A stretch of 64,000 nt of DNA from the NCBI GenBank assembly GCA_044344255.1, contig JBIJDH010000011.1, positions 160,001 to 224,000 of the forward strand, in the 5' to 3' direction. The stretch is from Myxococcota bacterium (GTDB lineage Bacteria > Myxococcota_A > UBA796 > UBA2385). Below are positions 1-64,000 of this stretch, one piece after another. Each line of letters opens with the position of its first letter. Position 1 is the stretch's first letter. The notes under the pieces were generated by a model. The model had not been told where the DNA came from and did no database searches. It saw only the letters and a program-made list of their open reading frames with translations. The translations under genes and the position numbers were made by a program.

Positions 1-60
1 CAAGAGCACGAGGGGCGGCTCTTCTGCATTACACTGGGCCCCCACTCGAGGCCTCCGCCC

Positions 61-1821
61 TTGCCCACGCGCCGCCCCCCGCTCCGCCCGTCCCTCCTCG
101 CGCTGACCGCCCTCCTGTGCTGCGCGCACGGCAGCGACGGGCCCTCCGGCGACAAAGGCGACGGCGACGACGGGCCGCGCTACGCTACCTCCTTCACGAT
201 GGTGACCGTCGATCCGGCGACCCCGGCCTCGATGAAGCTCTTGGTGCAGGCCTGCGCCGGCCTCGAGAACCGCGCGCTCGGGGGCTCCGTCCTCGTCCGC
301 TTCGACGACACCGACGAGCTCTGGCTCGATGAGCTCGGCCTCAGCCCGGCGGCCACGCTGTCGGCCGACGACTTCGTGGCCTCCTGCCAGGCCGAGATCC
401 CCTCCTGCGTCCGCTACGACTACGACACGCAGCACGAGCTGCTCCCGAGCATCCTCACGGCCGCCTCCGCCCTCGGTGCCCTGCCGATGGATGTGGGCCT
501 CGGCCTCGACTGCAACGTGGTCGTGGACGCCACCGCCGAGCTCCAGGACAAGACCACCCAGGAGCTCGCCACCCGCTGGGCCTTCGAACGGTACGCGGCC
601 GACACGACGGGCCTCGCGATGCTCAACCCCGGCTACGACGCCAACGCCGCCGATCGCAGCGACCCTCCGCTCACCTCGGACATGGGGCCGCAGACCGTGG
701 ACTTCGTCTTCTCGGAGCGGCTCTTCGTCCTCTTCCTGGTGAACGGATGCCAGGCGGGTGACCCGGAGAACCTCTTGCTGGACGAGATTGTCAACGCCGG
801 CAACTGGCCCCTGCCCCTCGGCGTCTACGGATACAACGACTCTTGGCTCATCGGCGGCTACCTCCACGAGGCGCAGACGCGCTGCCTCGATTCGCGAAAC
901 ATGGGCGCGATCCCCTCGAAGACGGTCAACCTCTCCTTCTACTCGACCCGCCGCGCGCCGATCGTGGAGCCGGGCGAGCTCACGGTCACCCCGCCCGAGG
1001 AGCCCCACTACGACCCCGAGAAGACCTACGTGGCCTTCATCGTGGGAGACGGCGACAACGTCGACTACATCATGCACGCCCGCGGCGACTGGATGCGACA
1101 GCGCCTCGTGGCCTGCGCCGCGGACGAGGGCGCCTGCGCACCGCTCACCTGGTCGATCTCCCCCCATCTCCCGCACCTCGCGCCCGACCTGCTTGAGTGG
1201 TATGCCGCCGCAGGTGTACAGACGGGCGCCGACTACTTTTCGTTGCCGCCGAGCGGCCACCTCTACGCCTACCCCTCCTCCATGTCCGACGCCGATCAGG
1301 ACCTCTTCGTCACCGCCACCGAGCAGGACGCCGCCATCCTCGGCACCCACAGCACCGTCCACTGGGACTGGAACGAAACCTGGGCTGTGGCCGAGCAGGA
1401 ATTCCTTCCGAAGTACGCCGAGCAAGGCGTTATCCAGGGGATCATCCCGGTCAACGTGCCCTACCTCATCGACGCCTTCCCGGACTGGCCCGAGGACCGT
1501 TACTATGAGGTGTTGGGCGGCACGGTCGTGCTCTTCCGGCCCCGGCAGTGGCGCGGGATCGACGACAGCGACAGCTTCTTCCTGAGCCCGGAGCATATGG
1601 CCGAGGAGCTCGTCGGCTATCCCCCGGGGACGGTCACCGCGATCTACCTGACGAGCGACGGGGGCCTCAGCCTGGACAACTCCGTCTATCCCCTCATCGA
1701 CCTGCTCCCCGACACCGTGCAGCTCGTGAGCAGCGACGCGGCCGCGAAGCTCGCCCTGGAGGCGAGCGGGCTCCCGAGCACAGGCGCCAGGAGCTGCGGC
1801 TGTGCAGGCTGGGATGGGTGA
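61..1821 (+). CDS. GxGYxYP-family putative glycoside hydrolase/deacetylase-like exported lipoprotein
   Basis: Signal peptide with Cys; FIVGDGDN and PSGHLYAYPS motifs typical of the GxGYxYP C-terminal domain; GC3-rich codons. Confidence 0.65.
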   Translation: MPTRRPPLRPSLLALTALLCCAHGSDGPSGDKGDGDDGPRYATSFTMVTVDPATPASMKLLVQACAGLENRALGGSVLVRFDDTDELWLDELGLSPAATLSADDFVASCQAEIPSCVRYDYDTQHELLPSILTAASALGALPMDVGLGLDCNVVVDATAELQDKTTQELATRWAFERYAADTTGLAMLNPGYDANAADRSDPPLTSDMGPQTVDFVFSERLFVLFLVNGCQAGDPENLLLDEIVNAGNWPLPLGVYGYNDSWLIGGYLHEAQTRCLDSRNMGAIPSKTVNLSFYSTRRAPIVEPGELTVTPPEEPHYDPEKTYVAFIVGDGDNVDYIMHARGDWMRQRLVACAADEGACAPLTWSISPHLPHLAPDLLEWYAAAGVQTGADYFSLPPSGHLYAYPSSMSDADQDLFVTATEQDAAILGTHSTVHWDWNETWAVAEQEFLPKYAEQGVIQGIIPVNVPYLIDAFPDWPEDRYYEVLGGTVVLFRPRQWRGIDDSDSFFLSPEHMAEELVGYPPGTVTAIYLTSDGGLSLDNSVYPLIDLLPDTVQLVSSDAAAKLALEASGLPSTGARSCGCAGWDG

Positions 1822-4282
1822 CCGCGCCACCCCGCTCGGCGGAGTCACCGAAAGAGGCCGCGACGCGGCGTCGACCTCACGCTCGCCGCTCCACGCCGGG
1901 CTCGTGCTTCTCCTGGTCGGATGTAGCGCCCCCTCCACGGTGGATGGCAGGGCGAACGGCCCTAATCTGCCGAGCGCGGAGGGCGACTCCTCCAGCCCCG
2001 CTCCGGCAGACTCCGCTTCGCCTTCGCCGCCCGAGCCCGCCGACGCCCCGGTCGAGGTGCTGCCCGCGGAGCTCGCCGGGGACCTCCTCTTCACCGACGA
2101 CGAGGTCCACCCGATCGGCCTCTCCCTCGACGAAGCCGCCTGGGACTCCCTGCTCACCGCTCCGGCGACCTATGTGCAGGGCACCTTCTCGGACGGCCGG
2201 CTCAGCTTGGGTGTCGGGGTCCGCCTGAAGGGAAACAGCTCCTTCCAGCCGCTCACCGGCAAGCCGAGCTTCCGCATCAGCTTCGACCACTTCGTGGACG
2301 GACAGCGCTACGACGGCCTCGAGGCGGTCGATCTCATCAGCGAGGTCGAGGACCCCTCCTCCCTCTCCGAGGCCCTCGCCTATCGGCTCTTCCGCGCCGC
2401 CGACCTGCCGGCGAGCCGGACGGGCTTCGCCTGGCTGCAGGTCAATACGCTCGACTACGGCCTCTACACCCTCGTCGAGAAGAAGGACGACGTGCTGATC
2501 GGCCGGGTCTGGCCGGACGACCGGGAGGGTGGGCTCTACGAGTCCTCCTCGGAGCGCTGGCCCTGCGACTTCGACGACCCGGGAGATCCCCGCTGCGACT
2601 GCTGGGAGCAGGACGAGGTGGGGACCGACAGCCGCGCCGACCTCGAAGCCCTCTGTGCCCTCGCCACCGACACTGGAGACGCCGACTGGTACGCAGCGGT
2701 GGGGGAGTCCATCGACGGGCCGGGGGTGCTCGGCCACATGGCGATGGAGATCCTGCTCGGGGCGCACGACCATTATGCCGGTTACATGGGGAATGTATAC
2801 CTGTACCATCGGCCCCTGGCCGCCCGCTGGTCGTTCCTGCCAGCCTCGATGAATTCGGCCTTCGGCTCGCAGCGGTACGCACCCGGCTCCTGCGGGAGCG
2901 CCGCCCTCGCCCCGACCGACTTCGCAGGCGGCCTGCTCGCCCGCCGCTGCTGGGCCGATGAGGCCTGCACCATTGACCTCTACGCCGCCCTTCGGCGGGA
3001 CGTCGATGTCCTGCTCGACTCCGACCTGCTCGTCACGCTCGACGCCTGGGCGGAGCTGCTCGGCCCCTACGCCGCCGCCGATCCCCGCAGCGGCTACACG
3101 TCGGAGGACTTCGAGGCCCAGGTCGCCTGTATCGGCGACTGGCTGCGCGCCCGCCCCGCCGCGCTCGGCCCCTACCTGCCCGCCGCCTGCCTCGGAGAGG
3201 GCGGTGAGCTCGACATTGAAGGCTGGGGCGACCTCTCCACCAACGGCTCCTGCGACCGCAGCGCGCCGGACGCCGTCTCCTTCGCGGTGCTCGGGGTGGA
3301 GGGGGCGCGGGTGACCCTCGATCGGCCGCCCGATGGCCTCGCCCTGGGGGACGAGGTGCTGCTCCTCGTCGCGCAGAGCACCGATGGGGAGGGTGTGGGC
3401 GAGGGGCAGTTCACCACGGTCGCGGGCCTCCTTGCCGATGGGGTCCTCCTCGACCCGGCCCCCGAGGCGCCGGTCGCGGGGGCGCGACAGAGCCTCCAGC
3501 GGGTCCCCCATTACGACCGGGTCACCGTTCGGGGCGGCGGGACGCTGACCACCGGCGCCTGGGACGGGCAGAAGGGCGGGGTCCTGGCGATGCGGGTGGG
3601 GGAGCTCAGCATCGAGGACGGCGGCAGCGTCTCGGTCGCCGGCCTCGGCTACGCCGGCGGGCCGACCGGCGGCGGCTACAACATCGACGGCTACCAGGGG
3701 GAGAGCGTGGCGGGTCCAGGTGTCGGCGGGGCGCTGAGCACCGAGGGCTACAACGAGACAAACGGAGCCTGGGCCGCGAATTACGGCGGTGGCGGATGTA
3801 ATGTCGGGGGCGGCGGCGGCGAGCACGCGGGGGGCGCGACGGCGTCTCCCTCCTGGAACGGGACGTCGAGCGCCCCAGAGGCCGGGGAACCCTATGGAGA
3901 CCCGAGCGCCGCCTCCTTCGTCTTCGGCTCGGGGGGCGGCGGGGTGGTGAACCTCGGCGGGAGCTCAGGCCCCGGCGGGGCCGGCGGAGGCGCGCTCTTC
4001 ATCGAGGCCGACACCCTGGTAGCGGAGGGGGCGGGTGCCTTGTCGGCCCGCGGCGCCGACGCCACAAGCTGGTCGGCCGGGACCTGGAGCTACGGCGCCG
4101 GGGGCGGAGCCGGCGGGACGGTCTGGATCGTGGCGGAGACCGTCGAGCTGGCCCTCGGGGCCATCCTCGTCGAGGGAGGGGCGGGCTACTCGGCCGTCAC
4201 CCGACCGGGCGGGGACGGTGGGTCCGGGCGGCAGCGCCTCGAATGTGGCACGCTCGACGGAGAGGTCTGCCCCGAACCCTGA
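1814..4282 (+). CDS. CotH kinase-family lipoprotein with C-terminal Gly-rich domain
   Basis: GVRLKGNSSF, KPSFRISFD, YGLYTLVE, NVYLY CotH motifs; long Gly-rich C-terminus; ATG at 1814 overlaps upstream stop. Confidence 0.8.
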   Translation: MGDRATPLGGVTERGRDAASTSRSPLHAGLVLLLVGCSAPSTVDGRANGPNLPSAEGDSSSPAPADSASPSPPEPADAPVEVLPAELAGDLLFTDDEVHPIGLSLDEAAWDSLLTAPATYVQGTFSDGRLSLGVGVRLKGNSSFQPLTGKPSFRISFDHFVDGQRYDGLEAVDLISEVEDPSSLSEALAYRLFRAADLPASRTGFAWLQVNTLDYGLYTLVEKKDDVLIGRVWPDDREGGLYESSSERWPCDFDDPGDPRCDCWEQDEVGTDSRADLEALCALATDTGDADWYAAVGESIDGPGVLGHMAMEILLGAHDHYAGYMGNVYLYHRPLAARWSFLPASMNSAFGSQRYAPGSCGSAALAPTDFAGGLLARRCWADEACTIDLYAALRRDVDVLLDSDLLVTLDAWAELLGPYAAADPRSGYTSEDFEAQVACIGDWLRARPAALGPYLPAACLGEGGELDIEGWGDLSTNGSCDRSAPDAVSFAVLGVEGARVTLDRPPDGLALGDEVLLLVAQSTDGEGVGEGQFTTVAGLLADGVLLDPAPEAPVAGARQSLQRVPHYDRVTVRGGGTLTTGAWDGQKGGVLAMRVGELSIEDGGSVSVAGLGYAGGPTGGGYNIDGYQGESVAGPGVGGALSTEGYNETNGAWAANYGGGGCNVGGGGGEHAGGATASPSWNGTSSAPEAGEPYGDPSAASFVFGSGGGGVVNLGGSSGPGGAGGGALFIEADTLVAEGAGALSARGADATSWSAGTWSYGAGGGAGGTVWIVAETVELALGAILVEGGAGYSAVTRPGGDGGSGRQRLECGTLDGEVCPEP

Positions 4283-4408
4283 TGGTTTCGCGCAGCGCGA
4301 GCCGGAGGGCGGCCCGCCGGTCGAGGGTGGGAGTGTCCAACAGTGCGGGGCAACGCCAATCGGGCGGGATGGCGGCGGCTTCACACCCCGCACGTCCTGG
4401 GGATAAGT

Positions 4409-4429
4409 ATGCGCATGAGTCATGCGCAT
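4409..4429. promoter_or_regulatory. Perfect inverted repeat, putative ccdAB operator
   Basis: ATGCGCATGA-G-TCATGCGCAT, 10-bp arms with 1-nt spacer, at the ccdA start. Confidence 0.55.
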
Positions 4430-4663
4430 CCCGCTCCCTCATCCTCCCGGCGAGCCGTAAACCTCTCGGTCGATCGCGAGCTCATTGACGCCGCGCGCGA
4501 GCTCGGGATCCCGCTGTCGTCCACACTGGAAGAGGCCCTTCGCATCCGCGTTCTTGCCGCACGCGAGCACCAATGGCTCGCGGATAACGCAGAGGCGATA
4601 GGCGCCTACAACGAGCGCGTGGGCCGAGAGGGCACCTTTGGCGAGCAGTTTGGGAACATCTGA
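4409..4663 (+). CDS. ccdA: Type II antitoxin CcdA
   Basis: RAVNLSVDRELI..ARELGIPLS..LEEAL..W..DNAEAI.AYNE pattern of CcdA; TGATG overlap with ccdB. Confidence 0.9.
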   Translation: MRMSHAHPAPSSSRRAVNLSVDRELIDAARELGIPLSSTLEEALRIRVLAAREHQWLADNAEAIGAYNERVGREGTFGEQFGNI

Positions 4664-4977
4664 TGGCTCGCTGGGACGTGCTGCGAAACGTTTCACGGCG
4701 AGGGAGCCGAGATATCCCTTACCTGCTGGATGTCCAAGCCGACCTCTTGTCTCATTTGCATACCCGCGTCGTGGTGCCGCTCTATCGCGCCAGCCTCATA
4801 CAACGGCCACTCTCCCAGCTTCAGCCCTGCTTTGTCGTGGAGGGTGTGGACGTGGTCATGGACTCGCCCACCCTGGTCGGCGTCCCGATCGGGGCCCTGG
4901 GCCCTCTGGTGACTAACCTCGGCTCCCAACGCGACACGATCACGCGCGCCCTGGGCTTTCTGTTCACCGGAGTATGA
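4663..4977 (+). CDS. ccdB: Type II toxin CcdB (gyrase poison family)
   Basis: PYLLDVQADLL..L.TRVVVPL motif and C-terminal FLFTGV; directly downstream of ccdA. Confidence 0.9.
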   Translation: MARWDVLRNVSRRGSRDIPYLLDVQADLLSHLHTRVVVPLYRASLIQRPLSQLQPCFVVEGVDVVMDSPTLVGVPIGALGPLVTNLGSQRDTITRALGFLFTGV

Positions 4978-4980
4978 GCT

Positions 4981-5142
4981 CGGAGGTACCACTCCCAGCG
5001 GGCGTCCTGGTTGTCGATGGTGGCCCGCTCGAGCTCAGGGTTTCCATAGAGGAGGCGACCCGAGCGGTCGTCATGATAGGCCACTGGAGAGAGCTCGCCT
5101 GCGACCGGCCTGAGGCTCGTATCAAAGAGCTCGAAGATGGAG
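4981..5142 (-). pseudogene. Degenerate, internally deleted fragment of the adjacent TonB-dependent receptor gene
   Basis: Matches 5809-5924 joined to 6051-6096; encodes AYHDDRSGRLLYGNPELERATIDNQDARWEWY versus AYYDYRSGRLLYGNPELERATIDNLDARWEWY. Confidence 0.85.
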
Positions 5143-5210
5143 CCGCCAGGGGCCTCTGCTAACGCCCCACGTCCGATCCGGTCATCCAGCCTCCCCCCGG
5201 TTCCAGCCCC

Positions 5211-8200
5211 TCACAAGGGGCTCCACCCCACCGTCATCCCCACCGACCAGCCCTCGCGGCTCTCCTGGCTCACCTCTTCGCCGGTGGTCTCCCGGATCGG
5301 CCAGTCGAGGAGGTTCGTCGCCTTGAGGCGCAGGCTCCAGTGCTCGCCGAAGCCCTGGGAGCCGACGAGGTCGAGGCGGTGGACGGGCTCCTCGTAGGTG
5401 TCGGGGATGCCGGATGTGCCCACATCCACGATGCGGGGGCCAAAGACATTGTAGAGGAGGGAGGCGGCGCTCCGTCGGTCGGGGTCCTCGTAGCCAAACT
5501 GAGCGTTACAGACCCAGGGCGACTGACCCTGCAGCGGCCGGGTGTCGGAGGTCTGGTTGCCGTCGGTGTCGCTGAGGTCGACCCGCGAGCGGATGATCGA
5601 GCCGTTGGCGGCGATGTAGAAGGGCTCGAGGGGGGCGGCGAGGCGGTCGAGGCGCTGGCGGAGCTCGAGCTCGGCGCCGACGTTGGTGGCGCGGGTGGCG
5701 TTGGCGAAGGTGCCCACCGAGCCCGAGACGGCGCTCACGGCGACGACAGACTCGATCGGGTGGTCAAAGTCTTTGTAGAAGGCGCCCACCGACAGGCTCT
5801 CGCCCGAGCGGGGGTACCACTCCCAGCGGGCGTCGAGGTTGTCGATGGTGGCCCGCTCGAGCTCGGGGTTGCCATAGAGGAGGCGACCGGAGCGATAATC
5901 GTAATAGGCCACCTGAGAGAGCTCGCGCAGCTCCGGGCGGGACAGGGTGCGACCGTATCCGAAGCGGACGAGCATCTGCTCCGGCTCGGCGTCGGGGCCC
6001 ACGCCGACGGTGACCGTCGCGGCGGGCAGCAGGTCCGTCGTCGAGAGCTCCCCGGCCACCGGCGTGAGGCTCGTATCGAAGAGCTCGAAGGTGGAGACGA
6101 CCTGGGTCGACTTTTCCACCCGCGCGCCGAGGAGCGAGGAGACCCGCGGGCCAAAGCGTACGTCCCCCATCAGGAAGGCCGCCTGCTGGTTGAGCTCGGC
6201 GGAGTAGTCGTCCGAGCTCGTCGTGTTCTCTTCGAGCTCGAGGTAGCCCGTGTCTCCCTCCTCCTCGGGGCCGATGTTCTCGGGGACGATGACCTCGCTG
6301 ATCGGGGCGGCGAGGTCGATGCCCTCGCTGCCTTGAAACTGGAAGCCGAAGCGGCGGGTGGTGCTCGTGCGCGACCGGGTCAGCCGGGCGGCGCCGGCCT
6401 TGAGGGCGACCGGGCCGATGGGGTGACTGACATCGAGGCCGAGGTCGGTGCTCGTGTCCTCGAGGGTGGAGTAGCGCAGCTCGTTCCAGGAGCCGCGCTG
6501 GGAGAGCACGAGGCCCTCGTCGGTGGAGAGGTAGGTGTACTCCCGCTGGTCGGGCTCGCCCCGGTTCGCGCGGGCGAAGGCGCCGCGGCCCTCGATCTCC
6601 AGCTTGCCGATCTTCTGTTTTCCAATCACCTGCTCGAAGAGGAGCTGCTGCTCCTCCCAGCGGAGGCGGGTGCTCTCGGTGTCATTGCTGCCGGTGGGGT
6701 CGTCGGCCTTGTAGAGCAAGGCGCTGTTGCCGCTGCTGCGCATCAGCAGGGTGGTGCTGCGGAGCTCACCCGAGGGCCAGGAGAGGCCGACGCTGCCCAC
6801 GCCGCCGAGGCGGATCCGGTTCGTGGTCTCCTTGAAGTCTGTCCGCCGCTTGAGCTCGAGGCCAGAATCCCCCGTGCTGTAGGTGGCCTTGTAGCCCTCG
6901 TCGATGTTCCAGCCGTTCTGATAGACAAAGCCGCCGATGGCGCCGAGCTTTACGGGGCCGATGGGGAGGGTGCCCCCCGCGCTCGCCGACAGGCCGAAGT
7001 CGGGCGGGAGCTGGCGCGGGGTGGTGCCCCAGCGGTTGGGGATCATCTCGCCGAAGGCCTCGAGCTCGTCGGCCGAGTAGCCCTCCTCCGAGAAGATGCC
7101 GCCCGGCTTGATCGCCGCCTCGGCGCTGGCGGCGGCGAGCTCGGACGGGAGCTCCCGGTGCTCGAGGCCGAAGCCGAGCCAGTCCGTGGGGCCGCTCGGG
7201 CCGAAGGCGGCCTGCTGGCGCGTGGTCCCGGCGTCCCAGCTCCCCGAGACAGAGATATTGAGGACAGGCTTTTCGGGGATGCTGCGGCTCCGCACCTCCA
7301 CCACGCCGCCGCCGAATTCGCCCGGGCGGTCGGGGGAGAAGGTCTTCTGGATGACCACCGCCTCGATGAGGGAGGTGGGGAAGAGGTCGAGGGGGACGAC
7401 CCGCTTCTCGGGCTCGGGGCTCGGCAGCGAGGAGCCGTTCAGGAGGGTGGCGGAGTAACGGTCGCCGAGGCCGCGCACGTAGACGTACTTGCCGCCGATG
7501 ACGGTGAGGCCCGTCACGCGGCGGAGGGCCGAGGCGGCGTCGCTGTCGCCGGAGCGGCTCATCTGCTCGGCGCCGAGCACGTCGGAGACGGTGCTCGCGT
7601 CCTGCCGTTCGTCGAGCAACGAGGCGGCGCCGCCGGCGATGCGCGGCTCGCGGACGGTGAGATCGGCGAGCTGGAGGCCCACCTTGGTGAGCCGCAGGGT
7701 GAGGGCCCGCTCCTCGTGGGCCACGACGGTGGCGGTGAGGTTGGTGGTGCCGTAGCCGGCGGCCAGGGCCGAGAGCTCTCGCTCGCCCTCGGGGAGGCTC
7801 AGGCGGAAGCGCCCCTCGCGGTCGCTCTTGGCCTCGACGGGCAGCCCCCGCACGAAGACCCGCACCCCCGCGAGCGGCCGCCCTGACTCGTCGTCCACCA
7901 CGAGGCCCAGGAGCTCACCGGGCGGGCCGGAGGCGGTCTCCTTGCGGGCGGCGTCGGCCGAGGGTGACTCGATCTGCACCACCGGCGGCGCCCCCTCGCT
8001 GAGCAGCACCTCGGTGCTGAGCCCGGCGACGAGGGTGGTGGAGACCGGGACCGCCCCGCCGGGCGCGCGGATGAGCAGCTCGACGGGCCCATCCGGAAGG
8101 TTCAAGCGCCAACCTCCCTCGGCGTCGGTCACCGTCTGGGCGCCGCCGGCCTCGACCTCGACCCCCGCGAGGGGGCGCCCCTCCCGGTCGAGCACGAAGC

Positions 8201-8252
8201 CGTGGAGGTCGGCCGCCGCGGCGAGGGCGCCGCCGAGCAGGAGGCCGATCAC
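5211..8252 (-). CDS. TonB-dependent receptor with N-terminal carboxypeptidase-regulatory-like domains
   Basis: Plug motifs ALRRVTG, YVYVRGLGDRY, VPLDLFP; barrel motifs GNPEL..A.IDNLDARWEWY, NLLD; signal peptide. Confidence 0.95.
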   Translation of the reverse strand: MIGLLLGGALAAAADLHGFVLDREGRPLAGVEVEAGGAQTVTDAEGGWRLNLPDGPVELLIRAPGGAVPVSTTLVAGLSTEVLLSEGAPPVVQIESPSADAARKETASGPPGELLGLVVDDESGRPLAGVRVFVRGLPVEAKSDREGRFRLSLPEGERELSALAAGYGTTNLTATVVAHEERALTLRLTKVGLQLADLTVREPRIAGGAASLLDERQDASTVSDVLGAEQMSRSGDSDAASALRRVTGLTVIGGKYVYVRGLGDRYSATLLNGSSLPSPEPEKRVVPLDLFPTSLIEAVVIQKTFSPDRPGEFGGGVVEVRSRSIPEKPVLNISVSGSWDAGTTRQQAAFGPSGPTDWLGFGLEHRELPSELAAASAEAAIKPGGIFSEEGYSADELEAFGEMIPNRWGTTPRQLPPDFGLSASAGGTLPIGPVKLGAIGGFVYQNGWNIDEGYKATYSTGDSGLELKRRTDFKETTNRIRLGGVGSVGLSWPSGELRSTTLLMRSSGNSALLYKADDPTGSNDTESTRLRWEEQQLLFEQVIGKQKIGKLEIEGRGAFARANRGEPDQREYTYLSTDEGLVLSQRGSWNELRYSTLEDTSTDLGLDVSHPIGPVALKAGAARLTRSRTSTTRRFGFQFQGSEGIDLAAPISEVIVPENIGPEEEGDTGYLELEENTTSSDDYSAELNQQAAFLMGDVRFGPRVSSLLGARVEKSTQVVSTFELFDTSLTPVAGELSTTDLLPAATVTVGVGPDAEPEQMLVRFGYGRTLSRPELRELSQVAYYDYRSGRLLYGNPELERATIDNLDARWEWYPRSGESLSVGAFYKDFDHPIESVVAVSAVSGSVGTFANATRATNVGAELELRQRLDRLAAPLEPFYIAANGSIIRSRVDLSDTDGNQTSDTRPLQGQSPWVCNAQFGYEDPDRRSAASLLYNVFGPRIVDVGTSGIPDTYEEPVHRLDLVGSQGFGEHWSLRLKATNLLDWPIRETTGEEVSQESREGWSVGMTVGWSPL

Positions 8253-9418
8253 GAGCAGCCCCAGGTGGGGTCACAGGCCGCCATCGCCGCCCGCAGCTCG
8301 GTGGCGCGGGCGAAGGCCTCGGGTGAGCTCAGGCCCTTGAGCCAGGCCTCGGCCCGGACGTTGTCCCCCTGGCGGAACCAGGCGAAGGCGAGGCCGTAGG
8401 CGATGTCGTCGTCGGTGCTGAGGCCGAGGCGGCGGAGCCGGTCTTCGAGGGCGACGGCGGCGTCCCAGTCCTCGGCCTCGAGCAGGAGCCCGAGGCGCTG
8501 CCGGGCCTTGGCCTTGGGATCGGGCACCCCCGCGTTCGTGCGGAGGGCGGCCTGGAGGTCTCCGGCGCGGCGCCAGGCCTCGGCCGCCTCGAGGGCGAGG
8601 GCGGGCTCGAGCACGGCGGCCCGGAGGAGGAAGCGGGCGGCGGCGCGCGGCTGGCCGTCGTCGAGGGCGGCGCGGGCGGCCTCGACGAGCAGGTCGCGGT
8701 CCTCGCCGGAGCGGAGCAGGGCCGCCTCGAGGATGGTGAGGGCCTCGGTGGTCTCCCCGCCCCGCCGGAGCGCCTCCGAGATGGCGAGGGCGTCGGCGTT
8801 GGTCGCGTCGGGGCGGTCCAGATCTCGCTCCCCGAGCTCGCGGGCCTCGCGGAAGAGGCCGAGCCGCACGAGCAGATAGACCTGCTGCCGCCGCAGATCG
8901 GCCTGCTCGGGGAAGGCCGCCGCGCCGGCCTGGAGGGCGGCCCAGGCGGCGTCAAGGTCACCCCGCCGCTCCTCGGCCTCGGCGCGCAACAGGAAGGAGC
9001 CGGGGAGGCTCCGGCCCACCGCCCCCGCGCGGTCAAGGGCGGAGACGGCGCCGGCCGGATCACCGCTGGCGAGCAGGGCGCGGGCGAGGTGCAGCTCCAG
9101 CAGCTCCCGCCCCTCCGTGGCCACCGCGAGGGCCGCGGTGAAGGCCCGGGCGGCCGCGGGGGCGTCCTTGTCGTGGAGCGCGACGAGGCCCACGAGGGTG
9201 TGGTAGCGGGGCCGATCGACGCCCGGGGCGCCCGCGTCGATGGCCCGGAGGAGCTCCCCGGCCCGCGCCCAGTCCCCCTCGCGCACGAGCATGCCTGCGA
9301 CCGCGACGCGCTCGTCTGGGGCCGCCTCCTTCTTTCGCGGGCCGCCGAGCGCGAGGCCGCCGATGAACAGCAGCAGGCAGAGGGCGGAGGCCGAGGGTCG
9401 GGGCAGGGCCATGCTCAC
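8249..9418 (-). CDS. Tetratricopeptide-repeat protein of the TonB operon
   Basis: Signal peptide, Ala/Leu-rich helical repeats, coupled between tonB and the receptor. Confidence 0.8.
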   Translation of the reverse strand: MSMALPRPSASALCLLLFIGGLALGGPRKKEAAPDERVAVAGMLVREGDWARAGELLRAIDAGAPGVDRPRYHTLVGLVALHDKDAPAAARAFTAALAVATEGRELLELHLARALLASGDPAGAVSALDRAGAVGRSLPGSFLLRAEAEERRGDLDAAWAALQAGAAAFPEQADLRRQQVYLLVRLGLFREARELGERDLDRPDATNADALAISEALRRGGETTEALTILEAALLRSGEDRDLLVEAARAALDDGQPRAAARFLLRAAVLEPALALEAAEAWRRAGDLQAALRTNAGVPDPKAKARQRLGLLLEAEDWDAAVALEDRLRRLGLSTDDDIAYGLAFAWFRQGDNVRAEAWLKGLSSPEAFARATELRAAMAACDPTWGCS

Positions 9419-10077
9419 TCCAGCTCGAAGCGGAGGGTCTGGCGCACCCGCACCGCCACCGGCGCGCCCTCCTGGAGGCCGGGGTCGAAGGTCCAGCCAG
9501 AGGCCGCCTCGAGGGCCGCCGCGTCGAAGACGCCGGGGGGCACCGACTCGACGATGTGGAGATCTTCCACGCTCCCGTCGATGTCGACCACGAAGCTCAC
9601 CGTCACCCGACCGGTCTGCCCGTTCTGCCGCGCCCGGGCCGGGAAGGTGGGCGGGCGCTGCTCGGTCGGCCGGGGCGGCTCTTCGACCTCCTCCTCGCTC
9701 ATCACCCGCGTCCCCACCTGGTCGAGCAGGGCGGAGGTGGCGCCGACCATCGCGGCGTCGGCGCCGCGGTCGAGGCCGAAGTCGAGCCCGGCGAGCCCGG
9801 CGGCCAGCGCGGGGGCGGCCGAGGGGGCGGCGCGGGCCGCCTTCTTCACGGGGGAGCTGCGGGCCTTTCGCGGCGCCGTACGGCTCTGCCGCTCGGGGGC
9901 GGCGGCCATCAGCTCGACGGCGGACTCGAGCTCGGGCGCCTTCTTCTCCACCTGGGCGTTCATCCCGAGGCTGAGGCCCACGACGCCGAGCGTACCGAGC
10001 AAGCTGATGACGAGGGCGCCCACGTGGCGAGCGAGGCCCCCGCGCGTCCGGCCCGGCGCGCCCCGCTCACTCGGCAT
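9415..10077 (-). CDS. tonB: Energy transducer TonB
   Basis: N-terminal TM; FPARAR..G.TGRVTVSFVVD..G.V, S.PPGVFD.AA, W.F.PG TonB C-domain. Confidence 0.92.
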   Translation of the reverse strand: MPSERGAPGRTRGGLARHVGALVISLLGTLGVVGLSLGMNAQVEKKAPELESAVELMAAAPERQSRTAPRKARSSPVKKAARAAPSAAPALAAGLAGLDFGLDRGADAAMVGATSALLDQVGTRVMSEEEVEEPPRPTEQRPPTFPARARQNGQTGRVTVSFVVDIDGSVEDLHIVESVPPGVFDAAALEAASGWTFDPGLQEGAPVAVRVRQTLRFELE

Positions 10078-10465
10078 CGGTGACCACGCCCACGTTGGTC
10101 GCGCCGGCGAGGCGGCACTTGTCCACCACCTCGATGAGCTTGTCGGCCGGCACGCGCCGATCGGTGACCACGAGCACCGTCTTGTCCCCGCCGGGGCCCA
10201 GGGCGTCCCGCACCCGGCTCTGCACCATCCAGGGCCGCACCGGCGCCTCGTTGATGTAGACGTCGAGGGCGCGGTCGATGTAGACGCGCAGCGCCTTGCT
10301 GTTCGCCGGGGTGGCGCTCTGGGCGCCGGGGCGCTCGATCTGCAGCTCGGCGTCCTTGGCGAAGGTCGTCGTGACCATGAAGAAGATCAAGAGCACGAGG
10401 ATGCAGTCGATGAGCGGCACCACGTCGATGTGCGGGTCCTGATGGGCCCCACGAGCCTTCCTCAT
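10067..10465 (-). CDS. exbD: Biopolymer transporter ExbD
   Basis: IDVVPLIDCILVLLIFFMVTTTF motif. Confidence 0.95.
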   Translation of the reverse strand: MRKARGAHQDPHIDVVPLIDCILVLLIFFMVTTTFAKDAELQIERPGAQSATPANSKALRVYIDRALDVYINEAPVRPWMVQSRVRDALGPGGDKTVLVVTDRRVPADKLIEVVDKCRLAGATNVGVVTDAE

Positions 10466-11121
10466 GCGCGCACCGCCCGGGCCCCTTCGGCCGCCGCGCC
10501 CGGCTGGAGCGCCCCGCCGAGCAGGGCCTTCAGGGCGTCGAACTCCAGCTCCAAGGTCTGCTGCTTGTGGTAGAGCATGCCGCCCGCGAGCAGCCCGGGG
10601 ACGGCGATGGCGAGGCCCATCTGGGTGGCGTAGAGCGCCTCGACGATGCCGCCCGCGATGCCCTCCGACGCGCTCGAGGTGGAGGACTGACCGAGCGAGC
10701 CGAAGGTCTCGATGAGGCCGGTCACGGTGCCGAGGAGCCCGAGCAGCGGGGCCATCGAGACGAGGCAGGTGACGAGCCCGGTGCCGGCGCGCAGCTCGTC
10801 CTCGAGCTCGCCCAGGTGGAGGTCGAGCAGGCGCCGCGAGACCGGGAGCCCGTGCTCGAGGCGGAGGAGGGCGCCGCGGCGGGCCGCCTCATCGACGAGG
10901 CCGCGGGTACGGGCGGTCGGCGCGGCGGTGAAGTGGTCGAGCAGGCCGCGGAGCGACCGGCGGTCCCCGCGACGCAGTCGGAGGATGCGCAGCCCGAGCG
11001 CGTACCACAGCACGGCGGCCGTCACAAAGAGTGACGGCATGACAACACCACCGTAACGCCAGAGATCGTAGACCTGGGTCCACAGCGATATCAGGAACGG
11101 GGATGTCAGAAACGGGGTCAT
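10462..11121 (-). CDS. exbB: MotA/TolQ/ExbB proton channel
   Basis: APLLGLLGTVTGLIETF, GI.EAL..TQMGLAIAVP. Confidence 0.92.
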   Translation of the reverse strand: MTPFLTSPFLISLWTQVYDLWRYGGVVMPSLFVTAAVLWYALGLRILRLRRGDRRSLRGLLDHFTAAPTARTRGLVDEAARRGALLRLEHGLPVSRRLLDLHLGELEDELRAGTGLVTCLVSMAPLLGLLGTVTGLIETFGSLGQSSTSSASEGIAGGIVEALYATQMGLAIAVPGLLAGGMLYHKQQTLELEFDALKALLGGALQPGAAAEGARAVRA

Positions 11122-12443
11122 CAGCCGCTCCCCCGCTCGGCCTGCTCGAGGGCGTTCAAGAGCCCGAGCGCGCCGCGGTCAAGGGTGGTCTTCACCGACT
11201 CACCGATGCTGGCCAGCACATTACCCGCGAGTAACGTCGGGATCGCCACCGAGAGCCCGAGCGCGGTGCAGATGAGGGCCTCGGCGATGCCCGCCGACAT
11301 CAGCTTGGGGTTGCCGGTGCCGTGCTCGGTGATGACGTCAAAGGTGGCGATCATGCCGGTGACCGTGCCCAGGAGCCCGAGCAGCGGCGCGCCGGCCGTG
11401 ATCACCGTCAGCGCCGAGGCGAAGCGGTCGATGCCCGGCGTCTCCTTGAGGATCGACTCATCGACCACCCGGTCGAGCTCCTCCTGGCTGCGGTCGCGGG
11501 CCTGGAGCACGGAGCGCAGGGTGCGGGAGATGGGCCCGCCCACCCGGCCGACGGCGCGCTCAGCCTCCTCGAAGCGCCCGGCGGCGGCGGCGGCGGTGAC
11601 GGCCTCGACCAGGGCCATCCCCCCGCGACGGGCGAAGACGAGGCCGAGCGCGCGGACGATGACGAGGCAGAGGCTGACCATGCCGAGCCCGAAGAGGAGC
11701 TGGCCCATGGTGCCGGCGTCCGTCAGGACCTGCCCGAGCCCGCCGCCCTCCTCGGCCTCCTCGACCTTCTTCTCGGCCTCGAAGAGGTAGAGCTCGAGCG
11801 CGGGCGGCTGCTGGTCGGCCGCCAGGGCGAGCGCGGTCTCTCGGCCGAGCTCCCGGCGGAGCTGCAGGCGGCCCTCGCCCGCGGGGGCGAGCGAACCGGC
11901 GGCGGCGGCCGCGCTGCCCCAGGCGCCGATCTCCCCCCAGGCATAGACCTTCCCCTGGACGAGACTGCCGTCGGGCAAGAAGAAGGCCTCCTCTCGCCAA
12001 CCCACGGCCCGCTGTTCGCGGAGGCGGGTCGCCGCGGCCTCGAAGGTGGTGGTCACCTGGGTGGGCGGGGCCAGCGGTGGCTCGGCGCTCGGGAGCCCGA
12101 GGGTCTCGGCGGCCTGGCCGAGGGTGGAGCCGAGCAGCGCGCCCGCGTCGTCCATCGCCGCCGTCTGCCGCTCGAGGGCGTCGAAGCTGTCCTCGGCCTG
12201 GTCGGCCCGTCGGGTCACCGAGACGAGCCGGCCCTGGAGGCGGTCGAGCTCCTGGTCGGCCAGGGCGAGGCGGGTGCGCCGCTCGGCTTCCAGCTCCTGC
12301 TTCCGCTCCAGGAGCTCCGCCCGCTCGGCCTCCAGATAGGCGTACTCCTTCTGATAGGCCTGCTCCAGGCTGCTGCCCGGCTCGGCCTGACTCACACCCA
12401 TCGACAGGAGGACCGGGACGAGGACCGGGAGGAGCAAGCTCAT
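11121..12443 (-). CDS. Large MotA/TolQ/ExbB-family protein (TtpC-like)
   Basis: Signal peptide, coiled coil, then APLLGLLGTVTGMIATF..GI.EAL.CTALGL; ATG at 12443. Confidence 0.88.
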   Translation of the reverse strand: MSLLLPVLVPVLLSMGVSQAEPGSSLEQAYQKEYAYLEAERAELLERKQELEAERRTRLALADQELDRLQGRLVSVTRRADQAEDSFDALERQTAAMDDAGALLGSTLGQAAETLGLPSAEPPLAPPTQVTTTFEAAATRLREQRAVGWREEAFFLPDGSLVQGKVYAWGEIGAWGSAAAAAGSLAPAGEGRLQLRRELGRETALALAADQQPPALELYLFEAEKKVEEAEEGGGLGQVLTDAGTMGQLLFGLGMVSLCLVIVRALGLVFARRGGMALVEAVTAAAAAGRFEEAERAVGRVGGPISRTLRSVLQARDRSQEELDRVVDESILKETPGIDRFASALTVITAGAPLLGLLGTVTGMIATFDVITEHGTGNPKLMSAGIAEALICTALGLSVAIPTLLAGNVLASIGESVKTTLDRGALGLLNALEQAERGSG

Positions 12444-13240
12444 GGTGCGCTCGTGCCGTTGGGGTTCGGGAGCGTGAAGGCGCCGCTCCGCACGCCGTGG
12501 CGCAGCTTCTCGAAGAGGTGCTCGACGGCCTTCTGCTGATCGCGGTCGGTGAAGACCACCCAGGTCCAAGCGCCTCCAGACCCGTCACCCGACTTATCAA
12601 CCTGTCGGCGGGCGGCGCCCACCACCCCGCCGTCTGTCCGGAAGTACAGGGCGACCATGCCGAGGCGGGCCACCTCGGCCAGCACCTCTCCCTCGGGGAG
12701 GGCGACGATCTGCCGATCAAGGGCGTTCTCGCGGGAGAGCCGGAGCTCGTCCTCGACGAAGGCCCAGAGGCGGGCGCTGGCGGCCTCCGGGGTGACGATG
12801 CCCTGCTTGAGGTCGTTGTCGAGGCGGTCGAGCTCGGCCAGCCGCTCGGCGCTGCGGAAGGGGAGGCCGGCCTCGACCTCGGCCCAGATGAGGCGGATCG
12901 AGGCCTGCAGCGCCGGTCCGAGATCGGAGGCCTCGCCGCTGTGGGCGCTGAGCTCCGTCACCCGGGAGGCCGCCTCTCCCTCGATCTGCGCGAGGCGCAG
13001 CTCCTCCCGTCGGAGCTGCACCTCGATCTCCAGCTTCTGCGCCTCCGTGGCCTTCAACCGGGCCCGGAGCTCCTCCTTGTCGAGCTGCAGCTCATGGGAG
13101 AGGGTCTCGACCTCCCGCCGCAGCCGAGCGAGCTCAGCGGCGCGGGAGTCGGTGGAGTCGGCCGCCCCGGCCACCCCGGCCGGGAGGCCGAAGAGGGCGA
13201 GGCAGACGAGGAGCAGTCGCGAGAGAGACGGCCGGAGCAT
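12440..13240 (-). CDS. DUF3450-family periplasmic protein
   Basis: Signal peptide, coiled coil, LPF...ERL..L and RLG.VALY..T.DG motifs; position upstream of the ttpC-like gene. Confidence 0.8.
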   Translation of the reverse strand: MLRPSLSRLLLVCLALFGLPAGVAGAADSTDSRAAELARLRREVETLSHELQLDKEELRARLKATEAQKLEIEVQLRREELRLAQIEGEAASRVTELSAHSGEASDLGPALQASIRLIWAEVEAGLPFRSAERLAELDRLDNDLKQGIVTPEAASARLWAFVEDELRLSRENALDRQIVALPEGEVLAEVARLGMVALYFRTDGGVVGAARRQVDKSGDGSGGAWTWVVFTDRDQQKAVEHLFEKLRHGVRSGAFTLPNPNGTSAP

Positions 13241-13255
13241 GCAGAGAGACCCCCT

Positions 13256-14635
<1,380 letters not shown>

Positions 14636-14907
14636 GGAAATACCCGATTCCTCGGGGAATGGCGGGGGCTCCGCTTTCCGAGGTGCGACTTTTACCGGCG
14701 CCTCATGGCAGCTCTGTGTCAAGGAGGGAGCGGGGGAGAGACGGGCCAGTGTCCGCCCGCTCAGAGCGCCTCATGATTCCTGTTGATCCTATATTTTTCC
14801 AACGTCCCTACCCATTCGTCAGAGTTCGGTCACTCGGGTGTGTCATCAACAGGGCGGCAACGTGGCGAGGACCGAGCGCTCGCGCGACAGGACCGCGGCG
14901 GAGCGCC

Positions 14908-15728
14908 TCACAGCGGGCAGGCCTCCTCGACCATCGAGCGGCGGCGCAGCACGAGGCGGCGCACGGCCGGGGCGTCGGGCAAGGCCACCCCCGAGGACTC
15001 CGCCTTCGCCACCGCTGCCGCCGCCGCGTCGAGCCAGGCGTAGATGGGCGGGGCCGTCTCGGCGCAGCGGGCGGGGTCCTCCTTGCCGGCGGTGGCCGCC
15101 ACCAGCGCCCGCGCCTGGAGCAGCCACAAGAGGCCTTGGAAGCGGGGCGCGGTGCCCGAGAGCTGGAGCGCGCCCTCGACGATGCGGAGGGCCTCCTCGG
15201 GCTTGTCCTGACGCAAGCGGACCTCGGCGAGGCCGAGCGGGTACTCCGCCTCGTTGGGCCGGCGGTTCACGAGGCTCTCGTAGATCCGCGCCGCCCCCTC
15301 GAGGTCGCCCGTCGCGAGGTCGAGCAGGGCCTGGCTCGCCAGCACGCCGGGGTCCTCCGGCGCGGCGGCCGAGGCCTTGCCGAGCCAGGTGCCGGCCTGC
15401 AGGAGGTCACCCTCGCTCAGTGACACGCTCCCGAGGCCGCGCAGGCACTCCGCCGCCTGCGGGTCGAGGTCGACGCAGCGCTGGAAGGCGGTGCGCGCCG
15501 CCGGTCGTTGGCCGGCGAGCTGGTAGGTCCAGCCGAGGCCAGCCAGCGCCGCCCCATGGGTGGGGTCCTTCTCCAAGGCCCGCCGGAAGTGGGCCTCGGC
15601 CGCCGAGAGATCGTGCGCGCGCAGGGCGGTGCGGCCCTCCGCCTCCTCATGGTCGGCCGAGCAGCCGAGCAGGGCGAGGAGCCCGAGCAGGGGAGGCAGG
15701 CCGCGGGACCGCCACCGGCACCCCGCCC

Positions 15729-15732
<4 letters not shown>
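14908..15732 (-). CDS. TPR lipoprotein
   Basis: Lipobox LLGC; TPR-like repeats (ALEKDP, LDP, PEDP, PNE). Confidence 0.8.
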
Positions 15733-17153
<1,421 letters not shown>

Positions 17154-17176
17154 GGGCCGCACTATACCGTCCGGGA

Positions 17177-17211
17177 GGTGGTCCCCTCCGGTGGTCCCCT
17201 CAGGTGGTCCC
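17177..17211. repeat. 13-bp tandem repeat (GGTGGTCCCCTCC) about x3 across a stop codon
   Basis: Read directly; spans the stop at 17200-17202. Confidence 0.8.
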
Positions 17212-17874
17212 GCCGACGAGCCCGAGCAGGGCCGCCGAGAGCGCCCGCGCCGGCGCGCCGACGTCGAAGCCGAGCAGCTGGACCAGGATCAAGAGCAGCG
17301 CCATTCCGAGGGCAGACCGCCCCTGGAGCCACTCCCAGGGCCCCCGCAGCGCGCTCGGGAGGAGGTAGTCCACGACCCGGCTCCCATCGAGGGGGGGCAC
17401 CGGCAGGAGGTTGAAGAGGGCCAGCGCCACGTTCAGCACGAGCACCGAGGCGAGCAGCCGCCCGAGCGCGCCCGCGCCGCCGAAGGCGCCCAGCACGGCC
17501 AGGGTCGCCCCGCAGCCGAGCGCGATGGCGAGGTTCGAGAGGGGGCCCGCCGCGGCCGTGAACAGCATGCCGAGCCGACCGTCCCCGCCCCCTGCGAAGC
17601 GCGCCGGGTTGACGGGCACCGGCCGCGCCCAGCCGATCGGCAGCCCGAGCAGGGGCAGCACCACCGTGCCGAGGAGGTCGATGTGGGCGATGGGATCGAG
17701 GGTCAGCCGCCCCTCGGCCTCGGCGGTGGTGTCGCCCAGGAGGGCGGCGGCCCGGGCGTGGGCGTACTCGTGGACCGTGAGCGAGAGCAGGAGCGGGATC
17801 CAAGCCGTGAGCCGCTCCTGGAGCAGAGGCCCCAGGGTCTCGACGAGGCCCACCGCGAGCCCGCTGAGGCTCAT
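17200..17874 (-). CDS. Site-2 protease (peptidase M50)
   Basis: [33 protein letters not shown]. Confidence 0.95.
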
Positions 17875-19262
17875 CCGGCCTCGGTGCGCCGGGCGGCCCA
17901 GGCGTCGGGGCGGAGCTCGGCGGCGAGGCTGGTGCCCGGCAGGGCCTCGGCGGCCCGGATCTGAGACTTCGGCACGAGGCGGGCCACGACGGGCGCGCCC
18001 TCCTCGGCGGGGAGCTGGACCTTGACGAAGGCGGCGTCGGCCCAGAGGATGCGCCCCTCGATCGCCGCCCCCTCGGCGAGCGTGAGCCGCGCGTGCACCT
18101 CGCCCACCGGCTGGGTGAACTGGCTCGTAGACTCGACGAAGAGGGCGTCGAGGGCGTCGAAGCGGCGCTCGATTCGGGCGGCGGCGGCGAGCGCGAGGGA
18201 GAGGTCGGCCGTCGAGACCTGCACCTCGGCCCCCTCCTTGCGGGCCCGGCGAACGGCGCGGAGGGCGGCCTCGTTACAGAGGTGCTGGAGCAAGGCGCCC
18301 GAGGCCCCCGGCGTCTCCCGGGCGAGGCGGGCGAGGTCGACGTCGGCCCCGAGCTGCTTGCCGCGGCAGTGGATCTGGAGGATGGCGAGCCGGGCCTCCT
18401 CATCGGGGTGGTCGAGGCTGAGGCGGACGTCGAAGCGCCCCGGGCGGAGGAGGGCACGGTCGAGCACGTCGGAGCGGTTGGTGGCGGCGATGACCACCAC
18501 CCGCGAGGTGGGCGTGAAGCCGTCGAGGCAGACCAGGAGCTGGTTCAGCGTCTGCTCCCGCTCGTCGTGGGCGGTGCCGAGGCCCGAGCCCCGCCGCCGG
18601 CCCACGGCGTCGAGCTCATCGATGAAGATGACGCATGGAGCTGCCTTCTCGGCCTGCGCGAAGAGGTCGCGGATGCGGGCGGCGCCCACGCCCACGAACA
18701 TCTCGACGAACTCGCTCGCCGAGATCACGAAGACGGGGACCTCGGCCTCCCCGGCCACGGCGCGGGCGAGCAGCGTCTTGCCGCCGCCCGGCGGCCCCTC
18801 GAGCAGCACCCCCCGCGGCAGGCGGACGCCGGCGCGGGTCCAGCGCTCGGGGTGGCGGAGGAAGTCGACGACGTCGGTGAGCAGCTCCTTGGCCTCGGCG
18901 TGGCCGCCGACGTCGGTGAAGCGCGTGGTCTCGACGCCCGGCTTGAGCTGCCGCGCGTTGGCCTTGCGGAGGTCAAAGATGGTGCGCCCGGCCGCGCCGC
19001 CCTGCTGCTGCTGGCGGCGCCGCAGCACGAGCAGCACGACAATGACGATCAAGCCACCGCCCACCGCGAAGGCGACCGGGACGCTCGGGCTCGGGCTCGA
19101 GCGGGCCGTCCCGATCGGTACGTCGACCTCGAGGATGCCCTCGTCCCCGTAGATCTCCCCCTCGTAGACATCGTCTTCGTCCATGGCGCCGAGCGTCACG
19201 AAGACGGCGAGCACCAGCAGGAGCAGGGCCCAGAGGAGGAAGGTGCGGCTTCGGGGTGTCAC
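17871..19262 (-). CDS. FtsH-type membrane AAA+ ATPase lacking the M41 protease domain
   Basis: Two TM helices; [45 protein letters not shown]; no HExxH; start uncertain (GTG 19262 or ATG 19328). Confidence 0.88.
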
Positions 19263-19326
19263 GGGCGGCAGCGTAGCGCAGGACCGCGCCGCTGGGCATC
19301 CCTGGACGCCGGACGGATTTCGGCCC

Positions 19327-20184
19327 ATGATCCGAGGCCCTCCGGGAGCGCCCTTGGTCCTCGCCCTGCTCGCCCTCAGCCTCCCCGCCCTCGCCTGGGA
19401 GCCCGTCTTCGACGCCGCCTTGGCCGGCTCCTATTGGTCGAGCGGCCTCCGGCTCAACCTCTCCCCGGGGCTACAGCAGCCCCTCTGGAACAAGCCCGGA
19501 GACCTGCTCTTCGCGGACACCTTCCTCCGCACCGACCTCGCCGTCGCCGCCACCCCCTCCTACGTCCGGGCGGGACCGCGGGTGCTCTTCGCGCCGATCG
19601 CCGTCTTCAACCTCGAGCTCAGCGCGCTCGGCTCCCGCTACTTCGGCACCTTCACCTCCGTGGTGGGCTTCCCCGAGCCCGACGCCGTGCCCGACGCCGC
19701 GGCGATGGAGGCCGCCGTCGAGGCCGGGCAGCGCGGCACCGCCTGGCAGACCCGCGTGGGCAGCCTCGCGACCCTCCAGGGCAAGGTGGGGCCCGTCGTG
19801 GCCGTGCTCCTGTGGGACCAGGCCCACTGGGACACCTGGCCGAGCGAGGAGGTGGTGGGCGACTACCTCTTCGAGCCCGAGGCGAGCCTCATCATCGCGC
19901 GTCACGACGACACCTGGGGCCTCAGCAGCCTGCTGCTCTACCAACACCGCCTGGGCGAGTGGACGGCGCGGGCCGGCCTCTACGAGAACCACCTCCGCAG
20001 CATGACCACGAAGGACGAGCTGCTGCGGCTCGGCCCGGTGGTGCAGCTCACCGAGCCCGAGGGGCGGTGGAGCTACCTCCTGCTCGTGCAGGCCCACCTC
20101 GTCGAGCGGAGCTGGGAGGACCCCTTCCCCCCCTTCATCGCCGCGCGGGCCGCCTACGTGTGGAAGCCGCCGCCGATGCCCTGA
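19327..20184 (+). CDS. Exported hypothetical protein, possible outer-membrane beta-barrel
   Basis: Signal peptide (..PALA-WEP), alternating beta-strand pattern, GC3-rich codons. Confidence 0.65.
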
Positions 20185-21173
20185 GCGCCGCGCACCCCGC
20201 GCCCCTGCTCCCCCGCTCCGGCGCGCTCGGCGACCATCTCCCGCAGGGCGGCCTCCACCGGGCCGGGGCTCCAGCCGAGCTCATCGCGGGCCCGCGCCCC
20301 GCTGCGGTAGCGGACGAGGCTCATCTGCTCGAGGGCCCCGGAGATCGGGCCGAGGCCGGGGAGGCGCCGCAGCAGACGGGCCGTGCGGGAGGGCAGGGGC
20401 AGGACGAGGGGATGACGCCCCATCAATCGAGCGATTCTGACAATAACATCGGCGTAACGAAGGTTCTCCGCGCCGAGCAGGTACCGCCGGCCCGACTCCC
20501 CGTGCGTGTACGCGAGGATATGGCCGCGGCCCACATCCTCGACGCCCACGAAGCACTTGCCGCCCGGCGGCGCGGCGATGACGGGGAGGCGGGCGGCCCG
20601 CAGCAGCGGCCCGGTGACCACGCCGCCGACGTCACCCGGCCCCACCACGTAGTCGGGGTTGACGATCCAGCCGCCGGCCGCGGTCACCAGGGCCTCGGCG
20701 GCGAGCTTGGTGGCCCGGTAGGCGGCGGGTGTCCCCCGCAGCGGGGTGCGCGGGTCCTCGCTCGGCCCCTCCTCGACGCCGGGCTGCAGCGCATCTCCGA
20801 AGCCGGTGGTGATCGAGGAGGAGGTGTAGACCACGGGCAGGCCGAGGGCGAGCACCGCGCGGGTGCCCTCCACGTTGAGGCGCTGCATCCGGGCCTCGCC
20901 GCCCGGCCGGTCGTCCCAGACCCCCGCCACATGGAAGACGAGCCCGACCCCCTCCGCCGCCTCGCCGAGGCCCTCCGGCAGGCCCCGACGGAGGTGTCGC
21001 ACCCCCGCCGGCCAGCGCGGGTGCGGCGGCGCGGGATCGAGCACCACGACCTCGACGCCCGCCGCGCACAGGGCCCGGACGACGCCGTGGCCCACGAAGC
21101 CGGCCCCCCCGGTGACGAGCGCGCGGGCGGGGAGGGGGCGGGGGCTCGACAGGGGGCGGGGAGGGGGCGTCAT
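20154..21173 (-). CDS. NAD-dependent epimerase/dehydratase (extended SDR)
   Basis: LVTGGAGFVG, FHVAG, YTSS, YRATK (YxxxK), NP..V.GPGD. Confidence 0.92.
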   Translation of the reverse strand: MTPPPRPLSSPRPLPARALVTGGAGFVGHGVVRALCAAGVEVVVLDPAPPHPRWPAGVRHLRRGLPEGLGEAAEGVGLVFHVAGVWDDRPGGEARMQRLNVEGTRAVLALGLPVVYTSSSITTGFGDALQPGVEEGPSEDPRTPLRGTPAAYRATKLAAEALVTAAGGWIVNPDYVVGPGDVGGVVTGPLLRAARLPVIAAPPGGKCFVGVEDVGRGHILAYTHGESGRRYLLGAENLRYADVIVRIARLMGRHPLVLPLPSRTARLLRRLPGLGPISGALEQMSLVRYRSGARARDELGWSPGPVEAALREMVAERAGAGEQGRGVRGAQGIGGGFHT

Positions 21174-22168
21174 GCCCGCCCCCGGCGGTCCCAGCGCGCG
21201 CCGGCCTGAAAGGCCCGCGACCGGCTGAGGTCATCGAGGATGAGCCGGATGGAGCGGGCGGTGTCGGGGTCCGGATCGAGGCGCTGCGCCGCCTGGAGCT
21301 GCTGGTAGGCGGTGGGGACCTGCCCGCTGTGGAGGTTGTGACGGGCAGAGGCGAGGAGCTGCTTGGCCCGCTCCTCGGTGGGCGTGCCCGGCCTCGGCCG
21401 ACCGGCCCCCTCTCCGAGCCCGAGGCCGGTGAAGCGGACGAGGCCGCCGAGGGCGAGGCCGCCGAGGAAGCCGCCGACGTGGGCGACGTGCGCCACCGCG
21501 CCGCCGCCGGTGCCATCGGCGCTGAGCAGCATGGGGACGAGGTTGTCCCAGAGGAGGTAGACGACCAGCACGAGCCGCGCCGAGACGTTGAAGACCCGCA
21601 CGAAGATGGGGAAGAGGAAGAGGAGGATCCGCACCGTGTTGTGCGGGAAGAGCACGAAGTAGAGGCCGAGCAGGCCGGAGATCGCGCCCGAGGCCCCGAC
21701 GAGCGGCACCTCGGGGGAGGTGGCGACGGCGGCATAGCCGAGGGTCGCGAGGGCGCCGGTGAGCAGGTAGGCCAGGAGCGCGGGGAGGCGCCCCAGCCGG
21801 TGCTCCACGTTGTCGCCGTAGATCCAGAGGAACAGCATGTTCCCGAAGAGGTGCAGGAGCCCGCTGTGCATGAACATCGACGAGAACAGCGTGAGCAGGC
21901 GGGGCTCTGCGGGCCGGAAGCCGAACTGGAAGACCGCGAGGTCCCAGGCGGTCACCGAGATCTGGGCCGAGTGGAGGTCGAGCTCGGGTGCGCGCTGCTG
22001 GAGCGCCTCCAGCCAGCCGGAGAATGCAGGATCAAACGGATCTACCTGCACACCCGACAAGGGGAGGGTGTAGACGAGGTAGATGAGCACGTTGGCGCCG
22101 ATCAGGCCCCAGCTCACCCAAGGGGTGTACCCGGGGGGGTTCGGCGCGTCGCCGATCGGCAGCAGCAT
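21170..22168 (-). CDS. Rhomboid intramembrane serine protease
   Basis: SMFMHSGLLHLFGNM, VGASGAISG, AHVAHVGGF. Confidence 0.95.
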   Translation of the reverse strand: MLLPIGDAPNPPGYTPWVSWGLIGANVLIYLVYTLPLSGVQVDPFDPAFSGWLEALQQRAPELDLHSAQISVTAWDLAVFQFGFRPAEPRLLTLFSSMFMHSGLLHLFGNMLFLWIYGDNVEHRLGRLPALLAYLLTGALATLGYAAVATSPEVPLVGASGAISGLLGLYFVLFPHNTVRILLFLFPIFVRVFNVSARLVLVVYLLWDNLVPMLLSADGTGGGAVAHVAHVGGFLGGLALGGLVRFTGLGLGEGAGRPRPGTPTEERAKQLLASARHNLHSGQVPTAYQQLQAAQRLDPDPDTARSIRLILDDLSRSRAFQAGARWDRRGRA

Positions 22169-22309
22169 GGTCGACCTCGACAGAAGGCGGTCTCGGAGAG
22201 CTAACGTCGGGTGGACGTGTCAGCGGACCACCTCCTCTCCACCCGAAAGCCCCGGAAAGGGCCTCGGCAGGCGACGGGATATGCGCACGACCACCCCCGG
22301 GGTCTCCGC

Positions 22310-23431
22310 ATGGCCTTCTGGTCTCCCAAGCCGGTCTCTCCACCTCCGAGCCCCGATCCCACGAATTGCAGCTTCTGCGGCAAGGAGCGGATCGCGGTGA
22401 AGAAGCTGATCGCCGCGCCGAAGGTGGCGATCTGCGACGAGTGCGTCCGACTGAGCCAGGACATCCTCGATGAAGAGGCGCTCGGCGCGCTGCCCCCGCC
22501 GCCCGAGAGCGTCAACCAGCTCCGCGGCCCGCTCGACCGCGCCGTCGTCGGGCAGCCCGCGGCCACCCGGGCGGTGGCGGTCGCGCTGTTCCGCCACCTG
22601 CGCGGGCTCAGCCTGAAAAGCAAGGAGCCGGCGAGCCGCGCTCCCCGGCTCCTGCTGATCGGCCCGCGGGGGAACGGGAAGTCCACCCTCGCGCGCGCGT
22701 TGTGCGCGGCCGAGCTCAGCGGGCTCCCCGCCTACCACGCAGACGCCAGCGCCCTCTCCGAGACCGGCTACGTCGGAGAGAACGTCGAGAACCTCTTCGG
22801 GGCGCTGCTCGGGCGGGCGCCCAACGATGAGGTGGGGCGCCGCGGCCTCCTCGTCCTGGACGGGCTCCACCACCTCGTGCGGCAGCGGCCACCGGAGGGC
22901 ACCCGGGACGTGTCGGGGCGGGAGGTCCAACGCGACCTCGTCCGCCTGCTCGACGGGCTCTCGCTGCAGCCCACCCGCGGCGGCCCCCGACACCCGATGA
23001 ACCCCCAGCCGCTGGTGTCGGCCGATCGGCTCTTCGTGATCGCCCTCGCCACCTTCGAGGTGGAGGCCGACGACGAGCAGGGCCTCCGCGCGCGCCTGCG
23101 AGCGGCCGGCCTCGTCGACGAGCTGCTCAGCCGCTTCGATCGGATCGTGCTCATGCCCCGGCTCGACTCCCCGAGCCTGCGCCAGGTCCTCCAGCGCGCC
23201 CTGACGGAGCTCAGCGCCGAGTTCGCCCCCCTCGGCGTCCCGATCGAGGCCGCAGGCGGCGAGGAGCGCCTGATCGCGGCGGCGCTCCACTCCCCAGACG
23301 GCGCCTACGCGCTCCAGCCTCCCCTCGCCCGCCTCGCCGAGCGGGCCCTCCTTGAGGCGCCCCGCCGCTGGGCGCTCGACGACGCCCTGGCAGAGGCGCT
23401 GCTCCAGCGCGAGCCCCCCGTCGGGGGCTGA
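22310..23431 (+). CDS. Divergent ClpX-like AAA+ protein with C4 zinc finger
   Basis: CSFCGK..ICDEC, VVGQ, GPRGNGKS, SETGYVGENVE, RDVSGREVQ; Walker B is LVLDGL; no IGF loop visible. Confidence 0.85.
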   Translation: MAFWSPKPVSPPPSPDPTNCSFCGKERIAVKKLIAAPKVAICDECVRLSQDILDEEALGALPPPPESVNQLRGPLDRAVVGQPAATRAVAVALFRHLRGLSLKSKEPASRAPRLLLIGPRGNGKSTLARALCAAELSGLPAYHADASALSETGYVGENVENLFGALLGRAPNDEVGRRGLLVLDGLHHLVRQRPPEGTRDVSGREVQRDLVRLLDGLSLQPTRGGPRHPMNPQPLVSADRLFVIALATFEVEADDEQGLRARLRAAGLVDELLSRFDRIVLMPRLDSPSLRQVLQRALTELSAEFAPLGVPIEAAGGEERLIAAALHSPDGAYALQPPLARLAERALLEAPRRWALDDALAEALLQREPPVGG

Positions 23432-23460
23432 GCCCTGCGGCCTCTCCCCCCCAGGCGCCC

Positions 23461-25062
23461 TCAGCGGACGCCGTGCGCCACCACCGCGCCGCCGCCATTA
23501 CAGGCATCCGAGGCCCCGCCCTCACACTCCCCGTTGGTGCAGCTCAGATCCAGCGTGGCGCCGCCGAAGAGATCGCCCGAGGCGTCGTAGACCCCGTCCG
23601 GGGCGTTGACGTCGGCCCCGGAACCGAGCGCCACCGCGCTGAAGGAGAGGTCCGTCGAGCAGCCGAAGGTGACGAGGCCGCCCACGCCGGTCGAGGTGTT
23701 CCGGCTGAAGCTCCCACCAGACTGGGTCCAGCTACCGCCCTCGAGGGTCACGATCCCAGACAACGGCGACGAATTGTCCGAGAAGGTGGTGCCCGACACC
23801 GTGGCGGAGACCGCGCTCGCTCCGAACATGTACCAGGCTCCCCCCATATACCCGGCGTAGTTATCATCAAATGCGCCGCCGCTCACCGTCACGTTCACGC
23901 CCGTCGTGGCCAGCGCGCCCCCGTTGGTCGGCGCGGAGTTGTTGGAGAAGGTGACGTCGGTGAGGGACAGGGTCTCCGTCCCGGAGAAAGAGAGGACGTA
24001 GATCGCTCCGGCCATCGACGAAGCGGTGTTCGACACAAAGGTGGTGTTGTCGATCGAGACCGCGCCTGGGGAGTTGAAGAACGCCGCCGCGCCGGCGGTC
24101 CCGCTGTTGGTGCTGAAGGTCGCCCCGGAGATGCTCGCCGAGCCGCCGGACATGAAGAGCGCGCCGCTGTTCCCTCCGCTGGCATTGCCGGAGAGCGTGG
24201 TGCCGTCCACGGAGAGCGCGCCCCCGAACATGGTGATCGCCCCATAGCTGCCCGAGTAATTGTCGGTGATGGAGCCTCCGTTGATGTTGATCTCAGAGGT
24301 CCCGGTCCACATGCCGGCGCCATCCTGACCGGAGATGACGGAGTCATTCATCTCGAAGCTCGCATCGGCGGGGAGGTTGACCCCCGTCCAGCCGTCCACC
24401 AGCTCCACACGGTGGAGCGCGACATCCGAATCCGCACCTCCGTAAACCGCGCAATAGCCGCCGGTCACCCGGATGTCGGAGACGGTCGCGACCGAGCTGT
24501 CCGCGATCCAGATCCCATAGGCGTCCGCGTTCACCCGGAAGGTCGTGTCGTCGCCCCCTTCGATGGCGCTCTCACCGCTCATGGTGATGGCGACCGGCCA
24601 TTCTCCGCCACAGACGCGGAGGGTCGCGTCCACGAGATCGATCACGGCGGGGGCCTCGTCGGTGGCGGCGTCGAGGGTGGCGGTCATGTCGACCGGGTCG
24701 GCGCCGTCCGCGAGGAGCCAGTGGCCGCCGTCGTCCTGGCCATCGCAGTCCTGGTCCACACCATCACACCAGAGCTCGGCCGCCCCGGGGTGGATGGTGG
24801 GGTCGCCATCGTTACAATCATCGGCCTCGAGCACGCCGTCGCCGTCGGCGTCCACGTCGACCGGGTCGGTGTCGGCGTCCGCGTCGCTGTCGGCGTCGCT
24901 ATCGGCGTCCGCGTCGCTGTCGGCGTCGCTGTCCGCATCCGTGTCGGCGTCACCCTCTTCTGCAGAATTCCCCGAGCTGTCTTCTTTGTCACCACAGGCG
25001 GCGAGCGACAGGGACAGGGAGAGAGAGGCAACAAGGGAAAAGGAGAGCGAGGCGAGGCGCAT
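23461..25062 (-). CDS. Surface lipoprotein with MopE-like metal-binding motif and beta-helix (GGA/FxxN) repeats
   Basis: Lipobox LAAC, DADSDADA linker, DCNDGDPTIHPGA.E.CDGVDQDCDG, repeated F..N...GGA. Confidence 0.85.
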   Translation of the reverse strand: MRLASLSFSLVASLSLSLSLAACGDKEDSSGNSAEEGDADTDADSDADSDADADSDADSDADADTDPVDVDADGDGVLEADDCNDGDPTIHPGAAELWCDGVDQDCDGQDDGGHWLLADGADPVDMTATLDAATDEAPAVIDLVDATLRVCGGEWPVAITMSGESAIEGGDDTTFRVNADAYGIWIADSSVATVSDIRVTGGYCAVYGGADSDVALHRVELVDGWTGVNLPADASFEMNDSVISGQDGAGMWTGTSEININGGSITDNYSGSYGAITMFGGALSVDGTTLSGNASGGNSGALFMSGGSASISGATFSTNSGTAGAAAFFNSPGAVSIDNTTFVSNTASSMAGAIYVLSFSGTETLSLTDVTFSNNSAPTNGGALATTGVNVTVSGGAFDDNYAGYMGGAWYMFGASAVSATVSGTTFSDNSSPLSGIVTLEGGSWTQSGGSFSRNTSTGVGGLVTFGCSTDLSFSAVALGSGADVNAPDGVYDASGDLFGGATLDLSCTNGECEGGASDACNGGGAVVAHGVR

Positions 25063-25189
25063 GGGAGGCTCCAATCTGCGTTCAAGGCCAGCATCCGCTG
25101 ACCCTCCCTGGATAGGACATCCGCGTCTCCCTGCCATCCCTCACACTTCCCACAGGCCCACGGTGACGGGGTGGCTCCCCAAGGGCGGG

Positions 25190-25386
25190 GACGCCCCACC
25201 TCGCAGCTCCGCGCCGCCATCTCGGCGTCGGCGGGGCGCTCGAGCCGCGCCGCGCCGATCTCCGTCTCCACGCGCTCGATCTCGAAGCTCAGGAGCCCGC
25301 CGCCGCACGTCGAGGCCGCGCCCTCCTGCGACCTGTGGACGCTGTGCATCCGGCAGATGAACTCCTCCCCGAAACGGTCGACGATG
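25190..25386 (-). pseudogene. Degenerate, internally deleted copy of the 3' end of the gene at 33469-34197
   Basis: 25201-25327 matches 33473-33599 and 25328-25386 matches 33753-33811; encodes CGGGLLSFEIERVE...RLERPADAEMAARSCE; stop codon lost. Confidence 0.88.
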
Positions 25387-25599
25387 TCCGACGACCAGGC
25401 GGGGTCGACGCGGCTCCCGCAGTGAACTGACGGTGGGCACGGAGGGCGACAGGGAGTGATCCATCATCAGCCGCAGTGGAGCCGGGGATGGCGGTCTCGA
25501 TGGCGGCGTTGACCTGGCCGTGAATGGACATGGCTTGCTCCGCTTGATTCAGGAGGTTTGAGAGCGCGGAGCCAACCCGGCCGGGCGCTCTGTCCCGCC

Positions 25600-28500
25600 T
25601 CAGGTCCGACCGCGCCGTCGCGCCAACTGAGAGGCGTAGATCCGCCGCAAGAAGTCGTACAAGACCAGCTCCGTCGCCCGCTGAGCGCCACGTAAGAGGC
25701 GGTTGGCCTGCATATGGAGGTAGCTCGCCCCGAGATCTTGGATGGTCACGCAGAGCTGGCCCTGCCGAGCCGCGGCCCGCAGCTCCTGAACGATCGGGGC
25801 CAGGCGGAGGGACCGCGCTGCCAACAGAGAGAGCCCGGGCGCCAACGCATCGTCTCCTGACCCGGAGGGATCCCAGAGCAAGTCAAGACCTGGCCGCTGG
25901 GCGCGATAATTGGCGTCGAGCTGCCGCTCGAAGGGGGGCGTGACGCCAAACTCCTCGGCGAACCCGCGCCCAATCGCCACCACCAGCGCTGACTTTTCGG
26001 GGATGCTGAGGCCGATATCGTTGAGCAGGAGATCCATTCCGCGCAGGGCGAAGCGCCACCGCAAGTCATTGCCCTCATCACCGGACAGGAGCTCCACAAT
26101 CCCGAGCGCGGCCTCGCTGTCGGCCTCGAAGAGCCGCTCGGAGAGGGCCATCCCGACGGGGCCACCGTAACGCTCGACCTCCCGCTCGTAGGTGTCGAGC
26201 TGGAGCCGCCAGACCTGCCCACCCTCCAGGAGCGGCGCGACACACGCATAGAGGGCCGGGGCGATCTGCTGCCACAAGAGCCCTGGTTCTGCCTCGATGC
26301 GGAGGCGCAGATGCCAGTCGGGGTCACCGTACCGAATGAAGAACCAACGCTCGGCCCCCGCTTCCCGGGCGAGCTCCGTCAGGGGACGCACCACCCGCCG
26401 GAGCACCTCATCCGCCGTGGCGGTGCCGGTGTAGAGCTTTGCGTAGAGCCAGCGCGAGCCCGGAGCAAAGGCGCGCGGGAAGAGGTGGAGCGCCGGGCTC
26501 TCTCCCGGCCGGGTCACCCGCGGGGGGCTCCCGGTCGGGGCCGTCGGGCCGACCGCGGCGGCATCAGGGATCACGGGGAAATCAGGGATCACGGGGACAT
26601 CAGAGGTCACGAGGAAGGGGACCACCAGCTCATGCGTAAAACGACCCTCCGAACCCTCACAGAGCAGCTCGTCATAGGCCGGAAAGACCTCGCGGAGCTC
26701 GACCTCGGCCCCCTCCTCGAGCAGCGCCGCGAAGGCCTCCACGCTCAGAACATTGTCGAAGTCGATGGGGAGCGTGTTGTCGCCTTGTCCGAAGAGCAGG
26801 CGACACGGGAGGGCGCGCTGCTTCCGGAGCTCCTGGGCGCGCAGGAAGCGCTCATCCCCCCTCGCGAGGCGCAGTGGCCGGACTTCGGAGGGCTGCAACA
26901 CCCAGGTCGCGAGGGAGAGCACCAACCTCCCGTGAGAGACCCGAGGCAGGAAGGGCGCTCTCGCTAACGATCCCCAGCTCCAGCAGAGATTGTACCCGTC
27001 GCTCCGTAAGAGGCACAGGAGCTGGTAGAGGCCCAGGTCGGCGCCAGCAAAGTCGTGGGTGTTCGCCATACGGGGGATGATGGTTCGATTGAGCCGCACG
27101 GATCGCAGACGCACCCGACCGCCCTGCACCGAGATCATCAGATCCTGTACTGGGATCTGCGCTTCCGCCTCGGCCGCGGAGGCCCCCAGGTACGGGATCT
27201 CGTAGCGCCGCAGGCGGGGCCGGCAGATGATGTTTCCCGCGCGCCCCGCCGGCAGATGGATGATCTCTGCGAAGATCTCGTCCGGAGAGGATGCCTCCTC
27301 TTGGCGCATATGCGCCTCGACCCCGGCACGAAGCAAAGGGTCCACATGGCAGAAGCGCCCGAGCAAGTTCGAGCCCCCCGCGGAGGCCTCCAACCACAGC
27401 TTGAATCGCCCCGCGCTCGCTTCCGCCGCCGAGGGCGCCGCCACGCTGGCTCGTACGGCGATTGAGGCGGGGAGCGGCACCGGCGCCGTCACCCGAAGCG
27501 CATGGAGATCATCCTGACAAAGTATGATCTCCCTGGCACCGTCTTGGATTGCTCTGTGCATTATGCGCAATAGATGGGGATCACGCGGGTCGCCTGGGGA
27601 GGGGCGGGCCGCGGCCGGAAAGTCCAGCTTCGCCAGGAGGGGTGAGCACTCTTCCGCTCCGGCTCCGACCCCGCCGATGCCACAGTCCTCATCGAGGGCC
27701 TCCAGCAGCGGCACCTCGCGCCCCTCATACCGAGCCACAAACCTGCGCCTGAAGTCTTCGAAGGGGTCAACCGCGGGGCTGAGGCTGTGCAGGAGCGCCA
27801 GCCCCCGCCTCATCTCATCGATGAGCTCTCGCCCCAGGGTCGCCTCGAGGGCCGGCCTGGTCATGTCCACCTGGAGGAGCCGAGGCAGCTCCACCTGCGC
27901 AGGCAGCCGCTCCAGCGAGGCGGCGATACGGAGATAATGATCCGGAGGCGCACCCAGACCCCCTCTGTCGAGGTCCTCGATCAGGATGGCCGTCTCCCGG
28001 AGGATATCGGCGAATGGTCTGCTCTCTTCTGAAGCCGAGAGGCATTCGATCAAGGAGGAGATGGGCTGTGCCGCCGTGACCGATGGCTCGAGCAGAGGCA
28101 CCAGAAGCTGACTGTCGATGAGCGTATGAACGAAGGCATACGCCTCGACCAGGCTGATCTCGTCAGAGACAAGCACGGAGCAGAGCTCGTCGAAACCGGC
28201 TGTGGCGCGCGCCCTCTCTAGTATCGCCAACAGGTAGTCCGTCGGCTCCACAGAGACGAGGTGATAGCTTCGCTCTCGACCCCCACGCCATTCAACATAC
28301 CGGATCCGACCTGCGGACCCGTAGAGGCTTGTGTTCGTGGTATACGAGAAGCTGCGCCGCAGCGCGCGGTCGGCGGTCAGCGCCTCTGTGAATACACAGA
28401 GGTAGTGCATGTCCAAGCGGCTGTGGCGCCGAAGCTCGGACCGCGGAGACAAGGAGAGCACAGTTGCTGCGCCCATGGTGCCGGTGGAGGTGCCAGCGAA

Positions 28501-28959
28501 GAGGCCAAAGGGGGTGGGCCGGCCAGCCATGCGCTGGAGGTAGCGCACGAGTGCCCTCTCGACCCTCGAGCCCCGATCGCTGTCCGGCGCCGCAAGCCAG
28601 GTGGGCAAATGCGCGCTGAGGCTGGGAGAGGCGACGAAGAGCGCCTCCCGAATGACCGGGTCCTTGAGCTTCTCCCGCAAGAAGGCGCGCAGTCGCTGCC
28701 TGTCCTGCGCCAGCGCAGGGCCGAGCTCCGCTTGAGCTTCGGCTTCGCTCGCCCCCACCGCGCAGAGACCGTCGCCGAAGGCGAGGAGCACCCCAATGGG
28801 CAGGAGCGGAGTACGAAAGGCAAAAAAGTCCCCCGCTATGAAGGTTAACGGGGAGGTCAACGGGGAGCTCAACAGGGGGCTCAACAGGGGGCTCAACGGG
28901 GGTGTCACCGACGGAGAGATGGCGTTCCCTCGAGAGAGACCGCCCCGACGCGCGCGCAT
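25600..28959 (-). CDS. lanB: Class I lanthipeptide-type dehydratase (full-length LanB: glutamylation plus elimination domains)
   Basis: FRTPLLP, EALFVASP, YLQRMAGRPTPFGLFAG, LGRF, LPRV, DN.L..D; C-domain WLYAKLY, WFFIRY.DP..HLRLR, YEREVERYGG, SYLHM.ANRL; start uncertain. Confidence 0.95.
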   Translation of the reverse strand: MRARRGGLSRGNAISPSVTPPLSPLLSPLLSSPLTSPLTFIAGDFFAFRTPLLPIGVLLAFGDGLCAVGASEAEAQAELGPALAQDRQRLRAFLREKLKDPVIREALFVASPSLSAHLPTWLAAPDSDRGSRVERALVRYLQRMAGRPTPFGLFAGTSTGTMGAATVLSLSPRSELRRHSRLDMHYLCVFTEALTADRALRRSFSYTTNTSLYGSAGRIRYVEWRGGRERSYHLVSVEPTDYLLAILERARATAGFDELCSVLVSDEISLVEAYAFVHTLIDSQLLVPLLEPSVTAAQPISSLIECLSASEESRPFADILRETAILIEDLDRGGLGAPPDHYLRIAASLERLPAQVELPRLLQVDMTRPALEATLGRELIDEMRRGLALLHSLSPAVDPFEDFRRRFVARYEGREVPLLEALDEDCGIGGVGAGAEECSPLLAKLDFPAAARPSPGDPRDPHLLRIMHRAIQDGAREIILCQDDLHALRVTAPVPLPASIAVRASVAAPSAAEASAGRFKLWLEASAGGSNLLGRFCHVDPLLRAGVEAHMRQEEASSPDEIFAEIIHLPAGRAGNIICRPRLRRYEIPYLGASAAEAEAQIPVQDLMISVQGGRVRLRSVRLNRTIIPRMANTHDFAGADLGLYQLLCLLRSDGYNLCWSWGSLARAPFLPRVSHGRLVLSLATWVLQPSEVRPLRLARGDERFLRAQELRKQRALPCRLLFGQGDNTLPIDFDNVLSVEAFAALLEEGAEVELREVFPAYDELLCEGSEGRFTHELVVPFLVTSDVPVIPDFPVIPDAAAVGPTAPTGSPPRVTRPGESPALHLFPRAFAPGSRWLYAKLYTGTATADEVLRRVVRPLTELAREAGAERWFFIRYGDPDWHLRLRIEAEPGLLWQQIAPALYACVAPLLEGGQVWRLQLDTYEREVERYGGPVGMALSERLFEADSEAALGIVELLSGDEGNDLRWRFALRGMDLLLNDIGLSIPEKSALVVAIGRGFAEEFGVTPPFERQLDANYRAQRPGLDLLWDPSGSGDDALAPGLSLLAARSLRLAPIVQELRAAARQGQLCVTIQDLGASYLHMQANRLLRGAQRATELVLYDFLRRIYASQLARRRGRT

Positions 28960-28987
28960 CGGGGCGGTTGAGCTCGGAGTGCGTGGA

Positions 28988-29107
28988 TCAGTAGGTCCAC
29001 TTGATCTTGTTGTAGGAGCTGGTCTCGCCGGCCTTCACGTTGGTCTTCACCTTGAAGTCCTTGGCGGTGGTCTTGACGAGGTTGAGCTTGGGGGTGGTGG
29101 TGTCCAT
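28988..29107 (-). CDS. Putative RiPP precursor peptide MDTTTPKLNLVKTTAKDFKVKTNVKAG-ETSSYNKIKWTY
   Basis: 39 aa; GGAG RBS upstream; strongly biased codons; immediately upstream of lanB; Lys-rich leader-like part ending in KAG, then a Ser/Thr-containing core. Confidence 0.8.
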   Translation of the reverse strand: MDTTTPKLNLVKTTAKDFKVKTNVKAGETSSYNKIKWTY

Positions 29108-29177
29108 GAGTGCTCCGGAGTGAACGGCATCAGCGCCTGTTGAATGGATACCCGGCGCCCCCGGCCCGCACATCCTT

Positions 29178-29220
29178 CATGGATCTTACATCCATGGATC
29201 TTACATCCATGGATCTCACA
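29178..29220. repeat. 15-bp tandem repeat (CATGGATCTTACATC) about x3 across a stop codon
   Basis: Read directly; contains the palindrome ATCCATGGAT; lies upstream of the precursor gene. Confidence 0.85.
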
Positions 29221-30568
29221 ACCGCTCGAGGAGCCCGAGGGCGAGGAGCCCGTCGAGGAGCTCGGCCGCCTGCTCCCAGGATCTCCCCGACCACTCCTTG
29301 GCCTCCGCGGCCACGAAGCCCTGGCGCCGCGCATACAGGGTTCGGCCGAAGCGTAAGAGCTCCGGCTCATCGAAGGAGAGCTCCGTGGACCCGGCGCTGA
29401 TCTCGACGGTGGCCGCGCCGGTCTCCGAGAACAGGACACGCTCCTGAATCGGGAGCCTCGGGACCACCCGTAGCCGATCTTCGGGCTCGACCGCCCGCGC
29501 CACGACCGGCCCCCCTTCGACCAGCAGGCCGTTCTTCCAAAGCCGGATGGCATCCTCCGCGGGTAGCATCCGATCCGGGAGCTTCAGCCCCTCCTCGGTG
29601 AGCGGCCCGCCTTCAAAGGCCAGGAGCGCGCTCCAGAGGTCGATCGACGCTACATGGACGTCGAGCGCGCCCTGCACGGGGGTGTAGGCGACGCTCTCGT
29701 TCCCCTCTTCGTACTCCAGGGCCAGGCCCGGGCGGGCGGGGCGAAGGTGGCGAGGCGGAGCGATCGGGGACATCAGGCGGAGGCGGCGGGAGAGGGCCTC
29801 GGCCTCGGGGCCCACCCGCATCAGGACCTCCGACCAGGAGAGCCCCTCCACATCGGCGGCGCAGGCCTCGAAGAAGCTCAGCTCCCGCCCGGCCCAATCC
29901 CCCCACAGCTCCGCATGAAGCTCGGCGCTGATCGTTCCATCATCCTCGATCCAACCGCCAAAGGTCCTCGTGGTCACACGGTTTCGTGTCCCGTTCGACT
30001 GGAAGGCGGCCTGGTAGAAGCCTTGGTGGTGGAGGTGGCGGTTGGCGCAGTCCACCGAGAGCTTCTCCTCCACAAGGGCGAGCAAGAGGGTGAGCTGCTT
30101 CCAGACCTCCGCCCCGGGGATTCCATCTTCCATGAGGCAGAAGAATGTTTGACAGACGGCGTTACGATTCTCCCAGATCGTGCAATCACCGCTATCATAG
30201 TACGGACAACGCATTTCCAGGTCTGCGCCGAATTTTCCCGGGCTGGACTCATAACGGCGGTGGTAACGGGGCGAGGACTGTAGCCCGAATGGACTGAGTC
30301 CGATGCGACGACCGATCTGTTCACGGAGGCGCGAGGCGCCCTCGCCACCCGCGAGCAGCGCTCGTCCGACAGCGAAATTCGGCACATCCGGCCAGTAGGT
30401 GCAGCACTTGACGCTCGGGAGAAAGGCGCGGCCGAGCCCGGTGGCCGGGGGCTTACACATCGCGCAGTCCCCGCAGGTGGCTTTGGGCTCAGAGCCGAAA
30501 CGCCGACCGACGGCCTGTTCCATCCAGCGGGTGTAGGTGGAGTTCAGCGCGGAGCTCGGGTGGGACAC
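29216..30568 (-). CDS. YkgJ/CxxCxxCC cysteine-cluster (Fe-S or Zn) protein with extended C-terminus
   Basis: CGDCAMC..KCCTYWP..CPYY..CTIWENRNAVCQTFFC. Confidence 0.75.
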   Translation of the reverse strand: MSHPSSALNSTYTRWMEQAVGRRFGSEPKATCGDCAMCKPPATGLGRAFLPSVKCCTYWPDVPNFAVGRALLAGGEGASRLREQIGRRIGLSPFGLQSSPRYHRRYESSPGKFGADLEMRCPYYDSGDCTIWENRNAVCQTFFCLMEDGIPGAEVWKQLTLLLALVEEKLSVDCANRHLHHQGFYQAAFQSNGTRNRVTTRTFGGWIEDDGTISAELHAELWGDWAGRELSFFEACAADVEGLSWSEVLMRVGPEAEALSRRLRLMSPIAPPRHLRPARPGLALEYEEGNESVAYTPVQGALDVHVASIDLWSALLAFEGGPLTEEGLKLPDRMLPAEDAIRLWKNGLLVEGGPVVARAVEPEDRLRVVPRLPIQERVLFSETGAATVEISAGSTELSFDEPELLRFGRTLYARRQGFVAAEAKEWSGRSWEQAAELLDGLLALGLLERL

Positions 30569-30591
30569 GGGCAGCTCAACCTGGGCAGGGG

Positions 30592-31479
30592 CTAATCAGG
30601 AGGGGTGGCGAGGGAGGCGCGCCCGAGGGCGAGCTCCGCGAGGTCATTGAGGTACTGAGTCTGATCTTCGTTCAGGGCCCCACGCTCCAGGGCATCGATG
30701 AGCTCGGTGACCTGCTCGGGCTCGTTGAGGGCGCACAGGATGCCGTCCATCTCGGGACGGGAGAGGGCGTAGCGGTAATAGTCGGTGATGTGCGGGCGCC
30801 AATGCGAGGGTCCGAGGCCCAGCGCCGCGGAGTCGGGTTCGGACAGATATCCGTGCGTGCTCTTGAAGTTGTAGAGGAGGGCCGGGCTACCCTTCGAGAG
30901 CTGCGGAAAGACCTCCTCCTCGGCCCCGCGGTGAAGCGGGTTGTACCGAAGAAATCCGATGTCGATCAGGCCGTGGTTGAGGGCGAGAACTCCGGCTCGG
31001 CGGTCGTGGAAGCTCGCGCCGATCGCCCGCGAGGCGGGCTCGCGCTCGGGTTGATGCGCGCGGTACTCTCCGAGCCGCACCAGGAGGTCGGCGGCATAAG
31101 CGCCCCCGGCGATCGCGAGATCGACCCGCTCCAGCCCTTTGATCGCGGCCACGACCTCGTGGAAGGGCGCGTGACAGAATTCGGGCTGAGTGACGTAGGA
31201 GACGACGCCCACCACGACCTCGTCGCGTACGCCCCCGCCCCGCTCGAAGAGCAGCTCGAGGCCCCGCCGTAGCTTCTCGTAGAGCGGCCAGTGCATGTCA
31301 GCCGTCACAAAGAAGAAGTTGACGCCCGCGTCGAAGGCCGCGGGGACCACCCGCGGGTCGCCAACCAGGCCAAGGCAGACGGGGCTCACCCCGACCGGGA
31401 GGCCGCCCATGCGGTAACGGTGCCTCAAGCTGGGGAGGCTGCGCGCGTTGACCGGGGATTGACGCCGAGGCGGGAGCAT
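30592..31479 (-). CDS. Aldo/keto-reductase-like oxidoreductase
   Basis: VSPVCLG, AFDAGVNFF, AIGASFH, RYNPLHRGAEEEVFP, Y.LS.P..D..L AKR-fold motifs; start 31479 or 31509. Confidence 0.75.
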   Translation of the reverse strand: MLPPRRQSPVNARSLPSLRHRYRMGGLPVGVSPVCLGLVGDPRVVPAAFDAGVNFFFVTADMHWPLYEKLRRGLELLFERGGGVRDEVVVGVVSYVTQPEFCHAPFHEVVAAIKGLERVDLAIAGGAYAADLLVRLGEYRAHQPEREPASRAIGASFHDRRAGVLALNHGLIDIGFLRYNPLHRGAEEEVFPQLSKGSPALLYNFKSTHGYLSEPDSAALGLGPSHWRPHITDYYRYALSRPEMDGILCALNEPEQVTELIDALERGALNEDQTQYLNDLAELALGRASLATPPD

Positions 31480-31540
31480 CGGGGCGAAGAGTAGTCGGGG
31501 ACAATCCACGAGTCAAGCATCCGGGTCGGAGGGGGGTCCG

Positions 31541-33289
31541 TCAGTCGCGGCGCGAGGTGCGAAGGCTGGCCAGGACGGTCGCGAGGAGCCCGAGGAGCAG
31601 GCCGCCCCCAGAGGTTGATGTGCTACAGACCCCCTCCTTCGGTCCTGCTCGCACAACGCTCCCGCCACCGTCGTCACCGTCGGGCAGCGCCTCGCCCCCT
31701 GAGCCATCCTCCCCCGGGTCGGCCGAATCGACGACCGCCGTGTCGGCCCCGCCTCCGTCACTCGCCCCCGTGTCTGTCGTGACCCCCGTGTCGGTCGTCG
31801 CCCCCGTGTCGGTTCCGCCCGTGTCTCCGAGACCCTCGTCCACCTCGCCGTCGCAGTCCTGATCCAACCCGTCCGACAGCTCTGTCGCCCCGGGATAGAT
31901 GGAGGGATCGGCGTCGTTACAGTCGCCTGCGTCCTCCGACCACCCGTCCAGGTCGTCGTCGGTCGCGCTCATAGACGACAGGAAGACATAGACCAGCCCC
32001 TCGTCTGCGGCCGCCGCCGTGCCGTAGGGGGCGGAGACGGCCAGATCGGGGAGGCCATCTCCGTTCCAGTCCCCGCCCGTCGTGACCGCGGCGCCAAAGT
32101 CGTCACCGGTGGCGGTGGAGGAGGCCGTCCAGGAGGGCGTTGCAGCCAGACCCGTAGCGCTCCCCGGGTAGATCGCGACGAAGCCCGATCCGGTGACAGG
32201 ATCCCCGGCCATGGCGGTCAGGACGAGGTCGGTGAATCCATCACCATCGAAGTCTCTGCCGCCCGCGATGCCAGCGCCGAGCTCCAACATGGACGGATCT
32301 CCGAGGATGGACCAGTCCGGGAGGGCTGCGGGGCCCGTCGGGCTGCCGAGGTAGATGTCGACGCGCCCCTGCCTCGGGTTGGTGTCCTCCCAGATGGGGG
32401 CGCTCACCGCGAAGTCGGCGAATCCGTCCGCGTTGAGGTCTCCGAGCCCGGTGACCTGCATCCCGAATTCTGTCCAATCCTGTCCAAGGAAAGTCCCGTC
32501 GACGGTGGCGAGCTCTCGAAACCCACTCCCCCACCGCTGGTAGATGTGTACCGAGCCATAGGAAGAAGGCTCCATGGCGTCCCCCACGGCAATGTCGTCG
32601 AAGCCGTCTCCATCGACGTCTCCGATGCCGGCCACAGAGTAGCCGAAATAGGGGTCTACCCCAGCCAAGGTTTTCCAGTAGGAAGTTAACCCGGTCGAGG
32701 AGCCCATCACGACGAGGGCATAACCATCGCGATCACCGTCGTCCTCGGCCGAGGTCATCGGCGCGCCGACGATGACGTCGTCGTAGCCATCTCCATTGGG
32801 GTCGCCTGCGGCGGCGAGACCGTAACCACCCATGCCGACGTCTTCTCCCTCAGAGAAGAGCTCCACGGAGAAGCTCGGGACAAGGGCCGGGCCCGTCGGC
32901 CCTCCATAAAAGGCGTAGAGGGCGCCCGAGCCCGTCCCTCCTTTCGGGGCCGCGACCACGATGTCGGCGTAGCCATCGCTGTTCACGTCCCCGGCGCCTG
33001 CCACCGACGAGCCGAACTGCCCCTCGGCCAGTCCCCCCGTGTATGACCAGGCGGGCATGAGGTCGAGCCCTGTGGGGCCACCGAGGAACAGATAGACCAC
33101 CCCGTCCTGATGACTGACCACGGTGGCGGTTGGCGCGGCCACGAGCAGGTCGTCGAAGCCGTCGCCGTTCACGTCTCCGGCCGACGCGAGGGAGACACCG
33201 AGGTAGTGGTCCGCCACGCCGAGGCCGATGACCTGGGTGGCGGTCGTGAGCGAGAGGAGGCCAAGCGCGGGAAACATCGGCGGGACCAA
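31541..33289 (-). CDS. FG-GAP (integrin-alpha-like) repeat surface protein with MopE-like motif and MYXO-CTERM-like tail
   Basis: Repeated G.S.A.AGD.NGDG.DD..V.AP; DCNDADPSIYPGA.E..DG.DQDCDG; Cys plus hydrophobic plus Arg C-terminus. Confidence 0.9.
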   Translation of the reverse strand: MVPPMFPALGLLSLTTATQVIGLGVADHYLGVSLASAGDVNGDGFDDLLVAAPTATVVSHQDGVVYLFLGGPTGLDLMPAWSYTGGLAEGQFGSSVAGAGDVNSDGYADIVVAAPKGGTGSGALYAFYGGPTGPALVPSFSVELFSEGEDVGMGGYGLAAAGDPNGDGYDDVIVGAPMTSAEDDGDRDGYALVVMGSSTGLTSYWKTLAGVDPYFGYSVAGIGDVDGDGFDDIAVGDAMEPSSYGSVHIYQRWGSGFRELATVDGTFLGQDWTEFGMQVTGLGDLNADGFADFAVSAPIWEDTNPRQGRVDIYLGSPTGPAALPDWSILGDPSMLELGAGIAGGRDFDGDGFTDLVLTAMAGDPVTGSGFVAIYPGSATGLAATPSWTASSTATGDDFGAAVTTGGDWNGDGLPDLAVSAPYGTAAAADEGLVYVFLSSMSATDDDLDGWSEDAGDCNDADPSIYPGATELSDGLDQDCDGEVDEGLGDTGGTDTGATTDTGVTTDTGASDGGGADTAVVDSADPGEDGSGGEALPDGDDGGGSVVRAGPKEGVCSTSTSGGGLLLGLLATVLASLRTSRRD

Positions 33290-33468
33290 GGCGGAGCTCC
33301 TTCAGGGCGGGGCCGCCCGCAACCAAAGGTTGCACGCTCGGACCACGTTGTCAACGACCACACTGACAAAATGGCGCAATACCCCTGCTTTGTTCGCGCC
33401 CGGGGGTGGTCCGTGTATCGGTGCCGGTGGACGAGCCCCCCGTCGGCGTATGAGCGCCGACGGCGCCC

Positions 33469-34197
33469 CTACTCGCAGCTCCGCGCCGCCATCTCGGCGT
33501 CGGCGGGGCGCTCGAGCCGCACCGGGCCGGTCTCTGCCTCCACGCGCTCGATCTCGAAGCTCAGGAGCCCGCCGCCGCACTTCGAGGTCGCGCCTTCCTC
33601 CAACGGCCGCTCGGTGTAGGCGGCGATGACCGTCACGCGCCAGAGGAGACCGTCGATCCAGAGGTCATCGGCCCCGCCAGCGTCGATCACCACCTCACCC
33701 TGATCGGAGGGGAAGACGGGGCTGAGCCAGCGCCGCTCCACGCCGTCCTCCTCCGAGCGGTGGATGTTGTGCATGCGGTAGACGAACTCATCCCCGAACC
33801 GATCGACCACGGCTTCGTTCCGATCGGCTCCCCACAGGGCCCACACGAGGTCTACGTCATCGGAGAGCGCGAGGCCGCTTGGGGCGCCGGTGGCGGAGGG
33901 GGTGACCGAGAGGGTGAGCGCCGTGTCGGCGAAGCGCGAGAGGTCGGTGACCGCGGGGCTGTGGACCTCGAGCGCCCAGGCCTCCTCCTCACCCTCGAGG
34001 GTCAACGACCATTCCCGCTCGGCGCCAGTGACGCGGAGCAGGCCCGACTCCTCCCAAGGCCCCAAGGATGGGTCCACGGTGAAGTCTGCCTCCACGACCG
34101 CCGCCTCGAGCTGCCGCCCCTCGAGGCTGTTGTTGGGGAGACAACCGGTGAAGGGCACGAGGAGGGCGAGCACGACGGGAGGGCGGCGGACGTCCAT
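33469..34197 (-). CDS. Hypothetical lipoprotein
   Basis: Lipobox FTGC after hydrophobic stretch; RBS GGAG; parent of the fragment at 25190-25386. Confidence 0.75.
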   Translation of the reverse strand: MDVRRPPVVLALLVPFTGCLPNNSLEGRQLEAAVVEADFTVDPSLGPWEESGLLRVTGAEREWSLTLEGEEEAWALEVHSPAVTDLSRFADTALTLSVTPSATGAPSGLALSDDVDLVWALWGADRNEAVVDRFGDEFVYRMHNIHRSEEDGVERRWLSPVFPSDQGEVVIDAGGADDLWIDGLLWRVTVIAAYTERPLEEGATSKCGGGLLSFEIERVEAETGPVRLERPADAEMAARSCE

Positions 34198-34408
34198 GGG
34201 AGCTCCAGGCAGGAAGGAACTAGCTCGAGCGAGCCACACCGAAGCACACGACGTGCCAGCGAGCCGTGGTGCAGATCGCCGGAGAGCGCCCGCGGTCTGT
34301 GGAGCAGAACCCTGACATCGCTGTCCCGCTGGCGCGGCTCGGGCCGGCATCGAATGGCATCCCCGCCCTGCCGTCGACCGGCTACACCCGGAAGGTAGAA
34401 GGCAGCCC

Positions 34409-35173
34409 ATGACCGCCCTGATCCTCCTCGCGCTCTCGCTCCTACCCCCCGCCCACGCCGAGACCGAGCCGGAGGCCGCCGCCGCCGAGCACAAGCGCCC
34501 GCCGTCCCAAGGTCAGGGGGAGAAAGGGCAGAAGGGCAAGGGGGGCAAGCACGGCAAGAAGGGCAAGAAGGGCAAGCCCGCCGAGCCCGAGTGGAAGAAG
34601 GAGGTCTACGCGGCCCCCTCGGCCGGCCTGACCACCTGGAATGACGGCACGAACACCACCACGGCCGCCAGCGTCGGCGCCGAGGCGGGGGTCCACTACT
34701 GGCAGGTCCACAAGCCCCTGCCCCGCTGGCAGGGGACCACCCGGGTGGCCGGCGACTACATCATGGGGAGCAACAACGTCTCGGGCTACGACGTGCGGCT
34801 CGGCAGCTTCATCGGCCCTTCCTGGAAGTACGCCGGCATCCAATTCGGCCCCGACGTCTACCACAACCAGTACCGCTACGGCACCACCGAGCTGCCCCCC
34901 ACCACCGGCGTCTCCGTGCCGGTCACCGCCACCGGCTGGTTCGACCCGGTCACCGTCTACGCCGGCATCGCGCCCTCCTGGTTCCTCTCCTCGGAGCGCG
35001 AATCGGTCAACTGGGGCGAGGCCGACTCGCTCGGCTTCGGCGACGAGTTCTCCATCCGCGCCGGGGCCTCGCTGCGGGTGGACAAGCTCCGCGTCGGGGT
35101 CGACTTCGTCCGCACCGAGACGGCCTACGGCACCCAGCAGGGATATGGCCTGAACATGGGCTACAATCGGTGA
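34409..35173 (+). CDS. Exported protein, probable small outer-membrane beta-barrel
   Basis: Signal peptide AHA-E, Lys/Gly-rich linker, beta-strand pattern ending YGLNMGYNR. Confidence 0.7.
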   Translation: MTALILLALSLLPPAHAETEPEAAAAEHKRPPSQGQGEKGQKGKGGKHGKKGKKGKPAEPEWKKEVYAAPSAGLTTWNDGTNTTTAASVGAEAGVHYWQVHKPLPRWQGTTRVAGDYIMGSNNVSGYDVRLGSFIGPSWKYAGIQFGPDVYHNQYRYGTTELPPTTGVSVPVTATGWFDPVTVYAGIAPSWFLSSERESVNWGEADSLGFGDEFSIRAGASLRVDKLRVGVDFVRTETAYGTQQGYGLNMGYNR

Positions 35174-36450
35174 TCACGGGGCCGAACCCCTCCAGGCGCC
35201 GCCTCCGACGGGCGCGCTGGCTCGGCCACGCGCTCGGGCTCGCCTTCGGGTTCGCCTTCGGGCTCGGGCTCTCGCCGCTCGGGGCGTCGGTCGCGGAGGC
35301 GCACGGAGACCAATTCGGCGCCGCGCAGCTCTCGGTGAACCCCGACGACACCGCTGAGCTCTGGGCCCTCATCCCCAGCTTCGGCCTCGTTCACAGCCGG
35401 GACGGCGGCGCCGCCTGGGCCTGGACCTGCCTCGCCGGCTTCGACACCACCCGCGCCTACGCGGTGCTCTCGGTCGGCTCCGGCTTCGCGCTCGTGACCA
35501 CCACCGACGGGGTGGTCCGGGTCGGGGAGGACTGCGAGCACACCCTGCTCGAGGGCATCCCCGGCTTCGGGGGCCCGCTGGCCCGCGACGGCGACGAGGC
35601 CCTCGTGGGCGTGAGCGGCACCGAGCAGGGCGGGGTCTACCGTTGCACGGGGAACCTCTGCGCCCCCACCCAGCTCCAAGGCCCACAGCTCTTCGTGAAG
35701 TCGCTGCTGGCCACCGATCGCGGCTTCCTCGCCACCGTCGTCGAGGGGGAGAGCTTCGCCGCCACCCTCTGGTCGAGCCCCGACGGCGACCGCTGGACCG
35801 CCCTCGCCGGCTGGCCGGACGGGAGCCTCGATCCCACCCTCTTCTTCGCCCGCGAGGACACCGTCCTGCTCTGGGCCCACCCCCGAGACGAGGGTGGCCA
35901 GCCCGCCCTGCTGCGCAGCGACGATGGCGGCCTCCACTTCAGCGAGGTCTACTCCACCGGAAGCTCATCGGACCCCGTCGCCGGCTTCGCGGCGGTGGAC
36001 GGCGGCGAGACCCTCCTGCTCGGCCCCGGCGCCGGCCAGACCCTCCGCTCCACCGACGACGGGCGGAGCTGGTCCGACGTCTCCGGCGAGGCCCCCGAGG
36101 TGGTCTGCGGGGAGAGCGTCGGCGACGAGACGTGGATCTGCACCGACCACGTCCAGGACGGCGTCTCCATCATGGTCACCGAGGACGCCCGCACCTACGT
36201 GCCCGTCGCCTGCCTCGAGGAGGCCACCCCCGCCGCCTGCGCCGAGGCCACCTGCGAAGACCAGCTGCTGGCCTACACCTACTCCGCCATCTCCGGTGGA
36301 GGCCGCTGTGACATCATCCTCCGCCCCGATCCGCCCGACGAGGGCTCGGACGGCTGCGGGGGCCGGGCCTCCCTCCTCCTTTGGCCGATCGGGCTCTGGC
36401 TGCGCGCCCTCCGCCGCCCCCGCCGCGACGACCGCCGCCCCTCCGCTTGA
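35170..36450 (+). CDS. BNR/Asp-box beta-propeller protein with MYXO-CTERM-like tail
   Basis: Asp-boxes SRDGGAAW, SDDGGLHF, STDDGRSW; GCGG plus hydrophobic plus Arg-rich end. Confidence 0.75.
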   Translation: MITGPNPSRRRLRRARWLGHALGLAFGFAFGLGLSPLGASVAEAHGDQFGAAQLSVNPDDTAELWALIPSFGLVHSRDGGAAWAWTCLAGFDTTRAYAVLSVGSGFALVTTTDGVVRVGEDCEHTLLEGIPGFGGPLARDGDEALVGVSGTEQGGVYRCTGNLCAPTQLQGPQLFVKSLLATDRGFLATVVEGESFAATLWSSPDGDRWTALAGWPDGSLDPTLFFAREDTVLLWAHPRDEGGQPALLRSDDGGLHFSEVYSTGSSSDPVAGFAAVDGGETLLLGPGAGQTLRSTDDGRSWSDVSGEAPEVVCGESVGDETWICTDHVQDGVSIMVTEDARTYVPVACLEEATPAACAEATCEDQLLAYTYSAISGGGRCDIILRPDPPDEGSDGCGGRASLLLWPIGLWLRALRRPRRDDRRPSA

Positions 36451-36456
36451 GGCACC

Positions 36457-36885
36457 ATGGCCCGCACGCGCCCCCCCCTCTCCCGGACACCCTCCGCGCG
36501 CGCCCTGTGCGCCGCGCTCCTCGCGCTCGGCTGCGCTGACCGCGGAGACAGCGGAGCCGGCGACGCCACCGTCACCCTCCGGAGCCCCGAGGCCGACGCC
36601 ACCGTCTGCGGCGCGCCCCTGCACGTCGAGGTCGATGTCCGTGGCTTTCGCCTCGTCCCCCCCGTGTCCGACCCCGAGGACGCCGAGGCGGGGACCGGCC
36701 ACGTCGACGTGATGCTGAACGGACAGGACGCCGACATGATCTGGGCGGAGACCACCGACATCGAGGGGGTGGCCGACGGGCTCTACCAGCTCAAGGTCGA
36801 GCTCTCCAACGCCGACCACACGCCCATCACCCCCTACGCCGGCGACCTCATCTACATCACCGTCGACGACGGTCTCTGTCCCTGA
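36457..36885 (+). CDS. Small lipoprotein, Ig-like, possibly metal-binding
   Basis: Lipobox ALGC; GHVDV.LNG and VEL.NADHTP motifs. Confidence 0.65.
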   Translation: MARTRPPLSRTPSARALCAALLALGCADRGDSGAGDATVTLRSPEADATVCGAPLHVEVDVRGFRLVPPVSDPEDAEAGTGHVDVMLNGQDADMIWAETTDIEGVADGLYQLKVELSNADHTPITPYAGDLIYITVDDGLCP

Positions 36886-36907
36886 CCGTGGCTGTCCCTG
36901 ACCGCGG
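36876..36907. repeat. 16-bp tandem duplication (CTGTCCCTGACCGYGG) across a stop codon
   Basis: Read directly; spans TGA at 36883-36885. Confidence 0.8.
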
Positions 36908-36999
36908 ACCCGGGCGGACGAGGGCAGAGACTTCACAGGATTTGGTTTTCCGGCTGGTAAGGACCGTGGTAGGCTCCCGCTCGACCCGCGGAGCCCGCC

Positions 37000-37515
37000 T
37001 TGACCCGATTCAGCACCCCCACCTGCGCCGCCTTGGCCCTGACCTTCGCCATCGCGGCCTGCTCCAAGAGCGGGGGCGACAGCGGCGGCGACGCCGGTGG
37101 GGATGACGGCGCGGCCGCCACCACCGGCAAGCTGAGCTTCCGCTTCGCGATCGACGAGAACCAGGCCGCCGTCATGGCCGAGCCCCCCTCCGGCACCTTC
37201 TACGGCGGCATCTTCGTCGAGGCCGACGTCACGCCGGTCGGGACCGTCGAGGGCGCGGTGGCCCTCGAGACCTTCGCGGTCGAGGTCGCCCTCACGATGG
37301 ACGGCACGCCCACCGAGGCGCTGCACACCACGGGCGACTTGCCGGTCGGAAAGCTGTACATGATCGGCTTCCTGGACAGCGACGGCAACTCCCCGGCCGA
37401 GACGGCCCCCGACTCCGGCGATCCCGTCACCGCCCCCGGCTACGACGATCGCTTCGAGGTCGTCGGCGGTGAGATCACGGAGTGCGACGTGCTCCTCGAC
37501 CTGCTGATGCCCTGA
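37000..37515 (+). CDS. Hypothetical lipoprotein
   Basis: TTG start with GGAG RBS; lipobox IAAC; FLDSDGN motif. Confidence 0.7.
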   Translation: MTRFSTPTCAALALTFAIAACSKSGGDSGGDAGGDDGAAATTGKLSFRFAIDENQAAVMAEPPSGTFYGGIFVEADVTPVGTVEGAVALETFAVEVALTMDGTPTEALHTTGDLPVGKLYMIGFLDSDGNSPAETAPDSGDPVTAPGYDDRFEVVGGEITECDVLLDLLMP

Positions 37516-37544
37516 AGGGATGCCCTGAAGGGATGTCCTGAAGG
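37506..37544. repeat. 13-bp tandem repeat (GATGCCCTGAAGG) x3 across a stop codon
   Basis: Read directly; spans TGA at 37513-37515. Confidence 0.85.
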
Positions 37545-37595
37545 CCACCCCTCGGTCCACGCCCCCGCTTCTTTGAATCGCGCCCCGGAGCACCC

Positions 37596-38564
37596 ATGAG
37601 CCGCCTCACCGCCCTCGCCCTTCCAGCCGCCCTCCTGCTCGCGTGTGGGGCCGATCCCGCCGACAGCGCCGACGCGCTCAACGCCACCGACCTCCGCTTC
37701 GACGTGCCGGCCATGCCGACGGGCGGCCTCCAGTGGGTGATGCCCGAGGCCTTGATCGAGCCCTACACCGACACCATGGCCTGCTACGTCGACAGCTACC
37801 AGGGTGAGACGGTGGGCGTCAGCGCCATCGAGACCTACCAGGCGCAGGGCTACGGCCACCACGTGCTCTTCTGGACGGGCGAGGTCGACCCCGACCTCTA
37901 CCCCGACGGCTCGGTCTTCGATTGCACCGACCCCCGCACCATGTCGGCCTTCCTGCCCTTCTTCATCGTGCAGCCCGACCGCGAGGCCGATGGCGCGACC
38001 ATCGCGTCGGCCAAGCTCCCCGAAGGGATGGGCATCGGCCTCGACTCCGGCACCCGCTTCATCATCCAGATGCACTACCTCAACACCACCGGCGAGACGC
38101 TGCGCGTCCGCGACGTGGTGAACTTCTCGGTGATGCCGGAGTCGTCGGTGGAGGTCTGGGCCGCGCCCTGGGGCCACGGCATCACGAGCATGCCCCTGCC
38201 GCCCGGCGAGGAGACCACCATCGCCTTTGACTGCGACTGGCCCTCCGACGTCAACCTCCTCAACGTCTTCGGTCACATGCACCAGTACGGGACGAAGCTC
38301 AGCCTCGACCACACGAACGAGGCCGGCACCTCCCGCCTGTACGACGTCCCCACCTGGACGGCCGAGTACCGCGACACGCCCCCCGCCACCAACTTCGACC
38401 TGCCCGGCTACCCGGTGAAGGCGGGCGACGTGTTCCGCACCTCCTGCACCTGGTTCAACGACACCGACCGCACCCTCGACTACCCCGACGAGATGTGCGC
38501 CACGACGGGCATCGCCTACCCCTCCCGGGTCTCGATGTACTGCAACCCGCGGCCGGTCGAATAG
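37596..38564 (+). CDS. Copper type II ascorbate-dependent monooxygenase-like lipoprotein
   Basis: Lipobox LLAC; Cu ligand motifs HH, QMHY, GHMH, DEMC. Confidence 0.82.
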   Translation: MSRLTALALPAALLLACGADPADSADALNATDLRFDVPAMPTGGLQWVMPEALIEPYTDTMACYVDSYQGETVGVSAIETYQAQGYGHHVLFWTGEVDPDLYPDGSVFDCTDPRTMSAFLPFFIVQPDREADGATIASAKLPEGMGIGLDSGTRFIIQMHYLNTTGETLRVRDVVNFSVMPESSVEVWAAPWGHGITSMPLPPGEETTIAFDCDWPSDVNLLNVFGHMHQYGTKLSLDHTNEAGTSRLYDVPTWTAEYRDTPPATNFDLPGYPVKAGDVFRTSCTWFNDTDRTLDYPDEMCATTGIAYPSRVSMYCNPRPVE

Positions 38565-38603
38565 GCCACGCGGCCGGACAGGCGGGGCCCTTCGACGTGT
38601 CGC

Positions 38604-39224
38604 TCAGCGCTGGAGGATGCCCGCCTTGACCATGCGGACAGCCTCGCGGAGGCGGCGCCGGCGCCAGGCCTCGGCGTCCACCCCCGGCGGCCAGGCGTCC
38701 GGCCCCTGGTGGAGCAGGGCGATGGTGCCGAGCAGCAGGGTGCCGACCCCGATGAGGAAGGCCTCCGGGTCAGCCGCGGGGTCAAAGAGGCCCTCCCGCT
38801 GCCGGAGCCGGAGGAAGTCAGCGCCCACCTGCATCCAGGGGCGGACGTCGCTCGTCACCCGCGCGCCGAGGGGGGAGCCCTCGGTGACGAGGTCGAGCAG
38901 GGCGACCCGCGCGATGTCAGCGTGGAGCGTGAGGAAGGTGATGAGCTCCTCGACGGCGGTGTCGACGCGGTCACCGTCGCTCGAGATGATGTCGAGCACG
39001 CGCGGCAGCACCTCGCCCCACACGCGCCCCATCTGCTCGACCACCGACCGGCGGAGCTCCTCCTTGGAGGGGAAGTGGTAGAGCAGGAGCTGCTTGCTGA
39101 TGCCCACGGCCTCGGCCACCTGCTGGACCGTGGTGCCCGAGAAGCCCTGCTGCGCGAAGAGCCGCAGCGCAGCAGCCCGAATCTGCTCTCGCAGCGCCTC
39201 TGTGTCATGTCGCCGAGTGATCAA
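38604..39224 (-). CDS. TetR/AcrR-family transcriptional regulator
   Basis: AALRLFAQQGFSGTTVQQVAEAVGISKQLLLYHFPSKEEL; start uncertain. Confidence 0.92.
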   Translation of the reverse strand: MITRRHDTEALREQIRAAALRLFAQQGFSGTTVQQVAEAVGISKQLLLYHFPSKEELRRSVVEQMGRVWGEVLPRVLDIISSDGDRVDTAVEELITFLTLHADIARVALLDLVTEGSPLGARVTSDVRPWMQVGADFLRLRQREGLFDPAADPEAFLIGVGTLLLGTIALLHQGPDAWPPGVDAEAWRRRRLREAVRMVKAGILQR

Positions 39225-39306
39225 GCCGACCCCTTCCGGCCTCGGAGGTAACCCGCCTCCTCCCAACCCTCACCTCGCCGGCCTGCGCGGGGTCAGCCGA
39301 GCGGGC

Positions 39307-39858
39307 TCAGAGGCACTTGTAGAGGATGGGGTCCTCCCCGAGCTCCACGTCGAAGGGGAAGGTGTCCGAGGGGGCGTCGTCCATGAAGAAGAGGCCGTGG
39401 ATCACGGTCCCGGCGACGGTGCCCTCGATCGTGGCGGCGTAGACCGGCGGATCCATGCCGGTGTCGGGCACCGGGCCCCCCTCTCGCACGAGGGCGATGG
39501 AGAGGGTGAGCGCACCCGCCTCGCCGAGCGTGATCGGGCCGGCCACGTCTCCGTGGGCGCAGTCCCCCTCGAGGAAGGCCGACGCGTCGTCGTCCACGCG
39601 GAGCATCCAGTGCTCGCCGCCCCAGGTGCCCGCGGGGAGGGTGGTGTCGGCGTCACTGTCGGCGTCGCTGTCGGCGTCGCTGTCCCCATCTGCGTCGCTG
39701 TCGGCGTCGGCGTCGGTGTCCGCGTCCGCCTCACCGTCCGGGTCACCGTCCTTGGCCTCCGGCGCGCAGGAGAGGAGGCCGAGACCGAGACCAAGGCCGA
39801 GGAACCCCGAGAGGGCCAGGGGCCCGGCGCGCCAGGGATGGCCGTGGGACAGGTTCAT
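39307..39858 (-). CDS. Hypothetical lipoprotein with DADSDA acidic linker
   Basis: Lipobox LLSC; GTWGGEH..DCAHG domain. Confidence 0.7.
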   Translation of the reverse strand: MNLSHGHPWRAGPLALSGFLGLGLGLGLLSCAPEAKDGDPDGEADADTDADADSDADGDSDADSDADSDADTTLPAGTWGGEHWMLRVDDDASAFLEGDCAHGDVAGPITLGEAGALTLSIALVREGGPVPDTGMDPPVYAATIEGTVAGTVIHGLFFMDDAPSDTFPFDVELGEDPILYKCL

Positions 39859-39913
39859 GAGGGACCTCCGAGAGGGGACATCTGCACGGCGCCACACCCC
39901 CGCGGGAGCGAGG

Positions 39914-40579
39914 TCACTGGACGTACAGGGTGCCGAACCAACTGTTGGTCATGTAGTAATAAACACCATATCCGTAGGGATCATAGGTGAGCGAAAGCTG
40001 GTCGATGTAGCCGGACGAGAAGCTGACGGCGGTCCCATCGTCGTAGGCGTACCAGAGCGGCACCCATTGGGCCCCGTAGGAGTAGTAATACCAGAGGATC
40101 TCGTAGCTGCCGTAGTAGTCGGCGTCATAGCCGAAGGCGTAGAAAGTGTCGCCGCCGCCACAGCCACCGGGGTCGGTGGAGCCGGACTCGTCGTAGTCGA
40201 GGGCGATCTCGAAGGCCCACTCGCAGTCCGCGCAGGTGTAGGTGGGTGAGGTCGAGCTCAGGCTCCAGTAGAGGGCGCAGTCATAGTCGTAGGGGACCGG
40301 GGAGGAGCCCTGCAGGTAGGTCATCCAGCCCCACAGCTCGGTATACTCGCCTTCACCCTCGCCTTCGCCTTCACCCTCGCCCTCGCCTTCACCTTCGCCC
40401 TCACCTTCACCCTCGCCCTCGCCTTCCCCACCATCGCCGCCGTCCGATCCGTCGGAGCCGTCCGTGCCATCGGAGCCGTCCGCATCCTCCCCCTCCTGCC
40501 CACCGTCAAAGGCGGCCTTCTCGAAGAGGTGACAGGCCGGGAGCGCCAAGCTCAGCCAGATCCAAGAGATTGGACGCAT
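39914..40579 (-). CDS. Hypothetical lipoprotein with (GE)n linker and Tyr-rich domain
   Basis: Lipobox LPAC; DGSDG and GEGEGE repeats; C.DC.WAF motif. Confidence 0.75.
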   Translation of the reverse strand: MRPISWIWLSLALPACHLFEKAAFDGGQEGEDADGSDGTDGSDGSDGGDGGEGEGEGEGEGEGEGEGEGEGEGEGEGEYTELWGWMTYLQGSSPVPYDYDCALYWSLSSTSPTYTCADCEWAFEIALDYDESGSTDPGGCGGGDTFYAFGYDADYYGSYEILWYYYSYGAQWVPLWYAYDDGTAVSFSSGYIDQLSLTYDPYGYGVYYYMTNSWFGTLYVQ

Positions 40580-40602
40580 ACCGGACTCCGTGGCGCCGAA
40601 GC

Positions 40603-41142
40603 TCAGGATCCGACCCGGACCAGCGAGAAGGGCCCACCCGCACCGTAGTAGGTGCAGCGACCCTCCATCGCATCATCCCCGAGCATCGCCCCGCCCGCCG
40701 TGATGTTGATCATGATCGAGCCGGAGTCGCAGACGAAGCGGAGGCTGATGTCGGGGTCGGTGTAGCGCCCCACCACCCGCCCGGTGCAGGCGTAGGTGTA
40801 GCCGTAGGAGTCGAAGGTCAGCCGCATGTCGCCGGTGATCGCGCCGTCGGTGACATCATTGACCGTCGCGAAGAGGTTGAGCGTGATCGCGTAGGCGGTC
40901 AGCTCACAGCTCCCTTGCCAGTCACCGAGCAGCTCTTCCGGGTTGGCGTTGCCGCTGTCGGTGCCGGGGGTGTCGGTGTCTACGCCCTTACACTGACCAT
41001 AGAGGCACTCGCTCTGCGGCGCGTCCTCTTCGTCGTCTCGCGGATCTCGAGCGCCATGCCAGCAGGAGACCGACAGCAGCGCGGCCACGGCGACGAAGGC
41101 CGAGCGGGCCGCGACGATGGGGGTTTGATTGGCTGCAGTCAT
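40603..41142 (-). CDS. Hypothetical lipoprotein
   Basis: Hydrophobic signal then SVSC; beta-rich domain. Confidence 0.6.
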   Translation of the reverse strand: MTAANQTPIVAARSAFVAVAALLSVSCWHGARDPRDDEEDAPQSECLYGQCKGVDTDTPGTDSGNANPEELLGDWQGSCELTAYAITLNLFATVNDVTDGAITGDMRLTFDSYGYTYACTGRVVGRYTDPDISLRFVCDSGSIMINITAGGAMLGDDAMEGRCTYYGAGGPFSLVRVGS

Positions 41143-41215
41143 GGGCCCGAACGCTCCGCCTCGAGGATCATCCCAGCGTAGCCGATACCGAGCCGGGCCG
41201 CCTCGCCCGCCTCGC

Positions 41216-41728
41216 TCAGCCGCAGTCGAGGGTGTCGCCGCAGACGGCGGTGACGAACGAGCCGGCGACGACGTTCGCGTCATCAAAGGTGAGCTCGTAC
41301 TGGCCGCGGAGCTCGCTGCTGTTGGCGCTCGTGATCGTCAGCTCGATCAGGGCCGCGTACAGGGGCTCGGTGAGGTCACCCCCGGGGAAGAGCAGGGCTT
41401 CTCCGTACCCATCAGCCATGCCGAAGCTGTACATCGCGCCGGTGGTGGGCGGGATCTCCTCCTCCTGCCAGAGCGAGATCCGGATCCAGTCGTGGGCGGG
41501 GGGCGCCGCGTCGCAGACGCTGGAGTCGAGGCCGATGAGGATGTCCCAGCCCGCGGTGTCGAAGGGGCTGCAGGACGCGGAGGTGGTGCCGTCCTCAGAG
41601 CCGCCACCCCCGCCCCCGCCGTCGTCGAGCTTGCCCACGCCGACGCCGGTGTCGCCGGTGAGGTGGCAGCCGCCCAGGAGGCTGGCCGACACGAAGACGA
41701 GCGGGCGAAGAGACACGAACATCAGCAC
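41216..41728 (-). CDS. Hypothetical lipoprotein
   Basis: Lipobox LGGC; overlaps the gatA stop. Confidence 0.6.
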   Translation of the reverse strand: MLMFVSLRPLVFVSASLLGGCHLTGDTGVGVGKLDDGGGGGGGSEDGTTSASCSPFDTAGWDILIGLDSSVCDAAPPAHDWIRISLWQEEEIPPTTGAMYSFGMADGYGEALLFPGGDLTEPLYAALIELTITSANSSELRGQYELTFDDANVVAGSFVTAVCGDTLDCG

Positions 41729-43179
41729 CTCGGTGAGATGAACCCCGGGGAGGACCGCGGAGAGAAGAGCCCGCGGTCTGCCTCGATGGCAGCGGCGAGC
41801 GCGAAGGCCGTCCCCTCTTCGAATCGGCGGGCCCAGAGCTGCGCCCCGACCGGGAGCCCCTCGGAGAGGCCGGCCGGCACGCTCAAGGCGACGTGACCGG
41901 TGAGGGAGGCCGGGGCGGTGAAGATGTCGGAGAGGTACATCGACAGGGGGTCGGTCATCCGCTCCCCGAGGCGGAAGGCCACGGTGGGGGAGGTGGGGGT
42001 GAGCAGGGCGTCGACCCGGGTGAAGACCGCGTCGAGCTCAGCCGACATCCGCTCCCGGACCCCCTGGGCGCGCTGGTAGTAGGCCTCGGCGTAGCCGGCT
42101 GAGAGCACGAAGGTGCCGAGCAGGATGCGCCGCTGGACCTCCGCGCCGAAGCGGGCAGAGCGGGTGCGGATGTAGAGCTCTGCGAGCTCGTCGGCCTCCT
42201 CCCGCGGTCCGTAGCGGACGCCGTCGAAGCGGGCGAGGTTGCTCGAGGCCTCGGCCCCGGTGACCACCTGGTACACCGCGATGGCGAGGGGCAGCGAGGG
42301 GACCGACACCGCCTGCACCCGGGCGCCCTGCGCCCGCAGGGCCTCCACCGCCGCCTCCACCGCCGCGCGGACGCCGGGCTCGATGCCCTCGCCCCAGCAC
42401 TCGACGGGCAGGCCGATCCGGAGGCCGGCGACGGGGCGCTCGCAGGCGGCGAGCAGGCCGGCGGGGTCGAGCCGCGCGGTGGTGCCATCGCGCGGGTCAA
42501 CCCCAGAGATGACCTCGGTGAGCAGCGCACAGTCGCGGACCGTGCTCCCGAAGGGGCCCAGCTGATCGGTGGAGGAGGCGAAGGCCACGAGGCCCGACCG
42601 GCTGATCCGCCCGTACGTGGGCTTGAGGCCGACCACCCCGCAGAGGCTGGCAGGCTGCCGCACCGATCCCCCCGTCTCCGAGCCGAGGGCGATCGGACAG
42701 ACCTGAGCCGCCACCGCCACCGCCGAGCCCCCCGATGAGCCGCCCGGGACCCTGGACGGATCCCATGGGTTCTTCGCCGGAAAGTAGGCGGAGTTCTCCG
42801 TGGAGGAGCCCATGGCGAACTCGTCCATGTTGGTGCGCCCGATCGGCACCGCGCCGGCCGCCCGCAAGCGAGACACGGCGGTGGCCGTGTAGGGGGCGCG
42901 GTAGCCCTCGAGCATCCGGGAGGCGCAGCCAAGGGGCTCGCCGGCGTCGGCGATGTTGTCCTTGAGGGCGACCGGCACCCCTGCGAGGGGGCCGGGATCA
43001 CGCCCTGCGACCACGAGGGCGTCTACCGCCTGCGCGTCGGCCAGGGCGCGCTCGGCCTGGAGGTGCAGGAAGGCGCCGAGCCCAGCGGCGGCCTCGGCCC
43101 GAGCCAGGGCCTCCGTGACCACCGACACTGCGCTCCGCTCACCGGCGCGCACCGCGGCGGCGAGGGTCAGGGCGCTCAC
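41722..43179 (-). CDS. gatA: Asp-tRNA(Asn)/Glu-tRNA(Gln) amidotransferase subunit A
   Basis: KDN, NMDEFAMGSSTE, GGSSGGSA, GSETGGSVRQPA, EASSNLARFDGVRYG, FG.EV.RRILLGT. Confidence 0.96.
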   Translation of the reverse strand: MSALTLAAAVRAGERSAVSVVTEALARAEAAAGLGAFLHLQAERALADAQAVDALVVAGRDPGPLAGVPVALKDNIADAGEPLGCASRMLEGYRAPYTATAVSRLRAAGAVPIGRTNMDEFAMGSSTENSAYFPAKNPWDPSRVPGGSSGGSAVAVAAQVCPIALGSETGGSVRQPASLCGVVGLKPTYGRISRSGLVAFASSTDQLGPFGSTVRDCALLTEVISGVDPRDGTTARLDPAGLLAACERPVAGLRIGLPVECWGEGIEPGVRAAVEAAVEALRAQGARVQAVSVPSLPLAIAVYQVVTGAEASSNLARFDGVRYGPREEADELAELYIRTRSARFGAEVQRRILLGTFVLSAGYAEAYYQRAQGVRERMSAELDAVFTRVDALLTPTSPTVAFRLGERMTDPLSMYLSDIFTAPASLTGHVALSVPAGLSEGLPVGAQLWARRFEEGTAFALAAAIEADRGLFSPRSSPGFISPRC

Positions 43180-43493
43180 TCTCCCACCACGACCGGGACG
43201 CGCACCTCGTCTCCCTGCCGATCGGCGGCGAGCGCGATGAGCGCCGCACCGTGGGGGAGCTCGGGGTGGTCGGGCCGGGGCCGCAGCGGCGGCAGCGTGG
43301 CGGCCAGGGAGGCGCCGGTCGCGGCGTCAAAGAGGCGCTGACGGCCCTCTCCGGGGAGGAGCCCCACCCGGCTGAGCTGATCGATGTAGCCCACGATGCC
43401 CGCAAGATCAGCCACGAGGGCCTCTTCGCGGTCCGACTCCACCCGCAGCCGGGCGAGGCCGGCCACCTTGCGGAGCAGGGCGACGTCGATCAC
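43176..43493 (-). CDS. gatC: Amidotransferase subunit C
   Basis: VAGLARL..L..IV.YIDQL..V..RPD..VPVVV; coupled to gatA. Confidence 0.85.
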   Translation of the reverse strand: MIDVALLRKVAGLARLRVESDREEALVADLAGIVGYIDQLSRVGLLPGEGRQRLFDAATGASLAATLPPLRPRPDHPELPHGAALIALAADRQGDEVRVPVVVGE

Positions 43494-43497
43494 CGGC

Positions 43498-43818
43498 TCA
43501 CTTCCGCTTCGAAAAGCTGAACAGCTCGCCGAGGGTGGCGACGAAGCCGGACTGATCGGGGCCCGCGATCTTCTCGAGCTCGCCCGCGTCGAGCAGGACG
43601 GCGCCGCACGCAGGGCAGACCTCGATCTCCACCCCCTTGAAGAGCTGCGTGTCCATCTTGCTGCCGCACTTGCCGCAGTGGAGGTGGTGCAGGGCCTTGA
43701 GGGCCGCCTTCTCTTCCGCGACCTTCCTGGCCTCTTCAGCCGCTCGGATCTTGTTAATCTTCTCCTGCTCTTCCCGGAAGAAGTGCTGGTCCTCGAGATC
43801 TACACCCTTCGTGGTCAT
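43498..43818 (-). CDS. TFIIB-type zinc-ribbon protein
   Basis: E..FF.EE; CGKCG..M..IEVCPACGAVLLDAGELE. Confidence 0.8.
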   Translation of the reverse strand: MTTKGVDLEDQHFFREEQEKINKIRAAEEARKVAEEKAALKALHHLHCGKCGSKMDTQLFKGVEIEVCPACGAVLLDAGELEKIAGPDQSGFVATLGELFSFSKRK

Positions 43819-43847
43819 GTCGAGCCTCCTGGCAACGGACGACAGTT

Positions 43848-45221
43848 CTACCCGATGAGGCCGCGTGCGCGCCACTGGTCGAGGAAGGCGGAGCGAGCCG
43901 CGACCACGTCCGGGAACCGCACCGCGTGGCCCTGATCGCGGGCCAGCAAAGCGAGCTTGAGCAGGTGGTCGGGCGCAGCCCCGTAGAAGCACTCGTCGGG
44001 GACCTCATCCTCCGAGAAGGCGAAGCCCGGGAGGGCCACCGGTGGCCGAGGGGCGTTGTCGGCCATGGCGTCCAGGTCGAGGGCGAGGCCGATCGAATTC
44101 GCCGCCTGGAGGCGCTTGTTCCAAGGCTCGATGCCAAAGCGCTCACAGACGTACTTGATCCAGCTCGTGTGATCGTAGACGGTGTGGTCTACCCCCGCCT
44201 TGACGTAGGGGCCAATGAGCAGGGTGGGTACACGAAAGCCGAGCTGATCGAAGCCCTCTGCGGCGAGGTCGTCGTCGGTGGTGGGCGGCGCCACGTGATC
44301 GAAGAAGCCGCCGTGCTCATCGTAGAGGAGCACGATGAGGCACTTGTCCCAATAGGGAGAGGCGGCGAGGGTCTCGTAGATCCCGGCGATGAAGAGCTCA
44401 CCGAGGCCGACATGGTGCGGAGGGTGGTTGTCATTATACGCGAAGCCAGGGTCAATCCAGACGACAGACGGGAGGGTCCCCCCGCTGACATGACCGGCGA
44501 ATTCCTCCACCATAAACACCGTATCGTCGGTCCAATGGTCAGCCAACAAACCGATGAAGGGCAGGTCTGTATAATAATAACCCCAGGATACCCCAGCCTC
44601 CTCGAGAGCCTTCCACACGGAACGATTGGTGAACAGCGTGCCGGCCGGGAAGGAGTTGTCGATCTTGCCGTCGCTCGTCGCGAGGTGGGCCATCAGCCGA
44701 TTCGGCCAGGTGGGGCCCATGATCGAGCAGAACCAGCGGTCGCAGACGGTGTAGGCGTCGGCCAGGGCCCAGGTGATGGGCACGTCGTCACGGGTGAGGT
44801 ACTGCATCGCCCCATGCCCCGCATTGGGGGCGCCGCGAGCGCCGTACTCGATGACGAAGCCCTGGTTGGTGCCCTCGGAGAACTGCCGGTGCGAGGACTC
44901 CCAGCCGTGGGGAGGGTCGTAGATACAGACCTCGTCCGAGGCGTAGGGGGTGACGAGGGCCCCGGAGGCGTCTGGGTTGCTCATGTCGGCGGTGAGGCCG
45001 TCTTCGTCGGCCTTGCCCTCCGTGAGCTTCCTCGCCCCCAGGAAGTGATTGAAGGAGCGGTTCTCCATCATGATCACGATGACATGGTCAATGGAGCCGA
45101 CCTCCGCCGTCTCACCGCCCGCGGCCGCCGGGCCGCCCTTGGGCCGGCAGGCCGAGGCGGCGACAGCAGCGGTCACCTGGGCCCCCGCTTGTAGGGCAGC
45201 ACGTCGGGTGAAACGGGGCAT
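43848..45221 (-). CDS. Phosphoesterase / phospholipase C family, Tat-exported
   Basis: TRRAAL twin-Arg; HVIVIMMENRSFNH, GPTWPNR, YDEHGGFFDHV, GFRVP, DHTS. Confidence 0.92.
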   Translation of the reverse strand: MPRFTRRAALQAGAQVTAAVAASACRPKGGPAAAGGETAEVGSIDHVIVIMMENRSFNHFLGARKLTEGKADEDGLTADMSNPDASGALVTPYASDEVCIYDPPHGWESSHRQFSEGTNQGFVIEYGARGAPNAGHGAMQYLTRDDVPITWALADAYTVCDRWFCSIMGPTWPNRLMAHLATSDGKIDNSFPAGTLFTNRSVWKALEEAGVSWGYYYTDLPFIGLLADHWTDDTVFMVEEFAGHVSGGTLPSVVWIDPGFAYNDNHPPHHVGLGELFIAGIYETLAASPYWDKCLIVLLYDEHGGFFDHVAPPTTDDDLAAEGFDQLGFRVPTLLIGPYVKAGVDHTVYDHTSWIKYVCERFGIEPWNKRLQAANSIGLALDLDAMADNAPRPPVALPGFAFSEDEVPDECFYGAAPDHLLKLALLARDQGHAVRFPDVVAARSAFLDQWRARGLIG

Positions 45222-45278
45222 GGTCGCCTCCCAGTGGGGCGCGGAGGATATCCGCGCCGGACCGGAGAGTCGACCCGC

Positions 45279-45566
45279 TCAGCTCGCGACGACGCGGCGC
45301 CGAGCCTCCATGTGCTCGCGGACCAGCGGACCGGTCTCCAAAGTCTGGCCGTAGACCCCCGGCTCGTCGGTCAAGAGCAGCACACCCGAGCTCAGCCACT
45401 GGCCGAGGGTGGTCCAGCTCACGCCCAGGCGCTCGAGGTCAGCGGCGGCGATGGTGGGCATCACCACCCCCGCGGCGGCCGCGCCGCTCTCCGCCGAGCT
45501 GGCCCGCCCAGCCCTGGACTTCCGCGTAGATGATGCTTTCGCTGGTAACTTTTTAGCTGTGGTCAC
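45279..45566 (-). CDS. Small protein with possible MerR/excisionase-like HTH
   Basis: LERLGVSWTTLGQWLSSGVL resembles HTH_17; GTG start inferred. Confidence 0.45.
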   Translation of the reverse strand: MTTAKKLPAKASSTRKSRAGRASSAESGAAAAGVVMPTIAAADLERLGVSWTTLGQWLSSGVLLLTDEPGVYGQTLETGPLVREHMEARRRVVAS

Positions 45567-45745
45567 GTTCGGATCCAGGGTTCGGGTTGGCTCGTGTGGG
45601 GGTCGCAGGTGAGGGAGCGGGCGATTGGGCAGGGCTCTTGGAGCACGCCAGCGGGAGACTATTCCGAGGCGACGCGGGTGGGAATGGCGGCGCCGCATCG
45701 AGGGGGCCTGCCACTCTGATAGAGTTGAATCAAAGGTACATAAAT

Positions 45746-45775
45746 CACAGATATATCGAACACAGATATATCGAT
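45746..45775. repeat. AT-rich 15-bp direct repeat CACAGATATATCGAW x2
   Basis: Read directly; in an AT-rich intergenic patch. Confidence 0.75.
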
Positions 45776-45783
45776 CACCTACA

Positions 45784-46917
45784 TTAATCACAGAGACGGC
45801 TGCCCACTCGCCCGAGGCTCTCGAGGTCGTGCACCTCGGTCTCGAGCCGCGGGACGCTCCACAGGGTCTGGTCGCGGCGGAGCAGCCGGGAGAGCGGCAC
45901 CACGAGGCCCTCCTCGATGATCGCCAGCTCCCGGAGCCGGCGGTGGGCCGAGCCCAGGCGCGCGAGGAGCCGGGCGTCGGTCTGCGCGGGGAGGCCCCCG
46001 GCGGCGGAGGCGACGAAGGGGCCGAGCTCGGCGGAGGCGTCGGCGGGGAGGCCCTTGACGACGTGCCGCTGGTTGACGATGAGGCCGGGGTTGTTCATCT
46101 TGCGCCCGCGCAGCTCATCGAGAAAGAAGCGGGCGACCTCAATGGAGGGCTCGTTCGGCGCACAGACGATGACGAAGGCGGTCCGGTGGTCGTGGAAGAG
46201 CTTGACCACCGCCTCGTGGCGCTCGCGAAACCCATCGTAGAGGTCTCGAAAGGCGACGAAGAACTCTGTGAGTTCGCGGAGGAACTCCTCTCCGAATATG
46301 TACGAGAGCAGCTTCATCACGACGGAGCTCGTCCCCGCGAGGATGCGCCCGAGCATCCGGGACTCCTGCGGCGGGGAGTCGAGGAACCACTTCATCACCT
46401 TCTTGTCGAGGAAGCGGGCGAGGCGACCCGGGCTCTCGAGGAAGTCGAGGGCGTTCTTCACCGGCGGGGTGTCGAGGATGACGAGATCATAGCGGCCGGA
46501 GAGCACGACGTCGTGCAGCTTCTCGGTCGCCATGTAGTCCTGGGACCCCGCGATGTTGTCGGCGATGGCCCGGTAGATACGATTGGTGAGGATGCCGTCG
46601 CGGGTGCCAGGGTCCGGCGCCAGCCGCCCGATGAGATCGTCGAAGGTCTTTCGATTGTCGAGCATCATCGCCCACAGCTCGCCCTTGGCATCGGGGAGGG
46701 CGCTGAGGTCGATCCGAGACTCATCGTTGCCGAAGCGCTTGAGGCCGAGCGAATTCGCCAGTCTACGGGCGGGGTCGATCGTGAGGACGAGCACCCGCTT
46801 GCCGTCACGGGCGGCGCGCAGGCCGAGCGCCGCGCTGGTGGTGGTCTTGCCGACGCCGCCGGAGCCGACGCAGATGACGAGCTTGCTCGACTGGAGGAGC
46901 GTTCCGAGGCTGTTCAT
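45784..46917 (-). CDS. ArsA/Get3-family ATPase
   Basis: GSGGVGKTT, TIDPARRLANSLG, ILDTPP. Confidence 0.92.
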   Translation of the reverse strand: MNSLGTLLQSSKLVICVGSGGVGKTTTSAALGLRAARDGKRVLVLTIDPARRLANSLGLKRFGNDESRIDLSALPDAKGELWAMMLDNRKTFDDLIGRLAPDPGTRDGILTNRIYRAIADNIAGSQDYMATEKLHDVVLSGRYDLVILDTPPVKNALDFLESPGRLARFLDKKVMKWFLDSPPQESRMLGRILAGTSSVVMKLLSYIFGEEFLRELTEFFVAFRDLYDGFRERHEAVVKLFHDHRTAFVIVCAPNEPSIEVARFFLDELRGRKMNNPGLIVNQRHVVKGLPADASAELGPFVASAAGGLPAQTDARLLARLGSAHRRLRELAIIEEGLVVPLSRLLRRDQTLWSVPRLETEVHDLESLGRVGSRLCD

Positions 46918-47864
46918 GCGCGGGACTCCGCCAGCTCCTGGCGGGCCAGGGCGGCTGCAAGCTGCCGGACCACCTGCGCAGGGCCGCCTTCGAAGCCGCC
47001 GAGCGAGCCGAGCCGGGGGAAGGAGACCACCTCGGCGCCTTGGATCTCCAGCTTGAGCCGAGACAGGGCCTCGGCGGTGGAGGCCTCGAGCCCCGCCTCC
47101 CAGCGGCCGGCCTGGAGCAGCTCCCGAGCCAGCGGACGATCGGCGGGGGTCGCGGCCTCGAGGCGCTCCAACAGCTCCCGCTCCGACTCCGTCAGGGTGG
47201 GGATGGCGGCGCGGTTGAGCACCACGAGGGGGGTGCGGAGCTCCGGGACCTCGACGTGCAGCTTCTCCCAGAGCTCGACCATCTCGTTGACCACCATCTC
47301 TTCGGGGAGACCGACGATGAGCAGGGCGGTGCGGTCACTGCCGAAGAGGGAGAGCACGGCGCGGCTGCGCTGGCCGACCGGCCCCGAGCCCATCAGGTTC
47401 ACCGCCACGTGGGGGACGCGGAGGATGCTGACGGCATGACCGCTGGCCGGCATGTCGACGATGACCTGGTCGTACTGCTCGGTGAGGGTCAGGATGCGCG
47501 AGAGCACCATCGTCTCGCGGGCGCCGGGCGTGGCGTCGAGGAAGGTCTGCACCGTCTTGTTCCCGAGGATCATGCGCACGATGCGCTGAGCGGGGACGGT
47601 GGACTCCAGCCACTCGATCAGGGCCTCCTTCCAGGTCACGTTGCAGATGTCGAGGTTCGGCGCCACCGTGATCGGCTGGTAGCCGGGGGTGCGGCCGAAG
47701 GGCCCGGTGAGGGCGGACTGGAAGTTGTCCACCTCCACCACGATCACGCGCCGGCCCCGCTCGGCCTGGAGCCGCCCGATGGCGGCCGCCAGGGTCGTCT
47801 TTCCAGTGCCCCCCTTGCCCGTGATGAGCAGGAGTTTCCGGCCAAAGAGGTCGTGCAAGCTCAC
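46914..47864 (-). CDS. ArsA/Get3-family ATPase (partner subunit)
   Basis: TGKGGTGKTT, PG..E, VDMPASGH, LPEEMVVNE. Confidence 0.9.
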   Translation of the reverse strand: MSLHDLFGRKLLLITGKGGTGKTTLAAAIGRLQAERGRRVIVVEVDNFQSALTGPFGRTPGYQPITVAPNLDICNVTWKEALIEWLESTVPAQRIVRMILGNKTVQTFLDATPGARETMVLSRILTLTEQYDQVIVDMPASGHAVSILRVPHVAVNLMGSGPVGQRSRAVLSLFGSDRTALLIVGLPEEMVVNEMVELWEKLHVEVPELRTPLVVLNRAAIPTLTESERELLERLEAATPADRPLARELLQAGRWEAGLEASTAEALSRLKLEIQGAEVVSFPRLGSLGGFEGGPAQVVRQLAAALARQELAESRA

Positions 47865-47911
47865 GGGTGACCGGGGGAAAAGGGGGGGAGGGCGGCGAGC
47901 GAAGGCGGGCG

Positions 47912-50590
<2,679 letters not shown>

Positions 50591-51703
50591 TTAGCCTGTC
50601 CGCACGCTCCCTTCCACCACCTGCCAGCGCGTGGTCTCGCCGGTGGGCAGCGGGCCGAGCCAGCCCGGCTCGGTGGTGGTGATCCAGACCTGGTTGTCGA
50701 AGGAGCCGAGCAGCTCGACGAGGCGCGCCATCCGACCCCGGTCGAGCTCGCTCGTGAGGTCGTCGAGGAGGAAGAGCGGGGGCTCATCTCCGCGGTCGGC
50801 GGCCGCTCGGATCTCGGCCAGCTTGAGCGCGAGGACGAGGCTCCGCACCTGGCCCTGGGAGGCGAAGCTGCGGGCCAGCCGCCCCTCGACGCGGATGTCG
50901 AGGTCATCCTTGTGGGGGCCGACGAGGGCGAGGCCCCGCCGGCGCTCCTCCCCGCCGGCGCTGGCGAGGGCGCGCTCGAGGTGGAGCGGGAGGCGGTCGG
51001 GGTCCTCCACGCCCACCCCGCGGAGGACGAGCTCGACCGGCGCCCGCCCGCCGCCGATGGCGCGGTGGAGCTCGACGACGTGGGCCCGCAGCTCCTCGAC
51101 CACCCGCAGGCGCCGCAGCGTGAGGCGGGCGCCGAGCTCGACCAGCCGCTGGTTCCAGGTGGCGAGCTCGATGGGATCGACCCGCCCGCCCCGCAGCAGC
51201 GCCCCCTTCTGAGAGAGCACCCGCTGGTAGTCCCGGACGAGCTCGAGGTGGCTGGGATCGGCCGTGAAGGCGGCCCGGTCGAGGAAGCTCCGCCGCTCGG
51301 CGGGCTCACCGCGGATGATCCGCGCGTGGTCCGGCGAGAAGATGACCGCGCGCAGGACAGCGAACCAGTCGCGCAGCCGGCGGACCGGGGCCTGGTCGAG
51401 CGACAAGGAGCGCTTCTCCCCCTTGCGGCGCCACTCGAGCTGGCGGGTGCCGCCCATGCCGCGCACCTCCGCGCGTAGGACAGCCTCACCCGGCTGGCGA
51501 CCGACGCCGGAGCCCTGGCGGATGAGGCGGGCCGTCCGCGCCTCCCGGAAGCTGCGGAGCGTGGCCAGCATGCCCACGGCCTCGAGGAGGTTGGTCTTGC
51601 CCTGGGCGTTGTCGCCGTGCAGCACGACAAAGCGGGTGAAGGCCTCCAGGCGGGCCTGACGCAGGTTTCGCCAGTCCACGGCCTCCAGCGTGACGAGCCG
51701 CAC
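50591..51703 (-). CDS. recF: DNA replication/repair protein RecF
   Basis: G.NAQGKTNLLEA, RRSFLD, GPHKDD, SQGQ, LLDDLTSELD. Confidence 0.96.
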   Translation of the reverse strand: MRLVTLEAVDWRNLRQARLEAFTRFVVLHGDNAQGKTNLLEAVGMLATLRSFREARTARLIRQGSGVGRQPGEAVLRAEVRGMGGTRQLEWRRKGEKRSLSLDQAPVRRLRDWFAVLRAVIFSPDHARIIRGEPAERRSFLDRAAFTADPSHLELVRDYQRVLSQKGALLRGGRVDPIELATWNQRLVELGARLTLRRLRVVEELRAHVVELHRAIGGGRAPVELVLRGVGVEDPDRLPLHLERALASAGGEERRRGLALVGPHKDDLDIRVEGRLARSFASQGQVRSLVLALKLAEIRAAADRGDEPPLFLLDDLTSELDRGRMARLVELLGSFDNQVWITTTEPGWLGPLPTGETTRWQVVEGSVRTG

Positions 51704-51723
51704 GCTCGAACCCCCTCCGGCGC

Positions 51724-52839
51724 TCAGTCCAGGCGCATCGGCATGACGACGAAGAGGCAGTCATCGCGGCCCGGCAGGCGGACGATGCAGGGGTCCAAGG
51801 TGTCGCCGAGGTCGAGCGAGATGCGGTCGCCGCGGGTGTTTGAGAGGATGTCCTGGAAATACTTGACGTTGAAGCCCGTGAGCAGGGGAGTGCCCTGCAC
51901 ATCGGCCTCGACCTCGGCCCGCACGTCCCCGGCCTCGACGTTGGCGGCGGAGAGCACGACACGGTCGCTCTCGAAGGAGAAGCGCACGAGGTGGTTGCGG
52001 TCGGACGCCATGATCACCACGTTGCGCAGCGCCTTGTCGAAGGCGTCGCGGTTCATCTCCACGTGGCGCTTGAAGCTCTGGGGCAGGACCTGGCGGTAGT
52101 CGGGGAATTCCCCCTCGACGAGGCGCACGATGAGCGTGAGGCCCGGCGTGCTCACCACCGCGGAGCGATCGCCGAAGGCGACGGTCCAGAGGGAGTCATC
52201 GGCCTCCACCATCTTGCGGATCTCGCCCAGCGCCTTCTTCGGGAGCAGCATCTTGCGGCCCATGCCGAACTGCCCCTCGTAGGGGGTCTCCGAGTAGGAG
52301 AGGCGGCTGCCGTCGGTGGTGACGAGGCGCAGCGTGTTGCCGGCCTTGCCTCCGACCTCCTCGAAGTGGGCGCCGTTCAACCCGTAGCGGTTCTCGTCGC
52401 CGCTCACGGAGAACAGGGTCTCCTCGATGATCCGACGGAGGCCCCGACCTTGGATCTGGAGCTTCGCCTTATCGTTTTGCGTAGGCAGCGGCGGGAACTC
52501 GTCGGGAGAGCCGGCGAGGATGTTGAACTCGGCCGTGCCCGACCGCACCGAGAGGCGGTTGCCGCTGTTGGTGCGGAGGTGCACCACCTCGCCGTTCAGG
52601 GCCTTTGAGACCTGGAAGAGCGTGGCGGCGTCGACGGACAGCTCACCCGGCCCCGCGACCTGGGCGGGGTAGTCGGCGACGAGGGTGAGCAGCGTGTCGG
52701 TGGCGGTGAGCCGCAGCCGCTCGCCAGAGGCCTCGAGCAGCACATGGGCGAGGGCGGGGTTGGTGGTCCGGCGCTCGATGATGCCTTGAACCCGCTGCAG
52801 CCCGCGCGTGAGCTCTTCCCGACCGATCGTCACATCCAT
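51724..52839 (-). CDS. dnaN: DNA polymerase III beta clamp
   Basis: L.ATD, FP.LP, TDG.RL, RLVEGEFPDY, GFNVKY, VVMPMRL. Confidence 0.97.
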   Translation of the reverse strand: MDVTIGREELTRGLQRVQGIIERRTTNPALAHVLLEASGERLRLTATDTLLTLVADYPAQVAGPGELSVDAATLFQVSKALNGEVVHLRTNSGNRLSVRSGTAEFNILAGSPDEFPPLPTQNDKAKLQIQGRGLRRIIEETLFSVSGDENRYGLNGAHFEEVGGKAGNTLRLVTTDGSRLSYSETPYEGQFGMGRKMLLPKKALGEIRKMVEADDSLWTVAFGDRSAVVSTPGLTLIVRLVEGEFPDYRQVLPQSFKRHVEMNRDAFDKALRNVVIMASDRNHLVRFSFESDRVVLSAANVEAGDVRAEVEADVQGTPLLTGFNVKYFQDILSNTRGDRISLDLGDTLDPCIVRLPGRDDCLFVVMPMRLD

Positions 52840-53049
52840 GGGGCCTCTCCCTGCCTTCTCGAAAGCCAGACCAAGGGGAGCCGGCTCCGAGGAAGCCAAG
52901 CCACGGTCTGATTGGGGCGCCCCGTATCCAACCGCGCCGCTCGGCGGGAGGACAAGGTCACGCTTCGCTCGCGCTCCCTCCGAAGCCCACCCGCAGGACC
53001 GACGGACCCCGACCTCGCTCGCACTCGCGCAGACACCTCGACGAGCACG

Positions 53050-53316
53050 AAGAAAAAATTCAGGGTCAGTTTAGATCCGTCGATCGATCCATAGGGGGCT
53101 GTTGACGGTGTGGACAACTCGGCGCAGGTTGGTTGAAGGCCAACTTTTTCTTGTGTTCCTTGTGGAACGCGCTGTGCGGGGAGGGCTGGTGACCGCCGTC
53201 TTCCTGGGGAAGACCCGGGGCTGAGACCTGCGACGCCGAGATGTTCACCGGTGGTCCACAGCCGCCTGCACAGCCATCCGTGGTTTGTGCACAGCTTTGT
53301 CAACAGGTATGGATCA
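53050..53316. other. Putative chromosomal replication origin (oriC)
   Basis: TGTGGACAA 53109-53117; one-mismatch boxes TGGTCCACA 53252, TTGTGCACA 53285, TTGTCAACA 53297; AT-rich patches; upstream of dnaN; gene-strand bias flips here. Confidence 0.7.
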
Positions 53317-54042
53317 CTTCTGCTTGTCAGCCTCAGCCTTGGCTTTTGCGGCCTTGGCCTCCGCGGCTGCCTTGGAGCCAGGCGTCACGGAGATCCCGAA
53401 TTCCCATCGTGCAAAGCCGCCATCTCCGTCATCGGCCACCACCTTCACCCGATAGTCGCCGCCCTTCTCATCCTCCGAGCCCTTGTAGTGGAGGATCCCT
53501 TGTTTGGGATCGACCGTCATCCCGCCAGGGGCCCCTTCGAGGCGGAAGGTGATCACGTCGTGATCGGGATCCTCAGCCTCAAGGCGCAGTCCGTCGATCG
53601 CGGCGGCGGCGCGGCTTGGGTCCGTGGTGAAACGGGGGGCGGAGTTCTCGAGGAGGAAGGGCTCGCTCTCCCTCTCCGTCGTGCCCTCCGCGTCGCTGGC
53701 CTTGACCAGGACGGCGATCTTGTCGCCCTTCTCGAAGTCTGAGCCGCGCACGCGGTCGTCGGTGCGGTTCAACAGGCGCTCGCCGTTGCGGATCCAGACA
53801 TAGTCGAGGTCGACCACGTCCTGGTCGGGATCGGAGGCCTTGGCGATCACCTCGATGTCGTCCTTCACCGTGGGGCGCGCGGGCTTGAAGGTGATGCTGT
53901 TGACCTGGGGCGGCTTGTTGGTAGGCCCCCGGACCACCGCGACGGGCTCTGGCTCAGCCTCAACGGCGGGTGGTGGGGGCGGCGGGGAGACCGGCACGGG
54001 ATCGGAGCCGCAGGCGAGCAGGCTGAGGAGCGCGAGGAGCAT
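53314..54042 (-). CDS. Lipoprotein with Ig/cadherin-like domains
   Basis: Lipobox LLAC, Pro-rich linker, N.PP, DPD.D, APGGMTVDP..G. Confidence 0.8.
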   Translation of the reverse strand: MLLALLSLLACGSDPVPVSPPPPPPAVEAEPEPVAVVRGPTNKPPQVNSITFKPARPTVKDDIEVIAKASDPDQDVVDLDYVWIRNGERLLNRTDDRVRGSDFEKGDKIAVLVKASDAEGTTERESEPFLLENSAPRFTTDPSRAAAAIDGLRLEAEDPDHDVITFRLEGAPGGMTVDPKQGILHYKGSEDEKGGDYRVKVVADDGDGGFARWEFGISVTPGSKAAAEAKAAKAKAEADKQK

Positions 54043-54266
54043 GGGGGCCTCGGTGGTAGGCGAACGCTGGGGGGGGGCGTGATGGGGGGCACGACGCCGG
54101 GGGGGCGCGACGTCGGGGGCGGCACGGTCTGGCGATGGCGTCGAAATTACCTGAGGCGATCGTCCCGTGGGGCGCCCGGGCCGCGCTCGGCGAACGACCC
54201 CAGACCGGGGTATCGGGCCGCGTCCCCCCCTGTGTTGGCCCCTCTCGCTCCGGTCGAGGCGATCCC

Positions 54267-55169
54267 GTGCGAATCTCCCTCGAAGAGGCCGTGGTCCGGC
54301 TGTCTCGCGCTGAGCTCGTCGCCTTCCCCACCGAGACGGTCTACGGCCTCGGCGCCGACGCTGCGGACCCCATCGCCCTGAGGCGGGTCTTCGCGACCAA
54401 GGGCCGTCCGGTCGATCACCCGCTCATCGTGCACGTCAACAGCCTGGAGGCCGCCGAGCGCCTCGGCGTCTTTGATGCGCGGGCCCGCGTGCTCGCGCGG
54501 CGCTTCTGGCCGGGGCCCCTCACGCTCGTCCTGCCGCGGCGCTCCGGGGTGCCCGACGAGGTGACCGGGGGCCTCGACACCGTCGGCCTCCGCATCCCGG
54601 CGCACCCGCTGGCCCTCGGCCTCCTCGCCGCCTTCCCCAGCGGCCTCGCCGCTCCCTCGGCCAACCGCTTCGGCCGGACGAGCCCCACCACCGCGACGCA
54701 CGTCGAGGAGGAGCTCGGCCTGGGCTTCCCGATCCTGGACGGCGGCCCCTGCGCGGTCGGCGTGGAGAGCACTATCGTCGAGCTGCCTGCGGACGGGGCC
54801 GCCCCCGCCCTGCTGCGCCCGGGCGGCCTGCCCACGGAGGTGATCGTCACGCTGATTGGCCCCCTCGGGCGCTCGGTGACCCGCGCTCCAGGGACGCTGA
54901 CCGCCCATTATGCCCCTCGAACCTCACTCCTCATCGCGGAAGACCCCGAAGCCCGGGCGGCGGAGCTCCGCGATCGGGGGCTCCGGGTGGCGCTGCTGCC
55001 CGCGGGGGAGCCCGCGGAGCACGCCCGGCGGCTCTTCGCGGAGCTGCGGGCCCTCGATCAGCTCGGCGTGGACGTCCTGGTCGCGGGGCTCGCGGTGGAG
55101 GCGGGGCTCGGGGTGGCGGTCAATGATCGTCTGCGTCGCGCCGCCGCGGGGAGCCCCCTTCGCGGCTGA
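54267..55169 (+). CDS. sua5: L-threonylcarbamoyladenylate synthase (Sua5/TsaC)
   Basis: AFPTETVYGLGA, KGRP..HPLIVH, WPGPLT, APSAN, GVESTI, APG....HYAP. Confidence 0.95.
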   Translation: MRISLEEAVVRLSRAELVAFPTETVYGLGADAADPIALRRVFATKGRPVDHPLIVHVNSLEAAERLGVFDARARVLARRFWPGPLTLVLPRRSGVPDEVTGGLDTVGLRIPAHPLALGLLAAFPSGLAAPSANRFGRTSPTTATHVEEELGLGFPILDGGPCAVGVESTIVELPADGAAPALLRPGGLPTEVIVTLIGPLGRSVTRAPGTLTAHYAPRTSLLIAEDPEARAAELRDRGLRVALLPAGEPAEHARRLFAELRALDQLGVDVLVAGLAVEAGLGVAVNDRLRRAAAGSPLRG

Positions 55170-55357
55170 GTGGCCAAGGGTACGGAGCTTGTTCCGTGTT
55201 CCTTCGGCGGAGATCTGCGAATTGTCAGCCCCTGGTCGGCGCTGTGGGTCGTGCGCCGCGTACCTCGCTGGACTTCCAGATGATGATTCGGTTAGGGCCC
55301 GCACGTCTCGCGATCTTCGCGATCCAACCCTGCGGAAGATCCCCGGAGTCGGTCGTC

Positions 55358-55777
55358 ATGCGTATGCTCATCAGCTCACTTGTGCTCCTCGCTGCCGTCG
55401 CTTGCGGCGGCTCCACCCCAGAGAAGCCGGCCGCTCCCGCTGCCCCCGCTGCCCCCGCCGCCCCTGTGGCCCCGGTCGCGACGGCCCCCGCCGCTCCGGC
55501 TGCCCCCGCCGCCGGCCCGGCCGACGGCGAGACCATCTACAAGACCTACTGCCTCCCCTGCCACGGCGCCGACGGCAAGGGCAACAACGGCCTCGCCGCC
55601 AACTACGTGGACGACAAGACCCGCCTCGCCCAGCCCGATGAGGTGCTGATCGCCAGCATCAAGAACGGCAAGACGGGCACGGTGGGCACCATGCCCCCCT
55701 GGGGCGGCACGCTCAGCGACGCGCAGATTACGGCGGTGCTCGGCTACGTCCGCACCTCCTTCGGCGCGCCCAAGTAG
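55358..55777 (+). CDS. Monoheme cytochrome c lipoprotein
   Basis: Lipobox AVAC, PA-rich linker, CLPCH heme motif, MPPW axial Met. Confidence 0.92.
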   Translation: MRMLISSLVLLAAVACGGSTPEKPAAPAAPAAPAAPVAPVATAPAAPAAPAAGPADGETIYKTYCLPCHGADGKGNNGLAANYVDDKTRLAQPDEVLIASIKNGKTGTVGTMPPWGGTLSDAQITAVLGYVRTSFGAPK

Positions 55778-55812
55778 TCGGACAGCGTAGTCGGACAGCG
55801 TAGTCGGACAGC
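55774..55812. repeat. 13-bp perfect tandem repeat (GTAGTCGGACAGC) x3 across a stop codon
   Basis: Read directly; spans TAG at 55775-55777. Confidence 0.9.
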
Positions 55813-55853
55813 GGGTCGATCGGCTCGACGTTCGACGGCCCTCCGTGGTCCCG

Positions 55854-55900
55854 GAAGCGCCCCAACCCGAAGCCCGGGTGCGGGGCGCTTCTTGGTTTCT
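55854..55900 (+). terminator. Putative intrinsic terminator
   Basis: GAAGCGCCCC..ACCCG loop CGGGT..GGGGCGCTTC hairpin followed by TTGGTTTCT. Confidence 0.6.
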
Positions 55901-55944
55901 GGGGACGGGGCCCACCACCTGCACAACACGGTAGACTGCCGACC

Positions 55945-58242
55945 ATGTTGACCGATACCCGCCGCGGCCAGGCCGCCCCGACCCCGTCTGCTCCCTCCCC
56001 CTTGCCCGTCGTGGGGACATCGCTCCCCCGCGTGGACGGTCCGTCCAAGGTGACGGGGAGGGCCCGTTATGTGGACGACTTCGCCCCCGAGGGCTGCCTC
56101 TACGGCGCCACCCTCCGCAGCACCCGGGCCCACGCGCGCATCCTCGCGGTGGAGCCCGATCCGGCCTTTGATTGGACCGGGATCACGATCTGCACGGCGA
56201 AGGACATCCCGGGCGAGAACCTCGTCTACCTGATGACCGAAGACCAGCCTGTGCTCTGTGACGGCCTCACGCGGCACGTCGCGGAGGCGGTGGCCCTCGT
56301 CGCGGCCCCCACCCGTGACCGCGCCACCGAGGCGCTGCAGCACCTCCGGGTCACCTACGAAGACCTCCCCGCCCTCCTCGACCCCCTCGTCGCCGAGGGC
56401 CACTCGGTGCGCATCTTCGGCGAGGACAACGTCTTCAAGCGCATCCACATCGACAAGCTCCCCGAGGGTGGGCCCGTGGAGGAGGAGGGGCTCATCATCG
56501 TCGAGGGCACCTACACGGTGGGCCTCCAGGAGCAGCTCTACATCGAGCCGCAGGGCATGCTCGCGCTCCCCCGGGCCGACGGCGGCCTCACGCTGCTGGG
56601 CTCGATGCAGTGCCCCTTCTACATTGACAAGGCCCTCAAGCGGGTGCTCGGGCACGAGCGCTTCAACGTGGTGCAGGCAGCGACCGGAGGGGGCTTCGGC
56701 GGTAAGGAGGAGTACCCCTCGATGATCGCCGCTCACGCTGCGATCCTCGCCGTGAAGACGGGGCGGCCGGTGAAGCTCGTCTACCGCCGGGATGAGGACC
56801 TCCGCGCCACGACGAAGCGGCACCCGGCGGTCATCCACCTCCGCACCGCCTCGACGCCCGCGGGGGCCACCCGGAAGCTCGAGGCTCGGATCGTGGTCGA
56901 CGGGGGGGCCTACAACACGCTCACCCCGGTGGTGCTGTCCCGGGCCGTCCTGCATGTCACCGGCCCCTACCGCGCCGATGAGGTGCACCTCGATGGGGTG
57001 GCGGTGGCTACGAACACGCCCCCCAACGGGGCCTTCCGTGGTTTTGGTGCGCCGCAGGCGCTCTTCGCCGCTGAGCGCCACATCGACGCCATCGCCCGCC
57101 GGCTCGGTCGTTCGCCCGTCGAGCTGCGCCGGCAGCTCCTCTACCGAGACGGTGACCGCAGCGCGACCGGTCAGCTCCTCACCGACACGGGCGCCGCCGC
57201 CGTCTTTGAGGAGGCGCTCGCCGCCGCCGAGGCCCCCCTCCTCCCCTCTCCGCCCGATCCGGGTGGCGCGGGGCGCCGCCTCGCGCGCGGCCGCGGCGTC
57301 TCGCTCGTCTTCCACGGCTGCGGCTTCACGGGCAACGGCGAGGCCTGGTTGAAGGGCAAGGCTGGCCTCGCCCTCGAAGGAGACCGCGTCCGGGTGCTGA
57401 GCTCCTCGACCGACATTGGACAGGGGGCTGAGACCACCTTCGTGCAGATCGCCGCTGACGAGCTCGGCCTCGCCGCCGACCGCTTCGACATGTCGCCCCA
57501 CGACACCGCCCTCGTCCCCGACTCTGGGCCCACCGTGGCTTCCCGCACCTGCATGGTGGTGGGGCACGTGATCCAGGAGGCCGCTCGAAAGCTGCGGGCC
57601 GCCCTTCAGGCCGAGACGGGCCTCGCCGACGAGCGCGACTTCGACCGCCTCCTCGCCGCGCGGCGCTCCGCCGCCCCGCTGCGGGTCGAGCACACCTACG
57701 AGGACGACGGCTCGATGCGGTGGGACGCCGACCTCTACCAGGGGGACGCCTACCCCACCTTCGGCTGGGCCGCCTGCGTGGTCGACCTCGACGTGGACAT
57801 CGACACTGGCGAGGTGATCTACCGCCGCCTCGTCAGCGCCACCGACGTCGGGCGGGCGATCAACCCCGTCATCGTGACGGGTCAGATCGAGGGCGGCTCC
57901 GTTCAGGGTCTCGGCTACGCGACCTCGGAGGAGGTGGTGCTCGACGATCAGGGCGGGATGCGAAACAACCGATTGACGAACTACATCATCCCCACCACGA
58001 TCGACGCGCCGGAGATGATCACCCGCCTCGTCGAGATCCCCTACCGCCGCGGCCCCTTCGGCGCGAAGGGGGTGGGAGAGATCCCGGTCGACGGTCCGGC
58101 CCCCGCGGTGGCCCAGGCCATCGAGGCCGCGGTGGGCGTGACGCTCGACCGCCTCCCCATGACCCCCGAGCGGGTGCTCGCGGCCCTCTCCCTGGCCCCC
58201 GCCTCCCACCCGGCCGGACCGGCCGCGCAGGTGAAGTCGTGA
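55945..58242 (+). CDS. Xanthine dehydrogenase-family molybdopterin-binding subunit
   Basis: KVTG.A.Y.DD, GGGFGGK, AFRGFG.PQ, GQG..T, GQIEGG, GAKGVGE. Confidence 0.95.
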   Translation: MLTDTRRGQAAPTPSAPSPLPVVGTSLPRVDGPSKVTGRARYVDDFAPEGCLYGATLRSTRAHARILAVEPDPAFDWTGITICTAKDIPGENLVYLMTEDQPVLCDGLTRHVAEAVALVAAPTRDRATEALQHLRVTYEDLPALLDPLVAEGHSVRIFGEDNVFKRIHIDKLPEGGPVEEEGLIIVEGTYTVGLQEQLYIEPQGMLALPRADGGLTLLGSMQCPFYIDKALKRVLGHERFNVVQAATGGGFGGKEEYPSMIAAHAAILAVKTGRPVKLVYRRDEDLRATTKRHPAVIHLRTASTPAGATRKLEARIVVDGGAYNTLTPVVLSRAVLHVTGPYRADEVHLDGVAVATNTPPNGAFRGFGAPQALFAAERHIDAIARRLGRSPVELRRQLLYRDGDRSATGQLLTDTGAAAVFEEALAAAEAPLLPSPPDPGGAGRRLARGRGVSLVFHGCGFTGNGEAWLKGKAGLALEGDRVRVLSSSTDIGQGAETTFVQIAADELGLAADRFDMSPHDTALVPDSGPTVASRTCMVVGHVIQEAARKLRAALQAETGLADERDFDRLLAARRSAAPLRVEHTYEDDGSMRWDADLYQGDAYPTFGWAACVVDLDVDIDTGEVIYRRLVSATDVGRAINPVIVTGQIEGGSVQGLGYATSEEVVLDDQGGMRNNRLTNYIIPTTIDAPEMITRLVEIPYRRGPFGAKGVGEIPVDGPAPAVAQAIEAAVGVTLDRLPMTPERVLAALSLAPASHPAGPAAQVKS

Positions 58243-58709
58243 AGCTCGATCTGCTGGTGAACGGTGAGGCTCGGACGGTCGAGGCCCCGCCAATGGCGCG
58301 CCTCCTCGACGTCCTCCGGGAGGACCTCCGGCTGACCGGGGCCAAGGAGGGGTGCGGCGAGGGAGAGTGTGGAGCCTGCAGCGTGCTGCTCGACGGTCGG
58401 GTGGTCAATTCCTGCCTCGTCCCCGTCGTCCAGGCGGTGGGCGCCCGGGTGACCACGGTCGAGGGCCTCTCGGAGAGCGATCGGGTCCTGCACCCCGTCC
58501 AGGCGGCCCTGCTCGCCCATGGCGGAGCCCAGTGTGGCATCTGCACGCCCGGCTTCGTGGTAGCCGCGGCTGCCTTGCTCGAGCGCAACCCCCACCCGAC
58601 CCGAGAGGAGGTCCGGGTCGGCTTGGCGGGTAACCTCTGCCGCTGCACCGGCTACCAGAAGATCGTAGACGCCGTCGCGGTGGCCCTGTCCGCAGAGAGC
58701 GCCCGATGA
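58239..58709 (+). CDS. (2Fe-2S)-binding subunit (XdhC/CoxS-like)
   Basis: GAKEGCGEGECGAC, QCGICTPG, GNLCRCTGY; GTGA overlap. Confidence 0.95.
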   Translation: MKLDLLVNGEARTVEAPPMARLLDVLREDLRLTGAKEGCGEGECGACSVLLDGRVVNSCLVPVVQAVGARVTTVEGLSESDRVLHPVQAALLAHGGAQCGICTPGFVVAAAALLERNPHPTREEVRVGLAGNLCRCTGYQKIVDAVAVALSAESAR

Positions 58710-59569
58710 AGACGAGCACCGCACCGGTCTTTCGCGCGGGGAGCCTGCAGGAGGCCCTCTCGCTGCGCTCCACCCACCCCCAGGCCACGGTGCTGGCGGG
58801 CGGCACGGACGTGATGGTGTACATCGAGTCCGACAGCCTGAGCCCGACCGCGATCCTCGACCTCTGGCCCTGTGACGAGCTCCGCGGCGTCTCGGTCGAG
58901 GCGGACGGCGCGGTCGCGATCGGCGCCCTCACCACCTGGACCGACGTCGCCCTCCACCCCTCCCTCCCCGCGGCCCTGCGGGACTGCGCCCTCACCGTGG
59001 GGGCGCTGGCGATCCAGAACCGCGGCACCGTGGGCGGCAACATCGTCAACGCCTCTCCCGCCGGCGACTCGCTGCCCCTCTGGCTCGCGATGGAGGCCGT
59101 CTTCGAGCTCGGGAGCCTGCGCGGTCGTCGTCTTGTGCCCGCCGCCGCCTTCTTCCGGGGCTACAAGTTGATCGACCTCGCCCCGGATGAGCTCCTCCTC
59201 CGCGTCCACATCCCCGTCGGCGCAGGTGCGGGGCTGACCTACCGCAAGGTGGGCACCCGCCTCGCCCAGGCCATCTCCAAGGTGGTGCTCGGCGGTCGGA
59301 TCGTGCTCGCGGGCGGCGTGGTGGTGCGAGCCCGCGTGGCCCTCGGCTCGGTGGGGCCGGTGCCGCTGCGCTGCCGCTCGGTCGAGACCGCGCTGCTCGG
59401 CCGGGCCATCGACCCCGGGGCCGCCGACTTCGTGCTCGACGACATCCGCCCGATCGACGACGTGCGCAGCACCGCGGACTATCGAGCCCGCGTGTCCCGC
59501 AACATCGTGCACGCCTGGCTGACCTCCCTCGCGGGAGACCTTGCCAGCGACCCCGGCGGGGCTAGATAA
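58706..59569 (+). CDS. FAD-binding subunit (XdhB/CoxM-like)
   Basis: LAGGTD, IQNRGTVGGN..NASPAGD, PIDDVRST..YR. Confidence 0.95.
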   Translation: MKTSTAPVFRAGSLQEALSLRSTHPQATVLAGGTDVMVYIESDSLSPTAILDLWPCDELRGVSVEADGAVAIGALTTWTDVALHPSLPAALRDCALTVGALAIQNRGTVGGNIVNASPAGDSLPLWLAMEAVFELGSLRGRRLVPAAAFFRGYKLIDLAPDELLLRVHIPVGAGAGLTYRKVGTRLAQAISKVVLGGRIVLAGGVVVRARVALGSVGPVPLRCRSVETALLGRAIDPGAADFVLDDIRPIDDVRSTADYRARVSRNIVHAWLTSLAGDLASDPGGAR

Positions 59570-59591
59570 GCCTCCCTACCTGGAGGTCTGT

Positions 59592-60317
59592 ATGTCTTTC
59601 CCGAGCGTGTCTCGCCCCCTCTCCCGCGCCGCGGAGAGTGAGCGGGTCGGCTACCTCAAGCGCGTGCTGCTGTGGACGGTCGGCGGGCTCACCCTGTCCG
59701 GCGTCACGGGGGTGCTCTCTGCCGGGGGCCTCGCGCTGGCGGCCTCGTCGGGGATGACCTTCCTCTTCAACAAGTGGGTGTCGATGGGCCTCATCCTCGG
59801 CGCCTTCGCCGTGGCCCAGATGGTCGCCCCCAAGCTGGTCTTCGGAGAGCAGAAGCTGCTCGGCTTCGGCCTCGGCGCCGTGGCCCAGGGCTTCGCGATG
59901 GGCTTCCTCCTCCTCGCCGCGGCGGCGATGGGCGCCGCGACGGGCAGCCCCTTCGGCCTGATCGGCATGGCGATGGCGATGACCGTGCTCACCGGCGTGG
60001 GCCTTACGAGCTACGTCTGGACGGGCCCAAAGGAATTTTCGATGCTCGGCGCGGCCCTCTCGGCCCTGTCCATCCCGATGCTCGTCCTGATGGGCGTCGG
60101 CCTCGTCTTTCCCGCGCTGTTCGGCGGGACCTTCGGCCTCATCATCTCGCTCGTCTTCGTGGGCGTGAGCGTGGGCGGGCTGCTCTATCAGATCAATCAG
60201 GTGATGCACCGCCTGAACACAGACCAGCACATCGAGGGCGCCTACACGATCATGATGGGCATCCTGGTCCTGTTCTGGAACATCCTGTCGCTCTTGATGC
60301 GCATGAACCGTCGCTGA
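59592..60317 (+). CDS. Bax inhibitor-1/YccA-family membrane protein
   Basis: ER..YL.RV, seven TM helices, DFS-like motif, LF.NILSLL. Confidence 0.85.
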   Translation: MSFPSVSRPLSRAAESERVGYLKRVLLWTVGGLTLSGVTGVLSAGGLALAASSGMTFLFNKWVSMGLILGAFAVAQMVAPKLVFGEQKLLGFGLGAVAQGFAMGFLLLAAAAMGAATGSPFGLIGMAMAMTVLTGVGLTSYVWTGPKEFSMLGAALSALSIPMLVLMGVGLVFPALFGGTFGLIISLVFVGVSVGGLLYQINQVMHRLNTDQHIEGAYTIMMGILVLFWNILSLLMRMNRR

Positions 60318-60324
60318 GCGCGCC

Positions 60325-61257
60325 TCAGTAGGGGCTGCGGGAGGGGTCGCCGAACCACCCCGTCAGCCCCAGGCGATAGACGAAGGCCCCGTGGCGCTCG
60401 ACGAGCCCGTGCTCCCACCCCGCGGTCTTCCCGTGTCCACCCCACCACAGGGTGATGTGGTCGTCCCAGGGGTAGAGCATGCGAAGCTCCAAGGAGCCGC
60501 CGGGCGTCGGCCTCGCCCCCCGGCGGAGGGCCTCGGGCTGGGTCCAGAGGGCGAGGGCCGAGCCGAGCTGGACGGGCCCGACCGGCAGGCTGAGCAGCTC
60601 GGCGCGGACCCCGGGATAGACCCGATCATCGCTCAGGCCGAGGCTCAGGCGACCGAGCAGGGCCGGTGGGGTCCAGTCCCAGCGCCCCTCGGCGTCGGCG
60701 ACCCAGCCATAGGGCGTGCGCCCGCTGTCGAAGCCGGTCACGGCGAAGCGCTCCCCCAGGCGCAGCCCATGGACGGTGAAGCTCAGCGGCTCGTCGTGGC
60801 GAAGGAGGTGGAGGGGGATGTGTCGATGAAGCAGGGTCTCCACCTCGGGATCGAGGCCGGAGAAGGCCAGCGCGGTCGGGCCGCGGCGTCGACCGAAGGG
60901 GGTGCCCCAGCCACGAGGGCGGGAGGTGGCCACCACCCGCTTGGCGCGCTTGGGGGGGATGGCGGCGGCGCGGATCCCCGTCGCCTTGCCGGTGGTCTGG
61001 TTAAATGTAAGGACCTTACTTCGTTTTCGCGGTGTACCGACCGCGGAGGTGCAGGCCCAGGCGGGGTGGAGGCCCCAGGGGTCGCCGCTCGGCCGCTCCA
61101 GCTGGGAACGGACGGCGGGCTCTGTGGGGGAGGCGACCACCGCGGCCAGGGAGGGGAACGACACGCACCAGGTGAGGGAGATCCATCCGCAGAGCGGCAG
61201 ATACGGCCGGGACCGCGCTGCGCGCTCCGTCAATTCGCCCGCTGGGATCGGCTCCAC
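60325..61257 (-). CDS. Hypothetical protein, possibly a remnant with an outer-membrane beta-barrel-like C-terminus
   Basis: C-terminal half has beta-strand pattern and GKTAGW; N-terminal half looks compositionally atypical. Confidence 0.35.
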   Translation of the reverse strand: MEPIPAGELTERAARSRPYLPLCGWISLTWCVSFPSLAAVVASPTEPAVRSQLERPSGDPWGLHPAWACTSAVGTPRKRSKVLTFNQTTGKATGIRAAAIPPKRAKRVVATSRPRGWGTPFGRRRGPTALAFSGLDPEVETLLHRHIPLHLLRHDEPLSFTVHGLRLGERFAVTGFDSGRTPYGWVADAEGRWDWTPPALLGRLSLGLSDDRVYPGVRAELLSLPVGPVQLGSALALWTQPEALRRGARPTPGGSLELRMLYPWDDHITLWWGGHGKTAGWEHGLVERHGAFVYRLGLTGWFGDPSRSPY

Positions 61258-61393
61258 ATCTCGGGGTGGCTCGTCCGGGGCTCATGCTGGGGTCCGTTGG
61301 CGCTTACGCGGGCCTCCGGATGTAGCCGTGCGATTCCACTTGGGTATCCCGCGAAATCCAATCCAGCGACGCTGCTTTACGGGGATTCAGACC

Positions 61394-62389
61394 CTACCGA
61401 TCCGGTTCGCGAACCGGCGCCTGCCCCGCCGACCGCCGCTCCCGGCTGCGCAGGTAGTCCGGCCAGAGGGCCTCGCAGAGGCGGGTCAGCGCAGCGTCTA
61501 CGGCCTGTGTGGCGGCCCAGACGCCGTCGGGGAGGGTCTCTTCGAGGAGTCGGTTGGTCTCCAGCGCCTTGGCGGCGAGGGCCTCGGGGCTGGGAGGGTC
61601 GTCGAGGGAGCCCACGCGGGTCTTGCCGAGGAGCTCCGACAGGGAGCCCGACAGGCCCACATTGGAGGGGTGGATGCTGCGATCGGCGTCGACGACGAGG
61701 CCGGTGTTGAAGAAGGGGGTGGGCGCGACGGTGAAGAGGTTGCGGAGGTAGAGGCGCTGCCCGTTCTCCCAGGCCTGTCGGATCTCGCTCTCGATCCCCT
61801 GGAAGCCCTCCCGCAGCGCCAGGAGCTGCTCGGGCTTCCAGGGGATGTAGTAGCCGGGGAGCAGGTTGAAACGCCAGAAGCCGAGGCTCCGCAGGTGGCG
61901 GAAGTTCTCGAGGGCCCGCGCGGCGGTGGAGGGGGCGAAGGTCTGGGTGATGACCACCCGCGGGGTCCGCAGCAGGGCCTCTCGCAAGCCGAGCACGTGG
62001 TCGTAGGTGTCGGGCACCCCGGGGAGCGCGCGGCGGAGCCGGCGGTGGTCCTCGGGGGCGCCGTCCATGGACAGGGTCAGGATGCCCTTCGGATAGGCGC
62101 GCAGGTAGTCGAGCCACTCGGCGTCGAGGCCGAGGCCGTTCGTCGACAGATACACACTCCGGACGCGGGGCTCCTCCCGCGCGGCCTCCATCGCGGCCCG
62201 GACCACGCCGGGGACGAGCAGGGGCTCGCCGCCGAAGAGCTTGAGGTCACCGCCGCCGTATCGCTCGGCGAAGAGGCGCACCGCGCGTCGGGCGTCGTCC
62301 TCGGAGAGCGAGGGCCAGCCGTCCTTGGCGGTGGGGCAATAGGCGCAGCGGAGGTTGCAGGCCCGCGTGACCGTGAGGATGAGGCTCAT
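61394..62389 (-). CDS. Radical SAM protein of the His-Xaa-Ser locus
   Basis: CNLRCAYC, FGGEP, TNG, SMDG; no SPASM cysteines. Confidence 0.9.
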   Translation of the reverse strand: MSLILTVTRACNLRCAYCPTAKDGWPSLSEDDARRAVRLFAERYGGGDLKLFGGEPLLVPGVVRAAMEAAREEPRVRSVYLSTNGLGLDAEWLDYLRAYPKGILTLSMDGAPEDHRRLRRALPGVPDTYDHVLGLREALLRTPRVVITQTFAPSTAARALENFRHLRSLGFWRFNLLPGYYIPWKPEQLLALREGFQGIESEIRQAWENGQRLYLRNLFTVAPTPFFNTGLVVDADRSIHPSNVGLSGSLSELLGKTRVGSLDDPPSPEALAAKALETNRLLEETLPDGVWAATQAVDAALTRLCEALWPDYLRSRERRSAGQAPVREPDR

Positions 62390-62430
62390 GGGGCCCGCTC
62401 AGGGCGGCGGCGCCGGGCCCGGCCGAGCCC

Positions 62431-62793
62431 TCACCACTGGCCGTGAGAGCCGTGGGAGCCGTGGGAGCCGTGGCTGCCGTGCGACCCATGGGACCCATGC
62501 GAGCCGTGGCTACCGTGGCTGCCGTGCGACCCATGGCTGCCGTGGGAGCCGTGGGAGCCGTGGGAGCCGTGGGAGCCGTGGCTGCCGTGCGAGCAGTGGG
62601 TGACGTAGACCAGCCCCGCGTTGTCGGGGTCGGCGAGCAGCTCGTCGGCCTTGATCGCCGCCTCGTCGGCGCGGATCACCGGGTTGACCTGCTGGAGCTC
62701 CTGGAGCTGCAGGAAGTCTACCGGTCGCCGCTCCAGCTTGGGGAGTTCGGCGGCGGAGTCAGCTTGAAACTTACCATTCTGCAGGGTGGCCAT
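62431..62793 (-). CDS. hxsA: His-Xaa-Ser repeat precursor peptide
   Basis: 65-aa leader followed by HCS(HGS)16HGQW; AGGAG RBS; between two radical SAM genes. Confidence 0.9.
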   Translation of the reverse strand: MATLQNGKFQADSAAELPKLERRPVDFLQLQELQQVNPVIRADEAAIKADELLADPDNAGLVYVTHCSHGSHGSHGSHGSHGSHGSHGSHGSHGSHGSHGSHGSHGSHGSHGSHGSHGQW

Positions 62794-62801
62794 GTGCTCT
62801 C

Positions 62802-64000
62802 CTAGACCGTCGCGGCGTCGCCCGCGGTGACGAGGTCACCGGGCGCGGGCATACGGGGACGGTCTACCGTCCAGCGTCGGAAGATGGTCTCGGCAAGGGG
62901 ATCGTTCAACAGCCGCTCAAAGAGGATGTGGAGGATGCCCAGGTGCTGTTGGTGCTTGAGGGTGAGCGGGCGTTGTCCGAAGAGGTCGCCGCTCAGCATA
63001 TAGTTGTGGTCGGGACGGACGCCGCACCAGGGGGCGGCGAAGCAGCTCTCACACTGGGGCAGCGCGTCGAGGAAGCTCGAGGCTGCGAGGGCTCGCACCG
63101 TGGGGTGGCGGGTGGCCTCCTCGAAGCTGGTCTGGTCGACGTGGCCGATGAGGAAGAAGGGGTCCCCCATCGCGTGGACCATTCTGCCCTCGTCAGAGGG
63201 GAGGATCGCGCCATCGTAATTGTAGCAGATCTGCCCGGTCCCGGCCCCGAGGGGGGAGCGGATGTCGACGAAGTTGGGGTCGTCGGGCGTGAGCAGCTTC
63301 TTCAGGAAGGTCGCCGCGGTGCCCTCCATGATCTGGACGCCCTTCTTGTTCAGCTCGATGATGTAGTCGAGGATGTCCCGGTAATAGTCCAGGAACTCCT
63401 CCATCGAGTAGCCGATGGTCTTCCAGGTCTTGGTGGCGAAGCCGAAGGGGTTGAGCGGCCGGATGTGGATGTTACGGAGGCCGAGCTCCACGTAGAGATC
63501 GACGATCTCCCGCCCCTTCCCGAGCGAGGCGCGGGTGGTGGTGGTGAGCGCGTCTACATGCCAGAGCTCGGGGTCGCGGCCCATGTCCACGTAGCGCTGG
63601 TTGATCTTCTTCATCCAGCCGATGACGGTGTCGAAGGCGGCGCCCTTCTGGCCGGTCCAGGGCCGGTTTGTGTCATGGAGCTCGCGGGGGCCGTCGAGGC
63701 TCGTGCAGAGCAGGACGCCGTTCTTCACCAGCCAGTCCGCCGTCTCGTCGGTCATGTACGTCATGTTCGTGACGACGGAGTGGTCCAGCGTCTTCCGCTC
63801 GTAGCGGTTCTTCTCGCGGCTGTACTCGACGCAGAACTTGATGACGTCGAGGTTCACGGTGGGCTCGCCGCCCTGGTACTCGAAGCAGAGGTAGGGCGAG
63901 GGCGTGCGCATCGCGTGGTCCACCACCTTCTTCGCCGTCTCCAGGGACATGTCGGTGTCGACACGGTCCATGTCGGTGCGGGAGGCGTGGCAGTAGCGGC
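62802..64000 (-). CDS. hxsB: His-Xaa-Ser system radical SAM maturase HxsB-like (5' end outside the window)
   Basis: ..RYCHAS at the window edge, QGGEP, SLDGP, LNPFGFA, RSP.GAG.GQ..YNYDG, DEGRM. Confidence 0.85.
   Translation of the reverse strand, partial: RYCHASRTDMDRVDTDMSLETAKKVVDHAMRTPSPYLCFEYQGGEPTVNLDVIKFCVEYSREKNRYERKTLDHSVVTNMTYMTDETADWLVKNGVLLCTSLDGPRELHDTNRPWTGQKGAAFDTVIGWMKKINQRYVDMGRDPELWHVDALTTTTRASLGKGREIVDLYVELGLRNIHIRPLNPFGFATKTWKTIGYSMEEFLDYYRDILDYIIELNKKGVQIMEGTAATFLKKLLTPDDPNFVDIRSPLGAGTGQICYNYDGAILPSDEGRMVHAMGDPFFLIGHVDQTSFEEATRHPTVRALAASSFLDALPQCESCFAAPWCGVRPDHNYMLSGDLFGQRPLTLKHQQHLGILHILFERLLNDPLAETIFRRWTVDRPRMPAPGDLVTAGDAATV

Follow-up and report, generated by a model that had tools for sequence, protein, structure and literature searches.

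What can a full-length LanB dehydratase make when its genome holds no LanC cyclase and its precursor peptide contains no cysteine? The question is raised by four minus-strand open reading frames in a stretch of 64,000 nucleotides from a Myxococcota bacterium, referred to here as the window. They encode a protein with an aldo-keto reductase (AKR) fold (30592–31509), a nine-cysteine protein (29216–30568), a 39-aa precursor peptide with GGAG upstream of its ORF (28988–29107) and LanB (25600–28959). An earlier note, made from the letters alone, had described the four same-strand genes, the Cys-free 39-aa peptide and the absence of lanC, and all of this was borne out by the ORFs and the searches. 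Its further proposal of a distinct LanC-less RiPP class fared differently. The reading preferred here, at a probability of about 0.5, is that one deletion stripped a lanthipeptide-type cluster of class I of its lanC together with the end of the precursor that bears the Cys, and that the remainder has been maintained. It builds on the genes observed, their orthology, the pattern of loss, the folds and the intact motifs of LanB.

The genes lie in an 8.3-kb island bracketed by a pair of 141-nt direct repeats (D4, 91% identical; left copy 25192–25332, right copy 33464–33604), the repeat being the duplicated end of the gene at 33469–34494. The island also contains a minus-strand gene for an FG-GAP repeat protein (31541–33289, Pfam). 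Its membership in the pathway is unsupported, and no counterpart adjoins the AKR gene at the orthologous locus L202. A scan of the locus for promoters and terminators stayed at chance level. The genome is 95% complete, and the junction between peptide and lanB is spanned without differences by contigs from three of the four runs compared, each from a separate study. An assembly error at this junction is ruled out by these bridging contigs of independent runs.

LanB enzymes dehydrate serine and threonine in a glutamyl-tRNA-dependent manner. The window protein is the only LanB of its genome and is of the fused form; both domains anticipated by the earlier note, for glutamylation and elimination, are present (PF04738, 1.2e-149; PF14028, 2.4e-65), and it aligns with MadB, MibB and NisB across the two. 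The alignments contain the motifs RTP, RxxxRxTPFG, RLD, GRF, ERYGG and HMxxNRL, whose roles we take to be catalytic. Judged from these motifs, the enzyme looks catalytically whole, and its translation probably starts near 28908. No LanC was detected by HMM in the whole genome, where 14 controls were likewise silent, and tblastn of the whole genome with the orthologous LanC gave a best E of 2.5. YcaO was not found in the genome either, while 5 of 14 controls gave matches. These genome searches gave no LanC or YcaO that could act in trans. The hallmarks of a thiopeptide/azole-dehydro RiPP (YcaO, split LanB, pyridine synthase) are missing, with NF045556 reaching 11.8 bits against 325. The two-domain LanB is shared with class I lanthipeptides of the NisB/NisC, MibB and MadB type, and related AKR loci carry NF038153 leaders (L006 above the cut-off, L003 below it). 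The window differs from them in having no lanC, no core that combines Ser/Thr with Cys, two extra uncharacterised genes and an unlinked exporter. The earlier note was right that the product cannot carry lanthionine, since a thioether is impossible from a Cys-free core.

The origin of this gene set is best seen at L202, in genome G474, which holds the only true AKR orthologue among 182 genomes of the class. The two loci are collinear, with identities of 69% for the AKR-fold protein, 67% for the Cys protein, 67% for the peptide and 64% for LanB. Further relatives, at 62–63%, are P0002, P0003 and P0004. In L202, a 1.25-kb lanC (PF05147, 2.5e-43; AHG, WCYG and CHG motifs intact) sits inverted between peptide and lanB, and the peptide has a longer core with a Cys at its end. 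DNA similarity between the loci ends inside the 3' end of the peptide gene and restarts at lanB; the corresponding junction in the window (28860–28990) contains short tandem repeats. One deletion can thus account for both the missing Cys and the missing LanC. The ancestral order would have been AKR-fold protein, Cys/RRE protein, precursor, lanC and lanB, from which a single deletion would have removed lanC and the Cys-bearing end. A LanB tree pairs the window with L202 as sisters (SH-aLRT 100), and lanC accompanies eight of the nine other rows; the tree has 10 rows, is unrooted and was selected through the AKR gene, and the direction of loss rests on one orthologue. The inverted position of lanC in L202, the single orthologue and the unrooted tree would also allow a gain of lanC there. 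Among the loci listed, lanC is present in seven of the nine other long loci with AKR and lanB genes. Cys-free precursors occur within lanC clusters as well (three of six in L003, one of three in L012). Homologous loci with lanC and Cys-containing cores had been named in the earlier note as evidence against its new class, and the sole orthologue found is such a locus. The distinct class is unsupported, and as the main reading it is ruled out by the lanC and Cys core of L202.

If the deletion was recent, it may have killed the pathway and left genes that have not yet decayed and yield no functional product. The loss takes out both the cyclase and the nucleophile, the 141-nt repeat flanking the island is a sign of recent rearrangement, and the island lacks a dedicated protease and exporter; orphan full-length lanB genes without lanC also occur in L005 and L233. 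Such a broken remnant is nevertheless unlikely in view of the strain variation. Nine of 14 SNPs among lanC-less strains are synonymous against 26% expected (P = 0.003), as are five of seven in lanB alone (P = 0.015), in a test of 14 sites in which one haplotype is common to two runs and six other listed differences stand outside the count. Apart from one low-depth contig, four runs show no well-supported frameshift, and where covered the peptide is unchanged. In addition, 20 of the 21 runs listed (16 studies) contain at least 81% of the words, four of them being possible sources; no RNA run is among those listed. Relative to L202, dN/dS is approximately 0.20 for LanB, 0.17 for the Cys protein and 0.13 for the AKR-fold protein, values that mostly span the time preceding the loss of lanC. 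From the synonymous excess, the window genes look to be under selection, and a linear dehydrated 12-mer is therefore the best guess for the product. According to the preferred reading of a maintained cluster, and by established LanB chemistry, LanB would convert some of the four Ser/Thr residues of the core to Dha/Dhb via glutamyl-tRNA without forming a thioether, and a linear modified 12-mer would result. If the cluster works, it is a natural example of one deletion converting a lanthipeptide pathway to the production of a linear peptide, and the lanC-bearing sister would be a ready control.

The AKR-fold gene (30592–31509, minus strand) likely starts at the ATG at 31479 (295 aa), where the orthologue begins with a matching Met. 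The AKR-like label given to it earlier holds for the fold: the model (pLDDT 93.6) is a (beta/alpha)8 TIM barrel that Foldseek matches to AKRs with E 2e-11 and a TM of about 0.65. It does not hold for the family profile or the active site, as PF00248 scores 12.8 bits, below the cut-off of 24, and the catalytic tetrad is absent. AKRs use an Asp-Tyr-Lys-His tetrad, which is replaced here relative to six canonical AKRs of the same genome (DTAxxY by VTADMH, ATK by VSY, LYQxH by AIAGG). The missing tetrad argues against an ordinary form of the N-terminal ketoamide reduction that had been suggested. The link to dehydration machinery, also suggested, is found in 13 of 17 long loci among the matches listed (938 homologues), nine with lanB and four with HopA1/APH genes. 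The HopA1/APH pair adjoins the AKR gene in L007, L010 and L011, and HopA1 in L008; shared gene order makes it likely that L007, L008 and L010 represent one event. The remaining four loci lack dehydration genes, and two of them are incomplete at one side. The family was not found in 400 other genomes of the phylum at E 1e-30. A sister family, present in 38 of the 182 class genomes, likewise lacks the tetrad and has no lanB within 1.5 kb in any of eight loci, so the loss of the tetrad predates the link to RiPPs.

Reductases of the LanJ type, comprising Zn-dependent LanJA, flavin-dependent LanJB and luciferase-like SprOR, act on Dha/Dhb according to the parts of PMC7268733 and PMC7794033 consulted. 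They share with the window a redox-fold gene beside dehydration enzymes; the putative enzyme here has an AKR barrel, which lies outside their families. The terms 'aldo' and PF00248 do not appear in the text and one supplement of PMC7268733. The consulted part of PMC7794033 also describes HopA1 (PF17914) with a phosphotransferase (PF01636) as the class V lanthipeptide dehydratase pair. This pair, absent from the window, provides only a second dehydration context for the AKR-like family. A LanJ-like role of the tetrad-less protein, as an NAD(P)H ene-reductase that would convert Dha/Dhb to (D-)Ala/Abu, is put tentatively at a little under an even chance. The protein may also be non-catalytic, as SmbA appears among its modelled fold matches. 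As an enzyme, it could represent a new family that installs D-amino acids in pathways of class I and class V.

The other uncharacterised gene (29216–30568, minus strand) encodes a putative metal or Fe-S protein with a distantly YkgJ-like (PF03692) N-terminal part and a C-terminal winged helix of the PqqD/RRE type. Its nine cysteines include the motif C32xxC35xxC38-x16-C55C56, conserved across 143 rows, and its relatives form 1724 clusters. Of the earlier CxxCxxCC/PF03692 reading, the Cys cluster stands; the spacing differs, and the score of 14.7 bits is below the cut-off of 23. Comparison with PF03692 members by hhalign gave a weak match over 29 columns at the second Cys group (E 3e-4, probability 39%, against 0.1% and 0.0% for the controls), and the Atlas feature score is 0.81. 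There was no Pfam match among 32 long-form Cys proteins at E 0.01. The window protein matched neither NCBIfam models nor plasmids, Foldseek gave nothing at E 0.001, a sequence search found no relative of solved structure, and none of 54 viral candidates proved to be related. FliB, which the consulted part of PMC8598068 describes as having CX4CX3CC, eight conserved Cys and one [4Fe-4S], was compared by that description; the Cys-rich N-terminal motif is similar, whereas the spacing CxxCxxC-x16-CC and the extra winged-helix tail are different. The tail (aa 356–450) dominates the fold search, which barely covers the N-terminal 350 residues. It has the three-strand, three-helix PqqD-type fold and matches ThcOx (Z 7.0), TigE (6.8), MibB (6.7) and PqqD (6.5) and, together with McbB, PbtF and TbiB1, falls in the range Z 6.2–7.0, rmsd 2.4–3.2 and 74–86 residues; the top matches are winged helices from ribosomal oxygenases, which are not RiPP proteins (MINA53, Z 9.4; another at 7.7). 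It is possible, though doubtful, that the protein binds the leader through this tail and modifies the KIKW stretch of the core, the simplest option being Lys methylation as in FliB. With its YkgJ-like metal-binding part and RRE-type tail, it would be a second testable enzyme candidate. Nothing connecting YkgJ-like proteins with RiPPs was found in the literature searched (titles and abstract beginnings, mostly of open papers).

The Cys-cluster gene was expected to be conserved beside LanB, and this was not the case. No lanB occurs at any of 28 short-form loci, and it is absent from six of seven other long-form loci, which rules out a general partnership; most family members stand alone. The KIKW stretch, common to the window and L202 cores, offers two Lys residues with Ser/Thr upstream. 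Together with the metal-binding Cys set and the RRE-type tail, it brings to mind a Cys-free ring, in which a core Lys would be added to Dha, as a lysinoalanine-type bridge, by chemistry alone or by the Cys protein in place of the cyclase. This is improbable: L202 has both the Cys gene and an intact lanC, so the protein is not a replacement for the cyclase, most of its family members have no such neighbours, and no cyclase fold was matched among the rows listed.

In genome G253, a relative of the Cys protein lies amid 17 peptides that share one leader and have cores tiling the T6SS protein Hcp, at a locus without lanB and lanC. Five of these cores and an orphan core on contig C75 have no match to Gemmatirosa Hcp, two more match weakly, and one G253 peptide had no plasmid match. 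No intact hcp was found in G000, G253 or G392. The division of an existing gene into pieces that serve as precursor cores was not described in the literature searched (titles and abstract beginnings), and the array would represent such a route to precursor diversity. The array also bears on whether the LanC-less form is the original one, with the Cys/RRE protein as the core enzyme for KTxVKAG-leader peptides carrying captured fragments (a Hcp strand in the window), lanB and AKR genes added, and lanC and a Cys tail gained in G474. Long-form Cys genes lie beside such peptides in two of three independent lineages (window/G474 and G253) against none of 28 short-form loci (one spurious match), and the lanC of L202 is inverted. 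On an Hcp profile the core from the window reaches 5.9 bits, a score attained by none of 20,000 real 12-mers and 5 of 20,000 shuffles, although the match covers nine residues and was spotted post hoc. Against the Hcp nearest the G253 cores the window core shows no match (99/1000), nor does the L202 core match Hcp (2343/20,000); the window core has no Pfam or plasmid match. Five long-form loci of genus g50 lack both peptide and lanB, and relatives of LanB mostly carry lanC. Such an origin is accordingly quite unlikely. Still less should be staked on its extension, a long shot, in which the long-form Cys/RRE protein founds an undescribed system reading a KTxVKAG leader fused to captured protein pieces, hcp was turned into a fragment library in G253, and the window peptide is a Hcp strand that LanB and a new AKR-fold ene-reductase make into a linear, D-residue-containing mimic, which could block assembly of the T6SS tube in rivals.

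Under the preferred reading of a lanthipeptide-type cluster without its cyclase, the product would derive from a precursor (28988–29107, minus strand) composed of a 27-aa leader ending in VKTNVKAG and the 12-aa core ETSSYNKIKWTY, which has four Ser/Thr and no Cys against one Cys in the L202 core. A homologue search with the peptide returned only itself, and the leader matched no NCBIfam model. The leader has an AG-type, double-glycine-like site of predicted cleavage. It had been claimed that the island holds no protease or transporter, which stands for the island; elsewhere in the genome, an unlinked operon on contig C54 encodes a C39 peptidase/ABC exporter. The same leader end adjoins C39 exporters in L183 and L192, and the C54 exporter is 43% and 49% identical to exporters adjoining same-leader peptides. 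Cleavage after AG and export in trans by the C54 exporter are somewhat favoured. A viral scan for the leader returned 14 loci, comprising two short same-leader ORFs and otherwise unrelated matches.

The four genes lie in one row on the minus strand, each as an open reading frame: the AKR-fold gene (30592-31509), the Cys protein gene (29216-30568, 450 aa), the precursor peptide (28988-29107, 39 aa) and lanB (25600-28959, 1119 aa). The LanB is complete (Pfam PF04738, E 1.2e-149; PF14028, E 2.4e-65), aligns with MadB, MibB and NisB across both domains, and keeps in that alignment the motifs that we take to be catalytic. The core downstream of VKTNVKAG has four Ser/Thr and no Cys. The source genome (8.18 Mb, 95% complete) encodes one LanB and no detected YcaO; LanC was found there neither by an HMM search, whose controls likewise gave no match, nor by tblastn with the closest LanC as the query (best E 2.5). 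The four-gene arrangement described in the earlier note, with its full LanB, Cys-free core and missing LanC and YcaO, was thus confirmed. Its "CxxCxxCC" label was right about a Cys-rich motif and wrong about the spacing, which is CxxCxxC-x16-CC, and PF03692 and PF00248 were both below cut-off in the window proteins. The peptide-lanB junction was compared in 4 of at least 21 listed sequencing runs, none of the 4 being marked as a possible source, and was spanned without difference by contigs of 3 of them, which indicates that the gene layout is real. The 8.3-kb island is bounded by a 141-nt direct repeat (91% identical) and is probably close to the replication origin, since gyrB, recF and dnaN follow one another at 47912-52833. 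Short tandem repeats occur before the precursor (29160-29215), at the lanB start (28850-28905) and in the LanB inter-domain linker (26556-26615).

An alignment of the long-form Cys protein, searched against all 182 genomes of the class, led to G474, a genome of the same order and a different family (84% complete). Its locus L202 carries the four genes collinearly (69, 67, 67 and 64% identity for AKR, Cys, peptide and LanB) and additionally a LanC of 417 aa (PF05147, E 2.5e-43) that retains the AHG, WCYG and CHG motifs. This lanC is inserted between precursor and lanB, opposite to its neighbours (L202:3699-4952, G474:C364), and the L202 core is 10 residues longer, with a Cys close to its end. 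The proposal of a distinct LanC-less class is therefore not supported by this orthologue, which has both lanC and a Cys core. Window and L202 DNA align in three blocks at 68-71% identity; identity ends in the final codons of the window peptide and returns at the lanB start, so that a single event explains both the absent Cys and the absent lanC. In a LanB tree (10 rows, all from AKR loci; quick search, unrooted), the window LanB is sister to that of L202 (SH-aLRT 100), and lanC is present in 8 of the 9 other rows. These comparisons are explained more simply if the window lineage lost lanC. Alternatively, lanC may have been gained in G474, and a LanC-less system as the original form is unlikely.

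Up to dehydration, the cluster resembles class I lanthipeptide machinery, but it has neither LanC nor Cys; the most fitting name for it is a derived variant of that machinery. A lanthipeptide cluster would have lost lanC and the precursor Cys, and the remaining genes would yield a linear modified 12-mer; this reading is given about an even chance (roughly 0.5), and the earlier interpretation is, overall, partly supported. Formation of a ring without Cys is quite improbable, and Cys-free precursors inside lanC clusters (3 of 6 in L003, 1 of 3 in L012) mean that a Cys-free core alone defines no new class. In a literature search that covered subscription journals and supplements thinly, descriptions were found neither of the cluster, nor of the AKR or Cys family in RiPP pathways, nor of Hcp-derived cores. 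The value of these findings lies in the AKR-fold and Cys families, neither of them characterised, in the sister locus, which can serve as a control, and in the peptide array in G253. A His-Xaa-Ser system (HxsB radical SAM, HxsA4 repeat peptide, second radical SAM gene) lies at 61394-63971, and L202 has an HxsB gene of this type about 6 kb past its AKR gene.

A dead remnant of a cluster is rather unlikely. Between the window and L202, dN/dS is about 0.20 for LanB, 0.17 for Cys and 0.13 for AKR, with dS close to saturation. Among lanC-less strains, the cluster genes hold at least 14 SNPs; of the 14 listed, 9 are synonymous and 5 nonsynonymous, against 26% synonymous expected (P=0.003), and in lanB alone 5 of the 7 listed are synonymous (P=0.015). 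Six further differences lie outside the list and two runs share a haplotype, so the SNPs lend modest support to continued selection.

The model of the AKR-fold protein (pLDDT 93.6) resembles AKRs (E 2e-11, TM about 0.65). Where six canonical AKRs of the same genome have the catalytic tetrad of Asp, Tyr, Lys and His, this protein has other residues; 34 other columns are invariant across 62 rows of the family alignment. A first family scan gave at least 18 loci, of which 14 were kept (at least 42% identity over most of the length) and 4 weak ones dropped; from a second, with at least 28, 3 true members on contigs of about 10 kb or more were kept. Among the matches listed, lanB occurs in 9 of these 17 loci, with lanC in 7 of the 9; in the other two, the L004 contig stops inside lanB and the L005 genome has no lanC. 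The LanC of L028 is without the LanC motifs. HopA1 occurs in 4 of the 17, with a confirmed phosphotransferase in 3 of those, and 4 have neither lanB nor HopA1 (again among the matches listed). On short contigs outside the kept set, lanB adjoins the AKR gene in L025, and L023 has a C39 exporter and five Cys-free peptides. HopA1 and a phosphotransferase have been proposed to act together in class V dehydration (PMC7794033). Ties to two unrelated dehydration systems suggest a Dha/Dhb substrate, and an enzyme without the tetrad would more readily be expected to reduce a C=C bond than a carbonyl; the protein may be a C=C reductase of Dha/Dhb. Against this counts a sister family, also tetrad-less, in 38 of 182 class genomes, with no lanB within 1.5 kb at any of eight loci (L223-L230). 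The AKR-like reductase claimed earlier keeps its fold and its dehydration-gene neighbours and loses the catalytic tetrad. Reductive tailoring is known from LanJA, LanJB and luciferase-like enzymes (PMC7268733, PMC7794033); neither "aldo" nor PF00248 was found in PMC7268733 or in one of its supplements. L007, L008, L010 and L011 are class V-like Myxococcota clusters with AKR-like, JmjC, HopA1 and phosphotransferase genes and no cyclase seen; L010 and L011 also have a repeat peptide that contains PLKS motifs. Two other lanB genes are full-length, and neither lanC nor a precursor was found near them: L233:2481-5534 (G473:C13), close to two RiPP radical SAM genes (TIGR03975, TIGR04463), and L005:2099-5206.

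The Cys protein contains nine Cys in its window copy and is a member of a large family (1724 clusters) whose match to YkgJ/PF03692 is weak (hhalign E 3e-4, probability 39%); none of 32 long forms matched a Pfam family. Long forms gain a domain (aa 356-450) of PqqD/RRE-type fold, with Z 6.2-7.0 against seven RiPP proteins and higher scores, 9.4 and 7.7, against winged helices of ribosomal oxygenases. When the N-terminal part common to both forms is compared, the long forms group together, weakly supported (SH-aLRT 80) and with one short form among them. Conservation of the Cys gene beside LanB, expected earlier, was not borne out: the 28 short-form loci have no lanB or leader peptide, and five of the eight long-form loci seen, all in genus g50, have neither peptide nor lanB; the other three are those of the window, G474 and G253. 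A related Cys motif occurs in FliB, a Lys methyltransferase with a [4Fe-4S] cluster (PMC8598068), and KIKW is conserved in both orthologous cores, so methylation of a core Lys would be the leading guess, by analogy.

The leader end KTxVKAG was found by DNA pattern in 14 of 401 phylum genomes, some by chance. Such peptides adjoin C39 exporters in L183 and L192, which are 43% and 49% identical to the C39 exporter of a candidate operon in the source genome (G000:C54:9610-15581; HlyD-like gene, C39 peptidase ABC exporter, second ABC gene), near which no precursor was seen. The leader may plausibly be cut after AG in trans. The source genome has a second, orphan peptide of 19 aa with this leader end (G000:C75:3706-3762, L157); the genes upstream of it resemble, by eye, a halogenase and a carotenoid oxygenase. 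Multi-precursor arrays beside an AKR-like gene (L003:8500-9962, L023:3684-4901, L012:4388-5295) have Ser/Thr/Gly-rich cores, many without Cys. The same-leader peptides beside the C39 exporters lie at L192:9722-10090 and L183:10019-10374, one a tandem NHNQ repeat, and orphans in L187 and L190 adjoin Trans_reg_C/AAA or TPR genes, a hint at signalling.

In G253, the long-form Cys gene of L098, a locus with neither lanB nor AKR, is bordered by arrays of short ORFs, 17 in all, with a common leader of 10 aa (L098:7664-7967 and 13244-16673, G253:C162), between two Trans_reg_C and AAA regulators. A scan of 15 peptides against all of Pfam gave PF05638 for one of them (E 0.013); a different peptide hit a plasmid protein annotated as Hcp. 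Scored on a single full-length Hcp (L249), with 1000 shuffles per core, 10 of the 17 cores beat all but at most 10 shuffles and span 95 of the 165 Hcp residues; 2 were weak and 5 without match. No intact hcp was found in the G253 genome, and the first five pieces follow the T6SS Hcp from N to C in gene order. The window core did not match the L249 Hcp, nor the L202 core the Hcp profile. The window core does match that profile, at positions 135-143, with a score reached by 0 of 20000 real 12-mers and 5 of 20000 shuffles, and a link of this core to Hcp is possible but less likely than not.
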